Shown: positions 1-64,000, numbered from the stretch's first letter. The stretch: DNA of 64,000 nt from an uncultured Candidatus Saccharibacteria bacterium (GCA_964630525.1 CAZVUY010000005.1:1379-65378), one strand, 5' to 3'. Made by a program: numbers and translations. Notes: generated by a model not told the origin, from the sequence alone.

Positions 1-465
1 AATAATATAAAAACATTTGATCAAGCAATCCCTTCAGCAGTTAATGATATTAAAAAAGCTTTCGGATTGATTGGAAATATTGTGAGCGTCACTGCACTTA
101 TGGTTGGTATTGTAACTGTTTTTGTTATCATTTTTGTAAATGCATCAAGTCGTAGGCGATATATTGGTATTTTAAAAGCACAAGGAATTTCTGCTCCAAC
201 TCTTATTTTGTCTTATATTTTTCAAATTATCTTTTATGTATTGGTTGGCGTGATTCTTGGAGCGCTTACTCTTTTTATTTTTTTGCAGCCATATTTTGCA
301 AAATATCCTCTCTCTTTACCAATGGCAGACGGTCAATTATTACTTACGACATCCTATGTTTCAATACGTGTTGTTATTTTATTTATATCTTCAATTATTT
401 CAGCATTTATTCCGGCGTGGTTTATTATTAGACAGAATACACTCGATGCTATTTTAGGAAGGTAA
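1..465 (+). CDS. ABC transporter permease, FtsX/MacB-like, C-terminal part (5' end outside window)
   Basis: Open frame runs to the window edge. The product is hydrophobic and multi-TM, and sits immediately upstream of an ABC ATPase gene. Confidence 0.55.
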   Translation, partial: NNIKTFDQAIPSAVNDIKKAFGLIGNIVSVTALMVGIVTVFVIIFVNASSRRRYIGILKAQGISAPTLILSYIFQIIFYVLVGVILGALTLFIFLQPYFAKYPLSLPMADGQLLLTTSYVSIRVVILFISSIISAFIPAWFIIRQNTLDAILGR

Positions 466-476
466 CTAATAATATT

Positions 477-1151
477 ATGATTGAAATTAAAAAAATAGTA
501 AAAAATTTTATAAATGGAGATGTTGTCACAAATGTTTTAAAAGGAGTTAGCTTTACAGTTCCTAAAGGACAGTTTGTTTCCATAATGGGACCATCTGGCG
601 CTGGTAAATCTACACTATTATATCAAATAAGTCTGTTAGATAAGCCGACAAGTGGATCGATTATCATTGATGGAGTTGAGACCTCCAAATTTGAGGAATC
701 TGAAGCAACAAAATTCCGTTTGAAAAATTTTGGTTTTGTTTTTCAGGATTCTGCATTAATTCCTGAATTTACAGCATTAGAAAATACATTATTACCCAGT
801 CTGATGCTTGGAGATGATTACACGGAAGCAAAGAAGTTTGCCATAAAAATATTTTCATCCCTTGGTATGATTAATCAAATAGATCATTTACCAAGTCAAC
901 TTTCTGGCGGAGAACAACAGCGCGTAAGTGTAATTCGAGCAATAGTAAGAAAACCCAAAATTCTTTTTGCGGATGAACCAACAGCGAGCCTAGACACTGA
1001 GAGGTCCCATGACCTAATGTCAGTTCTCCTTCGACTACATCAAGAAGGGCAAACAATTATTATGGTTACGCATGAAGAGGAATTTGCAAGAATGGCACAG
1101 AGGTTGATTTTTGTACGCGACGGGCAGATTGTTGAAGATACAATTTTGTAA
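477..1151 (+). CDS. ABC transporter ATP-binding protein (LolD/MacB-type)
   Basis: Walker A GPSGAGKST, ABC signature LSGGEQQRV and Walker B LFADEPT are all visible in the translation. Confidence 0.9.
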   Translation: MIEIKKIVKNFINGDVVTNVLKGVSFTVPKGQFVSIMGPSGAGKSTLLYQISLLDKPTSGSIIIDGVETSKFEESEATKFRLKNFGFVFQDSALIPEFTALENTLLPSLMLGDDYTEAKKFAIKIFSSLGMINQIDHLPSQLSGGEQQRVSVIRAIVRKPKILFADEPTASLDTERSHDLMSVLLRLHQEGQTIIMVTHEEEFARMAQRLIFVRDGQIVEDTIL

Positions 1152-1408
1152 ATGAATTTTTAAGTAGTTTTATTTTGCCCGCCCGAATTTCGCCAAAACA
1201 AAAAGAGGAGCAAGCGGAGGATTCCTCCCCAGACCCCTCCTCCTCCGCTTGCGACATCCGAATTCAGAAAAAAGGAATCAGCCGAAGTTTTGCGGAATCC
1301 TTTCCCCAGAAAATTGTTTCCGCAAAACTTCGTCCGCATTGTTTCAGATTTCTTCATCAGGATTGCTTTCAAAAAAGGTTCGAATTTTGTACAATGAATA
1401 CCGCAGAC

Positions 1409-1480
1409 GCTCCCGTCGTTCAATGGATAGGACATGACTTTGCGGAAGTTAAAATGTAGGTTCGATTCCTACCGGGAGCA
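1409..1480 (+). tRNA. tRNA, apparent anticodon GCG (Arg); isotype uncertain
   Basis: Cloverleaf by hand: acceptor GCTCCCG/CGGGAGC, D-arm GTTC..GGAC, anticodon stem TGACT/AGTTA with loop TTGCGGA, T-arm GTAGG TTCGATT CCTAC, discriminator A. Total 72 nt. Confidence 0.55.
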
Positions 1481-1643
1481 CATGAGAGAAAAATACAAAC
1501 TTCTTTGTATTTTTCGATACATGTGCTAGTCGGAGTTATGTTTTGTTAGCAAACAAAACAAGCGAGGCGGGGTCGCGGAAATTTTGTTTTGACAAAAACA
1601 AAATTATCTGTGACCACAGGACACAAAATATTCCTGACCACTT

Positions 1644-2114
1644 TTACCACTTAGCGAGAAGTTGGTCGAACCATTTGTGAAGGATCGACTCTTGCATAAA
1701 TTCTTCTTCTAAAAATTGAGTGAGGATTTCTTGCACCTCATTGAGATCTAGATCTTCGGCTACTGGGATGCTGGCCATGGTGGCAAGGTTGCTCACCGGA
1801 TGCATCAAAATGCGTGCCCCGTGGATGTGGTCATCTTCAATCCAAAAAGAACGATAGTCAGTCCAAAGGTGGAGTCGGTTGCCGAAGACAACTCCCTTGG
1901 TGGTGAGCTTGATATCCACCACCTTGGTCTCGCGGTAAGAGAGGGTGCCGACGGTAAGTCCGGCGATGAGAATGAAAATACCGAAAAGCATATTGTCGAA
2001 ATAGAAAGCAAGTACCGCCGCTCCTAGGCAAATAATGCCAAGGATCCAATACCAATCAGTACTTTTACGATCAAAGCGGTGTTCGGGCGAACGCCATTCG
2101 AGAATGGTTTGCAT
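1644..2114 (-). CDS. hypothetical membrane protein
   Basis: 156-aa ORF with two predicted TM helices; no recognisable motif. Confidence 0.45.
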   Translation of the reverse strand: MQTILEWRSPEHRFDRKSTDWYWILGIICLGAAVLAFYFDNMLFGIFILIAGLTVGTLSYRETKVVDIKLTTKGVVFGNRLHLWTDYRSFWIEDDHIHGARILMHPVSNLATMASIPVAEDLDLNEVQEILTQFLEEEFMQESILHKWFDQLLAKW

Positions 2115-2290
2115 AAACTAAATTTTATCATACTTGTGAGACTGCAAAAGAGTTGGTGTGTGTAACTGAACTTGCACAAAATAGTTCTTGAGCGTGCCTT
2201 GCGAGGCTCGACTGGAGCGAGCACGAGGAATTTTTCAGCAGAAAAATATCCGTGCAAAGTGAAAGAAGCTATTTTGTGCAAGTCATGATT

Positions 2291-2635
2291 TTAATTAATT
2301 TTTGTTCCAGGAGGAATGTCGGGTGAAATTTTTAGCAGGGAGAATTTTCCTTCTTCAGTCGAGGCGGCCATGATCATGGCTTGGCTCTCGAGACCCATGA
2401 TGGCGCGCGGCTCTAGATTGGTCACAAAAGCACAAGTAATACCCACCAGCTCTTCCGGGGTTATAAACTTGCTGATGCCCGAAATCACTTGCTTTGTCCC
2501 GCCGTAGCCTCCGGCGGAGGCGGATCCAAAATCGACACTCAACTTGAGCAATTTTTCCGACCCCTCAACTTTCTCGGCAGTGAGTACCTTCCCAGCACGG
2601 ATCTCCACTTTCTTAAATTCATCGATTGATATCAT
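2291..2635 (-). CDS. tRNA-binding domain protein (CsaA/EMAP-like OB fold)
   Basis: Translation resembles the C-terminal tRNA-binding domain of MetG/CsaA (VGKVLTAEKVEGSEKLLKLSVDFG...). Confidence 0.65.
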   Translation of the reverse strand: MISIDEFKKVEIRAGKVLTAEKVEGSEKLLKLSVDFGSASAGGYGGTKQVISGISKFITPEELVGITCAFVTNLEPRAIMGLESQAMIMAASTEEGKFSLLKISPDIPPGTKIN

Positions 2636-2689
2636 ATGTTTTATGAGGATTCTAGCATATTTTAAATAACAAAATAGTTCTTGAGCGAT

Positions 2690-2989
2690 TTAAGATCTGA
2701 ATTTAAATTTGATATCCACCAGGTCGCCGGCCAAGATCTCTGCTTGTTTGCGAACTTTAGCTTTCAAAGCAATCAAATAGGCATTTTCTTTGGTGTGGGG
2801 GAAGAGGGCAGTGTCCCAACTGGTTTTGCCCACTGTCGCCCTGATGGCGATAAATCCCGAGCCATATTTATATTTTGCTCCTGCTTTTTTCAATTCTTCT
2901 GTGAGCTTTTTGTCTACATAAACAAAATGCCAGCCTCCCACTCCCGGCCACACCCACACCTTTCCGCTAGTTTTATATATTTTGGCCAT
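2690..2989 (-). CDS. DUF1905 family protein
   Basis: The C-terminal 99 aa of the 245-aa track ORF (from MAKIYKTSGKVWVWPG...) matches the DUF1905 pattern. The upstream part of that ORF is antisense to a tRNA (GEIRTHG), so the true start is taken as the ATG at 2989. Confidence 0.5.
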   Translation of the reverse strand: MAKIYKTSGKVWVWPGVGGWHFVYVDKKLTEELKKAGAKYKYGSGFIAIRATVGKTSWDTALFPHTKENAYLIALKAKVRKQAEILAGDLVDIKFKFRS

Positions 2990-3062
2990 AGGAACGATTA
3001 TACTAACAATTTTAAAATTATTCCCATACTTAGCTTTTTTTGCTACTATATCTCGGTACTCT

Positions 3063-3149
3063 GGAGGAGTGCCTGAGTGGTTTAAAGGAACAGTCTTGAA
3101 AACTGTCGTATCCGAAAGGGTACCGTGAGTTCGAATCTCACCTCCTCCG
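3063..3149 (+). tRNA. tRNA-Ser(TGA), type II with long variable arm
   Basis: Acceptor GGAGGAG/CTCCTCC, anticodon stem ACAGT/ACTGT with loop CTTGAAA, long variable arm, T-arm GTGAG TTCGAAT CTCAC. Confidence 0.8.
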
Positions 3150-3190
3150 CCCACACTTTGCCTAGGAGAAATCCTGGGCTGGTTGGGTAT

Positions 3191-5899
3191 ATGAAAAAAG
3201 ATACCAAAAATAGAGAGGGTGAGGAGAAATTGATCGTCAAAGGGGCGAGGACTCACAATCTCAAAAATATTACGGTTGAAATGCCACGCAACAAGATGGT
3301 GGTTTTTACCGGTCTGTCGGGCTCGGGCAAATCGTCGCTTGCTTTTGACACTATCTTTGCCGAAGGTCAGCGACGTTATGTCGAGTCGCTTTCTTCTTAT
3401 GCCCGGCAGTTTTTGCGCCAAATGCAAAAGCCTGATGTCGATGAAATCATCGGTCTTTCACCAGCGATCTCGATCGACCAGAAGTCTCGTTCCAACAATC
3501 CACGCTCGACGGTGGCGACTATCACTGAAATCTATGACTATCTGCGAGTCTTGTATGCGAGGATCGGCCGACCGCATTGTTTGGTCTGTGGCGATGAGAT
3601 CAAGAAGCTCTCGACCGACGAGATCAAAAATTTTATTTTGGAAAAGGTTAGAACATTCAAAAGCCTACCCTCAACCCTCTCCCAAAGGGAAGGGGTCGAA
3701 AAGAGAAAAGTTCGCAGTTCAAAAAATCAGGGGGATGGGTTGAGTTTGCCTAAATACCTCGAACTCTGGGCGCCAGTGGTGCGTGGTCGCAAAGGGGAGT
3801 ACTACCAGCTCTTATACGATATGTTGGGCAAGGGTTATACCGAAGTTATCATTGACGGTAAACGCCAGAGTTTGCGCGAACGAGTCGAACTTTCCAAAAA
3901 CAAACGCCATGATATTTCTGTGTTGGTCGACTCGATCAATGTCGATGACTTCGTGACCGAAAAAAAGAATACTGAAGAGAGGCTCGGTGAATCTTTGGAG
4001 CTCTCGTTGACCGAGGCCGATGGTTTGGTAGAGATCTCTTTTCGCGACCTAGATTTGGAAAACAAAGACCCAGAAGCGGCCCAAAAAATGGTGACCGAAA
4101 ATCGGACCACCATGTCTTCAAAATTTTCTTGTCCGAAAGATGGTTATTCTTATCCAGAAATCGAGCCTCGACTTTTCTCCTTCAACTCGCCTTACGGCGC
4201 CTGCCCAGAGTGCAATGGACTTGGGACCAAACACCTCTTTGGTGATGAGCCGTGCCCCGTCTGCCTCGGAGCGCGCTTGCGACCAGAGGCCTTGCACGTC
4301 TTGCTTGGTAGCGCGAGTGGCGGCGGCAAAGGTATCAACGTGGTTGATTTTGTAAATATGTCGATCGAGAAGGCCTATGAATTTTTAGCTGGGATCAAAC
4401 TAACCGAACGTGAAAAAAATATTTCCAAAGTAGTGCTGCGAGAGATCGAGTCTCGGCTCAAGTTTATGCTCAATGTGGGTATCGAATACCTCTCGCTCAA
4501 CCGTCGAGCCCATACCCTTTCTGGTGGTGAAGCGCAGCGTATCCGACTTGCTAGTCAGCTTGGTTCGGGCTTGGTTGGCGCGCTGTATGTTCTCGATGAG
4601 CCTACCATCGGCTTGCATAGTCGAGACAACGATCGGCTGATAAAAACTTTGATTGATCTTCGAGACATGGGCAACACCATTTTGGTGGTCGAGCATGACG
4701 AAGATACTATTTTTGCTTCTGATTATATTGTCGATATTGGCCCGGGCGCCGGGATTCATGGGGGCAATGTGGTGGTCTCCGGCTATTTGGATGAACTCAT
4801 CACCAAGAAAAACAATGATTCTGGTTCGCGCACCCTAGCTTACCTACGTGGTGAAGATGTGGTCGAAGTGCCGGAAGAAAGGCGCAATCAAGACAAAGGT
4901 CAGATCAAGATCAGGGGCGGACATGCTTTCAATATCAAAAATATGGACGTCGATGTGCCGCTGGGCCGCTTCGTTTGTGTGACCGGAGTGTCTGGTTCAG
5001 GCAAATCATCTTTTGTTTACGAAATTTTGTACAAAAATCTGCAAGCTCGCTTTGAGCGCAAATATCGTACAGCCGAGCTTTTCAATTGCAACTCTTTTAG
5101 TGGGACCGAATATTTGGGCCGCTCGATCTTGATCGACCAATCTCCGATCGGTCGGACTCCACGCTCTAATCCAGCCACTTACACTGGCGCTTGGGGCTTT
5201 ATCCGAGAACTTTTTGCTGAGACGGCAGAAGCGAGGGTGCGAGGTTGGGGGCCGGGCCGCTTCTCTTTCAATCGGCCAGGTGGCAGGTGCGAGACTTGTG
5301 AAGGTAATGGAGAGATCGCTGTTGAAATGCACTTCTTGCCGACAGTATATGTGCCCTGCGATGTTTGCGGCGGCAAGCGGTTTATGAAAGAAACTTTGGA
5401 AGTAAAGTACAAGAAAAAGAATATTTACGAGGTTTTGAAAATGACCGTCGAAGAGGGTTTGAAATTTTTTGAAGACATCCCGGCTATCTACGACCGACTA
5501 AAAACGATGGATGATGTGGGCCTCGGGTATTTGGAGCTTGGCCAGTCAGCCACCACTCTCTCAGGCGGGGAAGCTCAAAGGGTTAAAATTTCGAGCGAGC
5601 TTTATCGACCACACATCCAAAAAACAATTTATATTTTCGACGAACCAACGATCGGTCTACATTATGACGATGTCAAAAAATTTATCGAAATTTTGCAGAA
5701 GTTGGTAGATAAGGGCAACACGGTTTTGGTGATCGAACACAATATGGATGTGATCAAGAGCGCTGACTACATCATCGACATTGGTCCAGAAGGGGGAATT
5801 GGGGGCGGGAAGGTGGTGGCGAAGGGGACGCCCGAACAAGTGGCCAACAATAAAAACTCTCATACGGGTAAGTATTTGAAGAAGAGTTTGAAGATATAA
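3191..5899 (+). CDS. uvrA: excinuclease ABC subunit A
   Basis: Two ABC ATPase modules (GLSGSGKSS and GVSGSGKSS Walker A, two LSGGE signatures) plus zinc-finger cysteine clusters. Start moved to ATG 3191 (MKKDTK) because the track ORF start overlaps the tRNA. Confidence 0.9.
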
Positions 5900-6187
5900 A
5901 AATAAAAGCCGCAGGTGGATGAAGTCTGCGGCACGAGGTTTGTCCTTGTTTTTTTATATCATCCAACCCCCACGGTTTCAAAAAAGGGGGTTTTTGCCGA
6001 GTAATAGCTCGGACAGGACTCCTCTGGCTCTCCTTTTTAATCACCTTTCGGTACTAGCTGTGGCGAGAGTTTTGGCTCCGGAAGCAACCACTTGCTAGAT
6101 TCTTTCTTAATTGTATCATACTCATAAATTATGTCAAGTGTTTTTGCATTTTGTTTTGAATGATGGTAAAATATGGCTTAAAATAAG

Positions 6188-6988
6188 ATGATTTTCAATT
6201 TGTATAAAAATCGAGGAGAGACACCGCTTCAGGTCATTGAAAGATTTAAGGAAGCAAAGATTGAAAGATTTGGCGACTATGCGGACCAAAAAATGACTTA
6301 CCTCGGTCGGCTTGATCCACTAGCGGAAGGGGTGCTTTTGGTAGCGAGTGGGGACGATATAAAAAGAAAGGAAGAATTTCTGAATCTGGATAAAGAATAC
6401 GAATTCACTGCTCTCTTTGGTTTTGCTACTGATACTTATGATGTGATGGGTAAAATCATAACCCCCCTAGCCCTCCTTACCTTAAGGGGGGAACCAGAAA
6501 AAACCCAGACTCAATTTGAAATGGATTTGATAAAGCTCTGCAAAATCTATGAAGGCAAGCGGGAGCAAAAATATCCACCTTATTCTTCCAAAAATATTGC
6601 CAAAAATAGAGACGAAAAAGGGGATATTGTGCACGACTCGCTCGCTGATGAATCAGAGGTTAAAAGTATTGAAATTTATGAGTTGAATTTCTTGAAACTC
6701 AGTACGCTTTCAGCTAAAGAACTTTTTGGTCGACTACTCATGGATATTTCGAGAGTCAGGGGCGATTTCCGCCAAGCCGAAATTTTGGAAGATTGGAAAG
6801 AGATTTTGGTGTCAAAGGGCACCTTTGACATTTTCCTGGGGTATTTCTCCGCCTATGTTTCCTCAGGCACCTACATCCGTAGTTTGGTTAACGATATGGG
6901 TCAAACCCTTGGAATCCCGGTGACCACACTTTCAATCAAGCGTACCCGCGTCGGAGATTACAAAATCGAAGATTCTTTAAGATTTTAA
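6188..6988 (+). CDS. truB: tRNA pseudouridine(55) synthase
   Basis: GRLDPLAEGVLLVASG motif with the catalytic Asp context; product length typical of TruB. Confidence 0.7.
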   Translation: MIFNLYKNRGETPLQVIERFKEAKIERFGDYADQKMTYLGRLDPLAEGVLLVASGDDIKRKEEFLNLDKEYEFTALFGFATDTYDVMGKIITPLALLTLRGEPEKTQTQFEMDLIKLCKIYEGKREQKYPPYSSKNIAKNRDEKGDIVHDSLADESEVKSIEIYELNFLKLSTLSAKELFGRLLMDISRVRGDFRQAEILEDWKEILVSKGTFDIFLGYFSAYVSSGTYIRSLVNDMGQTLGIPVTTLSIKRTRVGDYKIEDSLRF

Positions 6989-7005
6989 AAGAAAAAGCGG
7001 AGGTC

Positions 7006-7734
7006 CTAAAGGACTATTCCGCTTTTGAAAAGTTTATCGAGCTCAGCTTTAGGATTGTCGATACAACTGATAATCCATTCGGCCATGTCTTTGATCTGGA
7101 CGGTCTTCTGCCAGTCTTCTTCACTCAAATGAACCAATCTTGGATTTGCTCTATTTTTGGCCGTGTCGACGAGTTGGGAAATCGCTCGAGCCACCACTAC
7201 CTTAGAGTCAGGACCATTTTCAGCGCGCAGGTTTTCAATAAAAGATTTCACCGCTGCTTTGGCTGGTGCGTAGGTCAGATTACCCGGTAAATTTCCTTCT
7301 GCCGCATGCGAAGAAATATCTACCATCAATCCGCCACCGTTTTCTTTGAAATATTTGTTGAAGACGAACATGGGTGCCACTGAAGGTCTAACGAAGGCCG
7401 CAAAATCTTTATCGAGTTGGTCAATAAATTTTTCCGGTTCCTCTGATACATCGATTTGGACCCATTGGCCGACACTCGTGATCAAAGCGTCAAACTTACC
7501 AAAAGCCGCAAGCCCATGATCAAACACCACCTCCATGTCGTCAATCAAATCTTCAGAGCCAATTTCGAGTGTCCTCATTCGGGGTTTGAGGGAGTCAAGT
7601 TCCATAAGTTTGCTGGTGTTGCGACCCACCGCCACGATATTGGCTCCCATTGAGTGGAGATACCGGGCTAAGTTGCCACCAATGTCGCCAGTCGCTCCAA
7701 TTATCACAAATGTTTTTCCTGAAAGGTCTATCAT
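7006..7734 (-). CDS. SDR-family NAD(P)-dependent oxidoreductase
   Basis: Rossmann motif IIGATGDIG. Start placed at MIDLSGK, overlapping the upstream stop by ATGA. Confidence 0.7.
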   Translation of the reverse strand: MIDLSGKTFVIIGATGDIGGNLARYLHSMGANIVAVGRNTSKLMELDSLKPRMRTLEIGSEDLIDDMEVVFDHGLAAFGKFDALITSVGQWVQIDVSEEPEKFIDQLDKDFAAFVRPSVAPMFVFNKYFKENGGGLMVDISSHAAEGNLPGNLTYAPAKAAVKSFIENLRAENGPDSKVVVARAISQLVDTAKNRANPRLVHLSEEDWQKTVQIKDMAEWIISCIDNPKAELDKLFKSGIVL

Positions 7735-8177
7735 GATAAAAGTTCCTCTACTACCTTTTTTACCACAGCGCCGTCGGCTTGACCAGCACACTCTTTTAAT
7801 ACTGCCCCGATAACTATCCCAATTTTTTCTTTAGTGCCGCCCATTGCTTCTATTTTTGATTGGGCGATTTCTCTTATTTTTTCTTCAGACATTTGGGCGG
7901 GCAAAAATTCTTCCAAAATTTTGAGCTCAGCTTTTTCGTTGTCAGCCAATTCTTGTCGACCCGCTTTTTCAAATTGTTCGATTGAATCTTTTCTTTGTTT
8001 AACCAAACGTTTGATCACGGCCAGAGCCTCATTGTCGGTCAATTTATCTTGCGGAGTTCTTTTGAGAGCCACGGACTCGTTGGTAAAGGCGGCCAAGACA
8101 CCTCTAAGGGTGGTGAGTCGCAACTGGTCTTTGGCGCGCATCGCGTCTTTGATTTGGTTTTGTATATTTTCGTGCAT
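7731..8177 (-). CDS. GatB/YqeY domain protein
   Basis: YqeY-like helical protein (IKDAMRAKDQLRLTTLRGVLAAF...). Start chosen at ATG 8177 with an upstream GGTGAGG. Confidence 0.65.
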   Translation of the reverse strand: MHENIQNQIKDAMRAKDQLRLTTLRGVLAAFTNESVALKRTPQDKLTDNEALAVIKRLVKQRKDSIEQFEKAGRQELADNEKAELKILEEFLPAQMSEEKIREIAQSKIEAMGGTKEKIGIVIGAVLKECAGQADGAVVKKVVEELLS

Positions 8178-8234
8178 GCAAACATTATACCTCACCCCTA
8201 GCCCCTCTCCTAGATTCAGGAGAGGGGAAAAGTA

Positions 8235-9278
8235 ATGTATAATTTAATTATGCAAAATTTGTTAATAATAATATTAGCAGCTGGGCTTCTGGTAGCCATA
8301 TTTGCTCTTTTCAGGAAAAAAGAAACAAAACAAGACGATACCGGGCTTCGGCTTCTTTTGGAGCAGATGAACAATCTTTCGCGTACGGTAGATGAAAAAT
8401 TGGGCGAGTCTTCAAAGGTGGTCCATGAGTCACTGCACCGTCAGTTTGGCGAGTCTCAACGGCTTATCAAAGACATCACCGAAGAATTGGCTCATGTGAA
8501 GGATACCGGTAGGAGAGTTGAAGGATTTGCCGAGCAACTCCAAAGTCTGCAGGATATTTTGAGAAACCCAAAACAGAGAGGTATTTTGGGCGAATATTAT
8601 TTGGAGACTTTGCTTAAAAATGTTTTGCCGACGGGGAGCTACCAAACACAATACCCGTTTAAAGACGGCACTATCGTGGACGCAGTGGTTTTTGTAAAAG
8701 ACAAAATAATTCCCATTGATTCCAAATTTTCACTCGAAAATTACAATCGGCTGGCAGAAGAGAAGGATCCAGTCGAAAAGAGCAGGTTGCAGAAAGTTTT
8801 TGAAGGAGATTTGAAGAATAGAATAGTAGAAACTTCAAAGTATATCCAGCCACAACAAAACACAATGGATTTTGCCTTCATGTTTATTCCACATGAAGCA
8901 ATTTATTATGACCTCATCCTTGGTAGAGTGGGGGTTTCTGAAGAAAACCTTATCCAGCGAGCCGCTGCTAAGTATAAAGTTATAGTTGTTTCTCCGACCA
9001 GTTTTTTGGCTTATCTTCAAACTGTCCTTCAGGGATTAAATGCAATGAAAATAGAAGAAAAAGCAAAAGATATAATTGTAAACGTGATTAAACTCGGAGA
9101 GCATTTAAAAAGATACGATGAATATCATTCTAAGTTGGGGACATCGCTTTCTACCGTTGTTAACCACTATACAAATTCAAGTAAGGAGCTTAACAAAATA
9201 GATAAAGATATAGTAAAGCTAACTGGAGAAAAAATTGACTTCCAATTGCCGTCGATTGATCGTCCGGATATTGATTAA
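8235..9278 (+). CDS. rmuC: DNA recombination protein RmuC
   Basis: N-terminal TM segment, coiled coil and a C-terminal RmuC nuclease-like domain (FMFIPHEAIYYDLI). Confidence 0.7.
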   Translation: MYNLIMQNLLIIILAAGLLVAIFALFRKKETKQDDTGLRLLLEQMNNLSRTVDEKLGESSKVVHESLHRQFGESQRLIKDITEELAHVKDTGRRVEGFAEQLQSLQDILRNPKQRGILGEYYLETLLKNVLPTGSYQTQYPFKDGTIVDAVVFVKDKIIPIDSKFSLENYNRLAEEKDPVEKSRLQKVFEGDLKNRIVETSKYIQPQQNTMDFAFMFIPHEAIYYDLILGRVGVSEENLIQRAAAKYKVIVVSPTSFLAYLQTVLQGLNAMKIEEKAKDIIVNVIKLGEHLKRYDEYHSKLGTSLSTVVNHYTNSSKELNKIDKDIVKLTGEKIDFQLPSIDRPDID

Positions 9279-9285
9279 CAAAAAA

Positions 9286-9804
9286 CCACCTATTTGGAAG
9301 GTGGTTACTATCAAACCCTTTGCTGTTCTCCTCCAGACATCTGGTACCCCACCACCCTAACCTTCGGAAGGTGGTTACTATCCACCCACAAATATCAGGA
9401 AAGAAATCAGACGTACCCCACCACCCTATCTTTTGGAAGGTGGTTACTATCGAAGCAGAAAGAATACGATCGGCTTCGCCTTGGTACCCCACCACCCTAT
9501 CTTTTGGAAGGTGGTTACTATCGAACCGATGGCGAGGTTTTGGGGGTCAATCGGGTACCCCACCACCCTATCTTTTGGAAGGTGGTTACTATCTGGGCAG
9601 ATTTGGAAACGTTATGCTCATAAGTACCCCACCACCCTATCTTTTGGAAGGTGGTTACTATCTGGTACGAAAGCCATTACACGCTAAACCTCGGGTACCC
9701 CACCACCCTATCTTTTGGAAGGTGGTTACTATCTGTCGCCCATGCGACGTGCTTTCTGGTTATTTGTACCCCACCACCCTATCTTTTGGAAGGTGGTTAC
9801 TATC
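9286..9804. CRISPR. CRISPR array 1: 7 full 39-bp repeats plus a 5'-truncated degenerate repeat at the left end; 7 spacers of 30-32 bp
   Basis: Repeat GTACCCCACCACCCTATCTTTTGGAAGGTGGTTACTATC at 9344, 9413, 9484, 9555, 9624, 9695 and 9766. Truncated copy at about 9286-9312. The repeat at 9344 has a loop variant (CTAACCTTCGG). Transcribed strand not resolved. Confidence 0.95.
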
Positions 9805-10030
9805 CAGTTTTTGGTGGTTTTCTCGTCCAAAGGACGAGCATCATCCTAGGGCCGTACTGGAACGTCCCTAAGCGGCCGGGTACATGGCATGGGCCCTCCC
9901 TAAAGAAGGGCTTGCTGTTTATTTGAGAAATATACCTGATTCCGCCATAGAGACGGGATATTTTTCTCAAATCTGGCGGATGGCAAAGTGCTGTCCTACC
10001 TAAACTATATATTCTAAAGGACTGTTTTGT
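9805..10030. ncRNA. conserved array-flanking structured element, copy 1 (candidate tracrRNA/scoutRNA-like RNA or structured leader)
   Basis: About 130 bp is near-identical to 12680-12810. It is followed by a TTTGAGAAA...TTTCTCAAA stem that encloses a different but hairpin-forming insert in each copy. Compensatory changes maintain the GCCCT/AGGGC versus GCTCT/AGAGC stem. Confidence 0.5.
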
Positions 10031-10034
10031 CAAA

Positions 10035-10065
10035 TTGACTATATAGATGTTGTATGTTATACAAT
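10035..10065 (+). promoter_or_regulatory. putative sigma70-like promoter for the RuvC-effector gene
   Basis: TTGACT at 10035-10040, a 17-19 nt spacer, then TATACAAT at about 10058-10065. Followed by GGAGAG at 10070-10075 and a TTG start at 10082. Confidence 0.4.
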
Positions 10066-10081
10066 GTCAGGAGAGTGAACA

Positions 10082-18952: not shown

Positions 18953-20140
18953 TTATTTTAGAGTTAACAATGAGTTTACATAATGAATAGCTATGCCGCC
19001 AAAATTTTCGTTTTTGCCAAAGGTTTGTTGGAGACGACCAATCTGTTTATTGAGATGCTCCTTTGAAGTCCGATGGAAAGTGATATAAGGCGGCGGCACA
19101 TCACCGGTCTCTTGGGCGATGATTACCTTGGTCGTATGGTTACCTCGTAGAGCAGTTTGCATCTCGTTTTGAGAAATCTCGATCGAACCATCGTGCCCAT
19201 CGGCAAAAGTGCGGTAAGACATGACAATGATCGAGCTGTTGGCTCGCTGATCCAGGACGTTGAGTAAATGTTTGAACACCGCCGCCTTATTTTTCTGGTA
19301 GGTAAATTTGGGGGTGGATTTATCCTTCTCATCATAAAAATCTGGCACAACAACGGAAAAACGCAGATCACTTTCTTCTAAAAATTGTTGGGTTTTGTCG
19401 ACCAGCTCCACAAACCTGTAAAGGACTGCTGCCGGATCTTCGACAAAAGCATCGAGTAGGTAAGGTTCGACATCGTATTGAAAGCCTCTGAATTTATATT
19501 TTCTTGTCTCATTAAAATTTTTTACATAGTTGGCGATCGCGAAAGCCTTATAAGTATGGTCTGGCTCGGTCCAATTTTGCCAGCCTGCCTCAGCATCTAC
19601 TGCGATCCCAAAAGAATTGGCTTTGCGAATAAAGTTCTCGAGTTTCTGGCTGAATTCTTCTTTGAGTCTTTCCCGTTCTGACCCTTTGGGCATGGTAAAA
19701 ATGTCGAGGTAGCTATCTATCGAAATATAAATGGTATTTATACTGTTTGCAGCGGCCCCTTCGATGATCGAGCTCGTATATTCTGGCGTGAGCTGCATAG
19801 TCGGCGTCCAGAGCCAGGTACCACGCTCTTCAACATCTTCTGTCCGCGGTTCGGTCATTGATTTGAGTGTTTTGATAGCTGCTGCTATTTGATTCTTCAA
19901 GCTAAATTTTGGCTTGGCTGGAGTCTCGAAAGTAAGCTGTTGGTACTCCGGATTTGCGACGACGGCGCTCACGTTGATCGGCTGGTTTGAACGCAGAGAA
20001 ATTCTTTTATCAACGGAGTTGGAATGGGGGACTGACTGATTTTGCCAAAAGAAGCCCACAGTCAGAATAAATATCATTAATGCTCCTAATCCCCCAACCA
20101 AAAATCGTTTTTTATTTTTTGAGATTTTTTTCCTTCTCAC
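18953..20140 (-). CDS. membrane-anchored secreted hypothetical protein, possibly glycoside-hydrolase-like
   Basis: N-terminal TM/signal segment; 395 aa with no clear catalytic motif. Sits between two tRNA loci. Confidence 0.45.
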   Translation of the reverse strand: MRRKKISKNKKRFLVGGLGALMIFILTVGFFWQNQSVPHSNSVDKRISLRSNQPINVSAVVANPEYQQLTFETPAKPKFSLKNQIAAAIKTLKSMTEPRTEDVEERGTWLWTPTMQLTPEYTSSIIEGAAANSINTIYISIDSYLDIFTMPKGSERERLKEEFSQKLENFIRKANSFGIAVDAEAGWQNWTEPDHTYKAFAIANYVKNFNETRKYKFRGFQYDVEPYLLDAFVEDPAAVLYRFVELVDKTQQFLEESDLRFSVVVPDFYDEKDKSTPKFTYQKNKAAVFKHLLNVLDQRANSSIIVMSYRTFADGHDGSIEISQNEMQTALRGNHTTKVIIAQETGDVPPPYITFHRTSKEHLNKQIGRLQQTFGKNENFGGIAIHYVNSLLTLK

Positions 20141-20246
20141 CTAATCATTATAACGAAAAAACAAGATCAATTTCTAACATTTGGGGAAATTGAAGTTGAA
20201 AAAATTGAAAAGACATGATTATATTGAGAAAATAATAAAGGATGGG

Positions 20247-20319
20247 TTCATAAAAATGCGCGGTTAGCTCAATTGGTAGAGCGCCACATTGACGTTGTGG
20301 ATGTTATAAGTTCGAGTCT
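20247..20319 (+). tRNA. tRNA-Val(GAC)
   Basis: Acceptor GCGCGGT/ACCGCGC, D-arm GCTC..GAGC, anticodon loop TTGACGT, T-arm TTCGAGT. Confidence 0.85.
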
Positions 20320-20375
20320 TATACCGCGCACATACTCAGCCCCGACGTGTAGTCGGGGAGCCGACCGAAAGCGTC

Positions 20376-20436
20376 GGCTTTGGTAGAGCGCGTCATTGAC
20401 GTTGACGATGTCAGAGGTTCAAGTCCTCTACCGCCC
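20376..20436 (+). pseudogene. tRNA-Val-like partial copy (D-arm, anticodon arm with GAC, T-arm, 3' acceptor) lacking a matching 5' acceptor strand
   Basis: GCTTTGGTAGAGCGCGTCATTGACGTTGACG..AGAGGTTCAAGTCCTCTACCGCCCA. No GGGCGGT is found upstream. Two hairpins (CCCCGAC..TCGGGG and AGCCGAC..GTCGGCT) occupy the 5' side instead. Confidence 0.35.
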
Positions 20437-20922
20437 ACCCAGTATTTGACTTTTTGTTTGTGGGGATTAGAATGGCTGGCAACACAAAAACCCAGAGTGG
20501 GTGCCAGATCTTTCTCAAAAAGGTTGCGCAAGCAATGTTTTTAGAGAATTCCCCGGTCCGGTACCCATTCTGGGTTTTTGCAAACTAGAAAAAGTAATGG
20601 TTAATGCAATTATACCAAAATAAGGGGTAGCAAAACAATTCACAGTTTTAGTTGACATAGATTTGCTCTATTATAAAATTTGGGGGTGCTGATACATTTG
20701 GTCTGACCTTCTTTTGGGGAAGAGGAGGTTTTGGAAATAATCTCATGTTTCCCCAATTTTTCAACCAAAAAAACAATCGGATAAACAAAAAAGCCACTCG
20801 GCGCCTAGCCTTTTGAGTGGCTTTTTTGTTTGGTCGATACTTCTCTGCTTGGAAAGCTAGTATGCATAATCCAAGCAGGGAAGGAAAATCAGGGTTATTA
20901 GAAAAATTAATTTAGAAAAGTT

Positions 20923-21534
20923 ATGAAAAAACTTATAGCAACAGTTGCTTTGGCAGCTTTCGCTCTTTCGGCTTCAAGCGCTTCTGCTTTTTATTTTCCT
21001 TATTTCCAACAGAGCAACGATATTGAGGTCAAAAACGCAAGTTTTGCTAGCGTAACAAATGTCGTAACAACTTCTGCCAACACAGGAGCTAACAGCTCTT
21101 TTGGTGGTAGTGCTAAAAACAAAGTATTCGGCAAGGGGACCAATGGTAGCAACGAAGCTACTGGTGGCGACAGCGATGTAGCTACTGGTGACGCTTGGGC
21201 TGCTTCCATGGTTGGCAATGATGTTAATACCACTAAAACCAAAGTATCCGCAGACTGCGGCTGCAAAGGTGATATCACTGTCAAAAATAAGAATTCAGCC
21301 TCAGTAACCAATTTGGTTGATACTTATGCCAATACTGGATCCAACGTATCAGCTGGTGGTGATGCCAAAAACAAGGTTTCTGGTACTCAATACAGCTGGT
21401 GGTGGGGTAACAACGGAAACAATGGTAGCAACGAAGCTACTGGTGGCGACAGCGATGTAGTCACTGGTGACGCTGGCGCAGAAGCCACCGTCGTCAACAC
21501 CGTCAATCACACTGTAACCAGGATTGTTCGATAG
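20923..21534 (+). CDS. secreted repeat protein with signal peptide
   Basis: Signal peptide MKKLIATVALAAFALSASSASA. Internal duplication of a (A/V)NTG(A/S)N...GGD..ATGDA motif that is shared with the next gene. Confidence 0.6.
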   Translation: MKKLIATVALAAFALSASSASAFYFPYFQQSNDIEVKNASFASVTNVVTTSANTGANSSFGGSAKNKVFGKGTNGSNEATGGDSDVATGDAWAASMVGNDVNTTKTKVSADCGCKGDITVKNKNSASVTNLVDTYANTGSNVSAGGDAKNKVSGTQYSWWWGNNGNNGSNEATGGDSDVVTGDAGAEATVVNTVNHTVTRIVR

Positions 21535-21615
21535 TTCTTTTTCCGAAAGGTTCTGTTTTGCAGAGCCTTCGGGCTGAGCTCGGGAAAAACTGCTTTCCTT
21601 GGTTCATCCGGAGCC

Positions 21616-24063
21616 ATGATCAACATCTCATTTCGAGTCAACAAATATCGTCTGACAAAAATCACTTTCTCTATTTTCTTAATGAGCTGTCTTTTGAATT
21701 GGGCGCTCAATCCAAACCTGACCACCTTTGCTGAAGATGCAAGCCCGCCGACAGCGGATACACCCACCCCCACTCTAGAGGTGGCTCCAGAAATAACCGA
21801 GTCCACGCCAACTCAACCAACTACTGAAAGTACACCTACTGAGACTAGCGAAAATCCTGAAACTACCATAACCATAACGACTGAGCAGCAGGCAGAAATA
21901 TCGAATGTGACAGAGACTGTTGCCGATAGCGGCAACAACGAGTCTGGTCTTGCTGAAAGCCAGAATACCGACGCTACTATATCGACCGGGGAAACTGTTG
22001 CGAGCGTCGATGTTCTCAATGTTGTAAATACCAATATTGTGGATTCGGAAGGGGTAGTCTTGGTAAAAAGTGGCGATCTAGCAGAAACCTCTCTTGACTT
22101 GAGAGCGGAAATCGGTGAACCTGGCACCGCTACTCCCGATTGTAGTGACTGTCAATCTTCAACTACCATAACAACCCAAAATACAGCCATCGTGGACAAC
22201 CAAGTCTTAGTGGTAGCAAATAGCGGGGGCAACCTGGCTTCAAGCACCGAAGAAAGTAGTGTCACAACCGGTGACGCCTATGCAGGAGCCAATGTTGTCA
22301 ATTTGGTCAACACCAATTTTGTACAGTCCAAATATATACTCCTAGTCTTCAACAATTTTGGCGATTGGTCGGGCAATCTGGTCTTACCAAACGGCAATTT
22401 TTTCCAGGACTTCCTCTCTAGTTTTAGCAGCTGCTCCGACTGCCAATCTGATTTAAGCGTAGCAAACCAGAGTGAGGCGACGGTGACCAACTCAGTAGCT
22501 ACTCTCGCCAATAGCGGGGAAAACGATGCAACAGGAGAAAATACTACGATATTTTCAGGGGGAAGTGCCGCGATCAGCAATGTTTACAATCAAGTGAATA
22601 CTAATATTTATGGAGACTCATCTTTTCATTTATTGATAAAAGTGTTGGGCGATTGGAGTGGTAATATTTTCAATTTGCCACCCAATATCGATTGGCAACA
22701 GACTCAAGAAGGGATAATTTTGTTTGACAAAAAATCAGAGCCCAATTTGGTCGACCCCGATCAAAAAAATAATAGGGGAGGGAAAACTACCATCAACCAG
22801 GCAAATAGTGCTTTGGTAGCAAATAGTATCCAAACCATTGCTAACACCGGTTCCAATGAGGCAATTGGTGGCGATGCAAACATCGAGACCGGCGAAGCTT
22901 ATGCGGCTTCCAACGTGGTAAATATCGTCAACACCAATATTGTCAGCGCCAATTGGACAGCGGCTATTATAAACGTTTTGGGTGATTGGCGGGGTAACAT
23001 CTCTTTTGGAGAACCAGATTTGTGGGTAGGAACAGTCGCAGAGTCCGCCGGTAGCCTAGGCCCCGGCAGTTTGATCAAATTTACCACTACTATCAAAAAC
23101 AATGGTGATGCCCGTGCCAGCGCTATCAAGGTTGTGACCAAGCCCAGTCTGCCCTGGCTACTGTTCCAAGGAGAAAAAGAGTGGTTTGTAAGCCCGCTTC
23201 AGCCCGGAGAATCCACCACCATTTCTTATTATGCGAATGTGGATCAGAATGTGCCGGAAGGCCGCACCAATATGAATGCTGCCACAGCCGTTTCTTTGTT
23301 TGAAGATGATGGCAACCCAGGGGACAACCAAGACACAATCAGCCTATCTATTTACAAAGAACCAACTCTGATTACCCCATACACATCGAGAACTGCCAGC
23401 TACCCCAAAATTGAAGTTTCGAAAAAACATATAATCAGAAGCTCTGTAGTTATCGATAACAAAGAGATGGTACCTTTTGCTGGTGAGGTTGATTATGAAA
23501 TAGTGGTCAAAAATAAAGGGGGCGATGCTGCTCATGGTATTCTTTTCGATCAATTAAAAGACGAGAAAGGCAAGATTATAAGCACTCAGAGCTGGAGTCT
23601 GGGTAAAATACTCTCTGAAGAAGAGATAACTATCAATTACACTTCCAAATTCAATGAGAAAAGTGCGCCAGGAGTATATACCAACTACGCTTGGGTAGAG
23701 GCGCTGGGAGGGGATTATGAGGCCTTTGACGGGGCTTTGGCTGAAAGAGCAGATTCAAATGTTGCTTCTGATTCAGTCGTTTTGGCAGCGAAACCAACTG
23801 TCCCTGAAGTAATCGTCAATATACCAGAATTAATACAAGAGTCAGAACCGGCAGTCCTTGGGGTCTTTACCGAAAATGTTTCTCTCTTGTCAGAACCAGA
23901 ACCGGAAATCCGACCAGAAATACTCGGGGATTATTGTTTCGAAACCGCTGACAAACCGTCGGATGGCAAACTAACCCTTTCGGAAAGTGTCCTACTGGGG
24001 CTATCTTTCGTACTAATCATTCGCAAGAAAGACAAGATACCTTTCAATATCTTCCTGATCTAG
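21616..24063 (+). CDS. large cell-surface repeat protein (815 aa) with C-terminal hydrophobic anchor
   Basis: Signal peptide, a Thr/Pro-rich linker, at least five copies of the ANSG.N...TGDAYA..NVVN.VNTN.V motif, and a C-terminal LLGLSFVLIIRKKDK anchor-like tail. Confidence 0.6.
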   Translation: MINISFRVNKYRLTKITFSIFLMSCLLNWALNPNLTTFAEDASPPTADTPTPTLEVAPEITESTPTQPTTESTPTETSENPETTITITTEQQAEISNVTETVADSGNNESGLAESQNTDATISTGETVASVDVLNVVNTNIVDSEGVVLVKSGDLAETSLDLRAEIGEPGTATPDCSDCQSSTTITTQNTAIVDNQVLVVANSGGNLASSTEESSVTTGDAYAGANVVNLVNTNFVQSKYILLVFNNFGDWSGNLVLPNGNFFQDFLSSFSSCSDCQSDLSVANQSEATVTNSVATLANSGENDATGENTTIFSGGSAAISNVYNQVNTNIYGDSSFHLLIKVLGDWSGNIFNLPPNIDWQQTQEGIILFDKKSEPNLVDPDQKNNRGGKTTINQANSALVANSIQTIANTGSNEAIGGDANIETGEAYAASNVVNIVNTNIVSANWTAAIINVLGDWRGNISFGEPDLWVGTVAESAGSLGPGSLIKFTTTIKNNGDARASAIKVVTKPSLPWLLFQGEKEWFVSPLQPGESTTISYYANVDQNVPEGRTNMNAATAVSLFEDDGNPGDNQDTISLSIYKEPTLITPYTSRTASYPKIEVSKKHIIRSSVVIDNKEMVPFAGEVDYEIVVKNKGGDAAHGILFDQLKDEKGKIISTQSWSLGKILSEEEITINYTSKFNEKSAPGVYTNYAWVEALGGDYEAFDGALAERADSNVASDSVVLAAKPTVPEVIVNIPELIQESEPAVLGVFTENVSLLSEPEPEIRPEILGDYCFETADKPSDGKLTLSESVLLGLSFVLIIRKKDKIPFNIFLI

Positions 24064-24097
24064 CAAGCTAAGTTTTTTGTGCTAGTATTTAAATGAA

Positions 24098-24610
24098 ATG
24101 AAAGTTTCAAGAAAATTGGCACTCAAAAAATTTTATGTCGGCATTATAGCCGTTCTTTTGATATTGATTATTATCGTGCCGAGTATCCGCCTTTCCATTT
24201 TAGATTCCATCTCGGCGATTTACGCTTCTGTTTTGGTCAATCTGACCAACCGCGATAGGGTGCTCAACAATCTCTCCGAACTCAAAATCAATCCGCTGTT
24301 GGAAAAAGCGGCCCAAATGAAGGCTGACGACATGGCTGCCCGAAGCTACTTTGCGCACAATACCCCTGAAGGCAAAACACCTTGGTACTGGCTCGAGCTT
24401 GCCGGCTATGAATATCTCTATGCGGGTGAAAATTTGGCGGTCAATTTTCAAAATAGTGAAGAAGTGCAGACCGCTTGGATGAATTCGCGCGGGCACTTTT
24501 TGAATATCGTAAATCCTAAATTTAAAGAGATCGGCATCGCCACTTCCACCGGCGTTTACAAGGGCAGGGAAGCGATCTTCGTCGTCCAAATGTTCGGCAC
24601 ACCGAGGTAA
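24098..24610 (+). CDS. CAP/SCP (PR-1-like) domain protein, membrane-anchored
   Basis: N-terminal TM segment plus the CAP-domain pattern (AAQMKADDMAARSYFAHNTPEG...GENLA...WMNSRGHFLNI). Confidence 0.7.
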   Translation: MKVSRKLALKKFYVGIIAVLLILIIIVPSIRLSILDSISAIYASVLVNLTNRDRVLNNLSELKINPLLEKAAQMKADDMAARSYFAHNTPEGKTPWYWLELAGYEYLYAGENLAVNFQNSEEVQTAWMNSRGHFLNIVNPKFKEIGIATSTGVYKGREAIFVVQMFGTPR

Positions 24611-24673
24611 TAATTCTACCTACACAGATCTGCTACGACCGCGAGAAATGTGTGTAGGTGATTGGGAGAATAT

Positions 24674-25591
24674 TTAAAGATCTAAATAAATATCTTCGAG
24701 GGCTTTGACGGCGTCGCCGGCGGCGATATTGTTTTGGTGGTAGAGAGTATCAGTACAGTCGCCGGCGGCCCAGATACCAGGCACGCTGGTGCGTTGAGTT
24801 TTGTGATCTATTTTGATTCGATTGAGTTCGTCAATCTCCACTCCAACGGTTTGAGCAAAATCAGTCGCTGGTACATGACCAATCTCCACGAAAATGCCGT
24901 CGGTTGGGATCTCCACATCGTCAACGAAAGGTTGGGTGGTCTCATAGAAAATTGATTTTACGAAACCGTTACCTTTGATCTCGATCGGCGTGGCATGCGG
25001 AATCGCTTTCATTTTGGGGTTAGAAATCGCTTTTTCGACGGTGACCGGATCAGCCCTAAATTCACTTCGACTAAGGAGAGTTACGCTTTTGCAGTAGGCA
25101 AGTAGTTGGAGAGCGGATTCAAAGCCAGCATTGCCGCCACCGATCACTACCACATCTTTGCCAGTAAAAAATGGTCCGTCACAAGAAGCACAGTAAGTAA
25201 TGCCTTTACCCTCAAACTCTTTGGCGCCCTGCACCTCGAGTTTGCGACGTGAACCACCAGTCGCGATCAATATTTTTTTAGTCGAATATTCGCTTTTAGT
25301 GCTGAAAACTTTGAAGCCGTCGTCACTTTTTTCTATTTTTTCCACCAGCTCACCCTCGCGAATATCGACCACGTTGTCAGCATAAAATTTGACGTGCTCC
25401 TTTAAACTTTTCGCCAAGTCCATACCAGAAATGGCGACCGTACCGATCCAATTTTGGATTTCATTTGATTCGATACTTTGACCACCGAAAGATTCGGCGA
25501 TCAGAGCGGTCTTGATCTGCTTCCTGGCAGCATAAACACCAGCCGCCGCTCCAGCCGGTCCACCACCAATAATAACTAAATCGTAATTCAT
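24674..25591 (-). CDS. trxB: thioredoxin-disulfide reductase
   Basis: FAD motif VIIGGGPAGAAAG, redox-active CASCDG, and NADPH motif GGGNAGFE. Confidence 0.9.
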   Translation of the reverse strand: MNYDLVIIGGGPAGAAAGVYAARKQIKTALIAESFGGQSIESNEIQNWIGTVAISGMDLAKSLKEHVKFYADNVVDIREGELVEKIEKSDDGFKVFSTKSEYSTKKILIATGGSRRKLEVQGAKEFEGKGITYCASCDGPFFTGKDVVVIGGGNAGFESALQLLAYCKSVTLLSRSEFRADPVTVEKAISNPKMKAIPHATPIEIKGNGFVKSIFYETTQPFVDDVEIPTDGIFVEIGHVPATDFAQTVGVEIDELNRIKIDHKTQRTSVPGIWAAGDCTDTLYHQNNIAAGDAVKALEDIYLDL

Positions 25592-25709
25592 GCTTTGTAT
25601 GATAACACAAAAAAGTCCTCACCCCAATCTAGATTTTAGTATAATACGAAGTATTGCTCGCCCCTCTCCTTGCCAAGGAGAGGGGTTGGGGATGAGGTCG
25701 ATGAGGTTA

Positions 25710-26894
25710 TTATTTCAATTTCGAGCGTCGTAAGAAAGCTGGCACGGCGCCCCATTCGTCATCATCATCAATGATGACATTGCTTTTCTTTTCTTCTGGC
25801 TCTTCTTGGTTTTGAGTAGGTTGTGGAGCTTCTCGTCGCTCTTCTTTTTTGAATACAGAATTGAAAATCTTGCCCTTGCCAGAAGCATCACCTTCTTCTC
25901 TGTCTTTGTCAGCAAAAAGGCTATTTTTGACACCGAAATTCTCTGGGAAACCAGAAGCGATAACAGTGATCTTGATCTCGCCCTTTTTGAGTCGCTCATC
26001 GCGAACCGTACCGAAGATGATTTTGGCATTTGGATCGACTGATTCGGTGATCAGTTTAGCGGCATCGTGGATTTCAAACATGGTGAGATCATCGCCACCA
26101 GCAATAGAGAAGAGGACTCCCCGAGCACCGTTGATGGAAACTTCGAGAAGTGGGGAATTGATAGCAAGCTTGGCTGCCTCTTCGGCTCTCTTTTCACCTG
26201 AAGCCCGGCCGATACCCATGAGGGCTCCGCCAGCTCCTTCCATCACAGCTTTAATGTCAGCGAAATCGATATTGATCGTACCCGGAGTGGTGATGAGGTC
26301 AGAAATACCTTCCACTGCTTGTTTCAAGATATCATCACACATAGAGAAAGCACTTTTAGCCGAAGTATCTTTGCTGATGGTCGCCAACAAGCGATCGTTT
26401 GGAATGACGATAAGAGCGTCCACTGACTGGCGCAAATTTTCAAGACCAGCTTCAGCGATCCGCATTCTCTGGTTGCCTTCAAAGGCGAAAGGTTTGGTGA
26501 CTACTCCTACGGTGAGAATACCGAGCTCTTTGGCAGTCCGAGCGATCACTGGTGCTGCGCCGGTGCCGGTGCCGCCACCCATACCGCAAGCGATAAATAT
26601 CATATCCGCCCCTTTGAGCGCTTCTTGGATCTCTTCTTTAGTTTCTTCTACCGCTCTTTTGCCCAAGTCAGGGTCCATACCAGTACCCAAACCCCTGGTC
26701 AAATTTTTACCAATATGAATTTTCCTTTTTGCTTCGGAATGGTGCAGGTCTTGAGCATCGGTATTGACTGAAATAAAATCCACTCCTCGCACTTTGGAGT
26801 TGATCATGTGGTTCACTGCATTTTTACCCGAGCCACCAACCCCGATCACTCTGATGCGGGCAAAGGCTTCTACTTCTGGCTTGATTTGAGGCAT
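25710..26894 (-). CDS. ftsZ: cell division protein FtsZ
   Basis: Tubulin signature GGGTGTGAAPVIA, N-terminal GVGGSGKNAV, and a C-terminal acidic tail. Confidence 0.95.
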   Translation of the reverse strand: MPQIKPEVEAFARIRVIGVGGSGKNAVNHMINSKVRGVDFISVNTDAQDLHHSEAKRKIHIGKNLTRGLGTGMDPDLGKRAVEETKEEIQEALKGADMIFIACGMGGGTGTGAAPVIARTAKELGILTVGVVTKPFAFEGNQRMRIAEAGLENLRQSVDALIVIPNDRLLATISKDTSAKSAFSMCDDILKQAVEGISDLITTPGTINIDFADIKAVMEGAGGALMGIGRASGEKRAEEAAKLAINSPLLEVSINGARGVLFSIAGGDDLTMFEIHDAAKLITESVDPNAKIIFGTVRDERLKKGEIKITVIASGFPENFGVKNSLFADKDREEGDASGKGKIFNSVFKKEERREAPQPTQNQEEPEEKKSNVIIDDDDEWGAVPAFLRRSKLK

Positions 26895-26992
26895 ATTTGT
26901 TGCAAATTAAGATTGAAATTACAAAGACAATTGAATATTAGCAGAAAAACTAAAATTACAATACTTGCCAAAATCCCGAGCCATGTTCTAAA

Positions 26993-28189
26993 TTAGGGCA
27001 AAAACTGCTTCAATACTCTCCAGGCATTTTTGAAAAAATTTTGGCTATGTTTCTTCAGACCCAAACCCTCCTCTTCGTCTGGCATATTACCAACTACACA
27101 AAGACCGTAGGCCACTGACCAGGAAGAATCTTTGATTTGGAAACGGTTGTTTTGGTTGTTCTGCTGATTGCCGGCACTGACGTTGAGCGAGGCGATCCTG
27201 GCCGGCAAACGCAAGTAGCTACGTGCCAAATCTTCGATCAGCCCTATCGAAGAAGAGCCGCCAGTGATCATGATCCCGGCCGGCAACAAACCAGACTTAC
27301 CCATTTTTTTCAGATGAACTTCGATTAGTTCAAAAATATCGCTCAATCTGGCAGAAATTATTTCTTCCAACTTCTTTTTAGAAAAACTAGTGGCCGTGAT
27401 TCCGCCCAGTTTGATACTTTCCGCTTCATCAAGCGAAACTTTGAGACCAAGAGCGATATCGTTGGTAATGTCGCTGCCACCGATCGGAAAAACTTCAAGA
27501 GAAATCGGTATTTGGTTTTCAAAAACAACGATTGAAACAGTCTCGGCGCCAATGTTAGCGAGGACGCAGCCAGCGATCCGTTGGCTTTTGGTAAGTGTGA
27601 CGAACGAAGCAGCGATCGGTGAAGCCACCACATCGATTACCTTGATTCCCGCTTCTTCCACTGCTTCTACTAGGTCATCGAGGTGGTGTTCAATACAACT
27701 AATAAAAAGCACTTTGGCTTCGATCTTTACCCCCTTCATTCCAAGGACTCGGCCCAAAACCGGCTTACCATCAACCTTCCAAGCGGTTGGAATAGAATAG
27801 ATAATTTTCCTATTTTGGATTAGGGAGGGGGGAATCGATTCTTCAGCGGCCAGCATGGCCTGCTCGATATCAGCCTCGCTGATGGTTTGGTCAGCCCGGC
27901 CAATCATAGTAGAGCCTTGAGAGTTGATTCCGGAAAGACCAATTCCACCAACAGAAATAAAAGCTTTTTTGACTTTTATACCGGCCATTTTCTCGGCCTG
28001 GGCGACAGCCAAGCGAACACTCCTTTCCACGTCGGCAATGTTGATGGTATAGCCATGGCGCAAGCCTTTGGACTCAGCTCGACCGGTGCCCAAAACAGTG
28101 GGGAGAGCATTCTCATCAGTTTGCTCGGCGATCACAACACGTACTTCATAGGTACCTATGTCTATACCGGTTGTAATACGCGAGCTCAT
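26993..28189 (-). CDS. ftsA: cell division protein FtsA
   Basis: Actin-like ATPase fold (GIDIGTYEVRVV..., later GGS). Start placed at MSSRITTGIDIGT. Confidence 0.9.
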   Translation of the reverse strand: MSSRITTGIDIGTYEVRVVIAEQTDENALPTVLGTGRAESKGLRHGYTINIADVERSVRLAVAQAEKMAGIKVKKAFISVGGIGLSGINSQGSTMIGRADQTISEADIEQAMLAAEESIPPSLIQNRKIIYSIPTAWKVDGKPVLGRVLGMKGVKIEAKVLFISCIEHHLDDLVEAVEEAGIKVIDVVASPIAASFVTLTKSQRIAGCVLANIGAETVSIVVFENQIPISLEVFPIGGSDITNDIALGLKVSLDEAESIKLGGITATSFSKKKLEEIISARLSDIFELIEVHLKKMGKSGLLPAGIMITGGSSSIGLIEDLARSYLRLPARIASLNVSAGNQQNNQNNRFQIKDSSWSVAYGLCVVGNMPDEEEGLGLKKHSQNFFKNAWRVLKQFLP

Positions 28190-28571
28190 ATCTCTCCATT
28201 TTATCACCATGATCTAGGCCTTTCAAATGAAGGAGGGCGTGGATAACCAAGAATAATAAGTAATTTTCATAACTCATCTCAAAATTTTTTGATTTGGATT
28301 GAGCCACGTTTGGATTAATGAAAATTTCACCCAAATTTTTATCGGCAGTGAAAGAAAGTACGTCGGTCGCGTAATCTTTTTGCCGATAAACCTTGTTGAG
28401 AGTGCGCATCCTTTTTTTGCCAATAAGAGTGATCGAAAGTTCATACTGACGACCTAAAATTTCATCTTTTATCTCTTGAAAAGGGATTTTACTGAAACTT
28501 TTTGGGATCAAAAAAACGTTCTTGAGAGTGGAGTTCACAAAAACGTTCTGACCCTCTTTGATGGTTCTCAT
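28146..28571 (-). CDS. ybeY: rRNA maturation endoribonuclease YbeY
   Basis: HALLHLKGLDH is the H..LHL.G.DH zinc-binding motif. Confidence 0.7.
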   Translation of the reverse strand: MRTIKEGQNVFVNSTLKNVFLIPKSFSKIPFQEIKDEILGRQYELSITLIGKKRMRTLNKVYRQKDYATDVLSFTADKNLGEIFINPNVAQSKSKNFEMSYENYLLFLVIHALLHLKGLDHGDKMERYELAYYNRYRHRYL

Positions 28572-28808
28572 TTACTGGATTGTACCGGGCATTTTGCCCA
28601 TTTTGATCAGTTCGTGAATCTTCTCCTTAGCGGCTAATCTCTTTAAAGTTTTCTTCTTTTTTACATATTCGGAAAGATTGCGAGCACTGTACCTTTTGCT
28701 TCTAAGACGAGACAAAATACCAGAGCCCTGGACTCTTTTGGTGAATTTTCGGATGAGACCGAGGTTGTTGTCGGTCCCGCTTTTCGTGACTTCTACGTTT
28801 GTTGCCAT
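28572..28808 (-). CDS. rpsU: 30S ribosomal protein S21
   Basis: Small basic protein; LIRKFTKRVQGSGILSRLRSKRYSARNLSE resembles bS21. Confidence 0.55.
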   Translation of the reverse strand: MATNVEVTKSGTDNNLGLIRKFTKRVQGSGILSRLRSKRYSARNLSEYVKKKKTLKRLAAKEKIHELIKMGKMPGTIQ

Positions 28809-28832
28809 AGTGGAAAATATACTAACATGAGG

Positions 28833-30011
28833 TTAAGAATTGTGCAAAGCCAATTCCTTGACTCTTTGGGAAAGCTCGCCGATTGGCACCAGCTGCTGAG
28901 CCCTAGTCGTAATATCGCGGATAACTACCGAACCTTCCAGAGCTTCCTTTTGACCGATAAGCACGATATGGCTCGCACCAGAACTTTCGGCTACACTCAT
29001 CTGGCCACCAAGCTTGTCTTTATCGAGAGCGTGCACGATCGGTACTTTAGCTTTATAAAATTCCCTCAAAACCAAAAAACTCTGCAGCTTGGCTTCAGTG
29101 CCAAATTGAATCAAATAAAATTTTGGTTTGATGAGTTTGTGTTTAGTGATTTTTGGCTTTTTGATCAATTTGAAAGACAGGTTGAGCATGACCGAGGGCA
29201 GCTCTTTTTTGAAACCGATCCTTTTTGCCAATCGATTGAAACGAAAACCAGAAGCCAAAATAGTCTCCGTGTTGTCAGAGGTATCAACGATGGCAAAAAC
29301 CGTCTCCGAGCCGACATTGAGGTCAGTGAGTAGGGTATGGTCTATGCTGTAGGCTATATTCATCACTTCTAGAAATTCAAGTATTTCTTTGAAATGAAGG
29401 CGGCTGGACTCGGACAAGAAATCAAGCGGTTTTGGACAGGCATTTTGAAAATTTTTCCACTCTTCTTTGTTGTTTTGAACAATAATTAGCGGATCTTTTT
29501 TGATCGCTTGTCGTAGTTCAGCTGGGAAAGAATTGATATTTTTCCTGATATAGAGCGTCAGATTTCTTTGGAAATCAGCCAAGGATTCCTTGTCACCAAC
29601 CGAATTTAATCTAACTTCCAAATTTTTATAACCAGCCTGCTGAAGGATCGAGATCGCCGCTTGCATCGACAAACATTCACAGACTGGTCTCATCGAACCT
29701 AGACACACGATCGAACTCTCGAGATGCAAAGGTTTTTTCCGCAGGGTGGCCTCTTTTGAACCTGGGAATGGTCTGTTGCAGTAAAGCAGGGCTGGCAGGG
29801 GAATACCATTGCTCTTTTCCTCAAAAAACATCCTAATCATCGCTGCTTTTTCAGCCGCCAAATGATCTTGATCGAAATTTTTTACCGCATCCAGGTCTTG
29901 TTTTAAAACAGAAGGTGGCAGAAATGGCTTAAAGCCATAAAACCTGGCGGTATCAGCTGCTTCAGAAAATTCTCTGAGCTCTCTTTCGTTGTAACTAAGT
30001 TTGTCGGTCAT
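28833..30011 (-). CDS. histidyl-tRNA synthetase-like protein (divergent HisS/HisZ family)
   Basis: C-terminal HGTP anticodon-binding domain (KFYLIQFGTEAK...HIVLIGQKEALEGSVVIRD). The class II catalytic motifs are only weakly recognisable. Confidence 0.55.
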   Translation of the reverse strand: MTDKLSYNERELREFSEAADTARFYGFKPFLPPSVLKQDLDAVKNFDQDHLAAEKAAMIRMFFEEKSNGIPLPALLYCNRPFPGSKEATLRKKPLHLESSIVCLGSMRPVCECLSMQAAISILQQAGYKNLEVRLNSVGDKESLADFQRNLTLYIRKNINSFPAELRQAIKKDPLIIVQNNKEEWKNFQNACPKPLDFLSESSRLHFKEILEFLEVMNIAYSIDHTLLTDLNVGSETVFAIVDTSDNTETILASGFRFNRLAKRIGFKKELPSVMLNLSFKLIKKPKITKHKLIKPKFYLIQFGTEAKLQSFLVLREFYKAKVPIVHALDKDKLGGQMSVAESSGASHIVLIGQKEALEGSVVIRDITTRAQQLVPIGELSQRVKELALHNS

Positions 30012-30014
30012 TGA

Positions 30015-30602
30015 TTATTGTTGATCGGACTGGATACCTGGCCAAAGACCTATTTTTTCAAGTGGCAAAAGCCTTAGAATCGGCTGGCCGATAATATATT
30101 TTTTGGGTAGAGTGCCCCAAACTCTAGAATCAGAGCTATTGGCTCTGTTATCACCCATCACGAAATACTCATCGTCTCTTAATTGAATAGAAAAATCATC
30201 ACCTTTTTTGTAAACAACATAAGAGTCATCGAGCACCAAACCCTGTTCTTGTTTCTCATTGAAGATCGTTACGACACCCTTTCTGATCTCAACCCGTTCA
30301 TTTGGGAAAGCGATCAATCTTTTGATGAAAAATTTGGAAGGATCTTTAGGATATCTAATAATAACCACCGATCCTCGTTCTAGCTCCTCGAAGCGCTTGC
30401 TTAGCTGATCAACGATCAGATAATCTCCATTTTGGAAAGTCGGGTCCATTGAGGAGCCGCTCACCACATAAGGTTGGGCGATGAAAATACGAAAAGGCAC
30501 CACTATCATGAGCGCTACGGCGGCATATTTTACCAATTCCCAGAAGGAAGAAGGTTCTTTTTGGTTGTTATCTTCTGTCATTTGAGGCATTATATTACAC
30601 AT
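30015..30602 (-). CDS. lepB: signal peptidase I
   Basis: SGSSMDPTF (catalytic Ser) and GDNRANSSDSRVWG boxes. Confidence 0.85.
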   Translation of the reverse strand: MCNIMPQMTEDNNQKEPSSFWELVKYAAVALMIVVPFRIFIAQPYVVSGSSMDPTFQNGDYLIVDQLSKRFEELERGSVVIIRYPKDPSKFFIKRLIAFPNERVEIRKGVVTIFNEKQEQGLVLDDSYVVYKKGDDFSIQLRDDEYFVMGDNRANSSDSRVWGTLPKKYIIGQPILRLLPLEKIGLWPGIQSDQQ

Positions 30603-30621
30603 AGCCTCTAATTCAAAATTT

Positions 30622-31224
30622 ATGTTTTATTTGGTAGGTTTGGGCAATCCAGGCGAAGAATACAAAGAGAGTCGGCACAACACCGGCCGGATGGCAATAC
30701 TGAAGCTGTTGAAAGATTTGAAGATAGAGGATTTAAAATTTGAAAAGAAGGCCAACGCTCTGATCAGCAAAAACGAGCTTGGTAAAGAAAAAGTTACCTT
30801 TGTTTTGCCAGAAACTTTCATGAACAAGTCTGGCAGCGCTATTTCTTATTTTATTAAACCAAAAACCGGCAAAAGCAAAGCAATTGAGAATCTAGTGGTG
30901 ATCTATGACGACATCGACCTACCTATCGGCACCATGAAAATTTCTTTCAACAAAGGCAGTGGGGGGCATAGGGGAGTAGAATCAATAATCAAAGCCATCA
31001 AAACAAGAGAATTCGCCCGCATCCGCATAGGTATTTCTCCTACAACTCTTTCGGGTAAAATTAAAAAGCCCGAAGGAGAAAAAAAGGTGTTAGATTTTAT
31101 ACTAGGCAATTTCAAACCAAAAGAAAGGGAGATTCTGAAAAAAGTTTTCAAGCAGGTTGCACAAGCAGTTGAAACCATGATCACTGAAAGCAGGGAAATC
31201 GCTATGAACCGCTTCAACCAATAG
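30622..31224 (+). CDS. pth: peptidyl-tRNA hydrolase
   Basis: MFYLVGLGNPGEEYKESRHNTG N-terminal signature. Confidence 0.9.
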   Translation: MFYLVGLGNPGEEYKESRHNTGRMAILKLLKDLKIEDLKFEKKANALISKNELGKEKVTFVLPETFMNKSGSAISYFIKPKTGKSKAIENLVVIYDDIDLPIGTMKISFNKGSGGHRGVESIIKAIKTREFARIRIGISPTTLSGKIKKPEGEKKVLDFILGNFKPKEREILKKVFKQVAQAVETMITESREIAMNRFNQ

Positions 31225-31275
31225 TCGCTAACTTAATTTGACAAAAAATAGGAGTTGCCCTAGTATTTACTTTGG

Positions 31276-31500
31276 ATGTGGGTCCAGGGTTGACTCGATT
31301 GGCAGTCGGGTGCTTCATGAGTTTCCCCCCTGGGAGGATCCTTCGGGATGGTCAGATAGCTGCTGCCAAGGCTGTATGACGCTTTAAACTTGGATCCACG
31401 CCCTTATGGAGAGTTGAGGAGTGGCTGTACTCTGCGGAATCGCATCGCATTGCAACGAACAGAGTACGATCATTTCTCACTCTCCGCCAAACACGCTCAC
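31276..31500 (+). ncRNA. ffs: probable signal recognition particle RNA (SRP RNA)
   Basis: TGCTGCCAAGGCTGTATGACGC closely resembles E. coli 4.5S AGCAGCCAAGGCAGAUGACGC. A UUCG-capped helix lies just upstream. Promoter TTGACA-17-TAGTAT at 31240-31268; a hairpin plus T7 terminator follows. Confidence 0.55.
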
Positions 31501-31524
31501 AACGTGTTTTTTTGTTATTGAAAA
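31501..31524 (+). terminator. rho-independent terminator
   Basis: ACACGCTCACAACGTGT followed by TTTTTTT. A second hairpin (AAAGGGG..CCCCCTTT) serves the minus-strand rpsA. Confidence 0.6.
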
Positions 31525-31565
31525 AGGGGAGTGAATCCCCCCTTTCCTTTTATTATTTTTGAAGA

Positions 31566-32657
31566 TTATTTCTCGATAAAAGACAGGGCCATTTTTTGCT
31601 CCTTAGGATCAAAGATATTGATCTTGAAGTTGTAGGTTTTGCCAAGTTCGAGCTTTTCGCGCAACTTCTCTTCTGAGCCAAATTCGGAGACATGCACTAG
31701 TCCAGCTACCCCTTCTTCGATCGAAGCGAGCGCACCGTGTTTGTTGAATTTGATGATCACCCCACTCACTACATCATCCTTTTTATATTTTTTCTTGGCT
31801 TCGCTCCATGGGTTTTCTTTGAGTGCTTTCATTGAGAGGGAGATCTTGCCATCTTTGACTTCGATCACCTTCACCTTCACCTTTTCGCCGACTTTGGCAA
31901 ATTTGTGTGGATCATCCACTAGACCCCAATCAATCTCTGAAATATGGACCAAGCCTTCCAAACCATCCTCGATCTTAACAAAAATACCGAAATCCACTAT
32001 TCCAGTGACTTCACCATCAAGCTCATCACCGAGTGCATAATGATCCATGATTTTCTCTTTCTCGTTGCTGCTCGGGTCTTTTTCAGAAAAGATTAACTTA
32101 CCCTCTTTGGCATTTACACCAATGATGGAAACCGAGAGTTTAGTACCAACCAACTTTCGCAATTCTTCTAGGATCTTGTCTTTGTCACCATCGGCAATTC
32201 TTGGATAATGTTCTGTCTTGAGCTGAGAGGCTGGCAAGAAGCCGGTGATGCCTTGCCAAACCATCATCAAACCTCCCTTATTAGCTTCAGTAACAGCGAG
32301 TTCAAATACCTTCTTATCTCTGATGGCCTCTTCGGCATCATTCCAGATCAAGGCCTGCTTAGCTTCTTTGAGAGAAATTTCAATATAATTCTCTTTGTTG
32401 TCACTACCTATAACCTTGCCAGTGATCTTGTCACCAACATTTATTTTCTTTATCAAATCTCTGGCGTTGATATACTCTCGCCCGAAAATCACCCCGGTAC
32501 CCCAAGGTGGCAAGTCGACAAAAACAGCATTTTTACCGATAGTAATAACAACACCCTCGACAATAGAATCTTTCGCTGGTGGCAAAACCGACTGATCGAC
32601 GAATTTGACCATCGAATGTTCTTTTTCTAATTCCTTTTCTTTAGTTTGCTTTGGCAT
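31566..32657 (-). CDS. rpsA: 30S ribosomal protein S1 (short, four S1 domains)
   Basis: Repeated S1 domains (GEVTGIVDFGIFVKI.., GVIIKFNKHGALASIE.., etc.). Start placed at MPKQTK. Confidence 0.85.
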   Translation of the reverse strand: MPKQTKEKELEKEHSMVKFVDQSVLPPAKDSIVEGVVITIGKNAVFVDLPPWGTGVIFGREYINARDLIKKINVGDKITGKVIGSDNKENYIEISLKEAKQALIWNDAEEAIRDKKVFELAVTEANKGGLMMVWQGITGFLPASQLKTEHYPRIADGDKDKILEELRKLVGTKLSVSIIGVNAKEGKLIFSEKDPSSNEKEKIMDHYALGDELDGEVTGIVDFGIFVKIEDGLEGLVHISEIDWGLVDDPHKFAKVGEKVKVKVIEVKDGKISLSMKALKENPWSEAKKKYKKDDVVSGVIIKFNKHGALASIEEGVAGLVHVSEFGSEEKLREKLELGKTYNFKINIFDPKEQKMALSFIEK

Positions 32658-32814
32658 AAAAACAAAAAACCGCAAGCTTTTTCGCGTCACAGCATCGATC
32701 GGTCTTTGCGAAAGGTTAGGCTCTTGGAGCTAATAATGCTTGAAGTTTCCCTCAAGCCAGCTTATAATACTATAGAGTAGAGAAAAAGCAAATTATTCTT
32801 AACCATTTGTTTTT

Positions 32815-33495
32815 ATGAAAAATTCTTATCTGATCGCTGGTTTGGTAGTCCTTGTCGCTATCTTGGGATTAATCCTATCCAGCAAAAAAACAGAGGCTCC
32901 GCTTGAAAATACTTTGGAAAAAGAGAGTGATGTTCCTGTTTTAGCTGGCCCAATCACTGATGGTGCTTACAAACTCGACACTGAGGCGAGCATTCTTTAC
33001 TGGGAAGGAGAGTACCTGACTGGTTTGTCAGAAAAAGGTACCGTTAACCTAAAATCAGGTGAAATCACGGTCGCTCAAGGCTTGATATCTGGTGGTGAGT
33101 TTGTGATCGATATGAACACGATAGACAGTAACCCTCGCAAAGATAGGCTAGTAACACACCTCAAATCAGATGATTTTTTTGGTGTTGAGAATCACCCGAC
33201 CGCTACCTTTACTCTTAAGAGCATGGCGGCCACCAGCGAGATTGGCGCAAAAGAGGGTCGTTATGTGATAGCTGGAGACCTCACAGTCAGAGGTATTACA
33301 AAGCCAATTTCTTTTACAGCTAACCTAAAACCAGAAGGTGACACCCTTTCTGGTACCGCCTCTTTCGCCATCAACCGAGCTGATTGGGAAATAAAATATA
33401 ATTCACCGACCTTTTTCAAAGATCTCGGCGACAAAATCATTAGAGACGCAATAACGATAGGCCTTGACTTAAAAGCCGAAAGGGTGATACAATAG
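32815..33495 (+). CDS. YceI-family polyisoprenoid-binding protein, membrane-anchored
   Basis: N-terminal TM segment plus the YceI-like beta-barrel pattern (HLKSDDFFGVENHPTATF...GDLTVRGITKPISF). Confidence 0.75.
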   Translation: MKNSYLIAGLVVLVAILGLILSSKKTEAPLENTLEKESDVPVLAGPITDGAYKLDTEASILYWEGEYLTGLSEKGTVNLKSGEITVAQGLISGGEFVIDMNTIDSNPRKDRLVTHLKSDDFFGVENHPTATFTLKSMAATSEIGAKEGRYVIAGDLTVRGITKPISFTANLKPEGDTLSGTASFAINRADWEIKYNSPTFFKDLGDKIIRDAITIGLDLKAERVIQ

Positions 33496-33607
33496 GGAGG
33501 TAAGCGAATTTCTCTTAGTTTAGTTTGTTTTGCGAAACTCGAAGTTTAGCGAAACAATCAAGCTGGAAGCGCTTGGTCGTTTTAGTCGCTAAATAGAAAA
33601 GTACACA

Positions 33608-33886
33608 ATGAAGAAGCTTTTTGTGGGCAATTTGCCCTACAAAACCACCGATGCCGACCTTAAAGACATGTTCTCTAAGGCTGGTGACGTAGCTGAAGCT
33701 GTCATCATCATGGACCGAGAACGCGGCCTTTCTAAGGGCTTCGGTTTCGTCACCTTCAATGATGACTCTCAGGCTGACGCCGCCGTGGATATGTGGAATG
33801 GCAAGGAACTCGAAGGTAGGGCTCTCACCGTAAATGAGGCTCGCCCAAAAGAAGAGAGGCCTAGCCGAGACAATTACAGACGATAA
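33608..33886 (+). CDS. RRM-domain RNA-binding protein
   Basis: RNP2 LFVGNL and RNP1 KGFGFVTF. Confidence 0.85.
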   Translation: MKKLFVGNLPYKTTDADLKDMFSKAGDVAEAVIIMDRERGLSKGFGFVTFNDDSQADAAVDMWNGKELEGRALTVNEARPKEERPSRDNYRR

Positions 33887-33949
33887 TATCTTCTGAAATT
33901 ATTCACAAAAGACCACCCATTTGGGTGGTCTTTTGTTATAATTGGGATA

Positions 33950-34399
33950 ATGAGATTTTTACTTTTTATTTTAATAATAGTTCTTATATTCGCTCTATTG
34001 ATTCGCGGCAACGCTTTCGAAGATAAAGAAGGAGTAAGTACCCTAACCATTGGCCCCACCACGATTCAGGTAGAGGTGGCCGATATCGATGAGGAGCGTA
34101 CGCTTGGGTTATCCGGCAGGGAATCTCTAGCAGAAAATACTGGTCTTTTGTTTGTTTTTGAAACGGAAGGGTATCATGGCATCTGGATGAAAGATATGAA
34201 TTTCCCGATCGATATCGCTTGGTTGGATAAAAACAAAAAGATCATCCACATCGAACACAATGTTGCGCCAGACACTTATCCGAAAGTTTTCAATCCGCCC
34301 ACCCCTTCTTTGTATGTCCTCGAAACCAACGCTGGGGTTTTTAATTCTCATCAAATCAACCTCGGTACAGAAATTGAATTTGAGATTGACAATTTATAA
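33950..34399 (+). CDS. DUF192 domain protein
   Basis: N-terminal TM segment plus the DUF192 pattern (GLSGRESLAENTGLLFVFE...MKDMNFPIDIAWLD). Confidence 0.65.
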   Translation: MRFLLFILIIVLIFALLIRGNAFEDKEGVSTLTIGPTTIQVEVADIDEERTLGLSGRESLAENTGLLFVFETEGYHGIWMKDMNFPIDIAWLDKNKKIIHIEHNVAPDTYPKVFNPPTPSLYVLETNAGVFNSHQINLGTEIEFEIDNL

Positions 34400-34430
34400 A
34401 ACTTATGTAGTTTTAGGAGCAGGAGGTACT

Positions 34431-35864
34431 TTGTTAAACAAAAACGAAGAAAAGATCTACGTCTTGGCAGGGATAGTTTTCCTGCTGTTGGCGTGTAACG
34501 TGATCCGGACGGTGCCGGATACAATCGAAGACGTTTCGACTTACCCAGACATGGATTACTCGGCCATCATAGCCGAGTATAAAGCTCTCCACGTTGAGGT
34601 CCAAAAACCTCTTGCAAGTGGAGACGCCTATTACGACTTCCATGAACGGCTTGGTCGCCTCGAAAAAGGCATCAAGAAGTATCACCGGAGTAACCCGCGT
34701 ATCATGGATCCGAGAATCCGAGATGCGGGAGTCTTGGGTTCAGAGCTTAGCAATATCCGTGAGGATCATATCAAGCGTGGTGGAGGAATTGATTGGAACG
34801 AAATCCAGCAAGCACTCAAAAGGTTTGATCAGAAACCAAAGGACCCAATCCGATTTGAAGATAATAGCGCCAAGGTTCATAAATTTTTAGAAGCGCTTCT
34901 CTTCTTCCAATTCGGATTTACCCCTTTTATCCTTTTGGTCTACGCGATCAGGGTCAAAAACATGGGGGGTTCTGTGCTATTTGAAGCATTGAGTAATCCG
35001 TGGTTCCCAATCTACCTGTTCGTGTGGGAGATTGGGATCTTCAAGTACAATGCGACCGGCTTGCGGACTCAAATCCGCATGATGGTACGCTACGCTTCGC
35101 TAACTCTTTCGGCCGTTCTTTCCTTTGGAGCGACAACGCTCAAAGCACAAACCAAAAATGAGAAAGACGATACAGGTGGAAACAACGGTCACACCCTCAT
35201 CATCTCCGGCTCGACTCACTATTTGAGCAAGTACTTGGGACTGGATGGAGCAATTTTTCACCCAGAATCGGTACTCCAATCTTCGACCACCATCGCTCAC
35301 AAGAGCGGTCTTTACGGTAATTTTTGGAAATCGGTAGCTCTCACCGATATTCGAATCAACCCAAACTTTGGCCGAGAAGAAGACTACACTCTCGGCTACA
35401 ATCGAAAACTTTTTGGAAGGGGATTTGACACCAGTATCACCTGGTTCAATGTAACCCCGCTAAGAAAGTTGCCGAGGGGAGACTTGATCCAAATTTCGCT
35501 GATGATCTCTGATCTGACAGCGAAGTTGCCGGTTTCCACCTATCTATGGGTGCGTACCGTCGAACCCATCAAGGATGGCAAACCACTAGGTGGTTGGTTT
35601 GCGCACTTCGGAGTAAATAAGGGCGTGAAGCTCAACAGGAAGATTGAGCTGGCCCTAAACGCGGAGGCAGTGAGAGACAGTGGAGCTTTCGGCTTCAAGA
35701 AGGCTGGCATCTTCCGCTCCTCGGTCACTCTTCGAGTGCCATGGAAAAAAGTTGTATTTGATCTACCGACTTTTCGGATGAGTAGCCAATTTACCCATCC
35801 AGGAGACGGTCGAAAATTTGAGCAAGTACTCGGTGTAGGTATGACATTTTCGATTGCGCGATAG
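34431..35864 (+). CDS. hypothetical lipoprotein
   Basis: TTG start 4 nt after AGGAGG. Signal peptide with lipobox LLLAC. The upstream part of the track ORF overlaps the DUF192 gene and is rejected. C-terminal half is beta-rich. Confidence 0.5.
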   Translation: MLNKNEEKIYVLAGIVFLLLACNVIRTVPDTIEDVSTYPDMDYSAIIAEYKALHVEVQKPLASGDAYYDFHERLGRLEKGIKKYHRSNPRIMDPRIRDAGVLGSELSNIREDHIKRGGGIDWNEIQQALKRFDQKPKDPIRFEDNSAKVHKFLEALLFFQFGFTPFILLVYAIRVKNMGGSVLFEALSNPWFPIYLFVWEIGIFKYNATGLRTQIRMMVRYASLTLSAVLSFGATTLKAQTKNEKDDTGGNNGHTLIISGSTHYLSKYLGLDGAIFHPESVLQSSTTIAHKSGLYGNFWKSVALTDIRINPNFGREEDYTLGYNRKLFGRGFDTSITWFNVTPLRKLPRGDLIQISLMISDLTAKLPVSTYLWVRTVEPIKDGKPLGGWFAHFGVNKGVKLNRKIELALNAEAVRDSGAFGFKKAGIFRSSVTLRVPWKKVVFDLPTFRMSSQFTHPGDGRKFEQVLGVGMTFSIAR

Positions 35865-36193
35865 TGTCGCGCAACGCGGGGCGAGGTTGCAAGATCTCGC
35901 CCTGTTTTTATTAAATGAAAACTCTTTTCCACCTCATTTTGATTTGTAAATCTTATTTTTGAAAAAAATATTTTGATAAAAATAAATTCTTTTTTAGTAT
36001 TTCAAACAAAAGGTTATTAGACCATGCGTTTTACATAAAAGTTTTTTTATTTTGAAGTAGATTTTTTGGTCTACTTTTTTGATTATCCACAGGGCACCGC
36101 TTTGTTAAAAATTGTAAAATATTGAGGTTGATTTGAAAAAAATCTCAAAAATTTAGCAAAAAATTATAAAAATAATTAATTTTATTTAAAAAT

Positions 36194-38548
36194 ATGGCGA
36201 AAACAATCAAAAAATCAGCGAAAAAGTCGGCGATGGAAGATTTCATCAAGAAAGTGCAAAAAAGAGACGGCTCCATTGTCCCGTTTGATTTTGAAAGGAT
36301 TGTTACCGCCATCAACAAAGCCATGGTCGCCTCAAGCGAAGGTTCTGAAGCTGAGGCGCGGATGGTAGCTCACAAAGTACTCGCTGATTTGGTGCGCATC
36401 AGCAAGAAGTTCAAAAACTTTATGCCCAATGTCGAGGGTATCCAAGATAGCGTAGAGAAAGAGTTGATCCTCTCCGAATACGTCAACACCGCCAAAAACT
36501 ACATTATTTATCGCCAGAAACGCTCAGAGCTCCGAGTGAAAGGTATCCGAGTACCAGAAAAAGTCCAAAAATTGGCCGCTGAAAGCAAAAAGTATTTCAA
36601 AAATGCCTTGGGTGAATTTATTTATTACCGTACTTACTCAAAATGGATCCCGGAAGAGAGTCGCCGCGAGACCTGGATCGAAACTGTCGACCGCTATGTC
36701 AGCTTTATGAAAGAAAACCTAGGTAACAAGCTCAAAGAAGAAGAGTACGCGGAAGTCCGCGAAGCGATCCTCAAACAAGAGGCGATGCCTTCGATGCGGC
36801 TTTTGCAATTTGCCGGCAAAGCGGCGCGTGCTACCAATGTGGCTGCCTACAACTGTTCCTATGTTGCTCCTTCTTGTTTCCAAGATTTTGCCGAGATTAT
36901 GTACATTTCGATGTGTGGCACCGGCGCTGGTTGGTCAGTAGAGAGTGAAAATATTGAGAAGCTGCCTCAGATCAACAAACAACTTGGCGGCAAACCGATC
37001 AAACATGTTGTTCCTGACAGCAAAGAAGGTTGGGCTGACGCTCTCGCTCTTGGTATGAAGACTTGGGCTGAAGGCAAGGATGTCGAGTTTGATTTTTCAT
37101 TGCTTCGACCGGCCGGCGCTCGCTTGGCGACCATGGGCGGCAAATCAAGTGGTCCTGAACCGTTGCGCCAGGTACTCGCTTTCACCAGAGGGAAAATGCT
37201 GGCCAGACAAGGCAAGAGGCTTCGCACCATCGACGCTCACGACATTATCTGCAAAATAGGCGAGTGCGTGGTCGCTGGTGGTGTCCGCCGCAGCGCCATG
37301 ATCTCCCTCTCCGACCTCGAGGATGAAGCGATCCGCGACGCCAAGAAAGGCCAGTTTTGGAATACCGATCCGCAACGCATGCTCGCCAACAATAGCGCTG
37401 TTTACAATGATAAGCCGAGCAATGAGCAGTTTCTCGATGAATGGATCGCCCTCATCAAGTCCGGTGCTGGCGAGAGAGGTATTTTCAATCGCGGCGGTCT
37501 CACTCAAACTTTGCCAAAAAGAAGATTGGAAGTTTTCAAAGAAATGGGTGTGATCTCCGAAGAGGGCCGTTTCCTCAAACCGGTCGGCACCAACCCTTGC
37601 GGTGAGATCATTCTCCAATCAAAACAATTCTGCAACCTCTCCGAAGTAGTAGCGAGAAGCAATGACACCTTGGAAAGTTTAAAGAGGAAGGTGCGCGTCG
37701 CCACCATTCTCGGTACTTACCAAGCCACTCTGACCAAGTTCCCGTATCTTTCTAAAGAATGGAAGGAAAATTGCGATCGAGAAAGATTGCTTGGGGTCTC
37801 GATCACTGGCCAGTGGGATTCGCCTACAGTCCGCAAGCCAGAAGTAATGAAAGAATTGAAAGAAGAGGCCATCAAGGTCAATCGCCAATTTGCCAAAAGA
37901 TTCGGTATCAACGAATCAACCTGCATCACCTGTACCAAACCATCCGGCAACCTCTCTCAAACTGTCGACTCTTCCTCTGGTGTGCACCCCAGACATTCAG
38001 CTTATTATATCCGTCGAGTGCGCATCGCTGCCACTGACTCACTTTTCAAAATGATGCGCGACCAAGGTGTACCTTTCAATCCAGAAGTAGGGCAGACGAT
38101 GGAAAATGCCACCACCTTCGTGATCGACTTCCCAGTCAAATCTCCCAAATCTTCTGTCTTCAAGAATGATCAGACGGCGATCGAACAGCTCGAGTATTGG
38201 AAAGTGGTCAAAGAGAACTTTACTGAGCACAACCCTTCGACCACCATCTCAGTGGGAGAAAACGAATGGATCGAAGTGGCCAGTTGGCTCTACAAAAATT
38301 GGGAAATCATTGGCGGCCTCTCCTTCCTACCGCGCGATAACCACGTCTACCAGCTCGCTCCTTATGAAGAAGTGGATGAGAAAAAATACAACGAAGTCAG
38401 CAAGCGTTTGGCCCATATCGACTTCGCCAAGATCGTGACCTACGAAGGGACTGACGAGATCGACTCCAAACAAGAACTCGCTTGTGCTTCCGGTGTCTGT
38501 TCGATCGATGACATCGTCACCACCGCCGCTACTGAAGTAAAGGCGTAG
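36194..38548 (+). CDS. nrdJ: adenosylcobalamin-dependent (class II) ribonucleotide reductase with N-terminal ATP-cone
   Basis: ATP-cone (VQKRDGSIVPFDFERI), active-site NPCGEI, and a C-terminal CASGVC thiol pair. Confidence 0.85.
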   Translation: MAKTIKKSAKKSAMEDFIKKVQKRDGSIVPFDFERIVTAINKAMVASSEGSEAEARMVAHKVLADLVRISKKFKNFMPNVEGIQDSVEKELILSEYVNTAKNYIIYRQKRSELRVKGIRVPEKVQKLAAESKKYFKNALGEFIYYRTYSKWIPEESRRETWIETVDRYVSFMKENLGNKLKEEEYAEVREAILKQEAMPSMRLLQFAGKAARATNVAAYNCSYVAPSCFQDFAEIMYISMCGTGAGWSVESENIEKLPQINKQLGGKPIKHVVPDSKEGWADALALGMKTWAEGKDVEFDFSLLRPAGARLATMGGKSSGPEPLRQVLAFTRGKMLARQGKRLRTIDAHDIICKIGECVVAGGVRRSAMISLSDLEDEAIRDAKKGQFWNTDPQRMLANNSAVYNDKPSNEQFLDEWIALIKSGAGERGIFNRGGLTQTLPKRRLEVFKEMGVISEEGRFLKPVGTNPCGEIILQSKQFCNLSEVVARSNDTLESLKRKVRVATILGTYQATLTKFPYLSKEWKENCDRERLLGVSITGQWDSPTVRKPEVMKELKEEAIKVNRQFAKRFGINESTCITCTKPSGNLSQTVDSSSGVHPRHSAYYIRRVRIAATDSLFKMMRDQGVPFNPEVGQTMENATTFVIDFPVKSPKSSVFKNDQTAIEQLEYWKVVKENFTEHNPSTTISVGENEWIEVASWLYKNWEIIGGLSFLPRDNHVYQLAPYEEVDEKKYNEVSKRLAHIDFAKIVTYEGTDEIDSKQELACASGVCSIDDIVTTAATEVKA

Positions 38549-38848
38549 AACTTGCGGGAATTTTGGATTTATTTATAATTCAAAGTAGATTGACCCGTCT
38601 TCCTCCGAGGGCGGGGTGGTGGCCAGCCTCAGATGACCCATGGCCGCCTTCACCTCCATCCCAGTGGCCGATCGCAAGATCGGCCACTTCCTGTTTTACT
38701 CTTTATTTTAAATATGCTACATTGGTTCTGGCAAACTCGTGGTTTGCCACTCCGACGAGAGATGGCGGTGGGTTCTTAGGACTCACCGCCATTATTATTT
38801 TGATACTGTATTTTTATACCTTCTTTATAGTTGTAAGTTATAGTTGAG

Positions 38849-39931
38849 GTGAGTTATAATTTACTCATGGAAAACAATGGTTCGACAAACTCACCACAAG
38901 GAACTATTCGCGCGGCGATCAATGGAGCAGGGAGGATCGGCCGAGCATTTTTGAAATTAGCTCAAAATAATCCAAGAATTGAAGTGGTAGCTATCAACGA
39001 CTTGGGCGAGATCGACAACATTGCCTACCTAATCAAATACGATACTGCTTATGGCGCTGCTCAGTTTGAAGTGAAAGTGAAGGAGGACAAAAAAGCTTTG
39101 ATTATTGGCGGCAAAGAGGTTGAGTTTCTTTCTGAAAAAAATCCGGGTGATCTGCCATGGAAATATTTGAATATCGACGTGGTGGTAGAGGCAAGCGGCG
39201 CTTTCACTAGTTTCAAAAAGGCCAAAGCTCATGTCGATGCTGGTGCCAAACGAGTGGTGATCACCGCCCCAGTCAAAGATGACCCGGCCGACGAAACTCA
39301 GGCTACTATTCTTATGGGTATCAATGACGATAAACTCAAATCTTGTATCGTAAGCTCCAATGCCTCTTGCACCACCAACGCCGGCTCACCCCTAATCCAG
39401 ATTTTGAATGAAAAAATCGGCATCGAAAAAGCTATTTTAAATACCGTGCATGGCTACACCGCCAGCCAATCTATCGTTGACGGTCCAAACAAAAAAGATT
39501 TCAAAGAGGGAAGGGCGGCGGCGCAAAATATTGTGCCCACTTCGACCGGAGCTGCGATCGCGGTGACCAAAGCAGTGCCAGACCTCACCAACAAATTTGA
39601 TGGTGTCTCCATGCGAGTGCCGGTAGTTGCTGGCTCAATCGCCGACGTTACCTTTATCGCCAAAAGAGAAACTAGTGTCGAAGAAATAAATAAAATTTTG
39701 AAGGAAGCAGCTAGCGAGGCTAGATGGCAGGGGATCTTCACCGTCACCGCAGACCCGATCGTCTCTTCTGACGTCATCGGCTCACTCTACGGCTCGATAG
39801 CCGACCTGGGACTCACTCGTGTCGTTGATAAAAATCTAGTCAAAGTCTGCGCCTGGTACGACAACGAGATGGGGTACACTTCGACTTTAATAAAACATGT
39901 GATAAAGGTCGGGGAGTATATCAACAAGTAA
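38849..39931 (+). CDS. gap: glyceraldehyde-3-phosphate dehydrogenase
   Basis: NAD motif INGAGRIGR and catalytic SNASCTTN. Confidence 0.9.
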   Translation: MSYNLLMENNGSTNSPQGTIRAAINGAGRIGRAFLKLAQNNPRIEVVAINDLGEIDNIAYLIKYDTAYGAAQFEVKVKEDKKALIIGGKEVEFLSEKNPGDLPWKYLNIDVVVEASGAFTSFKKAKAHVDAGAKRVVITAPVKDDPADETQATILMGINDDKLKSCIVSSNASCTTNAGSPLIQILNEKIGIEKAILNTVHGYTASQSIVDGPNKKDFKEGRAAAQNIVPTSTGAAIAVTKAVPDLTNKFDGVSMRVPVVAGSIADVTFIAKRETSVEEINKILKEAASEARWQGIFTVTADPIVSSDVIGSLYGSIADLGLTRVVDKNLVKVCAWYDNEMGYTSTLIKHVIKVGEYINK

Positions 39932-39941
39932 CTAATAACTG

Positions 39942-40325
39942 GTGAACATTAACCAAAAAGAAAATAATTTTAGGTTTTTAGGATGGAAAGTTTATGGGGA
40001 TGCAAAACAATTTGCTCATGCGAGTTTTAAGATAGTTAAAACACTTCCCAGAGAATACAGATTTGAAATCGGAAGTCAGATTATAAGGTCTAGTATATCT
40101 GTATCCTTAAATATTGCGGAGGGTTCCGGTAAAAATTCAGATAAAGACTTTAACCATTTTCTTAATATTTCTTCTGGTTCACTATTTGAGACGATAGCTT
40201 CATTTGATATTTTAAGAGATAATAAACTTATAACAGAAAGAGAATTTGAGGAATTAGTAGAGCTCGGTAACACAATCAGTGCTCAATTAGGAGGTTTTAA
40301 GAAAAAGTTAAAAGGTTATAGTTAA
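39942..40325 (+). CDS. four-helix-bundle protein (23S rRNA intervening-sequence protein family)
   Basis: VSLNIAEGSGKNSDKDFNHFLNISSGSLFE matches the family signature. Confidence 0.7.
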   Translation: MNINQKENNFRFLGWKVYGDAKQFAHASFKIVKTLPREYRFEIGSQIIRSSISVSLNIAEGSGKNSDKDFNHFLNISSGSLFETIASFDILRDNKLITEREFEELVELGNTISAQLGGFKKKLKGYS

Positions 40326-40337
40326 AGATTATTTGTT

Positions 40338-40841
40338 ATGACTGTTTATTTCGCGAGCGACCATGCTGGGTTTGAGATGAAAAATGAACTTTTGAAGTTT
40401 GTCAAAGAGCTTGGTTATGAAGTAGAAGATTGTGGTGCCTATAACTTTGATCCAAACGACGACTACCCAGAGTTTATAAAAAAAGCGGCCAAAGCAGTTT
40501 CCGAAAACCCAGACGATACGAAAGCTGTTATTTTGGGGGGTTCGGGGCAAGGGGAAGCGATAGTCGCTAATAGATTTAAAAATGTACGAGCAGTAGTACA
40601 TTATGGACATCATTTTAATTTGAATTCTCTTTGGTCACTTTTTCTGATTGATCTAGGGTTAGTTTGGAAACCATTTAAAATCCTAAAATTAACTAGGGAG
40701 CATAATGATGCGAATGTTTTGTCTATTGGTGCCAGGTTTATTTCTAAAAAAGAAGCCAAAGAAGCAGTCAAACTTTGGCTGGAAACACCTTTTTCCGGAG
40801 AAGAAAGGCACCGAAGAAGGATTGATCAGATCGACTCATAA
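40338..40841 (+). CDS. rpiB: ribose-5-phosphate isomerase B
   Basis: MTVYFASDHAGFEMK...ILGGSGQGEAIVANR. Contains an unusual hydrophobic insertion (HHFNLNSLWSLFLIDLGLVW). Confidence 0.8.
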   Translation: MTVYFASDHAGFEMKNELLKFVKELGYEVEDCGAYNFDPNDDYPEFIKKAAKAVSENPDDTKAVILGGSGQGEAIVANRFKNVRAVVHYGHHFNLNSLWSLFLIDLGLVWKPFKILKLTREHNDANVLSIGARFISKKEAKEAVKLWLETPFSGEERHRRRIDQIDS

Positions 40842-40925
40842 CTTAAAACAAATGACTATAACCAAAGATTTTTACCTTATTATTTGTTACTTGTTAAATG
40901 TTACAAGTTAATTGTTTAGTAATTT

Positions 40926-41597
40926 ATGAACGAAATTATTCCAGCTCTGATACCCCAAAATCTCAATATTGTCCGAGAAAAATTCGGCGAAATTTTGGGT
41001 TTAGCCAAAAAAGTACAGATCGATATCGTGGATGGAGAGTACGCCCCAGTCAAAAGTTGGCCAGTGATCGATAAAACCGACGACAGTCTCTATCGTTTTG
41101 GCCGGGGTGAAGACAAATTCCCATATATCGATGATTTCAAACTTGAAGTCGACCTGCTCGTCCTTCATCCGATCGAGTACATCTCCGAGCTTTTAGGAAT
41201 GGGCACTTCAAGTTTTGTGATCCATATCGACTCTACCGACCATGTGAAAGAATGTATCGAGACGATCAAAGGAGAGGAGCGAGAAGTTGGTATTGGGATC
41301 AAGCCTTCAGTCGACAGCGCACTTTTGGATCAATTTTTGTCTCAGATCGACTTCGTGCAATTCATGGGCAGCGATCGAGTAGGCTATAGTGGTGTTGAGC
41401 TCGACCCAATGGTTTATGACAAAATCCAAAAATTCTGCAAAATCCATCCTTCTATGCCAGTGCAAATAGATATCGGAGTAAACGAGGAAACCATACCCAA
41501 ACTCAAAGAAATCGGCGTCACTCGCTTCATCTCCAACTCTTCCATCTTCAACACTCCCAATCCCCGAGAAGCCCTCCAAAAACTCCAGAATTTATAG
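40926..41597 (+). CDS. ribulose-phosphate 3-epimerase-like (divergent)
   Basis: QIDIVDGEY, LLVLHP and VQFMGSDRVGYSG are loosely Rpe-like. Confidence 0.45.
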   Translation: MNEIIPALIPQNLNIVREKFGEILGLAKKVQIDIVDGEYAPVKSWPVIDKTDDSLYRFGRGEDKFPYIDDFKLEVDLLVLHPIEYISELLGMGTSSFVIHIDSTDHVKECIETIKGEEREVGIGIKPSVDSALLDQFLSQIDFVQFMGSDRVGYSGVELDPMVYDKIQKFCKIHPSMPVQIDIGVNEETIPKLKEIGVTRFISNSSIFNTPNPREALQKLQNL

Positions 41598-41606
41598 ACC
41601 CTCATT

Positions 41607-41918
41607 ATGAACAGAATAAGGTTTGTTACAAGTGATATCTATGGTTTTTTAAAATCTTTTGATGATCACTTGGTTACTAAAATATTTGGACTATTAGAAG
41701 CATTGGACCAGTTTGGCGTATATCTAAACCCAACAAGATTAAAGAAAATTAATAAAGATATCTATGAACTCCGAATCACCGGAAGGATTGCCATCAGAAT
41801 ATTTATAGTTTTTAAAAACGATATTGTTTATATATTGCATGCCTTTGTTAAGAAAAGCCAAAAGTTACCTAAAAAAGATCTAGAAATCGCTATCTCTAGG
41901 TTAAAATATTTGCAATAA
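41607..41918 (+). CDS. type II toxin-antitoxin system toxin, RelE/ParE (HigB-like) family
   Basis: KKINKDIYELRITGRIAIRIFIVFKNDIVYILHAFVKKSQKLP. Confidence 0.7.
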   Translation: MNRIRFVTSDIYGFLKSFDDHLVTKIFGLLEALDQFGVYLNPTRLKKINKDIYELRITGRIAIRIFIVFKNDIVYILHAFVKKSQKLPKKDLEIAISRLKYLQ

Positions 41919-41944
41919 GATAGCGTATTTGCTATCATTCAAGT

Positions 41945-42235
41945 ATGAAAAAAATAAACGTAAAAAACATGAAAACTCTGGAAGACTTCAAAAAGGAAAT
42001 ATTTAAAAGGCCTGGAGTTAGGAAAGCATACGAAGAAATGCAGCCAGAATTTGAGATTATCCGTAGCTTGGCTCGAGTTCGCATGGAGAAGAAGCTTAAC
42101 CAAAGACAGTTGGCAAAAAAAGTGGGAGTGACTCAGTCTGCTTTAGCACGATTTGAATCCGGCAAAGTTGATCCTCGACTTACTTTTCTTAAAAAAATCA
42201 CAGCTGGGCTTGGTTTGAAACTGATTGTAAAGTAA
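41945..42235 (+). CDS. HTH XRE-family antitoxin (HigA-like)
   Basis: HTH segment LNQRQLAKKVGVTQSALARFESGK directly downstream of the toxin gene. Confidence 0.7.
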   Translation: MKKINVKNMKTLEDFKKEIFKRPGVRKAYEEMQPEFEIIRSLARVRMEKKLNQRQLAKKVGVTQSALARFESGKVDPRLTFLKKITAGLGLKLIVK

Positions 42236-42344
42236 AATTACTTCATGCCTCCCCAATTTGAAAATAACGTCAAGCCAAATCCTCTCCACCTTCAAATTCA
42301 CAAAATGATTTTCAATTTTTGAATTTCAATTCTATAATGTAAGG

Positions 42345-43241
42345 GTGTTGCACCTCACAGATGAAAAAATAAAATGGTTGGAAGAGAAAGCGAATGAGAT
42401 TCGCCAATCGATCATTGAAATGTTGATCGAAGCGGGTAGTGGCCATAGCGCCGGGCCTTTGGGAATGGCCGATGTTTTTACCGCCCTCTATTTTTATATT
42501 TTGAAGCACGACCCGACCAACCCGATGTGGGAAGAGCGCGATCGGCTCGTCCTTTCCAACGGCCATATTTGCCCGGTTTACTACGCGACCTTGGCCCATG
42601 CTGGCTACCTCAAACTCGAAGAACTCAAAACCTTGCGCAAATTCGGTTCACGTTTGCAAGGCCACCCGCATCGAGAGTACCTGCCTTTCATCGAGACTTC
42701 TTCAGGGCCGCTCGGCTCTGGGCTTTCCCAGGCAGTCGGTATGTGCCTCGCCGATCGGATTGACAATGGTAAATATTCGCCAAAACAATTTTACTGTCTT
42801 CTGAGCGATGGGGAACTCGAAGAGGGCAATACTTGGGAAGCGGTAATGTTGGGAGCCAAAGAGCGATTGCAAAATCTGACTGTTTTTGTCGATCGCAACA
42901 ATATTCAGATAGAGGGCTATACCGAAGATATCATGCCGCTTGAACCACTCGCTGCCAAATGGGAATCCTTCAATTGGCATGTACAAATGATCGATGGCCA
43001 TGATTTCAACCAGATTGTCGGAGCGGTCGGTGAAGCTCAAGCGGTTTTCGATCGGCCATCGGTCATCTTGGCCAACACGATTCCCGGCAAAGGGGTTTCT
43101 TTCATGGAACGCCGCTTTGAATGGCACGGCAACCCACCAGGTAAAGGCCCGGAGGACGTAGTACCGAAAACCAAACAAGGCCGAGAAGCGTTGCGAGAAT
43201 TGCGTACGTTGCAGGGTAAGATAAAAAGTGAGCATGAGTAA
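42345..43241 (+). CDS. transketolase, N-terminal (TPP-binding) subunit
   Basis: GHSAGPLGMADVF, HICPVYYA and DGELEEG motifs. Confidence 0.9.
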   Translation: MLHLTDEKIKWLEEKANEIRQSIIEMLIEAGSGHSAGPLGMADVFTALYFYILKHDPTNPMWEERDRLVLSNGHICPVYYATLAHAGYLKLEELKTLRKFGSRLQGHPHREYLPFIETSSGPLGSGLSQAVGMCLADRIDNGKYSPKQFYCLLSDGELEEGNTWEAVMLGAKERLQNLTVFVDRNNIQIEGYTEDIMPLEPLAAKWESFNWHVQMIDGHDFNQIVGAVGEAQAVFDRPSVILANTIPGKGVSFMERRFEWHGNPPGKGPEDVVPKTKQGREALRELRTLQGKIKSEHE

Positions 43242-43274
43242 ACCTCACCCCCAACACCAGGAAGAAAAAAAATT

Positions 43275-44270
43275 ATGTTAAACAGAGAATTAAAACTAAA
43301 TCCAAAAATATTTGATACTGATGTGGAACAGCTACCGATCCGCAAAGGTTTTGGCGATGGTTTGGTGATCGCGGGAGACGAAAATCCGAACGTGGTCGGT
43401 CTTTGTGCTGACTTGACGGAAAGTACCCAGATGCACCTTTTTGCTCGCAAATACCCGCTCCGATTTGTCCAAGTCGGCGTCGCAGAACAAAACTTGGTGA
43501 CAGTGGCAAGTGGTATGGCCGCTATGGGCAAAGTTCCTTTCACTTCTTCTTATGCCATGTTTAGTCCGGGCCGCAATTGGGAACAGATCCGCACCACTAT
43601 TTGCTACAACGACCGCAAAGTAGTGATCGTCGGTAGCCACGCTGGCATTTCAGTCGGACCAGATGGTGGTACCCACCAAGCGATTGAGGATATCGCCATC
43701 ATGCGTGTTCTGCCCAACATGACGATACTCTCACCTTGCGACGCCATCGAAGCCAAGAAAGCTACTATCGAAGCGGCGCGGATCAAAGGGCCGGTTTACA
43801 TCCGTCTTGCCAGAGAGAAAACACCGATCATTACCACCGAAGAGACTCCTTTTGAAGTTGGTAAAGCGCAAATTTTCTTTGCCCCACCTATGACTGCTCA
43901 AGTGGGGATCATCGCGACCGGCGCCCTACTTCACAAAGCCATTCTGGTAGCCAAGATGTTTGCTGAAAAGGGAGTGGCCATAAAAGTTTTAAATATTGCA
44001 AGCATCCGCCCGCTCGATTTTGAAGCGATCAAAAACCTAGCCAAAGAGGCTGGGGCCATAATCAGTGTCGAAGAGCATCAGGTGGTCGGCGGTCTCGGCT
44101 CGGCAATAGCTGAAGTTTTGGCCCAAAATACTCCAGTCCCAATGGAAATGATCGGCGTCCATGACAAGTTCGGTCAATCCGGCACCCCAGAAGAATTGAT
44201 CGAGCATTATGGGATGGGGGTCTCCAGTATTGAAAAGGCAGTTGAGAGAGTTTTGGCTCGCAAAAAATAA
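43275..44270 (+). CDS. transketolase, C-terminal (pyrimidine-binding) subunit
   Basis: FGDGLVIAGDENPNVVGLCADL...AEQNLVTVASGMA. Confidence 0.9.
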   Translation: MLNRELKLNPKIFDTDVEQLPIRKGFGDGLVIAGDENPNVVGLCADLTESTQMHLFARKYPLRFVQVGVAEQNLVTVASGMAAMGKVPFTSSYAMFSPGRNWEQIRTTICYNDRKVVIVGSHAGISVGPDGGTHQAIEDIAIMRVLPNMTILSPCDAIEAKKATIEAARIKGPVYIRLAREKTPIITTEETPFEVGKAQIFFAPPMTAQVGIIATGALLHKAILVAKMFAEKGVAIKVLNIASIRPLDFEAIKNLAKEAGAIISVEEHQVVGGLGSAIAEVLAQNTPVPMEMIGVHDKFGQSGTPEELIEHYGMGVSSIEKAVERVLARKK

Positions 44271-44476
44271 TCCACAATTTTAAACATGAATTCATTTTTT
44301 ATTCATGTTATTTTTAATTTGAAAGGAGGTTCCACCCATGGTATGGGATGTAAAGGAGGTGATCCAGCCCTAATCGTGTTTGGTCTTCTTAGGCTTCTTT
44401 GTTTGGAGAGGAGGTGCCATCCAACCTTGTAGTCATGGGCTCGCGCAAAAGATCGGCTTGCGCGAGCCCCAAATTT

Positions 44477-45490
44477 TTACATAATCTTCTGAGGATAATA
44501 GTCTTGCGGAGCACTAGCCAAATGCTTCAAAATTTCTTCTTGAGTCAGTAAACCTTTTTGAGCGCCAACTTGTTGGACCACCGACATCGAGTTTACTGGC
44601 GACCAAAGAAAAGCATCAAAAAGAGATTTACCAAGAGCAATCACGGAAGTAAAAGTAGAAGCAAAAGCATCGCCAGCCCCAGTCCTTTCATAAGGAGGTT
44701 TTGGATCAGGGAAAGGCTTCATGAAATAACCTTCATAACCGTCATAACCATAAGCCCCTTTCGGCCCATCGGTAATCACAACCACGTTTGGCCCAAGACT
44801 ATGCATGCCTTGAAGCAAATTTTTGATATCTTGCTCATCCGGCTTTTCCAAGATCCTCCTCGCTTCGTCGGTGTTACAGAAGAAGATATCTGATCGGCTA
44901 TACAAATCTTTCAAAACTTCCTTGCCCATCTTCATTTGAAAAGTGCCTGGCTGAAAAGCGAGTCTGGTATCTTGATTTTGCCTTAAATATCCAACTAACT
45001 GTTGATGGTATTCTAGAGTCCCTTCACCTAAAGATGAAAGGTAAAGCCATTTTGGCTTACCAATGTCCGGCAAGTTATATTCGTATTCATGATGCTTAAT
45101 TAAAATAGTGCGTTCTTCTTCAAACCACAAAACATAGTGGTAATTTGTTTCTTTGTCTTTGTGGACCTTTACAAAATCAGTTGCCACACCATTTTTGTGC
45201 AAAGTGGCAATACATTCGTGACCATTGTGATCATCACCCAGATTGACCACGAGCGCCGAATCCAAACCAAGCCTAGCTGCCGCGACCGCCGCATTGGCCG
45301 AATTGCCGACCGCTCGCACTTCTTCCATAAATTCATATGGCACCTTGTCACCGAAACGCAAGATCAGCTCGCTTTTTTTGCCTTCTGGATCGCGATTCGC
45401 CTTGGCATCACGGAGTCGAATGAAAGCATCAGTGGTGATATCACCAATCGCCACGAAATCAAAATCCTTATGTCTATTGAAAAGATTCAT
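44477..45490 (-). CDS. PfkB-family carbohydrate kinase (ribokinase-like)
   Basis: C-terminal GAGDAFASTF ATP motif. Confidence 0.8.
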   Translation of the reverse strand: MNLFNRHKDFDFVAIGDITTDAFIRLRDAKANRDPEGKKSELILRFGDKVPYEFMEEVRAVGNSANAAVAAARLGLDSALVVNLGDDHNGHECIATLHKNGVATDFVKVHKDKETNYHYVLWFEEERTILIKHHEYEYNLPDIGKPKWLYLSSLGEGTLEYHQQLVGYLRQNQDTRLAFQPGTFQMKMGKEVLKDLYSRSDIFFCNTDEARRILEKPDEQDIKNLLQGMHSLGPNVVVITDGPKGAYGYDGYEGYFMKPFPDPKPPYERTGAGDAFASTFTSVIALGKSLFDAFLWSPVNSMSVVQQVGAQKGLLTQEEILKHLASAPQDYYPQKIM

Positions 45491-45597
45491 TCGAGAAAAA
45501 TAATTTATCTAAATTATACACTGCTTTCTTTTTTTAACTAAAAATTTTTCCTGTGTATAACTTTGTTTTGGAAAAAATAAGAGTTAATATGTAAAAT

Positions 45598-46005
45598 ATG
45601 TTGCCAAAAAAAGATTATAAGATTTGGACTCCAGAAAAGGAGAAATTGCATAATGGTGAAAATCCGCGTCCTGGATTTCACGAAAGGGAAATTTGGTATT
45701 GTCATTTAGGGGAGAACGCGGGGTTTGAACAGGATGGAAAAGGGGATAATTTCTTGAGACCAGTAATTATTTTAAGGAAATTCAATAATGAAATTTTGTG
45801 GGCTATTCCGCTTACTTCTGCACTCAAGGATTCATCATATTATTTTGCTGTATCTTTTGGAGAAGGAGAAAATATGAGAAAAAGTTCGGCAATCCTTTCG
45901 CAAATACGTCTCATTGACGCAAAGAGATTGGCCTATACCATTGGCGAAGTTGGTAAGGAAGAGTTTGAAGAATTAAAGAAAAAACTCAAGGATTTGATAC
46001 CTTGA
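45598..46005 (+). CDS. PemK/MazF-like toxin family protein (solitary)
   Basis: REIWYCHLGENAGFEQDGKGDNFLRPVIILRKF...IPLTS resembles the PemK/MazF pattern. No adjacent antitoxin ORF. Confidence 0.45.
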   Translation: MLPKKDYKIWTPEKEKLHNGENPRPGFHEREIWYCHLGENAGFEQDGKGDNFLRPVIILRKFNNEILWAIPLTSALKDSSYYFAVSFGEGENMRKSSAILSQIRLIDAKRLAYTIGEVGKEEFEELKKKLKDLIP

Positions 46006-46168
46006 GTTTTTTCTTTTTTTAACCTCCGCTTTCGCGGAGTCGGCCCGAAGGCATTTGTAAGTGCAGTATACACCCCTCTAAATTAAAGTCAATTAGGATG
46101 TCCATAGACTAAAAACTCTTATTTTAAGGCCTATATTTGATGTTTATATAGACAAAATGCCAAAAGTA

Positions 46169-46196
46169 TTGACTTTTATTGTTCTGAGTATAAGAT
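46169..46196 (+). promoter_or_regulatory. putative promoter
   Basis: TTGACT, a 16-nt spacer, then TAAGAT, about 20 nt upstream of the 46214 gene. Confidence 0.35.
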
Positions 46197-46213
46197 TGAA
46201 ATAGGAGTGCACA

Positions 46214-46696
46214 ATGGAAATCCTGACTGGAAAGTATATTAAAAGCTGGGCGGCAAAGTCTGTTCCGGCCAAGAATTACACGCTAATTGGCGTCAAGTTT
46301 AAGAAAAACAGAATCATGCCGGTTCTTGATGCCAATCTAAGTCATGACACTGGTGAACATTCACCTGTGTGGATGGTGTTCAATTACGGCGCCAAGATCG
46401 TCAACCATAAAAAGATTGAATTTGAAGACAGCTTGCAACCTTTCAAGCTTTTCTTTCCAGATGTAGCAGTTCCACTTAGCTACCTTTTTGCCGACTCTTC
46501 TAACCTCGAGCAAGCAATGCTTTCTCTGATGAATCTCCGGGCAAAGATCATGATTGAACGAATTTCTGACTATGATGAGACTGAGGAAAAGAGAGTCCAG
46601 ATCGTGTTGACCATCGGTGAATTCGTTACTGTAGCTACGTGTCCAATTTCAACGCTTTCCAGTTTTCTTGAAATCGAGCCGGAAACCGAAGAGTAA
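46214..46696 (+). CDS. hypothetical protein
   Basis: 160-aa ORF with GGAG upstream; no recognisable motif. Confidence 0.4.
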   Translation: MEILTGKYIKSWAAKSVPAKNYTLIGVKFKKNRIMPVLDANLSHDTGEHSPVWMVFNYGAKIVNHKKIEFEDSLQPFKLFFPDVAVPLSYLFADSSNLEQAMLSLMNLRAKIMIERISDYDETEEKRVQIVLTIGEFVTVATCPISTLSSFLEIEPETEE

Positions 46697-46924
46697 CAGT
46701 TAGCTCATAAAGAGAAAATTCTGGAATAGATATTGAAGGGCGGCCACACGGTCGCCTTTTTTGTTTACCCAACATAATCATAGTGAAATTGGGCTTGTCC
46801 ACATTCCGCAAGCCAATTTCATGCTAAAATAGGAGTATCAATTTAATATGGTTTGAGTTTGGTATCCTCTCTTGTTGTAAGAGAGGAATCACGAGATAGC
46901 GAGAAAGGTGAGTTATTTAAAGAT

Positions 46925-47785
46925 ATGAAAACATTACGAGAACACATTGCCGAGGCGGTGGAGAGGAAGGTCGCGATCGGCCATTTTAATATTTCGGACA
47001 GTCAGGGATTTTGGGCAGTGGTCAATGCGGCCAAAAATTTGAAATTGCCGGTGATCGTCGGCGTCTCAGAAGGCGAGCGCGACTTCATCGGTATCCAGCA
47101 AGTCAAAGCTTTAGTAGACAGTGTCAAAAATGAAGGGTACCCCGTTTTCTTGAATGCTGACCATACTTATTCGGTAGAAAGAGTGAAAGAGGTAGTGGAC
47201 GCCAATTTTGATGCGGTCATTATCGACGGCGCCGAAAAAAGTTTTGAAGAAAATCTAAAGATGACCAAAGAGTCAGTGGAATATGCCAGAAGTAAAAACC
47301 CGCAGATGCTCGTCGAAGCTGAGCTTGGCTTCATCGGCAAATCATCCAAAGTGCTCGATGCGATTCCAGAAGGTGCTGCTGCCTCCGAAAGCAATATGAC
47401 CAAGCCAGAAGAGGCGAGGGAATTCGTCGTCTCAACCGGTGTTGACTTGTTCGCTCCCGCAGTCGGTAATATTCACGGCATGATCAAAGGTGGAGACCCC
47501 AAATTAAACATAGAAAGAATAAAAGAAATAAAAGAAGCGGCGGGTATCCCACTCGTCCTGCACGGCGGATCGGGCAACACTGAAGATGAGTTCCGAGCGG
47601 CTATCGAAGCCGGTATCTCGATCGTCCATATCAATACCGAGATCAGGCTCGCTTATCGTCAAAGCCTCCAAAAAACCTTGGCCGAAAACCCCGACGAAGT
47701 AGCTCCTTACAAGTTCCTCCGACCAGCCGTCCAAGCCATGCAAGCCGTCATCGAGAAAAAACTCGCCCTCTTCAACAATTTGTAA
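46925..47785 (+). CDS. fba: class II fructose-bisphosphate aldolase
   Basis: GHFNISD, LNADH and HGGSG motifs. Start placed at MKTLREH. Confidence 0.85.
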   Translation: MKTLREHIAEAVERKVAIGHFNISDSQGFWAVVNAAKNLKLPVIVGVSEGERDFIGIQQVKALVDSVKNEGYPVFLNADHTYSVERVKEVVDANFDAVIIDGAEKSFEENLKMTKESVEYARSKNPQMLVEAELGFIGKSSKVLDAIPEGAAASESNMTKPEEAREFVVSTGVDLFAPAVGNIHGMIKGGDPKLNIERIKEIKEAAGIPLVLHGGSGNTEDEFRAAIEAGISIVHINTEIRLAYRQSLQKTLAENPDEVAPYKFLRPAVQAMQAVIEKKLALFNNL

Positions 47786-47816
47786 AAATAAAAATTCAAT
47801 TTGTTATAATTGAGAG

Positions 47817-49499
47817 ATGATTGACTATTTGGAGATCAAACACGACCTGGCGGAGCTACTAGATGGGGAAGTTTTGGACGACAATGAGACTCTCAAAAGA
47901 TATAGTCGCGACGCTTCGCTTTTCGAAGTGTGGCCCAAGCTGGTCATCTGGCCAAAACACAGCGATGATATCAAAAAGGTGGTCCGTTATGTGAGCCAAA
48001 AGAGATCAGAAAACAAGGAGCAGTATGCGGAGCTTTCGATTACGGTGAGAGCGGCTGGTAGCTGCATGTCGGGCGGCTCGCTCAATGACTCGATCATCCT
48101 CGACGTCTCCAAATATTTAAACAAATTTACGATTGACTCGATCAATCATACAGCCGAGATAGAGCCCGGGGTATTTTATCGCGATTTTGAGGTGGAAACT
48201 CTCAAACACAATCTTATTTTACCCTGCTACACTGCTTCCAAAAATCTTTGTGCCCTAGGCGGCATGATCGGCAACAATGCCGCCGGTGAAAAAACACTTC
48301 AATACGGTAAAATGGAAAATTTCGTGACTGAAATAAAAATGATCCTCAAAGACGGCAACGAGTACACCTTCCGAGCGATCCAGCGAGTCGACCTGATTCG
48401 CAAATCTCATGAGCACCACTTCGAAGGTGAGGTGTACGAAAGAATGATGCGACTTTTGGATGAAAACAGGGAAGAGATAAACAAGGCCAAGCCAAAAGTT
48501 TCCAAAAATTCGGCTGGTTATTATCTTTGGAATATTGAAAAAAATGGTTTATTCGACCTCAGCAAGATAATCGTCGGCTCTCAAGGCACTTTGGGTATCG
48601 TGACCAGCGCCAAACTGCGTCTAGAGGCAGTGAAGCCCAAATCAAAACTGCTGGTTATTTTTATGAAAAAAACTGATCAATTGGGAGACTTGGTGAATGC
48701 TATTTTGGCCCACAAACCAGAAAGTATAGAATCCTACGATGACGCTACTTTGAAATTGGCGATCCGTTTTCTACCAGAAATGCTAAAGATTATGAAGGCG
48801 GGGTTTTTGAAACTTGTTTTGAGCTTTATTCCTGAAGCCTGGATGGCGCTCGTAGGCGGTATGCCGCATTTGGTACTCTTGGTGGAATTTTCTGGTAAAG
48901 ATGAGGTGAAAATAGACCAAGAGATCATTGACTTGATGCAAGACATCAAGCATTTTGGTTTCCAGATGAGGGCTACCAGAAAACCAGCCGAAGCAGAAAA
49001 ATACTGGACAATCCGTCGCGAAAGTTTCAATTTGTTAAGAAAACACGTGAAAGGCAAAAGGACTGCTCCCTTCATCGACGATCTGTGTGTTGAACCCAAA
49101 TATCTACCAGAATTCCTGCCAAAATTGCGCAAAATGCTTGATGAAGCTAAGCTCACCTACACTATCGCTGGCCATGCCGGCAATGGCAATTTCCACATTA
49201 TTCCACTTATGGATATGAAGGATCATCACAATCGAGCCATCATCCCCACTCTTTCTGAAAAAGTTTATAACCTAGTCAAAGAATACGGCGGCTCGATCAC
49301 CGCTGAGCACAACGATGGGATAGTGCGCACTCCTTATTTATCAAAAATGTATGATGACAATATCCTCAAACTTTTTAAACAAACCAAAGAAATTTTTGAT
49401 CCGCAAAATATTTTCAATCCGGGCAAAAAGGTACCAGTTGCCGAGTCGGGTGGGCCTGGCACCATAGAATATATGGTCGGCCACTTGGCGAAGAATTGA
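47817..49499 (+). CDS. FAD-binding oxidoreductase (FAD-linked oxidase, GlcD/D-lactate dehydrogenase-like)
   Basis: FAD_binding_4-like N-terminal half (RAAGSCMSGGS) and an FAD-oxidase C-terminal half. Confidence 0.75.
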   Translation: MIDYLEIKHDLAELLDGEVLDDNETLKRYSRDASLFEVWPKLVIWPKHSDDIKKVVRYVSQKRSENKEQYAELSITVRAAGSCMSGGSLNDSIILDVSKYLNKFTIDSINHTAEIEPGVFYRDFEVETLKHNLILPCYTASKNLCALGGMIGNNAAGEKTLQYGKMENFVTEIKMILKDGNEYTFRAIQRVDLIRKSHEHHFEGEVYERMMRLLDENREEINKAKPKVSKNSAGYYLWNIEKNGLFDLSKIIVGSQGTLGIVTSAKLRLEAVKPKSKLLVIFMKKTDQLGDLVNAILAHKPESIESYDDATLKLAIRFLPEMLKIMKAGFLKLVLSFIPEAWMALVGGMPHLVLLVEFSGKDEVKIDQEIIDLMQDIKHFGFQMRATRKPAEAEKYWTIRRESFNLLRKHVKGKRTAPFIDDLCVEPKYLPEFLPKLRKMLDEAKLTYTIAGHAGNGNFHIIPLMDMKDHHNRAIIPTLSEKVYNLVKEYGGSITAEHNDGIVRTPYLSKMYDDNILKLFKQTKEIFDPQNIFNPGKKVPVAESGGPGTIEYMVGHLAKN

Positions 49500-49552
49500 G
49501 GTTTTGGAGATAAAGTTGCCTAAATTTTGATTTCTGTTAATATGTTTGGGAC

Positions 49553-50197
49553 ATGACAATCGAAATAAAAGCGGAAAAAAGAGAAAAAGTAGGGAAAGTA
49601 GATAGCCTGAGGGCGGCCGGTTTTTTGCCGGGAGTCTTTTATGGTCACAAAAAAACTTCAACTCCAATCCAAGTAAAGAAAGTTGATTTCCTGAAAGCTT
49701 GGCGCGAAGCCGGAGAATCAACCGTGATCAGCCTCAAAACCGCAGAAGGATCAGTAGAAGCATTGATCCATGATGTTGATATCGACCCAGTGACCAACGA
49801 ACCGAGACATGCCGATTTTTACGTGTTTGAAAAGGGTCATAAAGTAGAAATATCTGTACCAATCGAATTCGAAGGAGTAGCACCGGCCGTCAAAGACTTG
49901 GGTGGTATCTTGGTAAAAGTTTTGCGTGAACTAAAAATCGAGGCCGAGCCAGCCAACCTACCTCATGAAATCAAAGTTGATATCAGTGGTCTCGTTGACT
50001 TCCAGAGTCAAATCTTGGCAAAAGATGTAGTCTTGCCCAAAGGTGTAGAGCTCATAGAAAATCCAGAAGAGGTAGTAGCCGCCGTTACCGAAGCCAAGGA
50101 AGAAGCGGTAGAGAGCGCACCGGTAGACTTAAGCCAGATCGAGGTAGAAAAGAAGGGTAAGAAAGAAGAGGAAGGTGCCGCTGAAGAGAGCGCTTAA
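49553..50197 (+). CDS. rplY: 50S ribosomal protein L25/general stress protein Ctc
   Basis: MTIEIKAEKREKVGK...LPGVFYG. Confidence 0.85.
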   Translation: MTIEIKAEKREKVGKVDSLRAAGFLPGVFYGHKKTSTPIQVKKVDFLKAWREAGESTVISLKTAEGSVEALIHDVDIDPVTNEPRHADFYVFEKGHKVEISVPIEFEGVAPAVKDLGGILVKVLRELKIEAEPANLPHEIKVDISGLVDFQSQILAKDVVLPKGVELIENPEEVVAAVTEAKEEAVESAPVDLSQIEVEKKGKKEEEGAAEESA

Positions 50198-50233
50198 TTG
50201 ACCTAATTTTTAATTACTTTAAAATAGAACTGT

Positions 50234-51622
50234 ATGAAACGCAGTTTTATTTTTGCTTTGGTGTTTTTTGTAAGCTTCAGTTTCCAATTTTCAATTCCCA
50301 ATCCTGCAGAAGCCCTCTCTGAAGCAGAGATCCAAGCTCAAGAGACCAAGTGGCGAGCCGAGCTCGAAGCGACAGAAAAAGAGATTGCCGAATGGGAAGG
50401 TATCTTGAAGAGCACCAAACAGGGCACCGCTTCGCTAGAGCGCGATGCGGCTGTTCTGCAAGCCAAGATCAACGAGGCCAAAGCCTTTATCAGAAAACGT
50501 CAGATCCAAATCGAACAACTCACTCATGATATTGGCCTGAAAACCAAGACGATCGCCGAACTCGAAGCCAAAATCGGTCGTGGCAAAGAGTCACTCGCGG
50601 CGATCATTCGCTCCACCAACGAAATGGATTCTTACTCCTTGGCTGAAGTGGTCCTTTCAAACAAAAACCTATCGGAATTTTTTGAAAATATAGATTCTTA
50701 CGACTCGATCAAAAAATCTCTGGAGCAACAGTTTGCCGAAATCAGAGATTTGCAATCAAAAACAGATAGCGAGAGAAAGGCTCTTGACGAAAAGCGTATC
50801 CAAGAAGCAGACACCAAGGCGAAAGTTGAGGCTGATAAACGTAAGGTAGAGCTGGATGAGAAAGAAAAACAGCGCCTGATCAAAATCAACAAAACCCAAG
50901 AGAAAACCTATTCTCAGGTCATTGCCGAAAAAGAAAAGAAAGCTGCCCAGATCAGAGCAGCCCTTTTCGCCTTGCGAGATACTGAAGGAATCGCTTTCGG
51001 TGACGCCTTGAAATACGCAAATTTAGCTTCAAACAAAACAGGTGTCCGACCAGCTTTGATCCTTGCCATTCTTACCCAAGAGTCTGACTTGGGTAAAAAC
51101 CAAGGCTCCTGTCTGGTAAACAACATTGATACTGGCGATGGGGCGGGTAAAAACACCGGAACCTTTTTTGAACAAGTAATGAAAGCCCCGAGAGACACTG
51201 TACCGTTCAAAGACATCACCGAGAGACTAGGCAAAGATTGGAAGATGACCCCCGTCTCTTGTCCACCAGGCACTAAATACACATTGGGTAGAGGTTTCGG
51301 TGGAGGAATGGGACCTTCCCAATTTATTCCTTCCACTTGGGAACTCTTCAAGAACAGGCTCGGCAGCAACCTTGGCATCGAAGCTAACAGTGTCAACCCC
51401 TGGAACCCAGAACACGCGATCCTCGCTACCGCTGTCTATATGGCTGATTTGGGCGCTGCTGGTGGTGGTTATAGTGCTGAGCGTAATGCTGCTTGCCGAT
51501 ATTACTCTGGGGCCAAATGTACTCCCGGTCGCAAACCGGCCAACGTCTTCTATGGTGACCAAGTGATGGCTAAAGCTGAAAATATCCAACTCACCATGAT
51601 CGATCCGCTGGAAGGGTTTTGA
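50234..51622 (+). CDS. secreted coiled-coil protein with C-terminal lytic-transglycosylase-like domain
   Basis: Signal peptide and about 200 aa of coiled coil. The C-terminal domain has ILAILTQESDLG (an SLT-like catalytic Glu context). Confidence 0.5.
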   Translation: MKRSFIFALVFFVSFSFQFSIPNPAEALSEAEIQAQETKWRAELEATEKEIAEWEGILKSTKQGTASLERDAAVLQAKINEAKAFIRKRQIQIEQLTHDIGLKTKTIAELEAKIGRGKESLAAIIRSTNEMDSYSLAEVVLSNKNLSEFFENIDSYDSIKKSLEQQFAEIRDLQSKTDSERKALDEKRIQEADTKAKVEADKRKVELDEKEKQRLIKINKTQEKTYSQVIAEKEKKAAQIRAALFALRDTEGIAFGDALKYANLASNKTGVRPALILAILTQESDLGKNQGSCLVNNIDTGDGAGKNTGTFFEQVMKAPRDTVPFKDITERLGKDWKMTPVSCPPGTKYTLGRGFGGGMGPSQFIPSTWELFKNRLGSNLGIEANSVNPWNPEHAILATAVYMADLGAAGGGYSAERNAACRYYSGAKCTPGRKPANVFYGDQVMAKAENIQLTMIDPLEGF

Positions 51623-51954
51623 ACACTTGACATAATTTTGGCGGGGGTATATTATCGTATTCAGGACACTAGTTTTGAAGCTGGAGCACATCGTGCTCCG
51701 TGCTCATAGGAGGAAAAGACTCGGAACCCCGACCGTTTGGGAAGGGCTAGTCGAGCTAGAAAGACAAAAACCCGGGAAGCAGAACCCGGTAAAAAATACT
51801 GAGAGATGGGCCACCGACCGATAATCGCGACTGCATGTCGCTATGGTGCACAAAACACCGGGGTCAAGGGTGGCCTTTTCCCTTGTCCAAAAATTAAATA
51901 AATTGACTAAAAGGGGAGGATTTGATACATTTAGGCCATATTTAAATAAATAGA

Positions 51955-52179
51955 ATGAAAACTGATATTCACCCAGAATACTATACAGACGCCAAAGTAA
52001 CCTGCTCTTGCGGTAATAAATTTACTATTGGAGCTACACAAAAGGAGATTTCTGTTGAAATTTGTAGCAGCTGCCACCCATTCTTTACTGGCAACGAAAA
52101 GGTTATCGATGCCGCCGGACGCGTAGAGAGATTTAAGGCCAGAAAAGCAGCCGCCACCAAATCTAAAGCAAAGAAATAA
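51955..52179 (+). CDS. rpmE: 50S ribosomal protein L31
   Basis: MKTDIHPEY...CSCGNKF...[10 protein letters not shown]. Confidence 0.9.
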
Positions 52180-52248
52180 CTTACCCGACACCAATACACG
52201 AATTGGATCGAATAACACTAATTAAAAATTTAGATTCGCGACATTCGT

Positions 52249-53244
52249 GTGAATTTGTGGATTAGTGTCGCATTTATGGATCTAGAAAAATTCAAAAAAA
52301 ATCCAAAGACCCAATATTTGGCTGAAAGTTATGAAAGACTTCTGAAAGAGGAGGCTGATCTTTTGACATTACTAGCAGAAGACCCAAATGCCTCTTTAGA
52401 TTCAATGAAAGAGTTGGCTGAAGCCGACCTCAAAAATATCGATATTCAAAAAAAAGCTTTGACTGAACAGATGGATACTATTTTGAAAGAAGACGAGCAG
52501 AAAAGATTGGCTGAGGAAGAATTTCCAAATGAGATCGTACTAGAAGTCCGAGCGGGGGTGGGTGGGGAAGAGGCGGCCCTCTTTGCCGAAGAATTGGCTG
52601 ATATGTATCGCAAATACGCCGAAATGAGGGGTTGGTCGGTACGGGTGCTAGACGAATCAGAATCGCCTCTAGGCGGCTACAAAGAGGCGAGTTTCGAGAT
52701 CAGGGGTAAAGATGTCTATCGGGATCTCCGATTCGAAACTGGTGTTCACCGGATTCAGCGAGTACCGAAAACCGAGAAATCGGGGAGAGTACACACCTCG
52801 ACCGCTTCAGTCGCCATTTTGCCTATCCGCAAAAAATCCAGCCTCGTTATTTCCCCAGCTGATCTGGAAGTCACTTTCTCTCGTGCTGGCGGAAAGGGTG
52901 GTCAAAACGTCAACAAAGTAGAGACTGCTGTGCGACTGACCCACAAACCGACCGGTATTGTGATCAGTTGTCGAGCCGAAAGAAGTCAGCAGGCCAACCG
53001 AGAAAAAGCGATGGAGATATTGAAAGCCAAACTCGAAGCTCTCAAAGCCGAAGCCGAGGCTCAAAAGTACGCCTCCGAAAGGAAAGAACAGATCGGCAAC
53101 GTCGATCGTTCAGAAAAAATCCGCACCTACAACATCCTCCAAGATAGGATCACCGACCATCGCCTCAACAAGAACTGGCACGGAATCGAAACCATCCTCA
53201 AAGGAGGCCTTGACCCGATCGTTGACTCATTTCGAGCAATCTGA
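52249..53244 (+). CDS. prfA: peptide chain release factor 1
   Basis: PKT (the PxT tripeptide) and GGQ in [14 protein letters not shown]. The true start may be MDLEKF at 52276. Confidence 0.9.
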
Positions 53245-53260
53245 TAACATTTAGACCCGT

Positions 53261-53959
53261 ATGGCAGAAATAACCAAGAAAGAAGCTAAACTAGACGATC
53301 TCTTCAAAGCAGGAGCCCATTTAGGTTTTGGCAAATCAAGAAGACACCCGAGCGTTGTCCCTTTTATCTTTGGTTCTAAAAACAGAGTTGATATTTTTGA
53401 CTTGGAAAAAACCCATGATTCGCTTGAAAAGGCGCTTGCCTTTGTGGCCAACCTAGCCAAAGAAGGTGGTCGTTTGCTCATGATTGGCGGCAAACCAGAA
53501 GCTCAAAATATCATTCGAGAATGCGCCGATAAAATCGGAGTCGCCTATGTCGCCAGTCGTTGGATAGGGGGCACTTTGACCAACTTCCCTGAAATCAGCA
53601 AGCGAGTAGAAAATATGCTGAGCCTCCTTTCCCAAAAAGAAAAGGGTGAGCTCGCCAAATACACCAAAAAAGAGAGGCTTTTGATCGATCGCAAAATCGA
53701 GAAGTTACAAAAAATGTTCTGGGGCATCAAAGATATGAGCGCTCTACCAAAAGCCATATTCATAGTTGACCCAAGATACGAACAAACCGCCCTCAAGGAA
53801 GCCAAAAGCCTCAATATCCCAGTAGTGGCTCTTTGTGGCTCAGACAATAACATTGCCGAAATAAATTACCCGATCTCAGCCAATGATTCGAATATGGCGA
53901 GTATCAGATTTTTCACTGAAGCGGTAGCCGAAGCTTACCGAAGCAATCGCCCAGCGTAG
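53261..53959 (+). CDS. rpsB: 30S ribosomal protein S2
   Basis: AGAHLGFGKSRRHPSVVPFIFG. Confidence 0.9.
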   Translation: MAEITKKEAKLDDLFKAGAHLGFGKSRRHPSVVPFIFGSKNRVDIFDLEKTHDSLEKALAFVANLAKEGGRLLMIGGKPEAQNIIRECADKIGVAYVASRWIGGTLTNFPEISKRVENMLSLLSQKEKGELAKYTKKERLLIDRKIEKLQKMFWGIKDMSALPKAIFIVDPRYEQTALKEAKSLNIPVVALCGSDNNIAEINYPISANDSNMASIRFFTEAVAEAYRSNRPA

Positions 53960-54036
53960 TTTGGGCTTTTTGGTTGGTTTTCGTAAATGGTTGGTTATTT
54001 TAAATAGAAGTAATAGTTAGTCATTAATATATCCTC

Positions 54037-54618
54037 ATGATCACTACTGAACAAATCAAACAATTGAGAGAAGAGACCAATGTCTCCGTGATGCAGTGCA
54101 AAAAAGCACTAGAAGAGGCTGGCGGTGACGTAGAAAAGGCCAAGATTATTCTCCATAAGATAAGTAAGCAGTCTGCCGACAAAAAAGCAGATCGGACTTT
54201 GGGTGCCGGGGCTGTAGTCTCTTATATCCACAATAGCGGCACCGTCGGTGTCATGCTTGAACTTCTCTCTGAAACTGATTTCGTAGCCAAAAATGAGGAT
54301 TTTAGGATGTTGGCCAGAGATATTGCCATGCACGCTGCTGCAATGGCCCCTGAATACACCAAAATGGATGACGTGAAGCCTGAAGATAGAGAAAGGGCTA
54401 AAGAGCTATTTGAACAAGACGCTCTCGACAAACCAACCGAGATTCGTGCTAAAATAATAGAGGGTAAGCTGGCCGCTTACTTTGGGGAAAAAGTCTTGCT
54501 TGAACAGCCCTTTATCAAAGACCAAAGTGTCACTATTGGAGGCCTTTTGGAGCAAGCTATCCAGAAATTTGGAGAGAGGATAGAAATCGGCCGTCTTTCC
54601 AGATTCTCTATAAACTAA
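54037..54618 (+). CDS. tsf: elongation factor Ts (short form)
   Basis: ITTEQIKQLREETNVSVMQCKKALEEAGGDVEKA. Confidence 0.85.
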   Translation: MITTEQIKQLREETNVSVMQCKKALEEAGGDVEKAKIILHKISKQSADKKADRTLGAGAVVSYIHNSGTVGVMLELLSETDFVAKNEDFRMLARDIAMHAAAMAPEYTKMDDVKPEDRERAKELFEQDALDKPTEIRAKIIEGKLAAYFGEKVLLEQPFIKDQSVTIGGLLEQAIQKFGERIEIGRLSRFSIN

Positions 54619-54627
54619 CAAATAGAA

Positions 54628-55029
54628 ATGACAACCATTATCATTTTTGTCTCTTCTCTTTTGGTTTCGACGGTGCTGGTCCTGGTCAAAGCGATAGAGC
54701 TCAAGTTTGGCAAGAAAAACTTCTTGCTCGAACTAGTTTGTAAGCTTGACCACAAAGCAGTAAACCTCATCAATACCGTCAAATTTAGAAACTTGCAACT
54801 CATCCAGACTATTCGCTACATCATTCTGATCCAAAGCAAAGAATGGTTCCGCGCCATCTGGCATAGGCTCCAGGAGAGGATGGCTCTCGAATATCAGCTT
54901 CGCCAGGAAATAATGATGGGCAAAAGAAACATCAGTAGTCGTGGCTCAGTCTCTTTCTACCTCAAAAAGATTGGGGAAGAGAAGGGCACCAAAGGAGTGA
55001 TCGAAGACCATCTCGATATCGCTCAGTAG
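54628..55029 (+). CDS. hypothetical membrane protein
   Basis: ORF only; N-terminal TM segment. Confidence 0.35.
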   Translation: MTTIIIFVSSLLVSTVLVLVKAIELKFGKKNFLLELVCKLDHKAVNLINTVKFRNLQLIQTIRYIILIQSKEWFRAIWHRLQERMALEYQLRQEIMMGKRNISSRGSVSFYLKKIGEEKGTKGVIEDHLDIAQ

Positions 55030-55036
55030 AATATAA

Positions 55037-55112
55037 GCCAGAATAGCTCAGTTGGTAGAGCACCCGTTTTGTAAACGGGCGGTCGTCGGTTCGAGCCCGA
55101 CTTCTGGCTCCA
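55037..55112 (+). tRNA. tRNA-Thr(TGT) with encoded CCA
   Basis: Acceptor GCCAGAA/TTCTGGC, anticodon loop TTTGTAA, T-arm GTCGGTTCGAGCCCGAC, 3' TCCA. Confidence 0.85.
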
Positions 55113-55123
55113 ATTTCACAATT

Positions 55124-55843
55124 TTACTCCGTCGTAGTGGCCTGTTTGGATTTAGCAGATTCTTCCAAAGCTTTTTGTTTATCGATTTCCTTGAGGGCGG
55201 GGATTATTTCCTTGATCTCTTCGATTGATTTGAAGCCGTAGTACACCTTGCCGTTAATGAGGAGTGCCGGCAGTTTGTTTTCAATATTATAAATACTGAT
55301 CAGAGTCTCCAGAGCTGACAGATCTAGGTCGTAGTCAAACGAGTAAACCCGAAGTTCCGGGTAGTCTTGTCGCAACTTGGTGAGGACGAAGCCTTCGCGC
55401 TCACAGTCTTCACAAGCCCCCTCTTCATTGGAATAGAAGTAGATGACCGAGGGGCCGCTACTAGTCTGAGTATTGCCGCCACAACGCTCTTTTATCTTCT
55501 GCATCAAGAGAAAATCTTTGATCTGGAGGAGAGAATAATAACGTTTAAGATTTATGACCTCTTCATCATCGGAGCCACGATTTTGCTCGGTATAAGAGAG
55601 TTTATCGCCCAAAGTGGCCAACTCTTTGGAGAGAAAATTGTTGCCAATGTCTCTACAGGAAAGCTCGGAGAGCAAAGAAAACTGAGTCTCTGAAGCCAGG
55701 ATATCGACCGCTATTCGACTTTCGATGTTCTTGATCTCATTGATCTTTTTCTGGCTGAAATAGTTGCTCAAAAAGATAGCTGTCGCAAAGATGGCAGCTG
55801 TGATCAAGAAGGTGTAGGCGTATTTTTTCCAACTTATCTCCAT
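55124..55843 (-). CDS. membrane-anchored thioredoxin-fold protein with CxxC (hypothetical)
   Basis: N-terminal TM segment; FYSNEEGACEDCEREG...PALLINGKVYYG is a thioredoxin-like pattern. Confidence 0.45.
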   Translation of the reverse strand: MEISWKKYAYTFLITAAIFATAIFLSNYFSQKKINEIKNIESRIAVDILASETQFSLLSELSCRDIGNNFLSKELATLGDKLSYTEQNRGSDDEEVINLKRYYSLLQIKDFLLMQKIKERCGGNTQTSSGPSVIYFYSNEEGACEDCEREGFVLTKLRQDYPELRVYSFDYDLDLSALETLISIYNIENKLPALLINGKVYYGFKSIEEIKEIIPALKEIDKQKALEESAKSKQATTTE

Positions 55844-57072
55844 TTGGTAGTTTTAGCAAAAACAACATTATAAATAGCTCTGGTCATCCACAAAGGAGCG
55901 ATCATTGTATAGAGCATGAGGAAAAGAATGCTATCAATACCAAATTTCGTTTTCTCTTCAGCCAAACCTCTTGAGGTAACAATGATGAAGAGGGTACCAG
56001 TGATGGCAACGAGGGACACAAAAACGATCATGTTTGTGTTGAAGTAGAAAAGGTCAAAGTTGAAACCGTTGAAAACAATTCCCACCTCAGCGATTTCCCT
56101 GATTTTGGTTAACCCCAGATCCAGCCACTTCAGAATGGTGGAACCAAAGAAAAACATGGTTGAAAAAACAGAAAAACCAGCCGCCGGTAAAACCGTGACT
56201 CCGAGATGGCCGTATTGAGGTTTGAAAAACATGTCTCGATAATCGATAGCATTCTTCAAAAAACCGTAAACCCAGCGCAACCTTTGTTTATAAAGGCGGT
56301 AGAGGGAAGTCGGAGCTACTGTATAAATAAAAGCATCATGGGCATTGCTGATTCGCATTCTATTTTTCTGCATTCTCATGGCTATCTCCATATCTTCGGT
56401 GTTATGCGCCTTACGATAACCGCCTATCTCTCGGAAAACTTGCCGACGAAAAATAGAGAAGGGGCCAGGGGTGATGTAGATCGCATCGAGATGAGCGAAA
56501 ACTCTTCTTAAGAAAATACCGAACATATATTCTGATTTTTGAACCATTCCCAAGATACCTTTTGGGTTGAAAATTTTGACTGACGGGGTGACCGCCATCA
56601 CATCTTTCTCTTTCAAAAATCTAGCGACAATCCTCTTGAGTGCCTGTGGGTGTACGAAGGAGTCGGCGTCCAAGCAGCCGACCAAATCAGTATTGATAAA
56701 TTCGAGCGCATAATTGAGAGCAGTATGTTTGCCCCCATTTTCTTTGCGAAGTAGCTTCACTTGTTTATTGCGCACAAATCTCTGCACCACTTTCCAGGTA
56801 TTGTCAGTACTACCATCGTCGACAATAAAGATAGAGAGCTTGTCTTTAGGATAGTCGAGCTTGAGTAAAGAAAAAATGGTCTTGAGAACGGTTTTTTCTT
56901 CGTTCCAGACCGGCACAATGACTGAAACTGTAGGTAGTTTGCCAGTCAAAACAGAGAGGGTCTGGGCCTCTTTTTTATCCTTCTCTTTGATTTCAAAATA
57001 AGTGATCAGGAAAAAGACCTCGACATAGAGGGCAATAAAAAGCATGACATGGGTAAGCACTTCAGCAATCAT
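55834..57072 (-). CDS. family 2 glycosyltransferase, membrane-integrated processive type
   Basis: VIVPVWNEE, DAD and QRLRW (QxxRW) motifs with multiple TM helices. Confidence 0.8.
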   Translation of the reverse strand: MIAEVLTHVMLFIALYVEVFFLITYFEIKEKDKKEAQTLSVLTGKLPTVSVIVPVWNEEKTVLKTIFSLLKLDYPKDKLSIFIVDDGSTDNTWKVVQRFVRNKQVKLLRKENGGKHTALNYALEFINTDLVGCLDADSFVHPQALKRIVARFLKEKDVMAVTPSVKIFNPKGILGMVQKSEYMFGIFLRRVFAHLDAIYITPGPFSIFRRQVFREIGGYRKAHNTEDMEIAMRMQKNRMRISNAHDAFIYTVAPTSLYRLYKQRLRWVYGFLKNAIDYRDMFFKPQYGHLGVTVLPAAGFSVFSTMFFFGSTILKWLDLGLTKIREIAEVGIVFNGFNFDLFYFNTNMIVFVSLVAITGTLFIIVTSRGLAEEKTKFGIDSILFLMLYTMIAPLWMTRAIYNVVFAKTTKWR

Positions 57073-57135
57073 GGGTGTTCAGTCTTCTAACTATAGCACA
57101 ACTTATAGCAATATAATAATCAACCGGTTCGGTAT

Positions 57136-58272
57136 TTAACGGATCACTGCTCCGTAGGCTTCTTTGGTCCTTTCTTCCAATTTTTTATGGAGAGCGTCTA
57201 CTTCGGCGCCAGTCAGAGTCTTATCGAGCGAACGGTAGATGATCCGGTAAGCGTAAGATTTTTTGTCAGAACCAAACTTTGTATCATTTTCATATTCGTC
57301 CAGAAGTTTTACCTCCTCGATCATCTCCTCTCCGACCGTTTCTCGGATTAGATCAAAATAATCGTTCGGTACAAAAGATTTTGGCACCACAAAGGAAATA
57401 TCGCGCACCACGGGCGGGTATTTGCTCACTTCCTGGAATTTTTGACCAAGGACTAGCTGTTTTTTGACCCTCTCATCGTCCGACCAGAGCAAGCGGATAT
57501 CAGGCAAAGACATCGAAGCGATGGCGAGTCTTTCTAGACCAAAACCGAAAGCCCAGCCATGATAGCCTTCCAAACCAAAGTTTGAGAGTACACTTTTGCG
57601 AGCCATCCCTGAGCCGAGCATCTCGATCCACTGCTCATTGATAAAAGCTTCCATTTCAAAACTTGGATCAGTGTAAGGAAAATTGTGATCATAAAATCTA
57701 AATTCTGTATTTTCACCAAAAATACTTTTGGCCACTTCCGAGAGAGTATTTTTCAAATCTTCTGGAGTGATGGTCTGCTTGTCGTCAGGAGCAATATAGA
57801 GGCCGCCAAATTGGTGGAAAACATTCATGTGGCGACTATCTATCTCGTCTTTGCGATACACTTTACCAAAGCAAACCGCACCTAAAGTCTCCTTGTTTGC
57901 GATCCGCTTCTTTATTTCGGGATGATTCAAATAGTAATACCAAAAAACAGTGTCGTGAGTGCGAAGCACGTTTTCTTCATCGATATAATAAGTGTCTGAC
58001 TTGCTACGAGCTGGGTGGCCTTCGGGCATGTTGAAAAGATCGAAGAGAATTTTGGCTGGGATGATTTCAGGAATCTCGATCACATCAAAACCAGCCAGAC
58101 TTTTGACCTTCAGCGCTCGGTCAACGATCTCCTTGAGCGGACTGCCTTCGGTCCTCGAAAGGTCAGGCATCGATAAATAGCGCTTGATCCGAGCCGCCTC
58201 GGTATCTTGCCTTTTATCCAACTCATTTATCAATCTTTTCTCCTCCTCTCGAGAAATCGTGTAGTAACTCAT
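57136..58272 (-). CDS. pheS: phenylalanine--tRNA ligase alpha subunit
   Basis: GHPARSKSDTYY and FGFGLERLAIAS class II motifs. pheT is not adjacent. Confidence 0.8.
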   Translation of the reverse strand: MSYYTISREEEKRLINELDKRQDTEAARIKRYLSMPDLSRTEGSPLKEIVDRALKVKSLAGFDVIEIPEIIPAKILFDLFNMPEGHPARSKSDTYYIDEENVLRTHDTVFWYYYLNHPEIKKRIANKETLGAVCFGKVYRKDEIDSRHMNVFHQFGGLYIAPDDKQTITPEDLKNTLSEVAKSIFGENTEFRFYDHNFPYTDPSFEMEAFINEQWIEMLGSGMARKSVLSNFGLEGYHGWAFGFGLERLAIASMSLPDIRLLWSDDERVKKQLVLGQKFQEVSKYPPVVRDISFVVPKSFVPNDYFDLIRETVGEEMIEEVKLLDEYENDTKFGSDKKSYAYRIIYRSLDKTLTGAEVDALHKKLEERTKEAYGAVIR

Positions 58273-58328
58273 TGTGTCTAAAATTAAGCTTTATTTTATC
58301 TTCAGGATTTGCTATAATATAGCAAAAT

Positions 58329-60395
58329 ATGGACAAAAAGAAAGCTAAAAGCAGCGATTACAGCGCCGAATCGATCACCGTTCTCGAAGGATTGGAGCCG
58401 GTGCGCAAGAGGCCCGGCATGTACATCGGTACGACTGGTCCAGACGGTCTCCATCATTTAATCTGGGAAATTTTTGACAACTCTCGCGACGAAGCGATGG
58501 GTGGCTTTTGTGATGAGATCGAGGTGGCTCTTTTGCCTGGCAACCGGATCAGGGTCGTCGACAACGGTCGCGGTATCCCCGTCGACGTCCACAAACAGAC
58601 CAAAGTGTCGGCCCTTGAGACCATCATGACCACTCTCCACGCCGGAGGTAAGTTTGGCGGCGATGGCTACAAGGTTTCCGGCGGTTTGCACGGTGTCGGT
58701 GCTTCAGTGGTCAACGCTCTCTCAGTTTATATGCGAGCCGAAGTTCACAAGGACGGCGGTGTTTATGTCCAAGAATATTCAAAAGGCAAGAAAAAGGCTC
58801 CGGTCAAAAGGGTGGGTTCAACCAAACACAGTGGTACCATCATCACTTTTGAACCTGATATCGAAATATTCAAAGAAATAGATTTTGATTGGAACAGGGT
58901 AGTGGCTCACCTGCGCCAACAAGCCTATCTAGTCAAAGGTCTCAAAATTTCCACCCTTGACCTTCGAGAAGCCAAAGAAAAAATAAAAGATACGGAAACT
59001 TTTTATCTAAAAGATTTAAAAATCGACGCTCCTTCGATCAGCTTTTATTTCGAAGGGGGTCTCATGTCGCTCATTCGCTTTTACAATTACACTCAAAAGC
59101 CAATTCACAAAAATATTTTCTACGTTGAAAAAACCAACGAAAATTTTGAGGGAGTGGAGATCGCTTTGCAATACGTCGATGACATTTCGGCCCGTATCAT
59201 GCCTTTTGCCAACAATATTTACAACAGTGAAGGTGGTACTCATATCACTGGTTTTAAGACCGCTCTCACCCGCACCCTAAACACTTACGCCAAGAAAAAC
59301 AATCTGATCAAAGAAGGGGAGGATGCTTTTACTGGAGAAGATGTGCTCGAAGGACTCACCGCCGTCGTCTCGGTCAAGCTACGTGAAATCCAGTTTGAAG
59401 GTCAGACCAAAGCCAAACTCGGCAGTGTGGAAGCTCAAAGCATGGTCACTAGCGCTTTTGGCGACGCTTTTGCCGCTTTCCTCGAAGAAAACCCTGACGA
59501 TGCCAAAGCAATGATCAATAAAGTAGTCTTGGCCCTTAGGGCCCGCAAAGCCGCCAAGGCCGCCAAAGACTCGATTTTGCGCAAAGGCGCTTTAGAAGGG
59601 ATGACTTTGCCGGGTAAACTGGCTGATTGCCAAAGCAAGTCTGCCGAAGAATCAGAGCTCTTTATAGTGGAGGGAGATTCAGCCGGTGGTACCGCCAAGG
59701 CGGGTCGCGACCGCAGGACTCAAGCCATTTTGCCTTTACGTGGCAAAATTTTGAATATAGAACGGGCTCGATTGGACAGAATGCTTGCTTCGGAGCAAAT
59801 AAAAAATCTAGTGGTCGCTTTGGGTACCGCGATCGGTGATACCTTCGACATCGCTAAACTTCGTTACCACAGGATCATCATCGCCACCGATGCCGACGTG
59901 GACGGCGCTCACATCCGCACTCTTATTTTGACTTTGTTCTATCGTTACTTCCGACCACTCATCGACGGCGGCTTCATTTATATCGCTCAACCACCACTTT
60001 ATAAAATCAAAAAGGGGAAAGAAATCCATTACGCCTATGGTGACGAGGAAAAAGCGAGAGTTTTAGAAAAGCTGGGCGTTAAAAAAGATACAGAGATTGA
60101 AGAAACTACCGATTCAGAAGAACAACAAGAAGAAGAATCAGAAGGCTCTAAGCTCCAAGCTTCAAACTCTAAGCTGGCCAAGGTTTCGGTGCAGCGTTAC
60201 AAAGGTCTCGGAGAAATGAATGCTGAGGAACTTTCAGAAACAACTATGCATCCCAGAAATCGTATCTTAAAACAAGTGACTGTCGAAGAAGCCGGCGAAG
60301 CTGACCGTATCTTTGATATATTGATGGGTACCGACGTCCCATCCCGCAAATCTTTCATTCAGTCGAATGCCAAACTGGCTACCATTGACAGTTAG
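58329..60395 (+). CDS. gyrB: DNA gyrase/topoisomerase IV subunit B
   Basis: GHKL ATPase (EIFDNSRDEAMGG), Toprim (EGDSAGG) and a C-terminal tail (QRYKGLGEMN). Confidence 0.9.
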   Translation: MDKKKAKSSDYSAESITVLEGLEPVRKRPGMYIGTTGPDGLHHLIWEIFDNSRDEAMGGFCDEIEVALLPGNRIRVVDNGRGIPVDVHKQTKVSALETIMTTLHAGGKFGGDGYKVSGGLHGVGASVVNALSVYMRAEVHKDGGVYVQEYSKGKKKAPVKRVGSTKHSGTIITFEPDIEIFKEIDFDWNRVVAHLRQQAYLVKGLKISTLDLREAKEKIKDTETFYLKDLKIDAPSISFYFEGGLMSLIRFYNYTQKPIHKNIFYVEKTNENFEGVEIALQYVDDISARIMPFANNIYNSEGGTHITGFKTALTRTLNTYAKKNNLIKEGEDAFTGEDVLEGLTAVVSVKLREIQFEGQTKAKLGSVEAQSMVTSAFGDAFAAFLEENPDDAKAMINKVVLALRARKAAKAAKDSILRKGALEGMTLPGKLADCQSKSAEESELFIVEGDSAGGTAKAGRDRRTQAILPLRGKILNIERARLDRMLASEQIKNLVVALGTAIGDTFDIAKLRYHRIIIATDADVDGAHIRTLILTLFYRYFRPLIDGGFIYIAQPPLYKIKKGKEIHYAYGDEEKARVLEKLGVKKDTEIEETTDSEEQQEEESEGSKLQASNSKLAKVSVQRYKGLGEMNAEELSETTMHPRNRILKQVTVEEAGEADRIFDILMGTDVPSRKSFIQSNAKLATIDS

Positions 60396-60433
60396 TAGAT
60401 TACTGATAGGTTTTAAACAGAAAGGAAATCTCT

Positions 60434-60622
60434 GTGTCCTACGATCCAAAACCAGATGCCACTAAAATAATAGTGGTGCGTGGACGTCTCAGTGAGATAA
60501 AAGAAGAGGCAGACTTTATTGCTTTAGACCCAGAAGGTAAAACCCTAAAATTCGTGAGCCACGAAACCGGTCTTACCTACACCTATCCATTAAGCAACGT
60601 GCGCTCTATCGAATTTATTTAG
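60434..60622 (+). CDS. small hypothetical protein (62 aa)
   Basis: GTG start with AAAGGAAA upstream; followed by a terminator hairpin. Confidence 0.35.
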   Translation: MSYDPKPDATKIIVVRGRLSEIKEEADFIALDPEGKTLKFVSHETGLTYTYPLSNVRSIEFI

Positions 60623-60636
60623 AATGCGGACAGTAC

Positions 60637-60670
60637 GAGCTCCCATTGTTGATGGGAGCTCTAATTTTTT
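60637..60670. terminator. bidirectional stem-loop terminator
   Basis: GAGCTCCCATTGTTGATGGGAGCTC followed by TAATTTTTT. Overlaps the thrS stop codon. Confidence 0.55.
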
Positions 60671-61881
60671 CTTTCCTTAATTTCTGCTTGAATGTTGGAA
60701 ATGAAGTTTGCAAGCGGCATGGTGCCGAGTTTTTCATTGCGAGACTCGACGGTCACTTCTTTGGATTCAACTTCTTTGTCGCCAACGACTAGCAAGTAAG
60801 GGATCTTTTGTATCTTGGCATCGCGAACTTTTTTGCCCAAAGTTTCGTTTGATTCGTCTATTTCAACCCTGATGCCTCCTTCTCTCAATTTTTCAAAAAT
60901 AGATTGAGCATATTCGTTGTGCTTTTCGCTCACCGGCAAAACCTGCACCTGCACCGGCGAGAGCCAAGTAGGAAAGGCGCCTCCCAGATGTTCCAGCATT
61001 ATAGACATAAAACGTTCAAAAGAACCCATGATAGCCGCATGAATCATAACAATTCTCTCTTTCTCATTTTTTTCATTTACACAAGTGAGATCAAAACTCT
61101 CTGGCATATTTACATCAAGCTGAATAGTGGCCACCTGCCAATCCCGGCCCAACGAATCTTTACTCATAAAATCTAGTTTTGGTGCATAAAAAGCTGCTTC
61201 ACCAGATGCTTCAAAATATTCTGTTTTATTTTCGGACGCTACTTCTTTTAAGATTTTTTCTGCCTTTTGCCATAACTCCGTATTACCTAGATATTTTTCG
61301 AGATGATTCATGTCTCGCAAAGAGAGTCTTAAACGCAAACTCATACCAAAAGTCTCATAAAAGATATGTACAATATCCCAGATTTTTTGGATTTCTTCTT
61401 TTGCGTCTTGAATGCGACAAAAAACATGAGCATCATCTTGAGTAAAAGAGCGTACTCTTGATAAGCCATTCAATTCTCCCGATTGTTCATCTCGATAACA
61501 CATGGTTGAGTTGGCGTATCTTTGTGGAAGTTCGCGATAACTCCAAGGTTTACGAGCATAAATTTGTGTGTGATGTGGGCAATTCATCGGCTTCAAAGCA
61601 AACTCATCACCTTCACGAGTTTTTATTCTAAACAAGTCATCTTTGAATTTGTCCCAGTGACCACTTGTTTGGTATAGGTCTTTTTTTGTTATATGGGGAA
61701 TTTCAACTTTTTCATAACCTCTGGCTTTACGCAATTCCCAAACAAAATCATCTAATAAATTTCTCAAAATTGTCCCTTTTGGTGTCCAAAGCGGTAAACC
61801 ACTTCCTACCAAATCAGAAAAAGTAAAAAGGTCCAACTCGCGCCCGATCTCCCGATGGTCATTTTTGTTTAGTTCGCTCAT
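60661..61881 (-). CDS. thrS: threonine--tRNA ligase, compact form lacking the N-terminal TGS/editing domains
   Basis: Class II core plus a C-terminal anticodon-binding domain (IPYLLVVGDKEVESKEVTVESR). Start placed at MSELNK. Confidence 0.85.
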   Translation of the reverse strand: MSELNKNDHREIGRELDLFTFSDLVGSGLPLWTPKGTILRNLLDDFVWELRKARGYEKVEIPHITKKDLYQTSGHWDKFKDDLFRIKTREGDEFALKPMNCPHHTQIYARKPWSYRELPQRYANSTMCYRDEQSGELNGLSRVRSFTQDDAHVFCRIQDAKEEIQKIWDIVHIFYETFGMSLRLRLSLRDMNHLEKYLGNTELWQKAEKILKEVASENKTEYFEASGEAAFYAPKLDFMSKDSLGRDWQVATIQLDVNMPESFDLTCVNEKNEKERIVMIHAAIMGSFERFMSIMLEHLGGAFPTWLSPVQVQVLPVSEKHNEYAQSIFEKLREGGIRVEIDESNETLGKKVRDAKIQKIPYLLVVGDKEVESKEVTVESRNEKLGTMPLANFISNIQAEIKERKN

Positions 61882-62123
61882 GGTTTTATGGTAGCAATTT
61901 ATCAAAATTTTTGCTACAGTCGAGATGATCCAACAACCCAGACCCAGAGGGGACATGACTGGGAGCCTTTCGCGAAGAACGGGTCAAACCCTACAGAGTT
62001 GCGACTCTGTCATGCCGTGTCTAGTGGAGTATACACGCTAAACACGGCATTTTTAATTTAAGAATAAATTTTAAGCCCGATTGTCCACTTTATCGCGGTC
62101 GCGATATTTAGTACAATCTATTT

Positions 62124-62696
62124 ATGAGAGATGAGACTAAGAAAAAGTTGGCTTCAGTCGGTAAAGATATTTTGATCACAGTGGGTATTTTGGGGTTCGT
62201 AGCAATTGCCGCAGTCTCAGGGAATGCAGTGCAGTTGCTCAAATACACCCCTCTGGGTAATCACAGGCGAAGATACAAAACTTACGAAATAAATAGGGGT
62301 ATTAAAAAACTTTTAGACAAGGGATTTCTGAGTAAAAAATCACATAAAAACGTTGAAAGTTTGGTGATTACCGAAAAAGGAAAGAAATTGCTTCAAAAAT
62401 ATGAATTGGAAAGTTTAGCTAAAGAAAAGCCACCGAAGTGGGATAAAAAATTTCGAGTTGTTATCTTTGATATATCAGAACAAAGAAAGAAAACGCGTGA
62501 CCGCTTGAGGATGAAGCTCCGTGGTTTTGGATTTTTATGTTTACAAAACAGTGTATGGATATACCCTTATGATTGCCAAGAAATTATCGAGCTACTAAAA
62601 CAATATTTGGAATTAAAAGGGGAAGTGATTTATATGAGTGTTGATTCTATTGAAAATGATGCCTGGCTAATAGAGAGTTTTGGATTAAAGAGGTGA
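62124..62696 (+). CDS. hypothetical membrane-anchored protein
   Basis: 190-aa ORF flanked by near-identical 16-18 bp palindromes. Confidence 0.4.
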   Translation: MRDETKKKLASVGKDILITVGILGFVAIAAVSGNAVQLLKYTPLGNHRRRYKTYEINRGIKKLLDKGFLSKKSHKNVESLVITEKGKKLLQKYELESLAKEKPPKWDKKFRVVIFDISEQRKKTRDRLRMKLRGFGFLCLQNSVWIYPYDCQEIIELLKQYLELKGEVIYMSVDSIENDAWLIESFGLKR

Positions 62697-62849
62697 GGTT
62701 GTTCTTTTTATCGCGACCGCGATATTTTGGGCAGTTGGTATTTCTGAGTATTTTTGATTAATTCGAGTTTTGATAATACCAACTCCGCAAAAATAACACT
62801 GTTGATTTATTTATTTATTTGTAGTTATATAAAAAAGGAGGTAGTACTT

Positions 62850-63101
62850 ATGAGTGACAACATTGAGACTGACATGGTCAGATCTTTGGGGCTTGAAAAT
62901 ATGGCCCTAGAGGACCTTATCGGTTTAAAATTCAGAGCCAAACTCTCTGGTGGTCGGTTTTGGGTTGGGACAGTAGTTGGAGTGTCTTTCGGGGGCATAA
63001 GTTCTTTTTGTTTGCACACGTCCGTCGGCACTTTTTTCAAAAGAACTGACGGGTGGGCGACCAAGGAAAATTCTTGGCCAGTCACCTTTGTTTGGAAGTA
63101 A
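62850..63101 (+). CDS. small hypothetical protein (83 aa)
   Basis: AGGAGG 7 nt upstream of ATG 62850; the track ORF start further upstream is rejected. Confidence 0.35.
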   Translation: MSDNIETDMVRSLGLENMALEDLIGLKFRAKLSGGRFWVGTVVGVSFGGISSFCLHTSVGTFFKRTDGWATKENSWPVTFVWK

Positions 63102-63146
63102 CCAAAAGGCTCCGTATACATCATTGGGTATGCGGGGCTTTTTCAT

Positions 63147-64000
63147 TTACAACTTCTTCGTTTTTTCGACAATCAGCGACTTTTCGCCATTGCGTAGAGA
63201 CACCTTGGCCTTCACGACGATACATTCATCTGGACTAAAAGTGTTTGGGAATTCTAGCAAAGTGCGGGGAAAGACCACCACCTCGATTTCGTCAGAAAGA
63301 TCAGCCAACTTGATAAAAAGCATTTTTTCGCCTCCTTTGGTTAGGATCTCCTTGATATTGGTGACCAGCCCCGCGACCACTACTGTCTCATTTTCTTTTG
63401 ATTTTTCTTTGATAGTGCTGATATTTACTTTTTGGGTTTTGAGTTTTTCGGCAAATTGCTCAAGTGGGTGACCAGAAACATACAGACCCAGCAATTCCTT
63501 CTCCCAACTCAACCGCTCCCGCAAAGACACCGGATCGGCCTTTTCTAAATGCAGCGGGGAATAGCCGCCGCTTGAAAGCGAAACAAAAAGAGAGTCTTGG
63601 TTGTTGTTGGTATGAGACTCTTTGTTGTACTCAAGCAAGCGATCCATGTTCGCCAGCAGCGAGCCGCGCTCACCAAAAGCATCCATTGCCCCAGATTTGA
63701 TCAGCGCTTCCAAAGATTTTTTGTTTAGATTGCGATCTTGAATCCTCGTCAAAAAATCTTCCAAAGATTTGAACGGGCCGTTCGTTTTTCTCTCTGTCGT
63801 GATGGTTTGAGCAATACCTTCGCCAAAATTTTTGATGGTGGTGAGCCCAAAACGAATCGTTTCGCCTTCCTTTGCCAAACGCTCGGAATCTTTTTTGATC
63901 AGGGTAAAATCGGAAAAACTTTCATTGATATCAGGCGGCAAAATTTCAATACCCATTCTTTTGCATTCTGCGACCGAACGAGCCACCTTTTCGGTATCGC
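63147..64000 (-). CDS. dnaE: DNA polymerase III alpha subunit, C-terminal part (5' end outside window)
   Basis: HhH/OB-fold C-terminal region (GLTTIKNFGEGIAQ...LLGLYVSGHPL). Continues past the window edge. Confidence 0.8.
   Translation of the reverse strand, partial: DTEKVARSVAECKRMGIEILPPDINESFSDFTLIKKDSERLAKEGETIRFGLTTIKNFGEGIAQTITTERKTNGPFKSLEDFLTRIQDRNLNKKSLEALIKSGAMDAFGERGSLLANMDRLLEYNKESHTNNNQDSLFVSLSSGGYSPLHLEKADPVSLRERLSWEKELLGLYVSGHPLEQFAEKLKTQKVNISTIKEKSKENETVVVAGLVTNIKEILTKGGEKMLFIKLADLSDEIEVVVFPRTLLEFPNTFSPDECIVVKAKVSLRNGEKSLIVEKTKKL

What the first reader, a model, noticed from the sequence alone, without database searches (positions are those of the whole stretch)
9805..10030. 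Conserved ~200-bp structured element after the last repeat of both arrays, with compensatory base changes
9805-9935 and 12680-12810 are nearly identical, with about five substitutions. Two of those substitutions are exactly compensatory in a predicted stem: GCCCT..AGGGC in copy 1 versus GCTCT..AGAGC in copy 2. Both copies then carry a TTTGAGAAA...TTTCTCAAA stem. The internal 33-nt insert differs completely between copies, yet each folds into its own hairpin: CCCTC-GCAA-GAGGG in copy 2 and UUCCG..CGGGA in copy 1. Both copies end in the conserved GGATGGCAAAGTGCT. The element also contains TCCAAAGGA, which can pair with repeat nucleotides UCUUUUGGA (9 bp, one G-U). Sequence conserved only through pairing argues for a functional structured RNA. 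It could be a tracrRNA/scoutRNA-like cofactor encoded once per array, an omega-RNA-like scaffold remnant, or a structured leader. The array orientation is unresolved. Truncated repeats at the left ends make the right side the likely leader, which would mean minus-strand transcription.
Basis: seen in the sequence. Interest (0 to 1): 0.8.

Follow-up and report, generated by a model that had tools for sequence, protein, structure and literature searches.

The report
Scaffold RNA gene heading each CRISPR array
A structured RNA of about 190 bases, encoded at the head of each of the two CRISPR arrays, is most likely the partner (tracrRNA-like scaffold) RNA of a very small TnpB/Cas12f-like CRISPR protein of Saccharibacteria and related bacteria; it is a new example of a known kind of RNA, attached to an uncharacterised miniature CRISPR system.

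Summary
Window 9805-9992 and 12681-12868 are two copies of one element, with 20 differences in 188 nt that fall mostly in loops or keep base pairs. The element recurs next to the CRISPR array in 16 related loci (21 full copies, window included) whose effector proteins are only 33-81% identical to the window's. It is transcribed from the window's minus strand. All 21 full copies have a TTGAC(A/T)-N16-19 promoter upstream, followed by the element, the array, a truncated last repeat and a terminator. Hairpins P1, P2, P4 and P5 are kept although P2 and P4 are only about 35% identical in sequence. Two conserved single-stranded segments, GUACCC and ACCACC, pair with the conserved 3' end of the repeat (GGUGGU-N-GGGUAC) that abuts the spacer. 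Both pairings show compensatory changes. This reproduces the guide-pseudoknot-stem core of the TnpB omega-RNA and the Cas12f tracrRNA:crRNA. The best reading is a tracrRNA-like scaffold co-transcribed with its array, for a 421-aa effector with a TnpB/Cas12f fold. That effector lacks the zinc finger and the canonical RuvC-II glutamate, and is paired with a short Cas1. No expression data exist. One spacer perfectly matches the host prfA gene.

The parts
10004..10033 (-). Promoter of unit 1: TTGACA-N18-TATAGT, 11 of 12 consensus positions
   Evidence: The same arrangement is upstream of all 21 element copies in related loci.
9805..9997 (-). Scaffold RNA copy 1, about 193 nt; the 5' end is inferred from the -10 box and from where conservation starts
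9978..9996 (-). P0, a small 5' hairpin (GGACAGCACUUUGCCAUCC); weakly conserved in the family
9921..9972 (-). P1, a long hairpin. The outer stem UUGAGAAG/UUCUCAA is conserved in sequence. The tip (9942-9956) is variable.
   Evidence: 93% paired; 18 of 18 single hairpins, mean z -6.1.
9893..9911 (-). P2 hairpin GCCCUUCUUUAGGGAGGGC.
   Evidence: sequence identity 0.35; 18 of 18 hairpins.
9875..9888 (-). P3, a 3-4 bp helix whose loop presents anti-repeat 1, GUACCC (9878-9883)
   Evidence: (helix 3: 100% paired with the repeat 3' end; A-U to G-C in three sequences, C-G to U-A in one).
9845..9872 (-). P4, a variable hairpin
9822..9838 (-). P5 hairpin CUCGUCCUUUGGACGAG, preceded by the conserved AUGAUGC/AUGAAGC motif
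   Evidence: (4-11 double changes per pair in five of its seven pairs).
9813..9818 (-). Anti-repeat 2, ACCACC within the conserved GAAAACCACC, followed by an 8-nt linker (9805-9812)
   Evidence: (98% paired with GGUGGU of the repeat; L024 has AUCACC:GGUGAU, a compensated change).
9766..9804 (-). First (leader-proximal) repeat of array 1. Its 3' 13 nt, GGUGGUGGGGUAC (9766-9778), pair with both anti-repeats and abut the spacer.
   Evidence: repeat 3' 14 nt 91% identical across the family; 5' 26 nt 46%.
9290..9804 (-). CRISPR array 1: 7 full 39-nt repeats plus a truncated terminal repeat
9284..9306 (-). Terminator of unit 1: the truncated last repeat forms the stem and is followed by a T run
10082..11347 (+). 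421-aa effector with a TnpB/Cas12f fold. It has no zinc finger and no canonical RuvC-II Glu.
11419..12150 (+). Short Cas1 (243 aa) lacking about the first 90 positions of the Cas1 models. No cas2 or cas4 is present.
12132..12166 (-). Terminator of unit 2: hairpin CCGCCAAGCACAAGCUUAGGCGG followed by UUUUUGUUUU
12166..12680 (-). CRISPR array 2: 7 full repeats plus a truncated terminal repeat
12681..12874 (-). Scaffold RNA copy 2. P0 12854-12873, P1 12797-12848, P2 12769-12787, P3 with GUACCC 12751-12764, P4 12721-12748, P5 12698-12714, ACCACC 12689-12694.
12882..12909 (-). Promoter of unit 2: TTGACA-N16-CATAAT, 11 of 12 consensus positions

Best explanation
The element is the gene for a tracrRNA-like scaffold RNA of a miniature TnpB/Cas12f-like CRISPR effector.

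Shown by computation. Each array is its own transcription unit on the window's minus strand: a sigma-70-type promoter, an RNA of about 190 nt, the repeat-spacer array, a truncated last repeat, and an intrinsic terminator. The RNA folds into hairpins P0 to P5. Two conserved single-stranded segments are complementary to the conserved last 13 nt of every repeat (GGUGGU-N-GGGUAC), which sit directly 5' of the spacer. The segments are GUACCC, in the loop of the short helix P3, and ACCACC, just 3' of P5.

Inferred by analogy with the solved TnpB omega-RNA and Cas12f sgRNA. GUACCC:GGGUAC would form an H-type pseudoknot stacked on P3. ACCACC:GGUGGU would form the adjacent repeat:anti-repeat stem. Together these build the 'guide-pseudoknot-stem' core that the WED and RuvC domains of such proteins hold, while P1, P2, P4 and P5 supply the rest of the scaffold that a 421-aa protein needs. 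The spacer then guides the complex to DNA.

Inferred. The scaffold pairs in cis with the first repeat, giving a natural single-guide RNA. After processing it pairs in trans with the other repeats.

Not known. Whether the effector cuts DNA or only binds it.
For: Conservation. The element is found beside the array in 16 related loci (21 full copies, window included) with effectors 33-81% identical to the window's. Where it is not found, the leader end of the array is cut off by a contig end, or no array lies in the stretch held.

Strand and transcription unit. TTGAC(A/T)-N16-19 plus a -10 box lies upstream of 21 of 21 copies. A GC-rich hairpin plus a U run follows the truncated last repeat in about 22 of 25 arrays.

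Structure. Across 18 sequences, 37 pairs are 92.3% formed, against 38-48% when slid. Fifteen pairs show changes on both sides, and 0 of 500 shuffles reach the observed score. P1, P2, P4 and P5 are single hairpins in 18 of 18 sequences, with mean z of -3.3 to -6.1, although P2 and P4 are only about 35% identical. The junctions and anti-repeats are 79-89% identical.

Pairing with the repeat. RNAalifold predicts both long-range helices on its own. GUACCC:GGGUAC is 100% paired, with GUGCCC:GGGCAC in L009, L011 and L023 and GUACCU:AGGUAC in L024. ACCACC:GGUGGU is 98% paired, and L024 has AUCACC:GGUGAU in all its repeats. In L024 the repeat's own internal hairpin is not compensated.

Protein. The AlphaFold model (pLDDT 85.8) is closest to AsCas12f and ISDra2 TnpB. 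A profile of the family hits ISDra2 TnpB at E 9e-11. PADLOC gives weak Cas12 V-F matches.

Precedent. PMC10097598 describes the guide-PK-stem core shared by the omega-RNA and the Cas12f sgRNA, with repeat:anti-repeat duplexes 1 and 2. Preprints 10.1101/2025.01.29.635576 and 10.64898/2026.03.27.714800 describe compact type V tracrRNAs lying just upstream of the array, with stem-loops and anti-repeat segments.
Against: There are no expression or binding data.

There is no terminator between the scaffold and the array, so one scaffold is made per seven repeats. That is an awkward stoichiometry for a trans-acting partner.

The two helices with the repeat are short, at 6 bp each (ACCACC:GGUGGU extends to 8-10 bp in some loci).

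The repeat's own 5' half can also pair with GGUGGU (90.7% paired), so the effector might need only crRNA.

The compensatory events in the repeat-pairing helices are few: about 2-3 independent events for GUACCC and one for ACCACC. A protein recognising an inverted DNA motif could imitate the GUACCC/GGGUAC co-change.

G-U evidence for the strand is weak by itself: 92.3% paired in sense against 89.1% in antisense.
Confidence: 0.75

Rival explanations
1. It is a transcribed structured leader that acts only in cis. In this reading the 5' domain of the pre-crRNA pairs with the first repeat alone. It might set processing, stabilise the transcript or favour the newest spacer. It would not be a stoichiometric part of every effector complex.
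For: The scaffold and the array have one promoter and no terminator between them. There is one scaffold per array of up to seven repeats. The repeat has its own hairpin that can occupy GGUGGU.
Against: About 190 nt of covarying structure with a sequence-conserved P1 stem and junctions is much more than a processing signal needs. The architecture copies the omega-RNA and Cas12f scaffolds that small TnpB-like proteins require (PMC10097598). In L024 the repeat change is compensated in the scaffold and not inside the repeat.
Confidence: 0.12
2. It is an ordinary CRISPR leader working at the DNA level. It would supply the promoter and the sites that direct Cas1 to the first repeat. The folds and the GTACCC/GGGTAC inverted motif would then be protein-binding DNA features.
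For: It lies at the leader end of each array. Degenerate or truncated repeats are at the far end. A short Cas1 is encoded in the locus. An inverted DNA motif read by one protein would also co-vary.
Against: The element has 50% GC, against 44% for the window and 32-36% for the promoter stretches. The segment next to the first repeat (the linker) is the least conserved part and varies from a few to about 30 nt, which is the opposite of a leader-anchoring site. Hairpins keep pairing with unrelated sequences, and G-U wobbles are accepted in ACCACC:GGUGGU (L003, L011, L023). That only makes sense for RNA. The element is also kept in P0015-type and L012-type loci where no Cas1 was seen nearby (the Cas1 search there was insensitive).
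Confidence: 0.05
3. It is a decaying remnant of a transposon omega-RNA, or of a duplicated leader, with no present function.
For: The effector descends from TnpB. The two window copies could simply be a recent duplication.
Against: Structure is kept through compensatory change across loci whose proteins are only 33-44% identical to the window's. That requires selection.
Confidence: 0.03
4. It encodes a small protein, the 77-aa and 68-aa minus-strand ORFs at 9800-10033 and 12676-12882.
For: Both window copies and L020 have a stop-free frame on the RNA-sense strand.
Against: L001, the closest relative, already has a stop in that frame. Eleven of the 18 copies have stops in all six frames, and the hairpins differ by lengths that are not multiples of three.
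Confidence: 0.01

Closest known systems
Cas12f (Cas14, type V-F) tracrRNA:crRNA / sgRNA
   Same: A long scaffold RNA of several stem-loops serves a protein of about 400-500 aa. The anti-repeat is in two parts. One pairs with the repeat nucleotides next to the guide to form a pseudoknot (R:AR-1). The other forms the adjacent stem (R:AR-2) (PMC10097598). The gene lies between the cas genes and the array. The effector model's best structural matches are AsCas12f chains.
   Different: There is no sequence or Rfam match. The protein is 12-15% identical to Cas12f and lacks the zinc finger and the canonical RuvC-II Glu. The scaffold runs straight into the first repeat with no terminator, and one copy heads each array. 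The adaptation module is a short Cas1 alone.
TnpB omega-RNA (reRNA) of IS200/IS605
   Same: Both share the guide-pseudoknot-stem core. With the first repeat, the scaffold makes one continuous RNA ending in a guide, like a natural single guide. In L002, L003, L012, L013 and L014 it lies directly downstream of the effector gene in the same direction. A profile of the family hits ISDra2 TnpB at E 9e-11.
   Different: It does not overlap the effector's reading frame. It has its own promoter, can sit upstream and divergent (window copy 1) or after cas1 (copy 2), and is followed by an array with Cas1. No transposon ends or TnpA were seen.
tracrRNAs of other compact TnpB-derived CRISPR systems (TranC clades, Cas12n, NanoCas-like)
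   Same: [quoted passage not shown] Preprint 10.64898/2026.03.27.714800 reports guide RNAs with 3-5 stem-loops plus a final anti-repeat stem, for effectors as small as about 414 aa.
   Different: I could not compare sequences because none are held. The element here is about 190 nt with an extra, sequence-conserved P1 and a P2. Whether this family is one of the numbered TranC clades or V-U6 to V-U45 (PMC10691335) is not established.
scoutRNA of Cas12c/Cas12d (types V-C and V-D)
   Same: It is a non-coding partner RNA with short complementarity to the repeat, in systems (some from candidate-phyla bacteria) whose only adaptation gene is Cas1 (PMC10691335 states that V-C and V-D associate only with cas1).
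   Different: From my own knowledge, scoutRNA pairs through only 3-5 nt and serves effectors of about 1,200 aa. Here there are two 6-nt segments and a Cas12f/TnpB-type architecture. No homology was tested.
CRISPR leader
   Same: It sits between the promoter and the first repeat, at the end where new spacers are expected.
   Different: It is GC-richer than its surroundings and structured. It covaries as an RNA, and it is least conserved right next to the repeat.

Membership tests
tracrRNA (type V, Cas12f-like) | Encoded in the CRISPR-cas locus, outside the repeats | tested here: met
   It is adjacent to the array in the window and in 16 related loci.
tracrRNA (type V, Cas12f-like) | Anti-repeat complementary to the crRNA repeat | tested here: met
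   GUACCC:GGGUAC is 100% paired and ACCACC:GGUGGU is 98% paired in 18 sequences, both with compensatory changes.
tracrRNA (type V, Cas12f-like) | Expressed as a stable small RNA | not testable with these tools
   Only a predicted promoter in 21 of 21 copies. There is no terminator before the array, so a separate RNA would need processing.
tracrRNA (type V, Cas12f-like) | Bound by the effector and required for targeting | not testable with these tools
   Inferred only, from co-occurrence with the effector family and from the effector's fold.
TnpB omega-RNA | Scaffold overlaps or abuts the 3' end of tnpB and the transposon right end | tested here: not met
   It has its own promoter after the effector's terminator, or lies upstream and divergent. 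No transposon ends were seen.
TnpB omega-RNA | Guide-pseudoknot-stem core, with the guide fused to the scaffold's 3' end | tested here: inconclusive
   The pairing pattern matches (PMC10097598). The guide follows a full repeat, and no 3D information exists.
scoutRNA (V-C/V-D) | Very short (3-5 nt) complementarity to the repeat; partner of Cas12c/Cas12d | tested here: not met
   There are two 6-nt segments, and the effector is 421 aa with a TnpB/Cas12f fold.
CRISPR leader (DNA element) | Upstream of the first repeat, carries the promoter, A+T-rich | tested here: inconclusive
   Position and promoter are met. The composition is not A+T-rich (GC 0.50 against 0.44). A role in integration is untested.
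Any Rfam family | Match to a curated covariance model | tested here: not met
   No hit at E up to 1 over 9000-13500, apart from weak chance hits at the rplU terminator.
Cas12f / type V-F effector (for the associated protein) | RuvC D-E-D triad with a zinc finger between RuvC-II and RuvC-III | tested here: not met
   The RuvC-I Asp243 is invariant. The beta4 position of the Glu is Gly/Lys (IVIGK). There is no CxxC pair.
Cas12f / type V-F effector (for the associated protein) | Significant match to family models | tested here: inconclusive
   PADLOC Cas12_x1 6.7e-14 and Cas12f 7.4e-8. NCBIfam guided_TnpB scores 48.9 bits against a cut-off of 100. Foldseek TM is about 0.5.

The most novel reading that the evidence does not exclude
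This family may be a living intermediate between a TnpB omega-RNA and a split tracrRNA plus crRNA. The scaffold would never have been separated from its guide. An array, fed by a minimal Cas1, would have grown onto the scaffold's 3' end. Scaffold plus first repeat would then act as a natural single guide, and later repeats would borrow the scaffold in trans. In addition, the effector (no zinc finger, RuvC-II Glu lost or moved) may bind DNA without cutting it. That would explain why a perfect spacer against the essential host gene prfA is tolerated, and it would make the system a Cas1-programmable repressor.
Probability: 0.15. Interest if true: 0.85.

Novelty: new member of a known kind. Interest (0 to 1): 0.6.

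Why it matters
It supplies the missing RNA component for an uncharacterised CRISPR effector of TnpB size (about 390-430 aa) from Saccharibacteria and other Patescibacteria. It gives exact boundaries, the strand, a secondary structure and the two anti-repeat segments. That is what is needed to reconstitute the system and test it as a miniature DNA-targeting tool.

It is also a clean natural example of how an omega-RNA-like scaffold, a repeat and an array can be arranged in one transcript. This bears on the 'RNA splitting' account of how type V CRISPR arose from transposons.

The altered RuvC site and the self-targeting spacer raise the question of whether the system cuts or only binds. That question is testable.

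Tried and rejected
TCCAAAGGA:UCUUUUGGA was rejected. It is the P5 apex and is changed in L001 and unrelated elsewhere.

Plus-strand RNA. Rejected. Promoters, terminators and array polarity all point to the minus strand. Minus-strand folds are also better, with z of -4.3 and -4.9 against -3.0 and -2.7.

Small ORFs. Rejected.

Rfam. No family matched.

Covariance model. I used nhmmer profiles, RNAalifold, pair counts and per-segment folding instead.

Protospacers. Three spacers were scanned in viral contigs, and 83 spacers were blasted against GenBank phages. Nothing usable came back, so no PAM could be derived from foreign targets.

Motif in viral contigs. No match.

Cas1 in related loci. A tblastn search was too insensitive to count it. 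Cas1 presence rests on Pfam marks.

Literature. No paper in the held library describes this family. The supplement of PMC10691335, which lists V-U6 to V-U45, is not held.

Calling the effector nuclease-dead. Not justified. E375 (in strand beta5) and the invariant D378 are kept together with the RuvC-I Asp and are lost together in distant relatives. This looks like the relocated-glutamate rearrangement described in PMC10691335.

Full report
Locus. The finding lies in a compact CRISPR-cas locus. In order it contains:
- rmuC (8235-9278, +);
- array 1 (9290-9804);
- element copy 1 (9805 to about 9997);
- a 421-aa TnpB-like gene (10082-11347, +);
- a short cas1 (11419-12150, +);
- array 2 (12166-12680);
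- element copy 2 (12681 to about 12874);
- rplU (12952, +).
Both arrays have seven full 39-nt repeats, GTACCCCACCACCCTATCTTTTGGAAGGTGGTTACTATC as read on the + strand, and a truncated repeat at the left end.

Observation. The two copies are a 227-nt repeat at 91% identity, including the last repeat. After the repeat they differ at 20 of 188 positions: 5 in the first 127 nt, 13 in the tip of one hairpin and 2 near the far end. The C/T at 9895 and the G/A at 9909 are the two sides of one base pair. Both strands fold better than shuffled sequence, and the minus strand does better (z -4.3 and -4.9 against -3.0 and -2.7). No Rfam family matches.

Related loci. The effector has 32 homologues at 33-81% identity, all unnamed or labelled 'transposase'. 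Nineteen loci came from genome and metagenome scans, mostly Saccharibacteria and other Patescibacteria MAGs. Five more came from exact-protein look-ups. A profile of the window element finds the same element next to the CRISPR array in L001 (two copies), L002, L003, L005-L007, L009, L011-L014, L016, L019-L021, L023 and L024, with partial copies at contig ends in L010, L017 and L018. E-values run from 1e-15 with three query copies to 1e-34 to 1e-55 for full copies with the family profile. Where it is missing, the leader end of the array is cut by the contig end or no array lies in the stretch held. The window holds exactly two copies. L011, L019 and L021 also have two arrays, each with its own copy, the second inverted.

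Strand and transcription unit. The two best sigma-70 matches in 9100-13100 are on the minus strand, directly upstream of each copy: 10033 to 10004 and 12909 to 12882, each 11 of 12. All 21 full copies in all loci carry TTGAC(A/T), 16-19 nt and a -10-like hexamer at the same place on the same strand. At the other end, about 22 of 25 arrays with an intact distal end finish with a truncated repeat that keeps only its 5' half, then a GC-rich hairpin and a U run on that strand. In the window these are at 9284-9306 and 12132-12166. Each unit is therefore promoter, element, array, terminator, and the RNA is the minus strand of the window. Wobble pairs add only weak support: 92.3% of cells are paired in sense and 89.1% in antisense. 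The unit's position relative to the effector varies. It is upstream and divergent (window copy 1, L007), after cas1 and convergent (window copy 2, L020), or directly downstream and co-directional (L002, L003, L012-L014).

Structure. I aligned 18 distinct copies from the -10 box to the end of the first repeat (A4). RNAalifold on the earlier 14-sequence alignment predicted the long hairpin P1, hairpins P2 and P5, and two long-range helices to the first repeat. On A4, a 37-pair structure (P1, P3, P5 and the two helices to the repeat) is 92.3% paired, against 38-48% when the 3' partners are slid by 1-3 columns. It has 15 pairs with changes on both sides and 56 such cells, and no shuffle out of 500 reaches the observed values. 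MAFFT misaligns the variable hairpins by a column or so, so I also folded each segment of each sequence alone. P1, P2, P4 and P5 come out as single hairpins in 18 of 18 sequences (medians 20, 9, 8 and 7 bp; mean z -6.1, -4.4, -3.3 and -3.7), with 16-18 different sequences each. Pairwise identity is 0.35 in P2, 0.36 in P4 and 0.47 in P5. It is 0.79-0.89 in the P3/GUACCC region, in AUGAAGC and in GAAAACCACC, and 0.81 in the outer P1 stem. It is AUUUGGCU/GGCCAAAU in L020, GGAGACAC/GUGUCUCU in L005, and so on. No reading frame is conserved: 11 of the 18 copies have stops in all six frames, and L001 already has a stop in the window's open frame.

Pairing with the repeat. Across the family the last 14 nt of the repeat (RNA sense GGGUGGUnGGGUAC) are 91% identical, while the first 26 nt are 46% identical. 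GGGUAC, which directly abuts the spacer, is complementary to GUACCC in the 7-8-nt loop of P3. P3 itself covaries: GCCC/GGGC, GUGU/ACAC, GUGU/GCAC, GUCG/CGAC, GUC/GAC and GCC/GGC. This helix is paired in all 108 cells. L009, L011 and L023 have GUGCCC with GGGCAC, and L024 has GUACCU with AGGUAC. GGUGGU, one nucleotide upstream, is complementary to ACCACC in the conserved GAAAACCACC that follows P5. This helix is 98% paired, with wobbles in L003, L011 and L023. L024 has AUCACC with GGUGAU, and all three full repeats of L024 carry the variant. The repeat's own 5' half can also pair with GGUGGU, but less well (90.7%), and it is not compensated in L024. Tolerance of wobbles argues for RNA pairing rather than for a DNA motif read twice by a protein. 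By sequence order, P3 strand, one nucleotide, GUACCC, P3 strand and then a distant GGGUAC form a classical H-type pseudoknot. That geometry is my inference.

Comparison with known RNAs. In the ISDra2 TnpB structure, the nucleotides just 5' of the guide pair with a distant 5' segment to form a pseudoknot, and the next segment forms stem 4. The authors equate these with repeat:anti-repeat 1 (pseudoknot) and repeat:anti-repeat 2 (stem 5) of the Cas12f sgRNA, and they call guide-PK-stem universal among Cas12 guides (PMC10097598). The element reproduces that logic. Preprints on compact systems describe tracrRNAs just upstream of the array, with stem-loops and unpaired segments complementary to the repeat (10.1101/2025.01.29.635576), and 100-200-nt tracrRNAs with 3-5 stem-loops for Cas12f, Cas12n and TranC clades (10.64898/2026.03.27.714800). 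What is less usual here is that the scaffold shares a promoter with the array and runs into the first repeat after a linker of a few to about 30 nt. Each array also has its own copy.

The protein.
- Family models: Pfam gives a sub-threshold OrfB_IS605 hit and NCBIfam a sub-threshold guided_TnpB hit. PADLOC gives weak Cas12 V-F hits.
- Solved structures: the single sequence has no PDB match. The family profile hits ISDra2 TnpB at 9e-11, aligned from the WED domain through RuvC-I and stopping just before RuvC-II.
- Model: the AlphaFold model (pLDDT 85.8) is closest to AsCas12f (E 1.4e-14, TM about 0.5) and to TnpB.
- Active site: in the family alignment the RuvC-I Asp (D243) is invariant. The beta4 strand ends in IVIGK instead of the canonical Glu. 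There is no CxxC zinc finger. The usual RuvC-III Asp position (DDPES) is variable. However, E375 sits in beta5, is present in 28 of 32 sequences, and is followed by the invariant D378. In more distant relatives, those that keep the RuvC-I Asp keep (E)VPD, and those that lost it lost both. This resembles the relocated-glutamate rearrangements that PMC10691335 considers active. I therefore leave cutting versus binding open.
- Family size: about 25 full-length clusters at 50% identity, and 48 hits below 1e-30.
- Partner gene: a short Cas1 lacking about the first 90 model positions, without cas2 or cas4, accompanies the effector in the window, L001, L020-L024 and the P0029 locus.

Mechanism and rivals. 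The best reading (0.75) is a tracrRNA-like scaffold that builds the effector's guide RNA by pairing with the 3' end of the repeat, in cis with the first repeat and probably in trans with the others. The main weakness is stoichiometry (one scaffold per seven repeats, no separate terminator) together with the complete absence of expression data. The rivals are a purely cis-acting leader RNA (0.12), a DNA-level leader (0.05), a functionless remnant (0.03) and a small protein (0.01). The covariation, the composition (GC 0.50 against 0.44 for the window and 0.32-0.36 for the promoter stretches), the poor conservation next to the repeat and the ORF test argue against the last three.

Novelty. The kind of RNA is known, but this family of it is not in Rfam or in the literature I could search. 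The census in PMC10691335 lists forty uncharacterised type V candidates (V-U6 to V-U45) in a supplement I could not read. The later TranC clades could also include this protein. I therefore file it as a new member of a known kind.

Seen in passing. The spacer at 12263-12292 matches 30 of 30 bases in the host's own prfA at 52587-52616. The crRNA has the sense of the mRNA, so it would pair with the template DNA strand. The 5' flank is CTCTTTGC, that is TTTG followed by a C that also matches the last base of the repeat, which is a plausible T-rich PAM. If the site is recognised, the effector cannot be a efficient chromosome cutter. No foreign protospacers were found.

Noticed in passing
window 12263-12292 and 52587-52616: One spacer of array 2 (second-oldest position) matches 30 of 30 bases inside the host's essential prfA gene (release factor 1, ORF 52249-53244 +). 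The crRNA has mRNA sense, so it would pair with the template DNA strand. The 5' flank CTCTTTGC offers a T-rich PAM-like TTTG. A tolerated perfect self-target suggests binding without cutting, or a missing PAM.
   Followed up: partly
window 10082-11347 (residues 323-328, 375, 378, 386-387): The effector lacks the canonical RuvC-II Glu (beta4 ends IVVGM/IVIGK) and has no zinc finger. E375 in beta5 and the invariant D378 co-occur with the RuvC-I Asp across relatives, which suggests a rearranged rather than a dead active site.
   Followed up: partly
window 11075-11140 (effector residues 332-353): The invariant motif HYGVQNTG lies in the only long low-confidence stretch of the model (pLDDT below 50). 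It may be a nucleic-acid-contacting loop or lid that orders only in the complex.
   Followed up: no
window 11419-12150: Cas1 is only 243 aa and matches Cas1 models from about position 90 onward, so the N-terminal domain is missing. No cas2 or cas4 is present in the locus. The same pairing is seen in L020-L024.
   Followed up: partly
window 9284-9312 and 12132-12191: Each array ends in a repeat truncated to its 5' half. In array 1 that stub (ACCACC...GGUGGU plus a T run) itself forms the terminator. In array 2 a separate hairpin follows it. The same design appears in about 22 of 25 related arrays.
   Followed up: yes
window 10004-10064: There are back-to-back promoters. The minus-strand TTGACA (10028-10033) overlaps a plus-strand TTGACT-N17-TATACA, seen by eye at about 10036-10064, ahead of the effector's AGGAG ribosome-binding site and TTG start codon. 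The region TTGTCAAATTGAC is nearly palindromic and is also present in L001.
   Followed up: no
L020 4755-4786 and 4826-4857: The same 32-nt spacer occurs twice in a row, a repeat-spacer unit duplication. L020 is syntenic with the window (yqeY, rmuC, effector, cas1, array, rplU) but has no array or element between rmuC and the effector. Window unit 1 therefore looks like a later duplication of the promoter-scaffold-array module.
   Followed up: no
L019 7216-7540: Only a short C-terminal Cas1-like fragment follows the effector, where other loci have a full cas1. It may be a cas1 pseudogene.
   Followed up: no
L001, L019, L021 (both element copies): Within one genome the two scaffold copies are identical or differ by a single base, promoter included in L019 and L021. 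The window's two copies differ at 20 positions, with a replaced P1 tip. This suggests gene conversion or recent duplication in some lineages.
   Followed up: no
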